Shown: positions 1 through 13,646 of the stretch, piece by piece | Layout of the letters: each line of letters begins with the position of its first letter | How positions within the stretch are numbered: the stretch's first letter is position 1 | Source: a virus | Taxonomy: Duplodnaviria; Heunggongvirae; Uroviricota; Caudoviricetes | Virus record (IMG/VR): IMGVR_UViG_2724679293_000014 | Location: 1 to 13,646 of that record | DNA: 13,646 nucleotides | Reading direction: 5' to 3' (one strand) | Position numbers and translations under genes: made by a program | The notes under the pieces: model-generated | Databases searched by the model: none | Told to the model about the DNA's origin: nothing | Seen by the model: the letters and a program-made list of their open reading frames with translations, nothing else

Positions 1-2044
<2,044 letters not shown>

Positions 2045-2070
<26 letters not shown>

Positions 2071-2590
2071 TCAGCAACCCCGGTATCAGTTCATCCAGCG
2101 CGGCTGCTTTGTTCATGGCTTTGATGATATCCCGTTTCAGGAAATCAACATGTCGGTTTTCCAGTTCCGGAAAACGCCGCTGCACCGACAGGGGGATCCC
2201 GTCGAGAATACTGGCAATTTCACCTGCGATCCGCGACAGCACGAAAGTACAGAATGCGGTTTCCACCACTTCAGCGGAGTCTCTGGCATTTTTCAGCTCC
2301 TGTGCGTCGGCCTGCGCACGCGTAAGTCGATGGCGTTCGTACTCAATAGTCCCTGGCTGGAGATCTGTCTCGCTGGCCTGCCGCAGTTCTTCAACTTCCC
2401 GGCGCAGCTTTTCGTTCTCAATTTCAGCATCCCTTTCGGCATACCATTTTATGACGGCGGCAGAGTCATAAAGCACCTCATTACCCTTGCCACCGCCTCG
2501 CAGAACGGGCATTCCCTGTTCCTGCCAGTTCTGAATGGTACGGATACTCGCACCGAAAATGTCAGCCAGCTGCTTTTTGTTGACTTCCAT
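2045..2590 (-). CDS. nu1: Terminase small subunit (lambda Nu1 family), 181 aa
   Basis: Track ORF 2045..2590; MEVNKKQLADIFGASIRTIQNWQEQGMPVLRGGGKGNEVLYDSAAVIKWYAERD... matches lambda Nu1 (winged-helix N-terminus) and sits immediately downstream of cosB. Confidence 0.95.
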
Positions 2591-2609
2591 TGTTCATTCC
2601 ACGGACAAA

Positions 2610-2800
2610 AACAGAGAAAGGAAACGACAGAGGCCAAAAAGCCCGTTTTCAGCACCTGTCGTTTCCTTTCTTTTCAGGGGGTGTTTTAAATAAAAACATT
2701 AAGTTACGAAGAAGAAGAACGGAAACGCCTTAAACCGGAAAATTTTCATAAATAGCGAAAACCCGCGAGGTCGCCGCCCCGTAACCTGTCGGATCGCCGG
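2610..2800 (-). other. cos: cos packaging site (cosB R1/R2/R3 sites plus IHF region, cosN, cosQ side)
   Basis: Reverse complement of 2590-2790 reproduces the lambda left-end sequence as remembered (GGGCGGCGACCTCGCGGGTTTTCGCTATTTATGAAAATTTTCCGGTTTAAGGCGTTTCCGTTC...). R-site-like repeats are at 2616-2630 (gaaaggaaacgacag), 2656-2670 (ctgtcgtttcctttc, inverted relative to the first) and 2718-2730 (gaacggaaacgcc). Confidence 0.85.
2768..2779 (-). other. cosN: cosN 12-nt cohesive-end sequence (GGGCGGCGACCT on the minus strand), joined to the phage right end ...GGTTACG
   Basis: Plus strand reads aggtcgccgccc at 2768-2779 followed by cgtaacctgtcggatcgccgg, which is the reverse complement of the lambda right-end/left-end junction. 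Confidence 0.85.
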
Positions 2801-2815
2801 AAAGGACCCACGAAA

Positions 2816-2832
2816 ATGATAATAATTATCAT
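2816..2832. promoter_or_regulatory. Perfect palindrome atgataat-a-attatcat, operator-like and Fur-box-like
   Basis: 8-bp arms are exact reverse complements around one central base; composition resembles GATAAT/ATTATC Fur hexamers. Function unknown. Confidence 0.3.
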
Positions 2833-2986
2833 CTACATGAGGTTTATCACGACATGTGTGTACGCCATCAAACCACGAGAAATAATCAATTATTACGCAG
2901 GTATCGTATTAATTGATCTGCATCAAATTAGCGTAAAAGCAACTTCAGATAATACAAATCAGCAACACTGAATACGGGGCAACATT

Positions 2987-3211
2987 ATGTCATCAAAGAA
3001 CAGAACCCGCAGAACAACAACCCGCAACATCCGATTTCCAAACCAGATAATTGAACAAATTAACATCGCTCTTGACCTGAAAGGTTCAGGTAATTTTTCA
3101 GCGTGGGTTATTGAAGCCTGCAGAAGAAGATTAATTAATGAAAAATATTCTCAATTTGTACCCAACAAAGACAAACACGACCAGAGCACCTGTTCAGACA
3201 GGTTTACTTAA
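2987..3211 (+). CDS. Small ribbon-helix-helix-like DNA-binding protein, 74 aa; possibly YnfO/YlcI-like prophage protein
   Basis: Track ORF with ATG start; TRNIRFPNQIIEQINIALDLKGSGNFSAWVIEACRRRL fits a strand-helix-turn-helix (Arc/CopG-like) pattern. An intrinsic terminator follows immediately. Family assignment is from pattern only. Confidence 0.55.
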   Translation: MSSKNRTRRTTTRNIRFPNQIIEQINIALDLKGSGNFSAWVIEACRRRLINEKYSQFVPNKDKHDQSTCSDRFT

Positions 3212-3230
3212 ACGACTTATATATGACACA

Positions 3231-3259
3231 AAAAGCGACCACTAAAGTCGCTTTTTCTT
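3231..3259. terminator. Bidirectional rho-independent terminator between two convergent small genes
   Basis: aaaagcgac-cactaaa-gtcgcttttt: GC stem with an A-tract before and a T-tract after, so it is usable from both strands. Confidence 0.6.
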
Positions 3260-3292
3260 ATGGTAACAGGCAATAACTCTCTCAGATATTTT

Positions 3293-3607
3293 TTAGCATT
3301 TTTTTGACCGCGCGTTTCCGGACGTATTCTGTTCTCCTGTCCCTTTATATCGTCGGAATACCCGCCGCTCTTCAAATCCCATTCCCAACTCAGAATGTAG
3401 TCTGTTGACCGCTTGTTTTATTTCGGTCAGGTTCACCGGTGAAACCGGAGTCCGGCGCGCCTTACGCAAACACTCTGCTCGTTTCTGTGCCGCCACTTTT
3501 CTTTTCTGGTCATCACTTAGCTGTACCATCACTTTTGCCCATCGTTCAGCTGCTCTCCGGTACAGTCCTTTTTTCTCCAGACATTCTGCCACGTGATCAT
3601 GTAGCAT
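3293..3607 (-). CDS. Small basic protein, 104 aa; putative PerC/Pch-family transcriptional regulator
   Basis: Track ORF; ATG at 3607 preceded by a strong Shine-Dalgarno (GGAGGT, about 6 nt spacing). The N-terminal motif HDHVAECLEKKGLYRRAAERWAKVM resembles what I recall of PerC/Pch proteins of pathogenic E. coli prophages; not verified. Confidence 0.6.
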   Translation of the reverse strand: MLHDHVAECLEKKGLYRRAAERWAKVMVQLSDDQKRKVAAQKRAECLRKARRTPVSPVNLTEIKQAVNRLHSELGMGFEERRVFRRYKGTGEQNTSGNARSKKC

Positions 3608-3642
3608 AAGTGACCTCCGATTATCTACAGACTGCCATCCTG

Positions 3643-3670
3643 AATTTACCTTCCCTTAATGAAATAACAA
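3643..3670 (-). promoter_or_regulatory. Candidate sigma70 promoter for the PerC-like gene (TTGTTA -16 nt- TAAATT)
   Basis: Minus-strand reading TTGTTATTTCATTAAGGGAAGGTAAATTCAGG lies about 35 nt upstream of the SD/ATG, with a T/G-rich tract further upstream. Confidence 0.35.
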
Positions 3671-4072
3671 TAAAAAACAAACCACGCAAAAACAATAAAA
3701 CAACACACAAAAAAAACTAAATAACAAACAAAAATAATCACCTTGTTTTATTATTTTTTGAGGGAGCAATTACTGAACAAAAAACGCTGACTATATACTC
3801 AAAACCAAACAACTATTCTGCCAATCAGGTATCATGGCAACACACGGAATTACCGTGTTTTTGCCTTCTCTGCCCATACAATACGGGCATATACTTCATT
3901 CTCTATTGTAATATTTCTATCCATGTGCCCCACTCCATTTACCTGTAAATAATATTCAAAATATTTATCACAGAAATCGTTTTTGGCCATGAACTGAGCA
4001 CACTATAAAGTCCGGAACTGACTCTTTGTTAAATTACCTTAACGTTACCAGTAACACCTTCATAACAAAATA

Positions 4073-4540
4073 TCACGGTATACACTGGGTACGGATATAT
4101 TCCTGTGCTCCTTCCAGTTGCTTCTGCATTGCCATCAGCCGTTCTCTGAGGATGAAATAATCCCGTTCAGCGGTGTCTGCCAGTCGGGGGCCGGTTGCAT
4201 TATCCACGCCGGAGGTGCCGGTGGCTTCACGCACGGTACCGGAGCAGGTGGCGTTGATCCGCAGGCGCTTACGACCAGCGGCAACATCAGCACGCAGAGT
4301 TTCATTTTCAGCTCTCGCATCGGCTAATTCCCTCGAGTATCTGGCATCAAGTGCAGCGACATCACGCTGGCGTATCTGCATATCAGTAATTGTCGCGTTC
4401 GCCAGCTCCAGCTCACTGGCTTTTTTATCGCGCTGCTCTTTGTAGATGATGGCGTGATCACGGTAATGATTCAGCCCCAGACTAAGCGCACCACAGGCCA
4501 CCAGCAGGACAATGATAACCACGCACAGAACACGGTTCAT
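4073..4540 (-). CDS. Rz: Rz i-spanin (inner-membrane spanin), about 155 aa
   Basis: Track ORF 4073..4597 begins at a TTG; the likely true start is the ATG at 4540 ([39 protein letters not shown]...), which aligns with lambda Rz (…[45 protein letters not shown]…). Confidence 0.9.
   Translation of the reverse strand: [155 protein letters not shown]
4135..4320 (-). CDS. Rz1: Rz1 o-spanin lipoprotein embedded in the +1 frame of Rz, 61 aa
   Basis: MRELKMKLCVLMLPLVVSACGSTPPAPVPCVKPPAPPAWIMQPAPDWQTPLNGIISSSENG: lipobox VSAC, proline-rich, matching the lambda Rz1 pattern (…CVKPPPPPAWIMQPPPDWQTPLNGIISPSERG). Confidence 0.85.
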   Translation of the reverse strand: MRELKMKLCVLMLPLVVSACGSTPPAPVPCVKPPAPPAWIMQPAPDWQTPLNGIISSSENG

Positions 4541-4541
4541 A

Positions 4542-4655
4542 TCACCACCAACGGATTGCCCAGACCAGAACAGCAATGGCCACAATACGAATGGCAAAAG
4601 CTGCCGCTCTTGTTAAATCCAGACTGGCTGGCGTCTCCACTTCAATGCCTTTCAT
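4542..4655 (-). CDS. Hypothetical 37-aa single-pass membrane peptide, stop codon 2 nt before the Rz ATG (TGATATG)
   Basis: Hand translation: MKGIEVETPASLDLTRAAAFAIRIVAIAVLVWAIRWW; SD-like GAGGT about 10 nt upstream; below the track length cutoff. Speculative. Confidence 0.3.
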   Translation of the reverse strand: MKGIEVETPASLDLTRAAAFAIRIVAIAVLVWAIRWW

Positions 4656-4753
4656 AATGGACAACCTCAGAAAGAATCTTTTATACTTCCTCACAGGGAA
4701 AGTACCTCCCTACCCATAATTTCTCCCTTGCCTTGCTCAAGGTCAGAAAACAC

Positions 4754-4790
4754 AAAACCCCGCTTGCTGCCAACAAACGGGGTTTTTACT
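4754..4790. terminator. Intrinsic terminator-like hairpin between endolysin and Rz
   Basis: aaaaccccg-cttgctgccaacaaa-cggggttttt; a T-run follows on the plus strand and TTTTGTGTTTTC follows on the minus strand. Confidence 0.5.
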
Positions 4791-4875
4791 TTTATTCACT
4801 TAGGTTTTACCAGTTTTCAGGATTTCGTGTTATCCCCCCGCGTTGGCCAACGTCATTTTTCAGGAAAATATTCTG

Positions 4876-5409
4876 CTATCTGTCGATGTCCCAGCACGCC
4901 AGCGCGCTCTCCTGGTCACGCCGTGAGACCTGACCGTAGCAATTATTTGAACGGATACGGCAGTCTCTGCCACCGTCCTTAATCCACCAGCGAATCGCCT
5001 CACAGGCACCTTTTCGATCGCCTGCATTAATTCGTTTATAAAACGTCGACGGGAAGCACTTACCGGGGCCAATGTTGTACGGACAGAATGACGCGATCCC
5101 CGCTTTCTGGGGTTCGGTCAGCGGCACCCGGATGTTTTTCTCCACCCATGCCAGCGCCTTGTCACGTTCGATGGCATTAACCCGGTCGCATTTTTCCTTT
5201 GACAGCTTCATGCCAGGAATAACAGGCTTACCATCCACCAGAATGGCACCACGGCAGATGGTCCAGATCCCCGCACCATCACGGTATGCCGTGGTGTGGT
5301 TACCTTCCTTTTCATCCAGAAACTGGTCGAGGATTTCAGGCGCAGAAGCACCTGCACCAATCAGCGCCAGAACGGCAGCCGACAGGCCGTATTTTATTTT
5401 TTCGTGCAT
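4876..5409 (-). CDS. R: SAR endolysin (phage lysozyme, T4-lysozyme/GH24-like, phage 21 R type), 177 aa
   Basis: N-terminal Gly/Ala-rich weakly hydrophobic segment GLSAAVLALIGAGASA (signal-arrest-release type) followed by the catalytic region EGNHTTAYRDGAGIWTICRG, analogous to phage 21 R (…[20 protein letters not shown]). Confidence 0.9.
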   Translation of the reverse strand: MHEKIKYGLSAAVLALIGAGASAPEILDQFLDEKEGNHTTAYRDGAGIWTICRGAILVDGKPVIPGMKLSKEKCDRVNAIERDKALAWVEKNIRVPLTEPQKAGIASFCPYNIGPGKCFPSTFYKRINAGDRKGACEAIRWWIKDGGRDCRIRSNNCYGQVSRRDQESALACWDIDR

Positions 5410-5419
5410 GGGGATTTAT

Positions 5420-5460
5420 CGATTTCTAATCCCTTGATATGTTAGGTATATAATCCAACA
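5420..5460 (+). promoter_or_regulatory. Candidate promoter for the plus-strand moron ORF (perfect -10 TATAAT at about 5449-5454)
   Basis: cccttgatatgttaggtatataat; AT-rich, but the -35 element is weak or mis-spaced. Confidence 0.3.
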
Positions 5461-5526
5461 CTCATGGTCGCTCTCATAAACATATCCCTTGAGACGCAGC
5501 AGATTACAACAAATGAAGCCATATAA

Positions 5527-5841
5527 ATGAACAGTAAAGAAAGTTTGCGCAGAAGATTTTTACAACTAATGACAGAAAACGTTAAATCAGAGTTACTTCT
5601 TCTGATGGCAGATAATAACGAAGCAACAAGCAGCATTCTTGCAGACCCTTACGGTAAGATCTCACATAAAACGCTGGATATTATTACCACAACATTAACA
5701 CCGCTGATGCTTCAACGGCTGAAACATAATATCAACGCATGGGTTAATGAAGAATTAAGTCCTCCCTGCTTATGGGATTCTCGTTACGCATGTCAGCAAA
5801 AAATGCGAATTTTCAACTTACTATCACCAAAGCTCAGGTAG
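5527..5841 (+). CDS. Hypothetical protein, 104 aa, convergent moron inserted between holin and endolysin
   Basis: ATG-initiated track ORF with protein-like composition (MNSKESLRRRFLQLMTENVKSELLLLMADNNEATSSILADPYGKISHKTL...) in an AT-rich island; an 8-bp-stem hairpin follows at 5847-5876. No recognisable family. Confidence 0.45.
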   Translation: MNSKESLRRRFLQLMTENVKSELLLLMADNNEATSSILADPYGKISHKTLDIITTTLTPLMLQRLKHNINAWVNEELSPPCLWDSRYACQQKMRIFNLLSPKLR

Positions 5842-6096
5842 CCATAAAATCCTGCCCTTCATGGCATACAGGATTTCAATGGAATCACAATGACCAACTC
5901 TTGCACAGCTGTATCCCTGACTCCCCGACAACTCAGATTTTCAGTATCTGCTGCTATCTAAAGAGAAAGCGCACAAATGCAAGGGTCTTTCATCACGTCC
6001 TGTTATTGATTGCCTGTGACCTTTTCTCACCTCATGGAACGTTTTTTCAGTTAGAAATATTCATTTTACAACCAGTTCGTATTGTTTATTCATCGA

Positions 6097-6303
6097 CTAC
6101 TCTCCCCGCGCCACCTTACGACGGTCCTCTCTGATTTTGAAATACAGGTTAGTCAGATACGTCAGCAGGCCAAACAGCAGACTTCCCAGCACACCTATTG
6201 CCACCCACTGGGACGGAGAGACTTTGTCCAGCAGCTGCAGTAACCAGTATCCCGTCCCCACCGCTGACGTGGTGTATGACACACCTGTTGTGATTTTTTC
6301 CAT
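6097..6303 (-). CDS. S: Pinholin (phage 21 S21-type class II holin), 68 aa
   Basis: [68 protein letters not shown] is near-identical in pattern to S21 ([68 protein letters not shown]) as recalled. Confidence 0.9.
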
Positions 6304-6558
6304 CTGATGTATGTCTCCGTCACCGCCGACAGAAAATGAAAGTAAAGAAAAACAAAAAAACCGCCAGTGTCACCCACTGACGGCCAACTCCGGGAGCCGT
6401 GATTATGGCATTCAGGCTCTGCTAAAAATGCCAGATAACATTCCGGCCTCCCCTGATTCAGGTTATAAATGACACAATATCTTGACAACACCCGTCACTG
6501 TCTGTCAGAAAATATACCGCCAGGCATAAGTATCATGTGAAATCCAACTATCCTTCTG

Positions 6559-6601
6559 AGCCAGCACCTCTCCACCGAAAGTCAGTGCTGGCTGTTTTTT
6601 T
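6559..6601 (+). terminator. Plus-strand rho-independent terminator (module 1)
   Basis: agccagcac-(loop)-gtgctggct followed by gttttttt; no A-tract upstream, so it is oriented for the plus strand only. Confidence 0.5.
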
Positions 6602-6708
6602 CCTTAATAAAGCATCTGTAACTGAAACAATCCGCATATTGATAATATATTGACAGGCATCATTGCTGTCTGTGAAAAATAAGTCTCTACAAACATATAA
6701 GGCCTTTT

Positions 6709-6749
6709 AGCCAGCGTCTTCTTTCAGGTCAGTCGCTGGCTCTTTTTTT
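6709..6749 (+). terminator. Plus-strand rho-independent terminator (module 2), abutting the nanS-p stop codon
   Basis: agccagcg-(loop)-cgctggct followed by cttttttt; paralogous to the hairpin at 6559-6601. Confidence 0.5.
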
Positions 6750-6750
6750 A

Positions 6751-8601
6751 TTATGCTGCCGGTGCATTTATCTCCAGCACCAGACTTTCTATCTCAACGC
6801 CATACGCTGCATTTTTTGTAACATCCGTCAGCGTCAGCGCATTCAGTCCCAGTGTCAGACTGTCTTTTATAACCTGGAATGCCGGGCCAGCCACTCCATT
6901 CAGTTTCGGAGTAACCGTGGCACTGCCGGCGGTGAACACCAGCTCCAGCGTCTGCCAGTCGTTACCGTAATCGCCGAACTCCCCCAGCTTCGTGTTTCCG
7001 GCTTTCCTGTGATGCATCAGATTCACTCTGCCGTCAGTGGTCTGAGTGAAGTACGACATCAGGAACGGATTACCGGTACCCGTCATCGCCACACCATCAG
7101 GAACGGGAGCATCCGTATACAGATAAATCCCCAGCCCGAACTGATTGTTGGTCAGTGCGCCTGACAGGCGGAACTTACAGGTCAGTCTGCCGCCCTGTGT
7201 CAGCAGGGTAATTGCGTCATCCACCGGATGCGTCAGGGACCAGGTTTTATTGCTCTGCTTGGCGATCTTAAATACACCACCCGACAACTGAATTCCGCCA
7301 TCCTTAATGCTCCAGCCCTGCGCAGCAGCCTCTCCGGCTGCCGGCAGCAGGGAGATTGTGCGAACGGACGTATCTGCAGACGGACCCGATGGCGTGTTGC
7401 CGCCGGGCGAGGGTTTGATTTCCGGTGCCTTACCACTGATGAAGGCTGAGGTGCGCCCGGCTGCGTTCAGAATAGCGGTTGCCAGACGATCCGGAATAAT
7501 GCTCCTGCGCGCCCATGAACTGAAATGTGTCGGGCGGTTTGATGATACCTGGTTTCCATTCGTTCTCGATGCCGCACCGTAATATCCTGATGCCGGAATA
7601 TCCGGATCTTCTGCCGGCGCGTTAGTGGCGGTATTGACACCGTTACCGTCTGTCATGAAGGACACAAAATAAACGCCCTCACTCTCCCTGTTTTTATACC
7701 CGCCGTACACGGTGTCGTACTGGGTAGCGTATGTATTTTTCCAGTAATACGTCGTGTCACCACAAATCCACGGCACATCTGCAGCACTGCCACCATGGCA
7801 CTGCGCGTTAAACACGGAGAGGTCAGCACGAAACTGTGTCAGCATGGCTGTAAACAGCGCAGGTTGCTGTGCGTGGGTGGCGGCGCTCATGTCAAACTCT
7901 CCCTGCATCCAGCACACCGCCAGCAACACATTTTTCGGGTTCTTCTGTAATGCAGCTTTAGTGCGCGCAATCAGGTCCTGATATAACGGTTTACCCACAC
8001 CCCAGCGTGCCGAATCCTGGCTGGCCCCCGTGTCCGCACTGAATGTCCCCTCCGCGCCCTGGGTGAATGCCGAACCACCACGACAGCATGGTACCAGCAG
8101 GATCCCCGCGTTATTCGGGATATACGGAAGCAGTTTTTTGGCAATATGTAAGCCCTGGCCGACACAGCCGTACTGCCCTTTGCTCAGGTCTGCCTTCGGA
8201 TGATTCAGCGTACTCATATCCTGCACATCATGCAGGCAGTGGTCGGCCGGAATAATATCGTTATATCTGCAGGCAGCCCCACCCGGCGTCACTGTACTGC
8301 GGCGCGCCAGCTGTTTAATGCGCGGATCCGGAGCATCGTATGAATCCGGCAGCGGAAGCCCTTCACCGTAAGCCATGGCATTGGACTGCCCGGCCAGTAC
8401 GATGACGTAGTACCAATCCGGCTCAGTTGCACCACTGACCACCACATCACCTTCTGCTGTAATCGCCTGCATCAGGGTATAAGGGGTTATGGCCACCGGA
8501 CTACCAAACGGCTGCCAGCCCTCTTTCAGTTTGTGTGTCAGCTTTTCCGCAAGGTCTGACGGCGACGCCGCCCTGACAACATCATAATGTTTAAATGTCA
8601 T
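6751..8601 (-). CDS. nanS-p: Prophage-encoded sialate O-acetylesterase (NanS-p-like; N-terminal DUF1737 plus SASA esterase domain), 616 aa
   Basis: Track ORF with strong SD (GGGAGGAATA-ATG); N-terminus MTFKHYDVVRAASPSDLAEKLTHKLKEGWQPFGSPV and esterase motif VIVLAGQSNAMAYGEG are typical of NanS-p proteins found between Q/stx and the lysis genes of EHEC lambdoid prophages. Confidence 0.85.
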   Translation of the reverse strand: MTFKHYDVVRAASPSDLAEKLTHKLKEGWQPFGSPVAITPYTLMQAITAEGDVVVSGATEPDWYYVIVLAGQSNAMAYGEGLPLPDSYDAPDPRIKQLARRSTVTPGGAACRYNDIIPADHCLHDVQDMSTLNHPKADLSKGQYGCVGQGLHIAKKLLPYIPNNAGILLVPCCRGGSAFTQGAEGTFSADTGASQDSARWGVGKPLYQDLIARTKAALQKNPKNVLLAVCWMQGEFDMSAATHAQQPALFTAMLTQFRADLSVFNAQCHGGSAADVPWICGDTTYYWKNTYATQYDTVYGGYKNRESEGVYFVSFMTDGNGVNTATNAPAEDPDIPASGYYGAASRTNGNQVSSNRPTHFSSWARRSIIPDRLATAILNAAGRTSAFISGKAPEIKPSPGGNTPSGPSADTSVRTISLLPAAGEAAAQGWSIKDGGIQLSGGVFKIAKQSNKTWSLTHPVDDAITLLTQGGRLTCKFRLSGALTNNQFGLGIYLYTDAPVPDGVAMTGTGNPFLMSYFTQTTDGRVNLMHHRKAGNTKLGEFGDYGNDWQTLELVFTAGSATVTPKLNGVAGPAFQVIKDSLTLGLNALTLTDVTKNAAYGVEIESLVLEINAPAA

Positions 8602-8644
8602 TATTCCTCCCGGCCGGGATAGTGTATTAAATCAGATATGGAGT

Positions 8645-8689
8645 GGGCTGTAGTCCGGAAGCCTGAATGACACACGGGGACTACAGCCC
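8645..8689 (-). promoter_or_regulatory. Strong hairpin (12-bp perfect stem, about 21-nt loop) in the 5' leader of nanS-p
   Basis: gggctgtagtcc ... ggactacagccc; no adjacent U-run on either strand, so it is not a canonical terminator. Confidence 0.4.
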
Positions 8690-8784
8690 AAGAAATGAAG
8701 AAGGCCACGCAGTTGCGCAGCCTGATAAACCCTGGTTAAAATCCACACGATAACAACACAACAATATCAGTATCTCATGCTATT

Positions 8785-8846
8785 GCCCGAACCCATTCGG
8801 GCATTTTTTACCCATAAAAAATGCCCCTCCGGAGAGGGGCATTTTT
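8785..8846. terminator. Terminator cluster: plus-strand hairpin with T-run (8785-8809) and a bidirectional terminator (8816-8846)
   Basis: gcccgaacccattcgggc+atttttt; aaaaaatgcccctc-cgga-gaggggcattttt with A/T tracts on both flanks. On the minus strand the second would stop late transcription ahead of nanS-p unless antiterminated. Confidence 0.6.
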
Positions 8847-9043
8847 GCATGCACATTCTTTTTCTTGCATGGTGCCGGGTGCCTCCCGGTGAATTCAGTA
8901 TCAGCACCTGAATCCGCGATTATCACATATACCTACTTGCTGATTGCCCCTCCGCACAGGGGGATTCACCATGCAGTAGTATTTTTAATAAACAGCAAAT
9001 AAAAAAATCAAGCATTATGCAGGCTGTTTCTTTTTATCACCGG

Positions 9044-9175
9044 CTACAGCAATACCACAATGCCGCAGACCAGCACCCCATCCGCCAGCACCGACATGAT
9101 TCTGCTGGTGAAATCCACCATCACCACCAGAAACAGCAGGAGTGCAGCCACAGCCAGGCGCAGTTTTACCGTCAC
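9044..9175 (-). CDS. Hypothetical 43-aa two-helix membrane peptide, GTG start overlapping the TGA of the TerB-like frame (GTGA)
   Basis: Hand translation VTVKLRLAVAALLLFLVVMVDFTSRIMSVLADGVLVCGIVVLL. Two other frames are also open here (track ORF 9015..9302), so coding status is uncertain. Confidence 0.25.
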   Translation of the reverse strand: MTVKLRLAVAALLLFLVVMVDFTSRIMSVLADGVLVCGIVVLL

Positions 9176-9607
9176 AGGTGATTCTCCAGACGAAGACCCA
9201 GAACACCGGCAATCTCTTCCAGCACCTTGCGCTCTTCCGGCTCAATTTCGCCGTCTGCCTCCGCAATGGCCACCGCCACATCCAGCACATCTTCCGCTTC
9301 ACGCGTATCGTGTTTCACATCCTCGATCTCACGTAACGCCGCACGACGACCAGTTTTAAAGTTCGTATCCAGCTGACCGATAATGGTTGCGCTAATCGCA
9401 TTAATTTCTGACGTAAACGCGGACAGCGCAGGCTGATTACGCAGTACCTGTTCGATCTTCGCTTTCTAGGAAGCCTCACATTCACCATCTGCACAGGCCA
9501 CCAGGTAGGCAGCATTAATAACCGCCTGTGCCAGATCGCGTTTCTCAAACTTTCCTTTTTCCGGTTAACGTGACACACCAATAACTCTTGTCGAAAAAGC
9601 CAGCAAG
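9172..9607 (-). pseudogene. TerB-family (tellurite-resistance TerB-like fold) gene remnant, disrupted by an in-frame amber codon and at least one frameshift, with no usable start
   Basis: Minus-strand hand translation: ...GFFDKSYWCVTLTGK (frame 1), then a frame change within ggaaaaagg, then PEKGKFEKRDLAQAVINAAYLVACADGECEAS-TAG-KAKIEQVLRNQPALSAF...VAVAIAEADGEIEPEERKVLEEIAGVLGLRLENHL. This aligns in order with E. coli TerB as recalled (MSFFDK...FMQGTVAVCARIAVASDG...IAVAKSDGNFDDDEKSAVREIARSLGF). The amber is at plus coordinates 9466-9468. Confidence 0.55.
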
Positions 9608-9667
9608 CTGAAAGACCGGTATTCACAACCACCAGCGCGTTTACTGTACTGGCGTGATTTCAGTCAT

Positions 9668-9692
9668 AAAAAAACCCGCCTGGCGACGGGTG
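9668..9692 (-). terminator. tR'-like intrinsic terminator ending a roughly 60-nt pR' leader transcript
   Basis: Minus strand ACACCCGTCGCCAGGCGGGTTTTTTT, about 40-60 nt downstream of the predicted pR' start. Confidence 0.5.
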
Positions 9693-9738
9693 TAAAAAAT
9701 CTTCTAACGTCAGGCATAAAACGCCCATCGTTAGGGCA

Positions 9739-9766
9739 AATTTACCACAGATTCGGGAAAAATCAA
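9739..9766 (-). promoter_or_regulatory. Late promoter pR' with Q-utilisation region (-35 TTGATT, -10 TAAATT, then AACGATGGG pause-type sequence)
   Basis: Minus strand TTGATTTTTCCCGAATCTGTGGTAAATTTGCCCTAACGATGGGCG compares with lambda pR' TTGACTTATTGAATAAAATTGGGTAAATTTGACTCAACGATGGG from memory; it lies immediately downstream of the Q stop codon. Confidence 0.65.
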
Positions 9767-9771
9767 CAAAG

Positions 9772-10593
9772 CTATCTGGTCACCTTTTTCAGTTGTTGTT
9801 CTGCCCATGCTTCTTCAATATCAAACTGCACCACCAGCGTATCGTAAAAACGTTTAACTGTTTTTTTCCATGTATCAAGAGATATGGCATCGGTTACATT
9901 ACATATGGCATTAAATGCCTCCGTTGAAGGTAATCTTTCATAGCCACGACCACCACAACGCTGGCAGTCTCTGATAACAGGCATACCACGTTTTACCGAC
10001 TCTTCACGATGAATGGCAACACCGCGCCCACGACAATCTTTACAGGCGGTGGAAACCTCCCCCTTCCCTCCACACTCCGGACAGGCAACTTTTACCACCT
10101 CCCTGACTTTTTTCCATTCCTCCCAGTAAGACGGATACACGCCTTTTGTGCACTTTGCCCACACTGGCGGCTTACCATCCGGATACTGGATCTTGTTTGT
10201 AAAAACCTCGCTTTCAATAAATTTTTTTCCGTGACAACAGGGGCACTGTTTTTTGCTCGCCGCGCTACGGGCATAATCTTCAAACGCATACGAAGCCATA
10301 ATACGCATCACTGCCGGTTTTATTTCTGCCGGGAGTTTTCTTAACGCCGCCACGCGATCACACCGACTGAGTGCATATTCTGTCAGCAATTCTGTTGCCC
10401 GCTCTCTGTCATTCATACTAATGCCCATTTTCCCAAGGAACGCAGAAAACCCCATCTCAGCCCAATTCTGTGTCATGCCCTGCGCGGCCATCACATCAGT
10501 GATACTCAGCGTATCTTTCGACGTTGAGGCCGATGCATCAGTCAGGCCGAGGGATTTTGGGGAGTAGTATTTCGGTAAATCTTCCAGTTTCAT
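9772..10593 (-). CDS. Q: Late-gene antiterminator Q (lambda Q family), 273 aa, with an enlarged Cys-rich zinc-binding region
   Basis: KYYSPKS, TDVMAA and YDTLVVQFDIEE motifs match lambda Q (KFHSPKS, TDVMAA, YDALVVQCHKEE). About 65 extra residues carry four CxxC motifs (CPCC, CPEC, CKDC, CQRC). The ATG overlaps the rusA stop as ATGA. Confidence 0.9.
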   Translation of the reverse strand: MKLEDLPKYYSPKSLGLTDASASTSKDTLSITDVMAAQGMTQNWAEMGFSAFLGKMGISMNDRERATELLTEYALSRCDRVAALRKLPAEIKPAVMRIMASYAFEDYARSAASKKQCPCCHGKKFIESEVFTNKIQYPDGKPPVWAKCTKGVYPSYWEEWKKVREVVKVACPECGGKGEVSTACKDCRGRGVAIHREESVKRGMPVIRDCQRCGGRGYERLPSTEAFNAICNVTDAISLDTWKKTVKRFYDTLVVQFDIEEAWAEQQLKKVTR

Positions 10594-10964
10594 TTTTTGA
10601 CCTGCCCTTCAAGCATTATGGGGTAAATCTTCACCCCCAGACGTCCACCAGATACTGGCTGACCACGAACGATATTGATTTCATCAAACTGCTCATCGTC
10701 CATTAACACTCCCGCATGCGTCAGCGCATCCAGCGGTGCTTTCAGGATATTGTCCAGGTCGCGACGACGCTTATCCGGTGGCTCTGCAATCACCTTTATC
10801 GCCAGCCTTCCGGACAGGATTAATTTCAGCCGCTGCTGGCGAACAATAAGCGCCACAGCCCGGCGATAACGCTTTCCCTCCTCCGAGATAAAATATGTGC
10901 TGCCACGACGTCGCCAGTAGGTGTTCACCGTTGGCGGGTAAGGTAAAACCAAATCTATGAGCAT
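10590..10964 (-). CDS. rusA: Holliday junction resolvase RusA (crossover junction endodeoxyribonuclease), 124 aa
   Basis: MLIDLVLPYPPTVNTYWRRRG...DLDNILKAPLDALTHAGVLMDDEQFDEINIVRG is the characteristic RusA pattern; good SD (AGAGGTGA); typical position just upstream of Q. Confidence 0.9.
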   Translation of the reverse strand: MLIDLVLPYPPTVNTYWRRRGSTYFISEEGKRYRRAVALIVRQQRLKLILSGRLAIKVIAEPPDKRRRDLDNILKAPLDALTHAGVLMDDEQFDEINIVRGQPVSGGRLGVKIYPIMLEGQVKK

Positions 10965-10976
10965 CAGTCACCTCTT

Positions 10977-12026
10977 TTACCCAAGCACGCCAGTTGCAAA
11001 GGCGTGATCAAGAAAACGAAAAATTAAATCAACCTGAGAGCCATGCTTTTCTTCGAACGCCAGCGGATCCGCATGAAGCTCGTTGTGATGCTCCCGACAC
11101 AGCGGTAGCGTGAAAATATCGTGAGATTTTGTCCCCATTCCGCCCTGACCATGACCAATCAGGTGATGGGGATCGTCGGCTGGCTTACCACAACACGCAC
11201 ACGGCTGAGTCTTCACCCAGCGTGTGTATTTCTCGTTAACCCAGCGGCGACGTTTAGGTCGTTTCATGAAAGATTCCGGAGACTCAGGATCAACGGCAAT
11301 GCTGACCACCGTCTTTTCCTGTGGTGGGTTCTGTTGCTGGTGGGCGTGAGGCAACGGTGCAAGATTTTTTGTGCGCTGTTTCAATATGCTGGTGGCGGTC
11401 TGCTCTCCCGGTACGATGTCGCTTTCGCGGTACACCGAGCAGATTTTTTCCGCTGGTAATCCCAGCGAGCGACGTAATACCGCTTCCGGTAGCGCGTCCG
11501 CCAGCTGATTGCGGACCGCCCACCAGGATAATTCAGCCAGAGATAATTCACGCTCCTGCGTACCGCTTATTGCGTGACCGATGACGTCAATCATCCATGC
11601 TGACAGGTTTTGATGAGCAAGTTGCTCGAGTGATTCGGATGTCTGGTCACGCAGCTGGTTGTCGCAGTGCCAGCACAACACCATTGCGCCGGTACCATAT
11701 CGGTGAATAACGGTTTCGCTGTGATGATAATCGCCGTGTGGCCACTGGCAGGATTTAATATGGCGCAACAGCCAGTCAGACAATGCACCAGCACCACCAG
11801 CAGCACGAATTACCCGTGCGTTACTGAAAAACGGCAGCAATGTTTTGTCTTCCACCAGCGGCTGGCGAACGGCAGGAACGACCCCGGACGGCAGATTACG
11901 CATGCTTTTCGGTTCCGGCTCCACCAGTAACCGGGTATTGTGGAATACCGGCATGGATTCACGGCCCGGCTTAACGATCACCAGCCCGAGTTCCGGTACC
12001 AGAACAGGTCGAAGTAATACCCGCAC
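10977..12026 (-). CDS. YdfU-like prophage protein (DUF968-type) with Cys/His clusters and a C-terminal HNH-type nuclease motif, 349 aa
   Basis: GTG start with strong SD (GGAGGTAAC-GTG). C-terminal CACCGKPADDPHHLIGHGQGGMGTKSHDIFTLPLCREHHNELHAD and an N-terminal CxxC...HxxH cluster. Same position and length as ydfU of the K-12 Qin prophage as I recall it. Confidence 0.75.
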   Translation of the reverse strand: MRVLLRPVLVPELGLVIVKPGRESMPVFHNTRLLVEPEPKSMRNLPSGVVPAVRQPLVEDKTLLPFFSNARVIRAAGGAGALSDWLLRHIKSCQWPHGDYHHSETVIHRYGTGAMVLCWHCDNQLRDQTSESLEQLAHQNLSAWMIDVIGHAISGTQERELSLAELSWWAVRNQLADALPEAVLRRSLGLPAEKICSVYRESDIVPGEQTATSILKQRTKNLAPLPHAHQQQNPPQEKTVVSIAVDPESPESFMKRPKRRRWVNEKYTRWVKTQPCACCGKPADDPHHLIGHGQGGMGTKSHDIFTLPLCREHHNELHADPLAFEEKHGSQVDLIFRFLDHAFATGVLG

Positions 12027-12027
12027 G

Positions 12028-12306
12028 TTACCTCCAGATGCGTTGCTGGAATGTGCGGGACGGACGCGGTGGGCGTTCGGAGTAAGGAAGCCTGACGGAG
12101 ATTATCCAGTGACGGTAGTCGAGGCTAAGGGCTTTTTTAACCTCGTATCCGCGCCTGCGGTAACACTGAATTATCCATTCAGCCTGCTCTTCAGTGCATG
12201 GTGGATGCTGGAACCAGTCCGATTTGAATGCATGAAAACGCCGTCCGCACCTGCTGGCAAAGACGGCAGAATCATCAGAATTGTGTAATTTGGTATCGTG
12301 CGCCAT
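12028..12306 (-). CDS. Hypothetical small protein (Rem-position gene), about 92 aa from the ATG at 12306
   Basis: The track ORF starts at a TTG (12417) with no SD; the internal ATG at 12306 has an AGAAGAGA-type SD. Its TAA stop lies inside the SD of the downstream YdfU-like gene, suggesting coupling. Confidence 0.45.
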   Translation of the reverse strand: MAHDTKLHNSDDSAVFASRCGRRFHAFKSDWFQHPPCTEEQAEWIIQCYRRRGYEVKKALSLDYRHWIISVRLPYSERPPRPSRTFQQRIWR

Positions 12307-12571
12307 CGGTTGTCTCTTCTGGCGCAGCAGGTGCCAGTTGTTCAGGCTGGCGTATAAAGTATAAATAAACTGGTTCCAGTGTAAAGCCCCTACATTAATG
12401 GAATAAAAGTCAAACAACAGATTGCTGGGATAAACACAACGCTTATTATTAAAAGCGATTAGATAAATTAAATTTTAATGTTATGCAATTTTACCAGATC
12501 ACCATAACATCTCGTTTGAAACCACCGAAACAACAACCATATCAATATTGATTATGTTAAAGTGAGTAAAT

Positions 12572-12658
12572 ATGGAAAACAACAAATCTGCACATTACGC
12601 TCCTTTTTTATCTGTGATACTTTTTGTTTTATGCTGTGTGTGGGCATTATTTTTATAA
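12572..12658 (+). CDS. Candidate 28-aa hydrophobic peptide (MENNKSAHYAPFLSVILFVLCCVWALFL), convergent on hokD
   Basis: ATG with weak SD (GTGAG) in an AT-rich intergenic region; single predicted transmembrane helix; below the track cutoff. Speculative. Confidence 0.2.
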   Translation: MENNKSAHYAPFLSVILFVLCCVWALFL

Positions 12659-12667
12659 AAATATTTA

Positions 12668-12696
12668 CAGATAAAATAAACCCGCCGAAGCGGGTT
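12668..12696 (-). terminator. Rho-independent terminator ending the relB-relE-hokD operon
   Basis: Minus strand AACCCGC-ttcg-GCGGGTT followed by TATTTTATC. Confidence 0.55.
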
Positions 12697-12764
12697 AAGC
12701 GCGGGTGCGTTGAGGATGCCTGACACATCAGAGGCGGCGAGGGATTTCTCCCTCGCCAAGTCTC

Positions 12765-12920
12765 TTACTCCTCAGGTTCGTAGACTGTGAAGACAGCGAC
12801 CTCCGTCTGGCCGGTTCGGATTCGTACCTCGCAGAGGTCTTTCCTCGTTACCAGTGTCGTCACTATGACGGTTAAACAGATGACGATCAGGGCGATTAAC
12901 ATCGCCTTTTGCTGCTTCAT
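12765..12920 (-). CDS. hokD: Hok-family type I toxin HokD (RelF), 51 aa
   Basis: Hand translation MKQQKAMLIALIVICLTVIVTTLVTRKDLCEVRIRTGQTEVAVFTVYEPEE, essentially the K-12 HokD sequence as recalled. Not in the track because it is shorter than the cutoff. Confidence 0.9.
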   Translation of the reverse strand: MKQQKAMLIALIVICLTVIVTTLVTRKDLCEVRIRTGQTEVAVFTVYEPEE

Positions 12921-12991
12921 AGCCTGCTTCCCCTGTCAACGCAAAGCAGAAGTGTCACCTTCGGTGCGAAACAGAGATGTCATGCTTTGGT

Positions 12992-13279
12992 TCAGAGAAT
13001 GCGTTTGACCGCCTCGCTATATACTTCCGAGCGTTCTCTTTTCCCAACAGAAATCACGAAAACGACAACTTTCTCGTCTATAACCTGGTATACAAGGCGA
13101 TAGCCTGAAGACCGGAGCTTAATCTTGTAACAATCAGGCATACCACGGAGCTTGTTTGCTTCAATCCGGGGTGACTCAAGTACTTCAACCAGCTTCTTTT
13201 TCAACTGTTCACGTACCGTCGAGCCCAGCTTTCGCCATTCCTTTAGTGCCCGCTCGTCAAAATCCAGAAAATACGCCAT
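12992..13279 (-). CDS. relE: RelE mRNA interferase toxin, 95 aa
   Basis: MAYFLDFDERALKEWRKLGSTVREQLKKKLVEVLESPRIEANKLRGMPDCYKIKLRSSGYRLVYQVIDEKVVVFVISVGKRERSEVYSEAVKRIL matches E. coli RelE. Confidence 0.95.
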   Translation of the reverse strand: MAYFLDFDERALKEWRKLGSTVREQLKKKLVEVLESPRIEANKLRGMPDCYKIKLRSSGYRLVYQVIDEKVVVFVISVGKRERSEVYSEAVKRIL

Positions 13280-13518
13280 CAGAGTTCATCCAGCGTCACA
13301 CGTACTGGCTTAGGATTACGAAGCCGTTCTTTCACTATCTCCACAAGTTCAGCATCTTCATCACTCAGGAGTGTCTGTTTGAACGGCAAGCGTTCATTGT
13401 CAGCGATATACTCGAGCATGAGACGAAGCGCTTCAGAAGGAGTTACACCCATTTTTTCAAGCGCGGCGTAAGAACGCGCTTTAAGTTCATCGTCAATACG
13501 CAGGTTAATGCTACCCAT
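13279..13518 (-). CDS. relB: RelB antitoxin, 79 aa
   Basis: MGSINLRIDDELKARSYAALEKMGVTPSEALRLMLEYIADNERLPFKQTLLSDEDAELVEIVKERLRNPKPVRVTLDEL matches E. coli RelB; its stop overlaps the relE start. Confidence 0.95.
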   Translation of the reverse strand: MGSINLRIDDELKARSYAALEKMGVTPSEALRLMLEYIADNERLPFKQTLLSDEDAELVEIVKERLRNPKPVRVTLDEL

Positions 13519-13529
13519 GTCTTACACCT

Positions 13530-13580
13530 CTTGTAATTACAAATGTCATTACAAGTATCGCACTACAACATGCTTAGGGC
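13530..13580 (-). promoter_or_regulatory. relO: relBE promoter and operator (palindromic TTGTAAT repeats)
   Basis: cttgtaattacaaatgtcattacaag palindrome at 13530-13555 immediately upstream of the relB ATG; candidate -10 GATACT and -35 TTGCCC on the minus strand. Confidence 0.7.
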
Positions 13581-13646
13581 AAGTCACGAAGGAAGTCAGA
13601 AAGTAGTCGTAAGAACGGTGATCACTGTCCGCTTTGTGCCAGGAGC

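Follow-up and report, generated by a model that had tools for sequence, protein, structure and literature searches.

The pchABC genes are described as the EHEC counterparts of EPEC PerC and as genes without which LEE expression and adherence are not complete (Iyoda and Watanabe, 2004, cited in PMC4456613). The group-1 pch genes (pchA, pchB, and pchC) differ from one another at only three nucleotides (positions 16, 172, and 183; PMC5931665), and pchA is the Sakai copy that has been used in functional studies (PMC4764244). Fukui et al. (2016) found that Pch activates LEE1 only under silencing by H-NS/StpA/Hha/YdgT, and that it lowers H-NS occupancy at LEE1 both in vivo and in a reconstituted complex without binding to H-NS itself; they concluded that competitive DNA binding by Pch relaxes the silencing complex (PMC4764244). 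In EPEC, dependence of LEE expression on PerC is confined to specific conditions, whereas EHEC relies on Pch for it (PMC4764244). Reported inputs to pchA include LrhA and Lrp/butyrate/LeuO (PMC4456613), with sigma-S/NtrC as a further one, and its translation is reportedly blocked by pairing of the SD with an anti-SD inside the coding region, and freed by the sRNA DicF (reviews PMC7769764, PMC7873438).

We analysed a stretch of 13,646 nucleotides (positions 1 to 13,646 of IMG/VR virus record IMGVR_UViG_2724679293_000014), referred to below at its full length as the window, which contains the late region of a lambda-like prophage in reverse orientation, with the late genes on the minus strand. 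The features discussed here are:

145-2070, minus strand: large terminase
2045-2590, minus strand: Nu1-type small terminase
2766-2779: cosN core cgaggtcgccgccc, which in reverse complement reads as the left cohesive end of lambda, GGGCGGCGACCTCG
2812-2830: Fur-box-like sequence GAAAATGATAATAATTATC; cosQ lies on one side of it and the DUF3950 gene on the other, with the ATG of that gene 157 bp away
2885-2917: inverted repeat ATCAATTATTACG-N7-CGTATTAATTGAT between the Fur box and the DUF3950 ORF, with 13-nt arms that are 92% complementary; candidate operator
2987-3211, plus strand: gene of the DUF3950 / YlcI-YnfO type, 74 aa (residues 1-49, conserved domain; residues 50-74, variable tail specific to the pch-carrying version)
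3230-3256, both strands: hairpin AAAAAGCGAC-N7-GTCGCTTTTT in the 81-bp gap between the two ORFs, preceded by an A5 run and followed by a T5 run
3293-3607, minus strand: pch, assigned as a pchA allele (group 1, PerC family, 104 aa) by PF06069 and by identity to Sakai PchA
3503-3510, minus strand: ACCAGAAA in the pch mRNA, a perfect complement to the first 8 nt of the sRNA DicF (UUUCUGGU); candidate site
3608-3849, minus strand: upstream region of pch, putative promoter and leader, AT-rich (28-30% GC over 240 bp) and 99.5% identical to the region upstream of Sakai pchA
3614-3618, minus strand: SD of pch, GGAGG (CCTCC on the plus strand), 6 nt before the ATG
3850-3990, minus strand: 46-aa ORF between Rz and pch, matching phrog_2157 at full length (E 2.7e-37); phage-conserved
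4073-4597, minus strand: Rz/Rz1
4876-5409, minus strand: lysozyme
6097-6303, minus strand: holin
6751-8601, minus strand: esterase
9772-10593, minus strand: Q antiterminator

We take GGGCGGCGACCTCG to be the lambda cohesive end; next to the cosN core, the bases at 2780-2811 (the cosQ side) align with the final bases of the lambda right end. To the left of cosN are Nu1 and the terminase, and to its right are the DUF3950 ORF and pch, followed by Rz/Rz1, lysozyme, and holin; in the lambda reference record, bor occupies the corresponding interval between Rz and cos. The sequence-only reading of this DNA had described a convergent pair of ORFs of 74 and 104 aa in the slot between the lysis genes and cos where lambda carries bor, and both the coordinates of the ORFs and their placement between Rz and cosN hold. 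The 46-aa phrog_2157 ORF carries no annotation in the RefSeq loci examined, and PADLOC returned no meaningful defence-system match. Taken as a whole, the locus is very probably the accessory slot at the right end of a lambda-like prophage from attaching-and-effacing E. coli, containing two independent genes.

The best-matching genome, that of the bovine strain 7_33_46A, is 100% identical to the window over positions 1-12934 and contains the block of cos, DUF3950 gene, and pch in two copies; the last ~700 bp of the window (12935-13646) are not continued there, so the window comes from a different mosaic or strain. Elsewhere in the window, downstream of the Q gene, there are Rfam matches above the gathering score to the anti-GcvB sRNA AgvB (96.5 bits, 8748-8809, plus strand) and to STnc100 (146.2 bits, 8810-9000, minus strand). 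The stretch between lysozyme and holin (5420-6058) is unlike that of the O157:H7 Anguil locus, where a YdfR-family gene sits; it includes an ORF at 5527-5841 (plus strand) that matches phrog_1853 (E 3.5e-47), and the same arrangement is found in Sakai Sp4 and in strain 7_33_46A.

The 104-aa protein matches the Pfam PerC family (PF06069) with residues 1-89 on profile positions 1-89 of 90 (E 3.8e-44; 149.3 bits, cut-off 22.6), and it also matches phrog_994 (E 1.4e-45). All 104 residues are identical to those of PchA (ECs_1091) of E. coli O157:H7 Sakai, annotated as “transcriptional regulator PchA” of prophage Sp4, and the exact protein sequence is named “PchABC family transcriptional regulator” in public sources. 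At the DNA level, only 5 of the 961 positions between 3150 and 4110 differ from Sakai (99.5% identity), none of them within the coding sequence, and the same CDS is found, identical, in three other loci. Since the CDS has no mismatch to Sakai pchA, we conclude on grounds of sequence identity that the 104-aa ORF is a pchA allele. It also resembles the group-1 genes in its length of 104 aa and in its carriage by a lambda-like prophage: the flanks are terminase, cos, Rz/Rz1, lysozyme, holin, and Q, and Sakai pchA lies in “prophage Sp4, lambda-like phage”.

The description of this ORF as PerC-like is borne out by the full-length profile match. The HMM search that had been proposed as a check gave significant matches to PerC for one protein and to DUF3950 for the other, the absence of profile matches, along with a lack of detectable expression in lysogens, being what had been named as evidence against the reading. 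The interpretation of both proteins as putative regulators, made by pattern, is supported, and no observation speaks against the identity of either gene. The finding is correct, and both pchA in the lambda “bor slot” and a cos-adjacent gene of the ylcI/ynfO type were already known. A single-sequence AF2 model of PchA (pLDDT 51, too low to support a fold search) predicted four helices and a disordered basic tail; a weak match to the NCBIfam ANR family (E 0.046) was below the cut-off, and PDB sequence and profile searches with both proteins gave nothing usable.

The 74-aa protein belongs to a family with matches in three collections: PF13132 (DUF3950; E 1.3e-17, 63.8 bits, cut-off 25), NCBIfam NF041551 (YlcI/YnfO; 34.5 bits, cut-off 30), and phrog_949 (E 6.4e-31). 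Using K-12 and lambda, we defined the expected position of such a gene ourselves, as next to cos and divergent from the small terminase gene. Alignment of Nu1, cos, and the ORF with the Qin nohA-ynfO region and the lambda right end showed that the gene in the window adjoins cos and diverges from the small terminase gene. In K-12 Qin, the same ORF is ynfO, located next to cos and divergent from nohA; DLP12 also carries a DUF3950 gene (ylcI), according to the literature; and phage lambda (NC_001416) contains a 64-aa DUF3950 ORF at 48109-48303 (complement; 2710-2904, minus strand, in our locus L004), ~200 bp from its right end. Residues 1-49 are near-invariant across the family and the tails past residue 49 are unrelated; in addition, homology between the window and lambda ends at ~3121-3133. 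Together these put a mosaic junction, where backbone gives way to cargo, within the 3′ end of the DUF3950 ORF, at codon 49-50. The cargo consists of p79, p78, and bor in lambda, of ydfO, gnsB, ynfN, and cspI in Qin, and of pch and the 46-aa phrog_2157 ORF in the window.

An ORF that lies within 210 bp of cosN, has a weak SD, carries no annotation in the lambda reference record, and is almost invariant over its first 15 codons, synonymous sites included, could be no protein gene at all, its conservation reflecting DNA-level constraint on the cos region (packaging or termination signals). However, over the 49 conserved codons the window differs from lambda at 12 codons synonymously and at 4 non-synonymously (dN/dS 0.067, dS 0.68), divergent homologues at 33-51% identity keep the residue pattern, and Pfam, NCBIfam, and PHROG families exist. 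We regard a non-coding stretch as extremely improbable, with the dN/dS ruling out an artefact of cos conservation. Judged by these substitution patterns, the DUF3950 ORF is a real protein gene under strong purifying selection, conserved at the protein level, and neither of the two ORFs is a mere product of chance: both are real genes (149.3 and 63.8 bits with Pfam; dN/dS).

DUF3950 makes up a small family, with 189 clusters (50% identity) in a set of 1.84 billion representatives, and a literature search on YlcI, YnfO, and DUF3950 found no functional study. A contig search for diverse DUF3950 loci returned mostly near-identical sequences of the lambda type. In assemblies under labels such as Streptomyces, Cohnella, Pseudomonas, and Pedobacter (loci L013-L047), most matches lie ~200 bp from the ends of contigs of 3.5 kb or 48.4 kb. 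Three of these contigs were checked (L014, L015, and L016) and are 100% identical to the lambda right end; by that identity, they are lambda control DNA left in public assemblies, and many of the ~3.5-kb ENA contigs from which the homologue list was drawn probably share this origin.

The 10-11 bp stem of the hairpin in the 81-bp gap forms on either strand, with a predicted energy of -12.3 kcal/mol on the plus strand (z -3.2; 1 of 200 shuffles) and a z of -2.0 for the same stem on the minus strand. The hairpin shows the pattern of a bidirectional terminator (A run, GC-containing stem, T run), with a short GC core of 5-6 bp, and is conserved at the Sakai pchA locus. It was not listed by the consensus terminator scan, supposedly because the T run was counted into the stem. 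From its sequence, the hairpin is likely to be a bidirectional intrinsic terminator common to both convergent genes, which agrees, as a prediction, with the sequence-only reading that the two ORFs converge on one such element. In the lysogen it would probably end both transcripts, so that pch transcription would be kept out of cos and the terminase genes, and DUF3950 transcription would be stopped from running antisense into pch.

The two genes are adjacent and convergent and have this hairpin in common; moreover, the variable C-terminal tail of the DUF3950 protein travels with pch, the exact 74-aa protein being present on ~1000 contigs and identical in all four pch loci examined. This could mean that they form one functional module, in which a ribbon-helix-helix-like protein represses or partners PchA, as a regulator/anti-regulator or toxin-antitoxin-like pair. 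Their distribution among 5426 complete E. coli genomes speaks against it: the conserved 147 bp of DUF3950 N-terminal DNA occur at 9013 places in 3804 genomes, and group-1 pch at 1877 places in 673 genomes (median three copies per positive genome; at least 99% identity in 687 of 688 records), so that the former is roughly fivefold commoner by number of places. Lambda and Qin, furthermore, have the DUF3950 gene adjoining cos but no pch there. In Sakai Sp4, IS629 joins exactly at what is position 3131 of the window, codon 49 of the DUF3950 ORF, and codons 1-48 are removed, leaving the variable tail alone beside pchA; yet this pchA is the very copy of the functional studies (PMC4764244). The co-travel of the tail with pch is explained by the mosaic junction at codon 49-50. 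A two-gene module is thus largely refuted by the distribution and by the IS629-truncated neighbour in Sakai, and we consider it very unlikely: pch and the DUF3950 gene are independent neighbours and not a functional pair. Among 50,697 deposited phage records, a tblastn search with PchA matched a single one, which is a 1.5-kb fragment whose host was an O157 strain; isolated-phage collections therefore contain hardly any pch-carrying prophages, although the gene is present in 12% of complete E. coli genomes.

The 74-aa protein had been described as RHH-like, and RHH/DUF3950 profiles had been proposed for checking it; it matches DUF3950 (PF13132) but no RHH (ribbon-helix-helix) family by sequence or profile (no RHH Pfam family at E <= 1) and has no PDB match. 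A Pfam scan of ten divergent DUF3950 relatives gave no bridge to RHH families (RHH_6 appeared at E 0.092 in one divergent member only), and the protein matches the HicB-like phrog_497 weakly (E 0.0099). The AF2 model, which is of the monomer only (23-sequence alignment, core pLDDT ~85), has an extended N-terminal segment and helices at residues 19-32 and 34-55 with G-S-G-N-F-S between them, and in relatives at 33-51% identity, I-R-F, an E in helix A, and N-F-S-A-W-V-x-E-A are retained in that order. On this evidence a ribbon-helix-helix fold is weakly supported, likely but unproven, and the gene is predicted probably to encode a small dimeric RHH DNA-binding protein. It belongs to the conserved lambdoid backbone beside cos and is read away from cos, on the strand antisense to late transcription.

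Between cos and this gene, the Fur-box-like sequence at 2812-2830 matches the consensus at 17 of 19 positions (two mismatches), with 0.01 such sites expected per window, and aligns with the K-12 nohA (-233) site. Chen et al. (2007; PMC2189734) rank the nohA and nohB sites with the strongest Fur clusters predicted for the genome and assigned both to nohA/nohB; for nohA, a gel shift that followed in vivo selection gave confirmation. In the window, cos separates the box from the nohA-type gene, and the divergent DUF3950 ORF begins 157 bp downstream of the box, which makes either gene a possible target. The consensus promoter scan found no sigma-70-like site on either strand near 2812-2830, where only poor hexamers could be seen by eye, and no promoter for the DUF3950 gene; a box overlapping the promoter of a regulated gene, as at Fur-regulated promoters, was thus not seen here. 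The inverted repeat at 2885-2917, between the box and the ORF, is conserved in lambda and Qin. The DUF3950 gene may be under Fur control through this box. In the wider version of this idea, it would be a Fur-controlled, iron-responsive RHH regulator located beside cos in lambda and in 70% of complete E. coli genomes, and the nohA/nohB Fur site would really serve the divergent gene of the ylcI/ynfO type. The right DNA end enters the cell first in lambda infection, and since the gene is ~200 bp from that end, its product could also act very early in infection. We put this forward as a speculation that is unlikely to be right. The DUF3950 gene is the unexplored part of the locus: it is conserved, lies beside cos even in lambda, and is adjoined by one of the strongest Fur boxes of E. 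coli.

The GGAGG at 3614-3618 agrees with the strong SD that had been noted for the 104-aa ORF. Folding in silico at four segment lengths left this SD mostly base-paired, with P mostly ~0.8-0.95 for most bases and much lower for one or two. The 8-nt candidate site at 3503-3510 falls within a longer predicted duplex with DicF nt 1-24 (-23.2 kcal/mol, with the DicF sequence from K-12); duplex predictions were unrealistically long when unrestricted. Blocking the candidate site in silico did not free the SD, which is consistent with the DicF model and does not discriminate. By these predictions, the window copy of pch appears to keep the sequences relevant to DicF/anti-SD control: GGAGG, a predicted paired SD, and the 8-nt seed complement. 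Further upstream, the only sigma-70-like match of the consensus promoter scan is a weak one (3840..3812, minus strand), in the AT-rich region at 3608-3849, whose low GC is the composition that H-NS favours.

The pch gene is on the same strand as, and downstream of, Q, holin, lysozyme, and Rz, and the consensus terminator scan listed no terminator-like site on the minus strand from Rz to pch. Terminators are ignored by Q-modified polymerase in lambda. Given that pch follows the late genes in the same direction, antiterminated late transcription would, on induction, also read it in the sense direction, besides transcription from its own promoter. In strain PA20, SOS induction raised pchC ~8-fold and pchB >3-fold (P = 0.09), with no rise in pchA (PMC5931665), a pattern that late read-through of pch fits. 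In Sakai Sp4 (17131-21376 in our locus L003), the block of pchA, Rz, lysozyme, and holin is inverted relative to Q and the terminase and bounded by IS629; this inversion may be the cause of pchA, unlike pchC, lacking SOS induction in the published RNA-seq.

The same gene order, free of terminator-like sites, and the same rises of pchC and pchB would suit a copy that is silent cargo in the lysogen and relevant only as a late-expressed gene on induction, and the proposal that the locus is expressed in lysogeny would then not apply to this copy. The 465-bp region upstream of pch, however, is 99.5% identical to that of Sakai pchA, which is reportedly expressed in uninduced cultures and regulated there by LrhA, Lrp/butyrate, and sigma-S/NtrC, and we give silent carriage only the slimmest chance. 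Our preferred reading is that pch would be expressed in the lysogen from its own AT-rich promoter region, tied by published work to the host signals LrhA, Lrp/butyrate, and sigma-S/NtrC, with translation held back by pairing of the ribosome binding site with the coding region until DicF relieves it. For a protein identical to that of the window, activation of LEE1/ler through relief of H-NS silencing has been shown (PMC4764244, PMC5931665). PchA is a small basic protein; by extension, the window copy would bind the LEE1 promoter silenced by H-NS/StpA/Hha, as well as further AT-rich virulence loci, where displacement of H-NS would turn on ler and the type III secretion regulon. The window holds an intact copy of the master switch for EHEC/EPEC-type attachment (pchA to ler to LEE type III secretion), and this marks the E. 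coli that hosts it as attaching-and-effacing or of Shiga-toxin lineage. It is an example of host virulence rewired by prophage cargo genes that is textbook for the field, so that our analysis adds annotation rather than a discovery.

Compared with known systems, the DUF3950 protein may be set beside the ribbon-helix-helix DNA-binding proteins (Arc/MetJ/CopG), whose fold it may have, and has YlcI (DLP12), YnfO (Qin), and the 64-aa ORF of lambda as counterparts. The latter three share its domain, lie beside cos in the same place and direction, diverge from Nu1/nohA, and have the same upstream Fur box and inverted repeat, but their C-terminal tails are unrelated to that of the window from residue 50, where the mosaic junction to the downstream cargo lies. 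The lambda bor gene (with p78 and p79) occupies the same slot as pch, and these too are accessory genes, dispensable for lytic growth and with their own expression signals (PMC7067206); bor, however, encodes an outer-membrane lipoprotein and is antisense to late transcription, whereas pch encodes a regulator and lies in the sense direction. PerC of the EPEC plasmid pEAF, the founder of PF06069, is of the same family as PchA, and both activate the LEE1/ler promoter (PMC4764244), but PerC is encoded on a plasmid, where its gene forms one operon with perA and perB (perABC), whereas the pch of the window is a stand-alone prophage cargo gene. PchA, PchB, and PchC of Sakai Sp4, Sp11, and Sp14 are like the pch of the window in being multi-copy and borne by lambdoid prophages; protein and coding DNA of the window copy are identical to those of Sakai pchA, with the same upstream region and terminator hairpin. 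Sakai Sp4 differs in having its pchA-lysis block inverted and an IS629 that cuts the DUF3950 neighbour; in contrast, the late region of the window is unrearranged, with Q, the lysis genes, pch, cos, and the terminase on one strand and the DUF3950 neighbour intact.

Follow-up and report, generated by a model that had tools for sequence, protein, structure and literature searches.

A candidate portable cassette of a terminator-like hairpin and a small predicted membrane-protein gene between lysozyme and Rz in an EHEC-type lambdoid prophage

The lysis cassettes of Gram-negative phages usually comprise a holin, an endolysin and a spanin, and several described systems bear on additional genes found in or near such cassettes. 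Phage P2 carries lysA, a membrane-protein gene between the endolysin gene K and the spanin genes lysB and lysC that affects lysis timing. Holins themselves may be made from two starts, as in the holin/antiholin pairs S105/S107 of lambda and S68/S71 of phage 21. The late operons of lambdoid phages also carry morons in the sense of Juhala and Hendrix, among them HK97 gp15 and lambda bor and lom, while short peptides or messages under antisense control are represented by type I toxin-antitoxin and related cis-antisense systems such as hok/sok, symE/symR and P22 sar. Prophages of EHEC further encode small RNAs of the AgvB/AsxR type, which are convergent, lie antisense to late transcription and combine a conserved terminator with a variable body (Tree et al. 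2014, PMC4104026).

The window considered here, the whole stretch of 13,646 nt that was analysed, represents the late region of a lambdoid prophage of EHEC type and, over positions 3130-6624, matches prophage Sp4 of E. coli O157:H7 Sakai at 99.6% identity. A gap of 335 nt (4541-4875) separates the endolysin stop codon (TAG, 4878-4876) from the Rz start codon (ATG, 4540-4538). An earlier note on this DNA had described a gap of about this size holding a terminator-like hairpin and a 37-codon ORF, and all three are present where it had placed them. The ORF is a fourth, strongly conserved small gene, for a predicted membrane protein, that hundreds of E. coli genomes (EHEC O157 Sakai among them) carry between endolysin and spanin, and its features of note are a conserved coupling to the following envelope gene, nested starts and a predicted convergent RNA. 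The elements of the region, in the order of late transcription, are as follows.

6303-6097, minus strand: P21-type class II holin gene (Pfam 'P21 holin S')
Between the holin and lysozyme genes: a 687-nt stretch with an opposite-strand ORF
4876-5409, minus strand: lysozyme-type endolysin gene (phage 21 R / RrrD type; PGAP 'lysozyme'), its product with an N-terminal hydrophobic signal-anchor-like segment
4791-4875, minus strand: conserved non-coding tail linked to the lysozyme gene R (module A), which opens with GCAGAATATTTTCCTGAAAAATG, holds a variable 8-codon mini-frame at 4856-4830 and has the A-rich end AAU-AAA-AGU-AAA-AAC
4747-4787, both strands: bidirectional intrinsic-terminator-like hairpin, consisting of an A-run, a 9-bp G+C-rich stem (4782-4774 with 4766-4758), a 7-nt loop and TTTTGTGTTTT
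4691-4727, minus strand: leader with a GGGAG site and an 8-codon mini-ORF (ATG 4717 to TGA 4693-4691; GGAGG at 4709-4705) whose stop overlaps GTG 4694 (GTGA)
4542-4694, minus strand: candidate long form of the small ORF, 50 aa, MRKYKRFFLRLSIMKGIEVETPASLDLTRAAAFAIRIVAIAVLVWAIRWW, from GTG 4694 with GGAGG 10 nt upstream
4658-4687, plus strand: antisense sigma-70 promoter-like site, TGGACA-18 nt-TATACT, inside a near-invariant block
4542-4655, minus strand: short form of the small ORF, 37 aa, from ATG 4655 to TGA 4544-4542 with GAGG 9 nt before the ATG (WP_000675931.1; ECs_1094 in Sakai)
4538-4549, minus strand: coupling junction GGTGGTGAtATG, in which the last ORF codons (W-W-stop) double as a Shine-Dalgarno-like site for Rz, with 1 nt between the stop and the Rz ATG
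4073-4540, minus strand: downstream neighbour Rz (i-spanin), 66% identical to lambda Rz
4320-4135, minus strand: Rz1, embedded in Rz (Pfam PF06085 match)

By analogy, the closest models for how the cassette formed by the hairpin and the ORF may work are a moron and an accessory lysis gene of the P2 lysA kind; its starts recall the dual-start holins, and it lacks defining features of holins, i-spanins, classical morons and known type I systems. Like a moron, it is extra DNA of lower G+C, bounded by a terminator hairpin, between genes that abut in relatives (R/Rz in lambda and the overlapping rrrQ/rzpQ of K-12); unlike a moron, it has its hairpin upstream of the gene, shows no sense promoter of its own and is start-stop coupled onward, with no terminator behind the ORF save in one relative, L143, which does have a second hairpin there. 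P2 lysA shares the position between endolysin and spanin and the encoding of a membrane protein outside the three core lysis functions, but LysA is much larger, is multi-spanning and has no sequence relation to the peptide. The likeness to dual-start holins lies in a small lysis-cassette protein with, as modelled, at least one transmembrane segment, in two nested in-frame starts and in the extra N-terminal positive charge of the longer product. Unlike those holins, the peptide has a single C-terminal helix and no charged hydrophilic C-terminal tail, ending in ...VWAIRWW right after the hydrophobic segment, and the cassettes in which it occurs have holins of their own. The N-terminal anchor and periplasmic coiled coil of an i-spanin are likewise absent, as the sole hydrophobic segment lies at the C-terminus, 3 residues from the end. 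With type I and cis-antisense systems the locus shares a short hydrophobic peptide whose initiation region would be covered by a predicted convergent RNA, but neither a toxin promoter nor a match to a known antitoxin RNA family was found; the predicted promoter-like site and terminator of an antisense RNA gene are kept in the enterobacterial members and were not seen in the relatives L143 and L144. A short predicted antisense unit in the late region of an EHEC prophage also recalls AgvB and AsxR, but the gap has no covariance-model match to these RNAs (RF02702, RF02703) and is absent from the Hfq-bound orphan sites.

The gap and its two parts

The genes on either side of the gap form a mosaic, in agreement with the earlier proposal that a phage 21-type S/R pair has been joined here to lambda-type Rz/Rz1. 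The holin carries the Pfam 'P21 holin S' assignment, and the lysozyme is RrrD-like, matching PDB chains 3hde and 3hdf ('Lysozyme'), which we take to be phage 21 R, and 4zpu (RrrD), with no similarity found to lambda R. The spanin gene is of lambda type, and an upstream TTG start for Rz (174 aa, as in Sakai ECs_1092) was rejected since the alignment with lambda Rz begins at ATG 4540. Our comparison of the endolysin-Rz junction covered lambda and K-12 Qin, in which R/Rz overlap by 4 nt and rrrQ/rzpQ overlap too, so that the abutment claimed earlier for lambda and phage 21 stands for lambda and extends to Qin. The near-abutment of the ORF and Rz also stands, with a spacing of 1 nt (TGAtATG) in place of the 2 nt first given. 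The gap has a G+C content of 0.42-0.44 against 0.51-0.61 in the flanking genes and, relative to lambda and Qin, is foreign DNA. Of 5426 complete E. coli genomes, 664 cover at least 80% of the 601 nt around it.

Rather than a leftover of recombination, the gap appears to consist of two parts, an 85-nt tail linked to the lysozyme gene and a portable cassette. More than 2000 E. coli genomes carry the tail, module A, behind the lysozyme gene, as do many Stx phages, in which it lacks annotation, and its opening motif also occurs 3' of the lipoprotein gene at loci L007 and L008. A covariation-supported RNA structure was sought in module A and not found. In Sakai prophage Sp10 the sequence diverges after module A and leads to an antirepressor gene (ant) and a 48-aa transmembrane ORF, followed by Rz.

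The cassette opens with the hairpin, whose core CCCCGTTTG/CAAGCGGGG occupies 4782-4758 and whose stem is extended by A/T pairs to 4786-4754, with the A-run ahead and TTTTGTGTTTT behind. At 15 pairs it is by far the strongest terminator-like site in 4000-6400. On the minus strand it folds at -21.8 kcal/mol (z = -4.2, with 0 of 200 shuffles as good) and has the G+C-rich stem-loop and U-tract of an intrinsic terminator; on the plus strand it folds at -14.2 kcal/mol, with a weaker stem followed by TTTTTACTTTTATT, because a T-G wobble on one strand is a C-A mismatch on the other. Pairing is kept at 95% of cells across 21 variants, with compensatory changes, and 3 of 10 pairs have changed on both sides (G-C to A-U, G-C to U-G and A-U to C-G). 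None of 500 shuffles reached either the pairing percentage or the covariation score, and all slid registers were worse. The upstream A-run, which is the U-tract of the antisense strand, is present in 7 of 7 hairpin classes and the sense-strand U-tract in 3 of 7, as read by hand from the flanks, the automatic count being imperfect; the LT-II prophage variants, L143, L144 and L145 have a weak sense U-tract or none. The hairpin marks the edge of the shared DNA and precedes the ORF in every context examined, the small gene of the cassette following it after 60-110 nt. A second terminator-like hairpin stands before the holin gene, at 6385-6359.

A coding frame with nested candidate starts

The length of a 37-codon ORF alone means little, and the coding call therefore rests on the pattern of conservation. 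Against copies at L007, L008, L013 and L017, which lie behind other endolysins and are about 80% identical in nucleotides, dN/dS is 0.03-0.07 at a near-saturated dS of 1.5-2.1, and the variable sites fall 11/2/28 on the three codon positions. The sense frame outscores all five other frames (two shifted, three antisense), and a protein-coding antisense frame was rejected, its signal being weaker than that of the sense frame, as expected of a mirror-frame echo, and interrupted by a stop in L017. Among 110 copies on IMG/VR viral contigs (51 distinct), about 104 keep the frame intact. The earlier note would have given up a coding interpretation on finding an interrupted frame or a lack of coding-type conservation in homologous regions, and the homologs show neither. 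These patterns show a protein-coding gene under strong purifying selection.

The product is predicted to be a membrane peptide, as first suggested, with one hydrophobic C-terminal helix. Mean Kyte-Doolittle hydropathy is 2.1 over the 19 residues 29-47 of the long form, and AlphaFold2 predicts a helix in this segment at a pLDDT of 92. The ORF belongs to PHROG 4493, a family of unknown function (E = 1.4e-24, 86.7 bits, residues 1-50 against profile positions 1-54 of 56), with weaker matches to PHROG 1115 and PHROG 3246, also of unknown function. The family is narrow; an exhaustive profile search of 1.8 billion protein representatives returned 29 relatives only, and the named close homologs are all from Enterobacterales (E. 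coli, Citrobacter, Yersinia and Salmonella). Neither the peptide nor its paralogs nor the 60-aa lipoprotein encoded after some copies matched an entry in Pfam, NCBIfam or PADLOC, and a literature search by accession, sequence, locus tag and PHROG identifiers found no paper on the peptide. The peptide is an uncharacterised member of PHROG 4493 that PGAP had already annotated as hypothetical (WP_000675931.1), and is not categorically new.

Several features suggest that translation is not confined to the ATG of the annotated form. The 50-aa form scores 86.7 bits against PHROG 4493 and the 37-aa form 59.2 bits, a gain of 27 bits from the 13 extra residues (RKYKRFFLRLSI). Of 110 copies, 107 open the long form with GTG, 2 with ATG and 1 with TTG, and the 60-aa paralog at L003 has an ATG start at the exact position of GTG 4694. 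Distant homologs retain the motif of the extension with substitutions (MTVYRKTFRLRISM... and ...KFYHKIFRLRLSM...), and in its KYKRFFLRLSI part all three variable sites of the close set are synonymous. The ATG and GAGG site of the short form are invariant in seven aligned loci, and L017 and L018 have GAG in place of the GTG start. The two forms differ in N-terminal net charge, which is +5 for 50 aa and -1 for 37 aa. From this conservation we infer that the peptide probably also starts at GTG 4694, and it is plausible that both forms are made from two nested starts. At the L003 paralog locus the GGGAG-ATG that opens the mini-ORF of the leader here directly starts the 60-aa PHROG 1115 gene. The sense leader of the ORF has no significant RNA structure (z ~0).

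At the 3' end of the gene, enterobacterial copies keep the same junction before either Rz or the 60-aa lipoprotein gene. The C-terminal RWW might be taken as the ribosome-binding site of Rz only; this was rejected, as uncoupled distant homologs also end in RWW. A relationship of the 60-aa lipoprotein to colicin lysis proteins was considered and set aside for want of Pfam support.

A portable cassette and its cargo slot

Comparison of loci suggests that the hairpin and the ORF travel together as one discrete cassette, and we regard it as very probable that a real gene in a portable cassette is present here. The cassette follows three unrelated endolysin types, lysozyme, M15 and GH108, and two architectures were seen among copies on viral contigs.

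About 40 loci: P21-type holin, with or without YdfR, then lysozyme, cassette and Rz
About 60 loci: two other holin-family genes, then M15 peptidase or GH108 muramidase, cassette and 60-aa lipoprotein, with no Rz within 2.5 kb

A GH108-cassette-Rz arrangement is also present. The other main lineage keeps hairpin and ORF paired after any of at least six unrelated upstream sequences. ETEC prophages have the LT-IIA/B toxin genes between endolysin and cassette ORF. Behind the lysozyme tail, by contrast with this fixed pairing, the hairpin precedes different small single-pass ORF families according to the prophage: its 3' slot holds ORFs of PHROG 1115 and PHROG 4906 in L003 and L004, and an unannotated FDFSKLIRE...IRWW family in L005 and L006. 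The hairpin would accordingly appear, from these alignments, to be the hinge where modules are exchanged.

More distant relatives extend this picture. L145, with a protein about 45% identical, has the hairpin, then the ORF and, after 1 nt, Rz. Two GC-rich metagenomic phages carry the ORF behind capsid genes, here too with a hairpin upstream, and at L143 it sits exactly between two 48-nt hairpin copies that are 94% identical. The earlier idea that the ORF had been captured at this particular seam did not hold up, as a pre-formed cassette is also found after M15 and GH108 genes, before the lipoprotein gene and beside capsid genes. Since it occurs in these other contexts, the cassette is not specifically tied to lambda-type spanins or phage-21 holins, and the modulation of spanin or holin function that the earlier note proposed for the ORF is conjectural. 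Even if the cassette is only a moron, the endolysin-Rz junction is a recurrent cargo slot, with ant, LT-II and small membrane ORF families among its contents, and the pattern of cargo suggests terminator hairpins as joints for cargo swapping.

Candidate roles of the peptide and of a convergent RNA

The best overall explanation, which we hold tentatively and at somewhat less than an even chance, is that the ORF encodes a late-made inner-membrane accessory protein that is translationally coupled to Rz and possibly under cis-antisense control; a late lysis accessory role taken by itself is possible but doubtful. The ORF runs in the direction of the late operon. Because the stretch from the holin gene to Rz shows no sense promoter-like site, and hairpins stand before both the holin gene and the ORF, the ORF and Rz are probably transcribed only by the Q-antiterminated late polymerase. 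Judging from lambda biology, production of the peptide would be late and coincide with that of the lysis proteins, and ribosomes translating it would pass on to Rz, while GTG 4694 and ATG 4655 could give two isoforms of a single-pass inner-membrane peptide. Probably not itself a holin, endolysin or spanin, the peptide would most likely tune envelope disruption, either its timing or the insertion or activity of the next-encoded membrane protein. In the prophage state, the hairpin may shield neighbouring genes on either side from stray transcription. The distant homologs that follow capsid genes, outside lysis cassettes and uncoupled, argue against a lysis-specific role, and the peptide has no periplasmic domain able to reach the periplasmic part of Rz. 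A near-invariant block of 40 nt and the universal antisense U-tract point to a function at the level of RNA, which is secondary in this explanation.

An RNA-level function could take the form of a cis-antisense unit, which is not exclusive with the accessory-peptide explanation and which we consider rather unlikely. In this reading the conserved task of the hairpin would be to terminate a plus-strand RNA of about 100 nt, begun near 4693 from the site at 4658-4687 and finished near 4790-4797. Being complementary to the GGAGG/GTG and GGGAG/ATG initiation region, the RNA would keep lysogens from leaky production of the peptide and of the coupled Rz, in the manner of a type I toxin-antitoxin system or P22 sar, or could instead act in trans like AgvB and AsxR. 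The site is the only promoter-like one on either strand in 4000-6400, a span of 2.4 kb, and it faces the hairpin about 60 nt ahead. L013 and the divergent L145, whose protein is only about 45% identical, share both hexamers and the 18-nt spacing unchanged, and the L003 paralog locus has a similar 9/12 version (TAGTCA-18-TATACT), the site being the sole promoter-like hit in each of the three. It falls within the block of about 40 nt, from AAGTATAAAAG to CCATTATGAAAGG, over the ORF 5' end, in which the proportion of synonymous differences (pS) is 0.24-0.36 against 0.65-0.71 in the ORF body; the antisense U-tract is kept in all seven hairpin classes against three for the sense U-tract; and the window already has the convergent sRNAs AgvB and STnc100. 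Against this stands the coincidence of the hexamers with the conserved codons K-Y-K and L-S-I, so that coding constraint may suffice: the six variable positions all miss the 12 hexamer positions with a p of only ~0.05, and the constraint on the block could equally come from long-form coding together with an A/U-rich initiation region for the short form. A sigma-70-like site was sought in the GC-rich relatives L143 and L144 and none was seen, and a sense promoter for the 'toxin' was not found either. Rfam searches of both strands of 4400-6400, the gap included, returned no family at E up to 10 beyond terminator-driven noise. The Hfq-CRAC table of Tree et al. (2014, PMC4104026) has no orphan peak in the R-Rz gap of Sakai Sp4 or Sp10, although the filter of that study, which removed sites less than 100 bp from a CDS, would exclude a site here.

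That the gene is an ordinary moron, a lysogenic-conversion or exclusion factor unrelated to lysis that uses permissive gaps in the late operon, is unlikely in our view. It would fit the low G+C of the gap, the homologs that GC-rich phages carry behind capsid genes (one such homolog flanked by hairpin repeats), the presence of the classic morons ant and LT-II in the R-Rz slot elsewhere and an ORF that is intact in many, probably defective, prophages. It fits less well with a terminator ahead of the gene instead of behind it, with the missing sense promoter, with a peptide that has no PADLOC, Pfam or NCBIfam match, and with the start-stop coupling to the next late gene that enterobacterial copies keep so tightly. 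The Rz ribosome-binding site inside the last ORF codons also fits a further reading, in which the hairpin ends or stabilises the holin-lysozyme message as a 3'UTR or processing element, possibly giving rise to an Hfq-binding RNA from the tail of the lysozyme gene, and the ORF serves mainly to couple Rz. The lysozyme gene is followed by the 85-nt tail and the hairpin as a pair, and these in turn by any of three different ORF families, and five A-R-N triplets lie directly 5' of the hairpin. We nevertheless judge this reading very improbable, as the hairpin of the other lineage goes with the ORF and not with the upstream gene, the tail lacks covariation, and selection at the amino-acid level together with the uncoupled homologs rules out a pure coupler. 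The boldest combination, also quite unlikely, would be a self-contained mobile regulatory cassette in which a dual-start peptide and a convergent cis-antisense RNA share the bidirectional terminator, inserting at late-operon hairpins and setting when or whether the next envelope-disrupting gene, Rz or the small lipoprotein gene, is made or active. If true, phage lysis regulators would gain a new class, or lysis cassettes a new family akin to type I toxin-antitoxin systems.

Returning to the accessory peptide that we favour, should it or the predicted antisense RNA tune lysis, this would bear on when phage is released from pathogenic E. coli and would add a new layer of small-protein or RNA control to the textbook lysis pathway. 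Any link to Shiga-toxin release is speculative, since the copies examined lie in prophages without stx. Two groups of described sRNAs were also considered as occupants of the gap and set aside. The Pas sRNAs of a 2026 preprint lie between esterase and holin genes and not in the R-Rz gap. A placement of AsxR or AgvB between R and Rz is wrong, the gap having no Rfam match; AsxR lies 3' of stx2B, and the only AgvB match in the window is at 8748-8809.

Toxin genes and hairpin repeats beside the small membrane-protein gene

Among the loci holding relatives of the cassette, which comprises the terminator-like hairpin and the small membrane-protein ORF, L017-L020 carry LT-IIA and LT-IIB enterotoxin genes between a GH108 endolysin gene and the cassette (2287-3424). 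In these variants the hairpin has lost its sense-strand U-tract by deletion. In L143, a distant GC-rich metagenomic phage, 48-nt direct repeats of the hairpin (2923-2970 and 3157-3204, 94% identical) exactly flank the ORF, and this repeat-bracketed ORF sits in a GC-rich lambda-like head module. The repeats in L143 look like the footprint left when a cassette inserted, or was duplicated, at a hairpin.

Lysozyme-linked tail and the lipoprotein gene

The tail between the lysozyme stop and the hairpin contains a mini-frame of constant length whose codons change freely from prophage to prophage; the sequence on either side of it is conserved.

4830-4856, - strand: 8-codon mini-frame (ATG...GGA TAA)

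The motif GCAGAATATTTYSCTGAAAAATR lies directly 3' of the lysozyme stop in the window (4852-4874, -). In two related loci, L007 (1875-1897) and L008 (1844-1866), it directly follows a lipoprotein stop rather than a lysozyme stop. GCAGAATATTTYSCTGAAAAATR looks like a shared module-boundary sequence. This lipoprotein gene belongs to M15/GH108 lysis cassettes, in which it comes after the small ORF across the same TGAtATG junction as in the window.

L007 1680-1862; L008 1649-1831; L021 10926-11108: 60-aa lipoprotein gene (PHROG 7528)

The encoded protein has an LLVGC lipobox and a mature part of ~30 aa with three Cys. No Rz-like gene was found within 2.5 kb in M15/GH108 lysis cassettes, which may be without a conventional spanin. 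Five loci instead have a lipoprotein gene with 68% identity to this one, placed ~760 nt after Rz.

Rz start and the region after Rz

The annotation of E. coli O157:H7 Sakai gives Rz (ECs_1092) an upstream TTG start and 174 aa, overlapping the small ORF (window 4541-4597, -). We rejected this start, as alignment with lambda Rz favours the ATG at 4540 (155 aa). A regulator gene follows Rz. In Sakai everything from the holin gene to pchA lies in inverted orientation with respect to the esterase gene, with an IS629 copy adjoining.

3293-3607, - strand: gene for a regulator of the PerC/Pch family (Sakai Sp4 pchA, NC_002695.2 1183365-1183679)

Holin-lysozyme interval and small RNAs

The holin-lysozyme interval holds a second insertion within the lysis cassette (5410-6096, 687 nt), low in G+C (0.35-0.41), whose place is taken in related prophages by a same-strand ydfR gene. 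The product of its opposite-strand ORF had no match in Pfam or PADLOC searches. Another hairpin precedes the holin gene, and hairpins therefore bracket the holin-lysozyme pair on both sides.

5527/5569-5841, + strand: opposite-strand ORF (WP_000138558.1, ECs_1097)
6359-6385, - strand: terminator-like hairpin just 5' of the holin gene

Just upstream of this holin-proximal hairpin, antisense to late transcription, lies EcOnc35, an orphan site from the Hfq-CRAC data of Tree et al. 2014 (window 6511-6584, +; Sakai 1186583-1186656). Two small RNAs, arranged back to back, are the convergent pair known from EHEC prophage late regions.

8748-8809, + strand: AgvB anti-GcvB sRNA (perfect match, 96.5 bits)
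8810-9000, - strand: STnc100/PasD-like sRNA (146 bits)

Follow-up and report, generated by a model that had tools for sequence, protein, structure and literature searches.

An antisense gene between holin and endolysin of a lambdoid Escherichia coli prophage as a probable orphan of a convergent gene pair

The plus-strand open reading frame of 104 codons (ORF104), which lies between the holin gene S and the endolysin gene R of a lambdoid prophage, is, by comparison with its homologues, a genuine protein-coding gene and, by ancestry, one half of a conserved convergent gene pair, a relationship that was missed in the preliminary description of this DNA. The best explanation, to which we assign a probability of about 0.6, is that ORF104 is a constrained antisense gene left as an orphan of this pair, and that it encodes a binding partner or antagonist of the late-strand protein, expressed in the lysogen. 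The sequence itself is already known, being deposited in databases as a hypothetical protein and as a member of a PHROG of unknown function, and a literature search on WP_000138558, ECs1097, NP_309125, and the neighbouring ECs tags gave no match; the convergent pairing with the C-terminal domain of YdfR-family proteins and the orphan state appear to be undescribed and represent an incremental addition.

The window, that is, the whole stretch of 13,646 nucleotides analysed here, comes from a lambdoid prophage of Shiga-toxigenic-type E. coli and covers its late region; all late genes are carried by the minus strand, including a PerC-family gene and then terminase beyond Rz/Rz1 (Table 1). Strain F2_407_2_2 matches the window at 100% identity over the query, and many O157:H7 genomes match it at about 99.7%. 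Of 5426 complete E. coli genomes, 628 carry the allele of the window, for the most part O157:H7 and other STEC; sister alleles are found in Stx2 phage 86, O104:H4 outbreak strains, and prophages of Salmonella.

Table 1. Positions of the genes, gene remnants, and candidate signals in the window.
Feature	Position	Strand	Basis or remark
Rz	4073-4540	minus	Rz1 also present
R, endolysin (phage lysozyme)	4876-5409	minus	Pfam PF00959, E = 7.7e-24; annotation
R leader/RBS region, common to prophages without ORF104; left edge of insert	5412-5444	minus	100% match to ydfR-type prophage (H25)
Cassette-specific 5' region, putative 5' UTR	5445-5526	plus	alignment of relatives
Candidate -10 TATAAT, 72 nt 5' of ATG	5449-5454	plus	single copy in interval
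ORF104, 104 aa (ECs_1097 in Sakai Sp4; PHROG 1853)	5527-5841 (stop included)	plus	ORF listing, homologues
8-bp inverted repeat AAATCCTG/CAGGATTT (arms 5847-5854 and 5869-5876)	5847-5876	plus	14-nt loop, no T-run
Decayed late-strand partner remnant: C-terminal domain of long YdfR-family proteins (PHROG 1085), two in-frame stops and frame change	5848-6011	minus	
ydfR/DUF1327 10-codon stub MNKQYELVVK*, directly after holin stop	6061-6093	minus	alignment with ydfR of L003 and L004
S, class II (S21-type) holin	6097-6303	minus	Pfam PF04971, E = 1.3e-32; annotation
SASA/NanS-type esterase	6751-8601	minus	
Q antiterminator	about 9772-10593	minus	

The interval between the S stop (6097) and the R start (5409) was previously described as about 690 bp of AT-rich DNA, and by measurement it comprises 687 bp (5410-6096) with 39.2% GC. 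ORF104 has 38.4% GC, about 15 points under its flanks, as compared with 54.5% in R, 53.1% in S, and 53–55% over S, R, Rz, and the esterase gene. In loci without ORF104 (L099-L108) the stop codon of a partner-family gene, 36 bp, and the R start follow each other at the very junction where the insert is found, and in L004 the ydfR gene directly abuts R, while the window, L092, and L005 carry about 400–480 bp of extra low-GC DNA with the ORF. Homology to the ydfR-type prophages and to the R leader of loci lacking the ORF stops at about position 5444. ORF104 together with its 5' region is thus a discrete insert. Rfam gave no match within 5410-6096, and two minus-strand ORFs of the same region (5442-5636 and 5824-5931) were rejected as genes, having no family matches and frames that are broken in relatives.

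The plus-strand ORF of the preliminary description is indeed present in this interval, antisense to the late operon, and is its longest ORF; when the interval was simulated 5000 times with a first-order Markov model, an ATG-initiated ORF of 104 codons or more appeared in 2% of the cases. In the codon-level comparison the ORF frame contains no stops versus 4–11 in each of the other five frames, and dN/dS against homologues at 52–96% identity is 0.14–0.35, with synonymous sites near saturation. The homologues, 104–106 aa long and 22–96% identical, come from prophages of E. coli and Salmonella enterica; the frame length of 104–106 codons is kept even in those at 22–34% identity in the two genera, and the motifs PYG, W72, ELS, WD, and QK are invariant across 10 sequences. 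Thus the frame is conserved from E. coli to Salmonella, and only pseudogene debris is found on the minus strand, so that neither of the two circumstances named beforehand as fatal to the gene, a true gene on the minus strand or a plus-strand frame not conserved in related prophages, was encountered. On these grounds the ORF is a genuine protein-coding gene.

The statement that the protein shows no recognisable family resemblance is almost correct: no matches were obtained with Pfam (E ≤ 1), NCBIfam, or PADLOC, but residues 1–102 match positions 57–158 of the 159-position profile of PHROG 1853 (function unknown) with E = 3.5e-47. A scan of genome contigs with the profile of the family alignment gave no confirmed relative, and an exhaustive HMM search of 1.84 billion cluster representatives returned only 20 matches. 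The family is a narrow one, restricted to prophages of enterobacteria.

Where prophages share the S and R genes of the window, a YdfR/DUF1327 gene occupies the corresponding slot and is carried by the late strand. This bore out the earlier statement that ydfR is a late-strand gene, and the equivalence of ORF104 to ydfR, which had been called doubtful, was rejected, as ORF104 lies on the opposite strand and has no match to DUF1327 (PF07041) at Pfam E ≤ 1. Traces of the late-strand gene are nevertheless preserved in the window. After the holin stop comes ATGAATAAACAATACGAACTGGTTGTAAAATGA, which encodes MNKQYELVVK*, the first ten ydfR codons and a stop (6093-6061). Further towards ORF104, tblastn with residues 146–186 of the 213-aa partner protein of L006 aligned with 6011-5889 at 39% identity (E = 2e-6 in a 310-bp database). 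This minus-strand segment translates as NQ*QDVMKDPCICALSL*IAADTENLSCRGVRDTAVQELVI and aligns with NKKQGLMKRIGRCMGYLQVTAEIEALACGADRDTAVREVLL, belonging to the conserved C-terminal domain of the partner in relatives; the terminal KGRI motif survives in another frame (5862-5848), and relative to L092 the remnant has a 41-bp deletion. Because both the ydfR stub and the remnant of the partner C-terminal domain are recognisable, the 255 bp between ORF104 and S are a dead late-strand gene of the YdfR family and not a spacer, which was overlooked in the preliminary description.

About 100 loci with an ORF104 homologue were compared, and in nearly all of them the gene belongs to the lysis cassette and is carried by the anti-late strand; L053 and L095-L098 deviate from this, being prophage remnants in decay or fragments that lack recognisable lysis genes. 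Except for these remnants and the near-identical lineage of the window, ORF104 in every lineage stands tail-to-tail with an intact late-strand partner gene, and in the lambdoid prophages of E. coli and Salmonella the two genes overlap by up to 33 bp or are up to 20 bp apart. The module takes one of two positions, in the S-R interval or immediately upstream of the holin gene, and three holin families (PF04971, PF05106, and PF16080) are found next to it.

The partners include orf5 of phage 86 (268 aa, a DUF1327 N-terminal domain followed by a C-terminal domain of about 150 aa), a 213-aa protein of an Stx2a phage, a 191-aa protein of L092, where the small protein is 78% identical to that of the window, and proteins of 184–185 aa and 260–262 aa in more distant E. 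coli and Salmonella prophages. Their C-terminal domains are homologous (33–42% identity, E = 1e-18 to 1e-28), and the proteins match PHROG 1085 (unknown function); Pfam gave only sub-threshold noise with the partner, and the quality of its AlphaFold2 model (pLDDT 47) was too low to search for related folds. When 7 pairs are compared with one another (21 comparisons), the identities of the small protein correlate with those of the partner C-terminal domain (r = 0.87), which points to co-divergence of the two. Taken with the arrangement of the loci, this shows that ORF104 descends from one half of a conserved convergent gene pair. The coupling is not obligatory. Partner-family proteins are the commoner of the two, with more than 137 clusters at 90% identity, many of them annotated as "YdfR family protein", and their genes often adjoin R directly with no antisense gene between, as in L099-L108; ORF104 in turn is found alone in the lineage of the window and in two kinds of decayed prophage remnant. 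Since each gene also occurs alone, a strict toxin-antidote interpretation is weakened.

The loss of the partner was not followed by loss of constraint on ORF104. When the ORF of the window is compared with that of L052, which is likewise in the orphan state, the differences are 7 synonymous and 4 nonsynonymous (dN/dS = 0.14, Fisher p = 0.002), and divergence amounts to 3.5% in the ORF, 8.2% in the remnant, and 11% in the spacer. Over the orphan-state relatives L049, L050, and L052 the corresponding ranges are 2.2–3.5% for the ORF, 5.5–8.2% for the remnant, and 7.7–11% for the 5' spacer, the ORF being the least diverged segment. Intact orphan copies also persist in decayed prophage remnants. 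These data indicate that the orphan ORF of the window is still under purifying selection.

The 104-aa product is predicted to be a small soluble all-helical protein: its AlphaFold2 model is a five-helix bundle (pLDDT 84.7, pTM 0.74). No transmembrane segment was found (maximal 19-residue Kyte-Doolittle mean 0.66, and not above 1.16 in the homologues; GRAVY -0.33), and pI across the family varies from 4.6 to 9.3, which together argue against a conserved DNA-binding or membrane role. Most likely the product acts by binding to a protein, and neither by binding DNA nor at the membrane. Foldseek of the model against BFVD and PDB gave nothing at E < 1, and a sequence-profile search of PDB gave only designed helical proteins, so that the profile and structure analysis proposed earlier for this protein yielded the PHROG 1853 match and a confident helix bundle, but no informative fold relative. 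An antiholin or another membrane regulator of lysis was also considered as a class for the product and rejected, since there is neither a transmembrane segment nor a holin-family match.

As for expression, the perfect TATAAT reported upstream of the ORF is present, once. By itself it is unremarkable, because 49% of the simulated intervals contain this hexamer on either strand; of the 8 clade-A loci, however, 7 retain it and L092 has TACAAT, while synonymous sites are saturated between the most divergent loci of this clade. Within the clade of the window (64–100% protein identity), TATA[T/C]AAT stands 67–73 nt 5' of the ATG in 64 loci. The more divergent clades are devoid of TATAAT and have instead, in 36 loci, a GC-rich inverted repeat 49–63 nt 5' of the ATG (CCGCCAGTG, 5–8 nt, CACTGGCG, and then a T-rich tail). 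A consensus promoter scan of 5200-6500 revealed no -35/-10 pair, and there is no acceptable -35 at 16–19 bp from the TATAAT. A weak Shine-Dalgarno-like GAAG is located at 5514-5517, about 9 nt before the ATG, with GAGG or GAGA in relatives.

Downstream of the ORF the 8-bp-stem hairpin of the preliminary description is there as an inverted repeat; it was rejected as a terminator, since it has no T-run, its folding energy of -13.7 kcal/mol corresponds to z = -0.98 versus shuffles, the terminator scan did not report it, and the closest relative with an intact pair, L092, has not preserved it. In intact modules the ORF104 stop is within 20 bp of the partner gene or overlaps it. Thus the designation of the gene as an independently transcribed moron is upheld with respect to an insert absent from close relatives, its low GC content, and a clade-conserved -10, and not with respect to a -35 or a credible terminator. 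Because no -35 is found, independent transcription is no more than plausible, and ORF104 may be transcribed from its own promoter of the -10-only type.

Morons are accessory transcription units inserted between conserved phage genes, according to the definition of Hendrix and Juhala. At the S-R junction the extra DNA is missing in close relatives and its base composition is unlike that of the neighbours, while a factor-independent terminator of its own was not found; ORF104 thus behaves like a reverse-oriented moron, a known category in lambdoid late regions. The typical representatives are bor of lambda (borD in DLP12) and nmpC/lc of DLP12 and PA-2. Like these, ORF104 is a single accessory gene, located within or next to the lysis cassette and directed against the Q-dependent late operon, is present in some phages and missing from their close relatives, differs from its flanks in base composition, and has a presumed promoter of its own that would permit expression from the prophage. 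The differences concern the product, since bor and nmpC encode an envelope lipoprotein and a porin with known lysogen phenotypes, whereas the ORF104 protein is predicted to be cytoplasmic and helical; the position, which is after Rz or before S for bor and nmpC and in the S-R interval or immediately upstream of S for ORF104; and the ancestral tail-to-tail coupling to a late-strand gene, which is peculiar to ORF104.

The second system for comparison is YdfR/DUF1327 of the essQ-ydfR-rrrQ region of Qin. ORF104 likewise fills the interval between an S21-type holin and an endolysin, the initial 10 codons of ydfR are left in the window, and in many cases the partner domain is joined to an N-terminal DUF1327 domain, yet strand and domain content separate the two genes. 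YdfR was reported to bind RNase E's N-terminal (catalytic) domain and possibly RNA (PMC13232886). This report hints at the role of the proteins of the late-strand slot and contains nothing direct on the 104-aa protein.

According to the preferred reading, in which ORF104 is the orphan of a convergent pair, the -10 promoter would allow transcription independent of the late operon, probably in the lysogen, as with bor and nmpC. Since the convergent coupling was maintained for a long time, the leading candidate for binding by the 104-aa protein would be a partner-type protein or the cellular target of the partner. The product could then serve as an antagonist or an immunity-like factor made while the late genes are off, antiterminated late transcription running through ORF104 would silence it on induction, and the orphan copy may act in trans on the partner proteins of other lambdoid prophages or of superinfecting phages.

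An autonomous accessory function has to be taken seriously as a rival, since each gene of the pair is also found by itself; we consider it possible, if rather doubtful. Here ORF104 would be a lysogenic-conversion or defence moron directed at the host or at incoming phages, with exclusion or modulation of a host pathway as examples; it would have no functional link to its late-strand neighbour, and the conserved pairing would merely follow from joint inheritance of neighbouring DNA. The intact and constrained state of the ORF in the partnerless lineage of the 628 genomes, its persistence in decayed prophage remnants, the frequent solitary occurrence of the partner, and the moron hallmarks (insert, low GC content, and clade-conserved -10) are all in agreement with this explanation. 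It is opposed by the absence of PADLOC matches, by the lack of a transmembrane or signal segment typical of exclusion proteins, and by the tail-to-tail order, which is kept from E. coli to Salmonella; because this order holds across two module positions and three holin families, linkage alone explains it poorly. The PADLOC result refers to the defence models of PADLOC-DB 2.0, which gave no match for three ORF104-family members or three partners.

An extended form of the orphan-pair reading, namely a two-gene switch of the lysis cassette, is regarded as unlikely. It would imply that an inhibitor made in lysogeny neutralises the late partner, that read-through silences the inhibitor, and that orphan copies provide immunity in trans, including immunity against Stx phages; the partner would possibly be tied to RNase E and RNA metabolism or to lysis. 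For the preferred reading, with its silencing of ORF104 by late read-through, a functional analogy is offered by the operons of pore-forming colicins (such as colicins A and E1), where the immunity gene is placed antisense inside an inducible operon next to the lysis gene. Like the colicin immunity genes, ORF104 could be expressed as long as the operon is silent, and operon read-through would oppose it after induction, but colicin immunity proteins are integral membrane proteins, unlike the 104-aa protein with no transmembrane segment, and there is no similarity in sequence or fold. We know of no toxic activity of the partner. A type II toxin-antitoxin pair was rejected as well, as the genes are convergent, each is found alone, and no toxin or antitoxin match was obtained with Pfam or PADLOC.

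Still less probable is a role at the RNA level, in which antisense RNA or convergent transcription would damp leaky expression of holin and endolysin or tune lysis timing, the protein being secondary. The plus-strand unit does converge on S, the sole plus-strand terminator-like site before the S start is a weak 5-bp stem (6271-6285), and the 3' ends of intact modules overlap or nearly abut the partner gene. Such a mechanism, however, predicts conserved complementary nucleotides, yet synonymous sites change freely, and since selection acts at the amino-acid level, as low dN/dS and saturated dS indicate, a purely RNA-level role is disfavoured. Moreover, it is established for lambda that Q-modified RNA polymerase passes obstacles. 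Finally, a chance ORF in the debris of a decayed ydfR-family gene, which would suit the surrounding 255 bp of decayed coding DNA, the weak translation signals, and the bare PGAP label of "hypothetical protein", is effectively refuted by the conservation of the frame down to 22–34% identity in two genera, dN/dS well under 1, the confident AlphaFold2 fold, and a length so rarely reached in the simulations.

The recognition of ORF104 as a gene under constraint, linked to the slot of the YdfR family, makes PHROG 1853 and PHROG 1085 accessible to concrete tests, both families being located centrally in the lysis cassette. Holin and endolysin timing governs the release of phage and, in Stx phages, the release of toxin. 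If ORF104 is a generic moron only, the value of these observations is limited to better annotation.

With regard to annotation, PGAP/RefSeq gives the gene as a 90-aa "hypothetical protein" at 5569-5841 (WP_000138558.1), which omits residues 1–14 of the 104-aa protein (MNSKESLRRRFLQL). The 5527 start and the N-terminal helix are kept in all homologues, all of which begin near MNSKE/MNNxD, and the first helix of the AlphaFold2 model comprises residues 3–26. Because of these two facts the 5527 start is better supported than the 5569 start, and the PGAP start codon is probably wrong. On the other side, a longer protein, such as the 159-position PHROG 1853 profile might imply, was rejected, as the N-terminal part of the profile represents the antisense frame of the R start. 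Its first 56 positions seem to be derived from over-long ORF calls antisense across this start, and the 188-aa ORFs of L061 and L062 do extend antisense over the start of R.

The S-R slot between the holin (S) and endolysin (R) genes is highly mosaic (loci L099-L108, L005 and L061-L085) : some loci carry a short YdfR of about 110 aa there, others a long YdfR fusion of 259-333 aa, and others a C-domain protein of 185-217 aa that stands alone. The partner, the late-strand gene lying tail-to-tail with the ORF104 family in relatives, terminates with ...YLKVRI where the ORF is lacking and with ...YLKGRI in most ORF-linked loci, and Salmonella-type ORF-linked partners end in ...YLKRRI or ...YLKGRVY. 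Because the C-termini of ORF-less and ORF-linked partners differ, sequence comparison suggests that the recombination boundary falls within the partner gene's final codons.

The same interval appears to be an insertion hotspot, and in several IMG/VR loci 2.5-3 kb insertions or split R genes adjoin the ORF. In Sakai Sp4 (L109, NC_002695.2, 1183365-1186375) the whole block pchA-Rz/Rz1-R-ECs_1097-S, where ECs_1097 is the ORF104 gene, is inverted with respect to Q and the terminase genes and is bordered by IS629 at one side and ISEc8 at the other; the lysis genes are therefore uncoupled from the late promoter there.

The start of ORF104 at 5527, giving a 104-aa product, is kept in all homologues. 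The RefSeq/PGAP start at 5569 yields 90 aa and cuts off 14 conserved N-terminal residues, which form part of the first predicted helix in the structure model. Two mutually exclusive types of 5' region were distinguished in the family, namely the TATAAT type, with a candidate -10 hexamer, and a type in which its place is taken, 49-63 nt upstream of the ATG, by an inverted repeat rich in GC (CCGCCAGTG, 5-8 nt, CACTGGCG), followed on the ORF strand by a T-rich tail. The repeat is conserved in divergent clades (36 loci) and might act as terminator/insulator, attenuator or operator. A similar hairpin adjoins the R leader in the ORF-less locus L003.

Elsewhere in the window, a second low-GC island (about 2550-4050, 34-43% GC), flanked by Rz and the gene for the small terminase subunit, is another accessory-gene cluster. 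The gene for the 37-aa WP_000675931.1 was found again in related prophages. Between Q and the esterase gene the AgvB and STnc100 matches stand back to back, with AgvB oriented against the late genes.

Features of the lysis region in compared loci and of accessory genes and sRNA matches in the window
Feature	Location	Strand	Remark
GC-rich inverted repeat	L005, about 4395-4420; also L006, L063, L087, L088, L110, L112	ORF strand (T-rich tail)	
Insertion	L040		between ORF and R
Insertion	L013		between ORF and S
Interrupted R gene	L007, L069		
YlcI/YnfO-family gene	window 2988-3212	+	within second low-GC island
PerC/Pch-family regulator	window 3294-3608	-	within second low-GC island
WP_000675931.1, "hypothetical protein", 37 aa	window 4542-4655	-	annotation; between R and Rz
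AgvB (anti-GcvB sRNA)	window 8748-8809	+	Rfam match, 96.5 bits, full model
STnc100	window 8810-9000	-	Rfam match, 146 bits
DUF3927 gene	window 9044-9175	-	annotation; downstream of Q
TerB-family pseudogene, internal stop	window 9172-9534	-	annotation; downstream of Q

What the first reader, a model, noticed from the sequence alone, without database searches (positions are those of the whole stretch)
6476..6750. Tandem duplicated promoter-like plus terminator modules between nanS-p and the holin gene
Seen in sequence: two paralogous units about 170 bp apart share the layout ata-TTGACA, 10 nt, CTGTCTGT, A-rich segment, then a hairpin with arms AGCCAGC / GCTGGCT followed by a 7-T run (6482-6601 and 6650-6749). 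Both terminators are oriented for the plus strand, antisense to the late operon, and the second abuts the nanS-p stop. Inference: they could mark two short plus-strand RNAs, a duplicated insulator blocking antisense transcription into nanS-p, or structured elements in the late mRNA between nanS-p and S.
Basis: seen in the sequence. Interest (0 to 1): 0.5.

Follow-up and report, generated by a model that had tools for sequence, protein, structure and literature searches.

The report
Known prophage small-RNA genes, tandem pair
The two repeated promoter-plus-terminator modules are real, but they are already-catalogued prophage small regulatory RNA loci: pasA, plus a diverged tandem copy previously seen only as Hfq-bound clusters EcOnc51/EcOnc52.

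Summary
Two collinear plus-strand modules lie between the holin gene S and the nanS-p esterase gene. Each has TTGACA, 10 nt, CTGTCTGT, an A-rich stretch, an AGCCAGC/GCTGGCT hairpin and T7. The resemblance is far above chance.

Module 1 is the pasA gene. The published EPEC PasA ends map to 6517-6601 (85 nt), and its northern probe matches 6568-6592 exactly. A minor 236-nt isoform reads through to the module-2 terminator at about 6752.

Module 2 corresponds to the Hfq-crosslinking clusters EcOnc51 and EcOnc52 of EHEC Sakai. Sakai prophage Sp4 keeps module 2 alone, and EPEC RIL-seq chimeras end in its terminator.

The insulator idea is at most a side effect. The late-mRNA structure idea is disfavoured.

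The kind is already known. Two small points seem unrecorded. Module 2 is a diverged tandem paralogue of pasA, although a 2026 preprint says pasA copies are never tandem. PasC-type loci look like one-module hybrids. Whether module 2 fires from its own promoter is not shown.

The parts
6482..6487 (+). -35-like hexamer TTGACA of pasA (module 1)
   Evidence: Read. Its first base lies 35 nt upstream of the published PasA 5' end, which maps to 6517.
6498..6513 (+). Conserved CTGTCTGT block plus A-rich stretch (CTGTCTGTCAGAAAAT). This is the -10 region of pasA; the exact hexamer is uncertain.
   Evidence: Shared with module 2 at the same 10-nt distance from TTGACA. Candidates are TGt-CAGAAA with an 18-nt spacer or GAAAAT with a 20-nt spacer. 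The scanner did not call either.
6517..6601 (+). PasA-family sRNA, major 85-nt form
   Evidence: EPEC E2348/69 PasA runs 743499 to 743415 on the minus strand (Table S6, PMC8550237). Aligned to the window. 74/85 identical; the last 45 nt are 45/45 identical.
6560..6569 (+). Published PasA seed GCCAGCACCU, lying in the 5' arm of the terminator stem
   Evidence: Fig. S5 text of PMC8550237. The sequence is identical in the window.
6559..6601 (+). Intrinsic terminator 1: stem 6559-6567 / 6585-6593, then T7 at 6595-6601
   Evidence: (I12). Annotated as a terminator in phage 434 record OL657226. The northern probe target is 6568-6592.
6650..6655 (+). -35-like hexamer TTGACA of module 2
6666..6680 (+). 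CTGTCTGT block plus GAAAAAT of module 2 (putative -10 region)
6685..6749 (+). Predicted module-2 RNA of about 65 nt. It corresponds to Hfq-CRAC clusters EcOnc51 (Sp12) and EcOnc52 (Sp4). The 5' end is inferred, with a range of 6672-6686.
   Evidence: Table S2 of PMC4104026. Sp4 keeps only this module. Genome-version offset derived. Fold.
6709..6749 (+). Intrinsic terminator 2: stem 6709-6716 / 6734-6741, then T7 at 6743-6749
   Evidence: (I9). Annotated as a terminator in phage 434. RIL-seq chimeras at E2348/69 743267-743294 fall here.
6517..6752 (+). PasA minor read-through isoform (236 nt in EPEC)
   Evidence: Table S6 gives a minor end at 743264, which maps to about 6752. 222 of 238 alignment columns are identical.
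6751..8601 (-). nanS-p-type sialate O-acetylesterase gene, convergent with the sRNAs
   Evidence: ORF. Pfam hits SASA, DUF1737 and DUF6645.
6774..6781 (-). GGUGCUGG in the nanS-p mRNA 3' end, complementary to the core of the PasA seed
   Evidence: The 8-mer CCAGCACC is repeated at 6561-6568 and 6774-6781 (D12). The same site in both EPEC esterase mRNAs is listed among PasA RIL-seq target motifs (Table S7). An 8-mer repeat alone is at chance level.
6097..6303 (-). Class II (P21-type) holin gene S, downstream in the late operon
   Evidence: ORF. Pfam Phage_holin_2_1, E 1.3e-32.
6355..6385 (-). Minus-strand intrinsic terminator just upstream of S (stem 6359-6385, then a U-run down to about 6355)
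   Evidence: Fold -18 kcal/mol, z -4.55. Annotated as a terminator in phage 434.

Best explanation
The interval holds two tandem, paralogous small-RNA modules. Both are transcribed on the plus strand, convergent with nanS-p and antisense to the phage late operon.

Module 1 is pasA.
- Shown: an RNA starts at about 6517, 35 nt after the first base of a consensus TTGACA.
- Shown: it ends at the intrinsic terminator at 6601, giving an 85-nt Hfq-dependent RNA.
- Shown: a minority of transcripts read through to the second terminator, giving the 236-nt isoform that ends at about 6752.
- From the literature: PasA has an unstructured 5' part, a terminator hairpin and a U7 tail. It binds Hfq and pairs in trans with many mRNAs through GCCAGCACCU (6560-6569).
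- Its physiological role is not established.

Module 2 is a diverged duplicate with the same promoter layout and a related terminator.
- Shown: its RNA is Hfq-bound in EHEC (EcOnc51/52) and in EPEC (RIL-seq).
- Inferred, about 60% likely: it is also transcribed from its own TTGACA promoter as an RNA of about 65-78 nt. The corresponding seed position reads GCCAGCGUCU, so its targets would differ.
- Otherwise it serves only as the backstop terminator and Hfq-binding 3' end of long PasA.

Inferred: single-module loci such as pasC arise from, or gave rise to, the two-module form by unequal recombination between the repeated hairpin regions.
For: Identity of module 1:
- The PasA northern probe matches 6568-6592 exactly, and the published ends map to 6517, 6601 and about 6752.
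- The setting is the same as described for pasA, between a SASA esterase gene and a class II holin gene.
- The window interval 6470-6760 is 100% identical to Sakai Sp12. It is present in 692 of 5426 complete E. coli genomes, with a median of 5 places per genome.

Identity of module 2:
- In Sakai Sp4 an IS629 insertion has replaced everything up to 20 nt upstream of the module-2 TTGACA. EcOnc52 lies in that 121-nt gap.
- The NC_002695.1 to .2 offset of +130 to +149 places EcOnc51 on about 6675-6770.
- No cluster is listed over module 1 in Sp12.
- escD chimeras end in the module-2 terminator.

Structure:
- Across 10 distinct terminators, 94.4% of cells are paired against 23-48% when the partner is slid.
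- 3 of 9 pairs change on both sides, including C-G to U-A in locus L131 and A-U to G-C between the two modules.

Paralogy: alignment z about 10.
Against: - Neither -10 region fits the sigma-70 consensus, and the scanner called no promoter there.
- A 2026 preprint says the 84-nt PasA 5' end comes from cleavage of a longer transcript. This disagrees with Table S6, where both forms share one start.
- No start-site data for module 2 could be read. The supplements of the Sakai dRNA-seq paper are not held.
- EcOnc51 and EcOnc52 have nearly equal read counts, as expected if the same reads map to identical copies. Sp4 is therefore not independent proof of expression.
- CRAC cluster edges are not transcript ends.
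- The covariation set is small, 10 related sequences.
Confidence: 0.85

Rival explanations
1. Module 2 is not a gene. It is a decayed duplicate whose only roles are to stop read-through from pasA before nanS-p and to give the long PasA isoform, or a fragment processed from it, an Hfq-binding 3' end.
For: - In EPEC the only RNA described as ending there is the 236-nt species, which shares the PasA start.
- The -10 region is weak.
- Hfq-CRAC and RIL-seq signals mark binding sites, not start sites.
Against: - Module 2 has a perfect TTGACA at the same spacing to the CTGTCTGT block as in pasA, whose mapped 5' end fits that promoter geometry.
- Sakai lists a cluster on module 2 but none on module 1 of Sp12. 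That is odd if module-2 signal came only from minor read-through.
- The module survives with its promoter block in Sp4 and in plasmid remnants.
Confidence: 0.4
2. The hairpins act in the minus-strand late mRNA, for example as processing or stability elements between nanS-p and S. The plus-strand features would then be incidental.
For: The reverse-complement hairpins are equally stable: -20.8 and -15.6 kcal/mol, z -3.7 and -6.7. The late transcript must cross them.
Against: - Plus-strand RNAs ending at both hairpins have been observed experimentally.
- The T-runs follow the stems only on the plus strand.
- U.G pairs in the PasC-type and plasmid homologues would be C.A mismatches on the minus strand.
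- Many phages with the same holin lack the modules altogether: 49 of 80 loci.
Confidence: 0.07
3. The modules are purely a transcriptional insulator. On this view the two terminators guard nanS-p against antisense transcription and no RNA product has a function.
For: Two tandem terminators face a convergent gene, and the second abuts the stop codon.
Against: - The transcription being stopped starts only 85 nt upstream, at the module's own promoter.
- The product is abundant, destabilised without Hfq, and has dozens of RIL-seq partners.
- The 3' 45 nt are invariant while the 5' 40 nt vary, as expected for an Hfq-binding sRNA scaffold.
Confidence: 0.05
4. The region encodes small proteins rather than RNAs.
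For: Short plus-strand ORFs exist: 6469-6540 (23 aa) and 6537-6653 (38 aa, GTG start).
Against: The first ORF starts upstream of the mapped RNA 5' end. The second runs through the terminator. The 5' 40 nt of PasA vary with no sign of a preserved reading frame.
Confidence: 0.02

Closest known systems
PasA (EPEC E2348/69 prophage PP2; Pearl Mizrahi et al. 2021, PMC8550237; Zhu, Shabalina and Storz 2026 preprint)
   Same: - Same slot between the esterase and holin genes, and same strand logic.
- Same start position, terminator, U7 tail, seed and northern probe target.
- Same 236-nt read-through form ending at the second terminator.
   Different: The first 40 nt differ at 11 of 40 positions. This matches the preprint's description of PasA variants that share a 3' end but diverge at the 5' end. 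Expression of this exact allele was not tested.
EcOnc51 / EcOnc52 (Hfq-CRAC clusters in EHEC Sakai Sp12 and Sp4; Tree et al. 2014, PMC4104026)
   Same: The window interval is 100% identical to the Sp12 locus. The clusters fall on module 2, on the same strand.
   Different: They were never validated by northern blot, named or given ends. The mapping relies on a coordinate offset between genome versions. That mapping is firm for Sp4 and inferred for Sp12.
PasC (EPEC E2348/69 prophage PP5)
   Same: Same promoter block and same 5' end position as PasA. Its terminator stem (AGCCAGCG/CGCUGGCU) and flank match module 2 better (32/42) than module 1 (28/43).
   Different: It is a single module of 78 nt abutting the esterase stop codon, and its loop sequence is distinct.
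AgvB / AsxR anti-sRNAs (Rfam RF02702, RF02703)
   Same: Short Hfq-bound sRNAs encoded antisense to, or convergent with, the late region of lambdoid prophages. They have conserved 3' ends and variable 5' ends. An AgvB copy sits 2 kb away at 8748-8809.
   Different: No sequence or covariance-model similarity: there is no Rfam hit in 6250-6850 even at E of 10 or less. They sit in a different slot, upstream of nanS-p.
PrrF1-PrrF2/PrrH and OmrA/OmrB tandem sRNA pairs (from my own knowledge, not tested here)
   Same: Tandem duplicated sRNA genes. In PrrF, read-through of the first terminator gives a longer RNA ending at the second, as with the long PasA form.
   Different: Unrelated sequences in core-genome loci, and both copies there have proven promoters.

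Membership tests
PasA sRNA | Sequence matching the experimentally defined RNA and its northern probe | tested here: met
   The probe complement is exact at 6568-6592. 74/85 identical overall, and 45/45 over the 3' part.
PasA sRNA | Published seed GCCAGCACCU | tested here: met
   Identical at 6560-6569.
PasA sRNA | Location between the sialate esterase and class II holin genes, convergent with the esterase | tested here: met
PasA sRNA | 3' stem-loop followed by a U-tract (intrinsic terminator and Hfq site) | tested here: met
   Pair conservation and compensatory changes.
PasA sRNA | Expression and Hfq-dependent stability of this allele | not testable with these tools
   Known only for the EPEC allele.
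EcOnc51/52 Hfq-bound RNA (module 2) | Cluster coordinates fall on the module, on the same strand | tested here: met
   The Sp4 intergenic gap contains only module 2. Edges are uncertain by about 12-20 nt.
Independent sRNA gene (module 2) | Its own transcription start | not testable with these tools
   The promoter-like block is conserved, but no 5'-end data could be read.
Sigma-70 promoter | -35 and -10 hexamers with a 16-18 nt spacer | tested here: inconclusive
   The -35 is a perfect TTGACA in both modules. The -10 candidates match at most 3-4 of 6 positions or need a 19-20 nt spacer, and the scanner did not call them. The mapped PasA 5' end fits the -35 position.
Rho-independent terminator | GC-rich hairpin followed directly by a U-run on the transcribed strand | tested here: met
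   The published 3' ends fall at or just past the two T-runs: the major end at the last T of the first, the minor end 3 nt beyond the second.
AgvB/AsxR anti-sRNA family (Rfam) | Match to the covariance model | tested here: not met
   Only chance-level snoRNA and viral hits in 6250-6850.
HnrS sRNA (66 nt, multicopy) | Sequence identity, including the 15 nt complementary to the mazF 3' end | tested here: not met
   HnrS lies 3.2 kb away in Sp12, and no homologue is in the window.

The most novel reading that the evidence does not exclude
Module 2 is a third, independently transcribed member of the PasA/PasC family, with its own promoter and an altered seed (GCCAGCGUCU). On this reading the esterase-holin gap is a recombination hotspot. 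Unequal crossing-over between the shared promoter and terminator blocks would shuffle 5' targeting parts onto common Hfq-binding 3' ends. That would generate PasA, PasC, the L131-type and possibly the EcOnc32-type genes.
Probability: 0.45. Interest if true: 0.35.

Novelty: already known. Interest (0 to 1): 0.2.

Why it matters
These prophage sRNAs are multicopy in EHEC and EPEC and bind Hfq alongside virulence mRNAs, so correct gene models matter for interpreting interactome data.

What this check adds:
- The interval should be annotated as pasA plus a second, related module rather than as anonymous terminators.
- EcOnc51/52 map to the second module, not to PasA itself.
- The statement in the 2026 preprint that pasA copies are never tandem overlooks a diverged neighbour.

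None of this changes how such elements are understood to work.

Tried and rejected
- Rfam: the gathering-threshold search found only AgvB and STnc100 elsewhere in the window. A permissive search of 6250-6850 gave only chance hits.
It returned about 120 chance matches in unrelated phyla, and the one Escherichia hit (L020) showed no similarity.
- Module 2 as HnrS: I suspected this because HnrS is 66 nt and present in up to nine copies. I rejected it because HnrS equals EcOnc10-12, lies elsewhere in Sp12, and is absent from the window.
- First mapping of EcOnc51: I initially placed it on module 1 using current Sakai coordinates. I rejected this once the +130 to +149 offset between genome versions was found.
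- Duplex prediction: unconstrained RNAduplex of the sRNAs against the nanS-p 3' end gave implausibly long duplexes no better than background.
- Start-site data: the Sakai dRNA-seq/Term-seq supplements are not held, and no paper text mentions EcOnc51, 52 or 32.
- Plasmid copies of module 2 are remnants in IS-rich DNA and say little about function.
- Small ORFs were checked and dismissed.

Full report
**Context**

The window is the late region of a lambdoid prophage, read on the minus strand.
- ORF 6751-8601 (minus) has SASA, DUF1737 and DUF6645 domains, so it is a nanS-p-type esterase.
- ORF 6097-6303 (minus) is a P21-type class II holin.
- Rfam finds AgvB at 8748-8809 (plus) and STnc100 at 8810-9000 (minus) just upstream of nanS-p.
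- The interval 6470-6760 is 100% identical to Sakai prophage Sp12. It occurs in 692 of 5426 complete E. coli genomes, with a median of 5 places per genome.
- The rest of the window is only partly collinear with Sp12, so it comes from a related prophage.

Both modules have TTGACA, a 10-nt gap, CTGTCTGT, an A-rich stretch, an AGCCAGC/GCTGGCT hairpin and seven T's, at the stated coordinates.
- The promoter-like pattern occurs twice against 0.00 expected.
- The hairpin pattern occurs 3 times against 0.02 expected.
- The two modules align with z about 10 against dinucleotide shuffles, and still beat all shuffles without the terminators.
- Both hairpins are stable.
- The curators of the phage 434 record had already marked both as plus-strand terminators, together with a minus-strand terminator just before the holin gene.

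**Module 1 is pasA**

Table S6 of Pearl Mizrahi et al. 2021 lists PasA in EPEC E2348/69.
- It lies on the minus strand, from 743499 to 743415 (major form, 85 nt) or to 743264 (minor form, 236 nt).
- The probe is GCCAGCACTGACTTTCGGTGGAGAG.

I fetched that locus and aligned it to the window.
- The start maps to 6517.
- The major end maps to the last T of the first T-run (6601).
- The minor end maps just past the second T-run (about 6752).
- The probe target is exact at 6568-6592.
- The last 45 nt are identical, and the first 40 nt differ at 11 positions.

PasA was shown by northern blot to be Hfq-dependent and has many RIL-seq partners. Its proposed seed GCCAGCACCU is 6560-6569.

The start lies 35 nt after the first base of TTGACA, which is the expected geometry for a -35 element. 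The -10 region is poor, however, and the scanner did not call a promoter.

A 2026 preprint places pasA between the esterase and holin genes and relates it to pasC.

**Module 2 is EcOnc51/EcOnc52**

Tree et al. 2014 list Hfq-CRAC clusters EcOnc51 (Sp12, 2237479-2237555, plus) and EcOnc52 (Sp4, 1181998-1182075, minus).

Sp4 evidence:
- In the current Sakai record, the 121-nt gap after the Sp4 esterase gene holds only module 2.
- An IS629 end sits 20 nt upstream of its TTGACA.
- EcOnc52 must therefore be module 2.

Sp12 evidence:
- The old and new Sakai coordinates differ.
- HnrS (EcOnc10) serves as an anchor 3.2 kb away and gives an offset of +130 to +149.
- That offset puts EcOnc51 on about 6675-6770, again module 2.
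- No cluster is listed over module 1.

EPEC evidence: chimeras with escD end at 743267-743294, inside the module-2 terminator.

Caveats:
- The two clusters have nearly equal read counts, as expected for reads mapping to identical copies.
- Cluster edges are not transcript ends.
- An independent start at about 6672-6686 is therefore inferred, not shown.

**Structure and strand**

I compared ten distinct terminators from PasA-type, module-2-type and PasC-type loci.
- They pair in 94.4% of cells, against 23-48% when the partner is slid.
- Three of nine pairs change on both sides. Examples are C-G to U-A in locus L131 and A-U to G-C between the modules.
- The U.G pairs present would be mismatches on the minus strand.
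- The sample is small and the sequences are related.
- Both RNAs fold as an open 5' part plus a terminator hairpin and U7, the usual design of Hfq-binding sRNAs.

**Variation of the slot**

I examined 80 viral contigs that carry the same holin.

| Content upstream of the holin | Loci |
|---|---|
| Two modules | 9 |
| Single PasC-type module | 10 |
| Single PasA-type module joined to the esterase end (L131) | 1 |
| Different sRNA, EcOnc32-type, matching Tree's EcOnc32 probe | 11 |
| None of these | 49 |

- PasC shares the PasA promoter and start.
- Its terminator matches module 2 better (32/42) than module 1 (28/43).
- This fits unequal recombination between the repeated blocks, but part of the shared tail is simply the esterase 3' end. 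I treat the hybrid origin as a moderate inference.
- The preprint states that pasA copies are never closer than 22 kb and are not tandem duplicates. It therefore did not register module 2 as a diverged copy.

**Verdict**

It belongs to a known class and to already catalogued loci. Insulation of nanS-p is a side effect of the second terminator. A role as late-mRNA structure is disfavoured. What remains open is whether module 2 fires on its own.

Noticed in passing
window 8748-9000: A convergent sRNA pair lies just upstream of nanS-p: AgvB (8748-8809, plus, 96.5 bits) abutting STnc100 (8810-9000, minus, 146 bits). This is the arrangement Tree et al. describe for the moron site of lambdoid prophages.
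   Followed up: partly
window 6355-6385, minus strand: A strong intrinsic terminator (11-bp stem, then a U-run) sits on the late-operon strand immediately before the holin gene. A differently sequenced but equivalent terminator sits at the same place in holin-linked loci that lack the Pas modules. It may keep moron or nanS-p transcription out of the lysis genes in lysogens.
   Followed up: partly
window 6517-6556 versus 6557-6601: Against the EPEC allele, the first 40 nt of PasA differ at 11 positions while the last 45 nt are identical. PasC is a mosaic of both 5' versions. This is the same pattern of a variable 5' part on a fixed 3' part as in AgvB and AsxR.
   Followed up: partly
window 6561-6568 and 6774-6781: The PasA seed core CCAGCACC recurs on the plus strand inside the nanS-p 3' end, so PasA can pair over 8 bp with its neighbour's mRNA. 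The same site in both EPEC esterase genes appears among PasA RIL-seq target motifs. The repeat alone is not above chance.
   Followed up: partly
window 6482-6507 and 6650-6673: In both modules the -35 hexamer and the CTGTCTGT block form an imperfect inverted repeat (TGACA ... TGTCA in module 1, TGACAG ... CTGTCT in module 2). This could be an operator for an unknown regulator, since PasA is condition-dependent in EPEC.
   Followed up: no
L149, L164, L142 and L208 (Sakai Sp3, record 901580-901706, minus strand): In other prophages the same slot holds a different sRNA gene matching Tree's EcOnc32 probe. Its terminator 3' arm and tail (GCGCTGGCTCTTTTTTATTATGCTGC) resemble module 2. It lies next to a truncated esterase remnant and a PasD/STnc100-like element.
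   Followed up: partly
L207 (Sakai Sp4, record 1182009-1182130): An IS629 end lies 20 nt upstream of the module-2 TTGACA and has displaced pasA. It leaves module 2 alone next to the esterase gene.
   Followed up: yes
L126 about 3968-4033 (Sakai Sp12): The HnrS sRNA (CCCAATCAGTACATT ... terminator) lies about 149 nt from the coordinates printed in Tree et al. 2014. This reveals a coordinate shift between NC_002695.1 and NC_002695.2 that affects every EcOnc coordinate in this part of the genome.
   Followed up: yes
window 10801-10840: A third GCCAGC-N28-GCTGGC inverted repeat lies inside a coding region. I did not check whether a T-run follows, and it is probably unrelated.
   Followed up: no
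preprint 10.64898/2026.05.13.724894 versus PMC8550237 Table S6: The preprint says the PasA 5' end arises by cleavage of a longer transcript. The original table gives both the 85-nt and 236-nt species the same start and different 3' ends, so the longer form reads as terminator read-through.
   Followed up: partly

Follow-up and report, generated by a model that had tools for sequence, protein, structure and literature searches.

The pairing of a TerB-family protein with a small membrane protein of the DUF3927 family was named in phage P1. Specifically, the P1 genome (AF234172) carries tciA (70233-70658), tciB (70658-70822), and tciC (70822-70929), which are joined by one-base stop/start overlaps. 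The genes adjoin tRNA genes, with tRNA next after tciC. Both tciA and tciB are non-essential for P1 by CRISPRi (PMC10695390), and the P1 annotation assigns a tellurite function "by homology" only. In the PHROGs collection, the corresponding families are phrog_632 ("tellurite resistance") and phrog_1470 ("TciB-like"), both placed in the moron category. Similarly, the N4-like phage Pollock encodes TciA (10079-10528) directly followed by a TciB-like ORF (10529-10690), and adjacent TciA and TciB matches occur in Salmonella phage FSL SP-076, Shigella phage B2, CharmingMan, and others.

Lambdoid phages also carry the module. Intact, adjacent tciA and tciB genes are present in phages Evi (LR597642), JLK-2012 (JQ347801), and PPyecE_EH1910 (LC567835), and in all three, tciA encodes a 143-aa protein that starts MFGIFKKK. 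The order in the intact slot is the terminator tR', tRNA genes, tciA (143 aa, TerB), and tciB (54-55 aa). TciB has two hydrophobic segments and a basic tail, and its start overlaps the tciA stop. In Evi and JLK-2012, the tRNA genes lie downstream of the antiterminator gene Q and precede tciA. When the intact Evi proteins were used as tblastn queries, P1 TciA was recovered at 42-51% identity and P1 TciB at 58%.

The slot that houses these genes has been described in its own right. In enterohemorrhagic E. coli (EHEC), the site downstream of the late promoter pR' consists of a moron coding sequence followed by convergent small RNAs (sRNAs) and a conserved ORF (Tree et al. 2014, PMC4104026). The same study describes the function of one of these sRNAs, AgvB. 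According to a 2026 preprint, TerB is one of the genes conserved in the neighborhood of prophage sRNA loci, and the sRNA STnc100 is often found nearby; the preprint also relates STnc100 to the PasD sRNAs.

Here, we examine a stretch of 13,646 nucleotides of viral DNA, called the window in its entirety below, in which a degraded TerB-like reading frame and a small hydrophobic ORF occupy this slot. We conclude that the interval is, very probably, the dead remnant of the known phage cargo module tciA-tciB in the moron slot of an E. coli lambdoid prophage. The feature is an ordinary one: it is already known and already annotated, the module has a name, and the architecture of the slot is published.

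The moron slot between Q and nanS-p

The elements that frame the slot are as follows.

9772-10593, minus strand: gene for the late-gene antiterminator Q, 273 aa (Pfam PF03589 Antiterm, E=4.7e-50; RefSeq "antitermination protein").
9727-9766, minus strand: core of the late promoter pR', with a -35-like TTGATT at 9766-9761, a TGn plus -10 element TAAATT at 9744-9739, and AACGAT at 9732-9727.
9668-9691, minus strand: tR'-like intrinsic terminator of the short pR' leader RNA, with the stem ACCCGTCGCCAGGCGGGT followed by TTTTTT.
8810-9000, minus strand: STnc100 sRNA gene (full-length match to Rfam RF02076 with 146.2 bits; gathering score 47).
8748-8809, plus strand: AgvB anti-GcvB sRNA gene (match to Rfam RF02702 with 96.5 bits; gathering score 56).
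6751-8601, minus strand: nanS-p-type sialate O-acetylesterase gene (Pfam DUF1737, SASA, and DUF6645; RefSeq "SASA family carbohydrate esterase").

The pR' core, GGTAAATTTGcCctAACGATGGG, can be aligned to lambda DNA immediately beyond the Q gene; the matching segment is GGTAAATTTGCCCTAACGATGGG, at 9746-9724 on the minus strand. We take the roles of its motifs (-10 and pause element) to be those established for lambda pR'. A simple promoter scan did not flag the pR' site (8 of 12 positions matching). At the position of the tR'-like terminator, phage Evi has a hairpin of different sequence.

The remnant lies between Q-pR'-tR' and nanS-p on the late-operon strand. The nanS-p-type gene forms the downstream border of the slot; in related genomes, holin and lysozyme genes lie further downstream, in the region of lysis and packaging genes. 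A first interpretation of this DNA, made from the letters alone (hereafter, the sequence-only reading), had put a pR' leader terminator ahead of the TerB frame and had identified the interval as the moron slot in which Stx phages carry tRNAs and stx. Both assignments hold: the hairpin and T-run at 9691-9668 are found downstream of Q and pR', and the borders are those of a lambdoid moron slot.

Compared with the EHEC pR' moron site (PMC4104026), the window is alike in possessing Q, pR', a moron coding sequence, convergent sRNAs including AgvB, and a conserved ORF. It differs in that its moron coding sequence is a dead tciA plus tciB rather than stx or another live cargo. Both sRNA genes lie between tciB and nanS-p. 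STnc100 sits directly downstream of tciB on the late-operon strand. The AgvB copy, which is convergent with the late operon, nowhere departs from the Rfam model consensus in the alignment shown. In a permissive Rfam scan of 8550-9850, everything beyond STnc100 and AgvB was a sub-threshold match, including an AsxR match that overlaps AgvB. The architecture, taken together with the published site (PMC4104026), suggests that Q-dependent late transcription would proceed through the cargo.

Evi, JLK-2012, and PPyecE_EH1910 carry the module in the corresponding slot, which extends from Q to nanS-p or the lysis genes, and are 90-95% identical to the window at the DNA level. Specifically, Evi is ~95% identical over the joined match from Q to tciB (85% of the query), and the values for JLK-2012 and PPyecE_EH1910 are 91.5% and 90.2%. 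The Evi Q gene has the same length (822 nt) and position, and its pR' region matches. The three phages differ from the window in keeping the tRNA genes, the tciA ATG, codons 1-17, Glu46, and the full 54-55-aa TciB. A tRNA scan of the window revealed no tRNA gene.

The remnant of tciA-tciB and its junction

The features of the interval, all on the minus strand, encode what is left of a TerB-family protein (tciA) and of a small membrane protein of the DUF3927 family (tciB).

9553-9695, minus strand: terminator and post-terminator leader, common to Stx2a phages and not derived from tciA.
9550-9553, minus strand: recombination junction within a short A-rich microhomology (AAAG), located by three-way alignment of the window, Stx2_EH1910, and Evi/PPyecE.
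9172-9552, minus strand: tciA pseudogene (TerB family), codons 18-143 only, with no start codon and with TAA 9567-9565 upstream.
9466-9468, minus strand: nonsense mutation GAG to TAG at Glu46 of tciA; the codon is GAG in Evi and JLK-2012.
9044-9175, minus strand: tciB (DUF3927), 43 aa, with two hydrophobic segments (RefSeq WP_001344632.1).

Both genes score above the gathering thresholds of their Pfam families. With the TAG masked, the tciA translation matches Pfam TerB PF05099 with E=7.9e-11 and 42.7 bits against a cut-off of 24.4, and the intact Evi homolog scores 60.2 bits against the same model. Residues 14-137 of Evi TciA align with the solved Klebsiella TerB structure 2JXU (phmmer, E=4.4e-8). 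The TerB of the Klebsiella ter operon has the same domain, and the paired acidic "ADG.....E" motifs can be recognized; the phage gene differs in standing alone with a DUF3927 partner and in having no terZACDEF context. NCBIfam returns sub-threshold DjlA-like matches only, and no equivalog; these matches arise because DjlA contains a TerB-like segment. The tciB product matches Pfam PF13064 (E=6.8e-12, 45.6 bits against a cut-off of 25) and positions 1-43 of the 54-position PHROG 1470 profile (E=1.6e-21), and its ORF is strongly hydrophobic (GRAVY 2.0).

The tciA reading frame extends from TAA 9567-9565 to TGA 9174-9172 and is broken by TAG 9468-9466. It contains no ATG, and the sole alternative start before the TAG is a GTG ten codons upstream of it. 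Glu46, the residue lost to the TAG, aligns with a glutamate of TerB 2JXU and is a conserved TerB glutamate. With neither a start codon nor codons 1-17, and with the TAG, tciA cannot make the TerB protein. RefSeq records the locus accordingly, as a "tellurite resistance TerB family protein" pseudogene with "internal stop", then a "DUF3927 family protein". Within the dead frame, a 48-aa GTG-initiated ORF (9318-9172, minus strand) corresponds to the C-terminal half of the TerB domain. A 48-position PHROGs family, phrog_3920, matches precisely this fragment (E=7e-36), which suggests that the pseudogene remnant has repeatedly been annotated as a protein in phage records.

At the other end, the tciA TGA (9174-9172) overlaps the tciB GTG (9175-9173) in GTGA 9175-9172, and a GGAG lies 8 nt upstream of the GTG. 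The tciB gene carries a lesion of its own: TGG is changed to TAG at 9046-9044, which removes 12 C-terminal residues from an intact form of 55 aa. Evi has TGG at this codon and continues for 12 further residues (WPVIKRNSLHNA), and a second prophage copy in an O145 strain likewise keeps the TGG. Thus, a full-length TciB of ~54-55 aa with a basic C-terminal tail is not present in the window.

Much of this anatomy had been anticipated. The sequence-only reading proposed a degraded TerB-family cargo gene coupled to a small membrane ORF. It described a translation that aligns with TerB, the absence of an in-frame ATG, an in-frame TAG at 9466-9468, and a TGA overlapping a GTG that opens a 43-codon hydrophobic ORF. 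The Pfam TerB and DUF3927 matches, the codon listing, the GAG of the intact relatives, and the hydropathy of the small ORF agree with each of these points. The nonsense lesion in tciB had been missed. The reading also held that the pairing could not be placed in any described phage module, which is incorrect: a TerB-domain gene directly upstream of, and overlapping, a DUF3927 gene on the same strand is tciA-tciB, named in P1 and represented by PHROG 632 and 1470. The check proposed in that reading gives a positive result: intact homologs with a conserved downstream small membrane ORF exist, and they point to a known module, not a new one. The P1 genes resemble the window in specifying a TerB protein of ~141-143 aa and then a DUF3927 protein of ~54 aa, with stop/start overlap. 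Relative to P1, the window has its module in a lambdoid late-operon slot, tciC is not seen, tciA is truncated and carries the nonsense mutation, and tciB is tail-less.

How tciA lost its 5' end was the point on which the sequence-only reading went astray. It had proposed a frame change near an A5 run at about 9566-9574, that is, a full-length tciA with a simple frameshift whose N-terminus persists in another frame. The notion has some appeal, as "AGFFDKS" in frame 2 recalls the TerB N-terminus MSFFDK, and MAFFT lines up a few bases here. However, the A5 run is at 9560-9556, and the frame is closed upstream by the TAA at 9567-9565. When 9553-9672 was aligned locally with the 5' end of tciA, both as DNA and as protein, the upstream "GFFDK" resemblance to TerB proved to be at chance: of 1000 shuffles in each case, 238 (DNA) and 230 (protein) scored as high. 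Homology to intact tciA begins abruptly at ~9552, at codon 18 (AAG TTT GAG, encoding Lys18-Phe19-Glu20), and identity falls there from more than 90% to background.

What lies upstream has a different source. The segment 9780-9551 is 99.6% identical to the Q-proximal leader of the Stx2a phage Stx2_EH1910, in which unrelated genes come next. Within it, 9695-9551 is ~90% identical to many Stx2a phages, and in those phages a small ORF, a DNA methylase gene, tRNAs, and stx2 follow. In the intact loci, the DNA upstream of tciA is of different sequence and includes tRNA genes; relative to those loci, the window lacks both tciA codons 1-17 and the tRNA genes. We therefore regard a frameshift as very improbable. 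The abrupt start of homology, with a Stx2a leader ahead of it, indicates a 5' truncation of tciA at a mosaic junction.

The leader itself shows a further pattern. In Stx2a phages that have a different, 127-aa Q, the tR' hairpin and the next ~120 nt are conserved at 84-99.6% identity, while the promoter-proximal part, presumed to be the Q-loading region, differs. Conservation of the leader despite a different Q indicates that the terminator and the leader beyond it constitute their own recombination module, distinct from Q and the promoter-proximal region. The 9551-9695 leader segment also contains an 8-codon ORF (ATGACTGAAATCACGCCAGTACAGTAA).

Spread across E. coli genomes and order of the lesions

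A stop codon and a missing 5' end in a single record could reflect sequencing or assembly errors in an otherwise intact gene. We consider that explanation to have next to no chance of being correct. Over 9000-9780, a stretch of 781 bp, at least 12 complete E. coli genomes match the window with 100% identity; they were sequenced independently, include O157:H7 and O145 strains, and derive from dog, cattle, and human isolates. The junction, counted as full coverage of an 81-nt probe across it, turns up in 501 of 5426 complete E. coli genomes (~9%), and the exact 57-mer around the tciA TAG in 529 of 650 matching records. The same lesions recur in a second prophage of one genome, and several assemblies carry the RefSeq pseudogene flag. 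The sequence-only reading had left open whether the gene was decaying or affected by sequencing error; lesions that are identical across genomes establish decay and dispose of error.

The lesions did not arise together. The exact 57-mer around the tciB TAG occurs in 96 of 699 matching records, and the tail-less allele is thus a minority variant. A second prophage of E. coli O145 RM9154-C1 combines the junction and the tciA TAG with an intact tciB TGG, and it differs from the window at 3 positions within 781 aligned bases. This copy shows that the tciB nonsense mutation is younger than the junction and the tciA TAG. Judged from these sequences, the junction and the tciA nonsense mutation are the older, widely spread lesions, and the tciB nonsense mutation is the younger.

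Carrier genomes often contain the remnant more than once. The median number of sites per carrier genome is 6 for the tciB region (maximum 10) and 3 for the tciA TAG region, meaning that the same dead allele resides in several prophages of one genome. Several copies per genome fit prophage-to-prophage recombination. Persistence of a pseudogene in ~9% of complete genomes could be a sign of retention; clonal descent and prophage-to-prophage recombination explain it equally well.

Related prophages add to this picture. In a related O157 prophage (FDAARGOS_293; L001 7403-7651, L009 6130-6378), the DUF1327 gene beside the holin gene is also annotated as a truncated pseudogene, a further sign of late-region decay. 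The window is collinear with the best-matching O157 prophage only over ~6736-12272 (96.7% identity), and a RelE/ParE-HTH pair of the O157 prophage is apparently absent or replaced in the window (12678-12825 versus L009 13499-13646). The loss of collinearity and the RelE/ParE-HTH difference indicate further mosaicism.

Origin, function, and meaning of the remnant

The remnant carries three lesions. In one, illegitimate or microhomology recombination fused a Stx2a-phage-type leader to tciA codon 18; the tRNAs were lost in the process, as were the first 17 codons with their ATG and ribosome-binding site. In another, a GAG to TAG nonsense mutation struck the conserved Glu46 of tciA. The third came later, when a TGG to TAG change removed the 12-residue C-terminal tail of TciB. 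The DNA of the interval is presumably carried passively on the Q-antiterminated late transcript, which we infer to read through it. The lesions themselves argue that the function of tciA-tciB has been lost.

One alternative is that the TAG is read through, either by programmed recoding or by a phage suppressor tRNA, and related phages do have tRNA genes in this slot. The window, however, has none, the TAG replaces a conserved Glu, and the start codon and first 17 codons are absent regardless of the TAG. The probability that the TAG is read through in this manner is accordingly negligible.

A different proposal is that the remnant is partly functional, with the 43-aa TciB or the 48-aa half-TerB ORF expressed late and endowed with an activity of its own. 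The tail-less TciB peptide might indeed still be translated, because its GTG start and the GGAG 8 nt upstream have been kept; its 43-aa product exists as RefSeq protein WP_001344632.1, and the locus is widespread. Fragments equivalent to the 48-aa ORF are common enough in phage records to form phrog_3920. Several observations stand against such activity. Any coupling through the stop/start overlap is lost when tciA is untranslated, the conserved basic tail of TciB is missing (the match ends at profile position 43 of 54), and the tail-less allele is confined to the minority of records given above. The peptide would be made without coupling to tciA translation, without the basic tail, and without its partner. 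The 48-aa ORF comprises half a domain, with a GAGG just 2 nt from its GTG, and phrog_3920 is explained more simply by repeated annotation of the same pseudogene. On balance, we judge partial function to be unlikely and favor a dead remnant.

What the intact proteins do can be approached by analogy. TerB has been proposed to be amphitropic, that is, to switch reversibly between cytoplasm and membrane. TerB domains are present in the defense systems Shango, Bunzi, and Dionysus (bioRxiv 10.1101/2025.09.30.679545), and stand-alone TerB proteins occur in jumbo phages, for which superinfection exclusion has been proposed. Owing to the amphitropic proposal and to the TerB domains in defense systems, we infer that the most likely role of intact TciA-TciB would be in membrane-associated stress or superinfection exclusion, with TciB as the membrane partner of TciA. 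Shango SngA, Bunzi BnzA, and Dionysus DinB are similar in that a TerB domain is paired with membrane components. TciA-TciB differs in having other partners. We make no claim of membership in a known defense system; the sole PADLOC match was non-significant (E=0.0035). Our analysis yielded no evidence of tellurite resistance for tciA, and no functional study of either Tci protein emerged from a literature search covering tciA/tciB, DUF3927, and prophage TerB. Thus, the function of tciA-tciB is assigned by homology only, ~20 years after the genes were named.

One can go further and speculate that intact TciA-TciB is a minimal two-component membrane-surveillance or superinfection-exclusion system, in which TerB would be the sensor and a small two-helix protein its membrane partner, and, in addition, that the surviving 43-aa TciB or 48-aa ORF keeps an activity of its own. 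If so, the retained activity would account for the persistence of the remnant in several prophages per STEC genome. We regard this combined proposal as decidedly unlikely.

As a routinely annotated pseudogene of a named cargo module, the locus in itself matters little. Its history offers modest lessons. What appeared to be a frameshift is a mosaic junction, and it shows that cargo is swapped in the pR' slot through short-homology recombination. A single dead allele has made its way into ~9% of the complete E. coli genomes and, within one genome, into several prophages.
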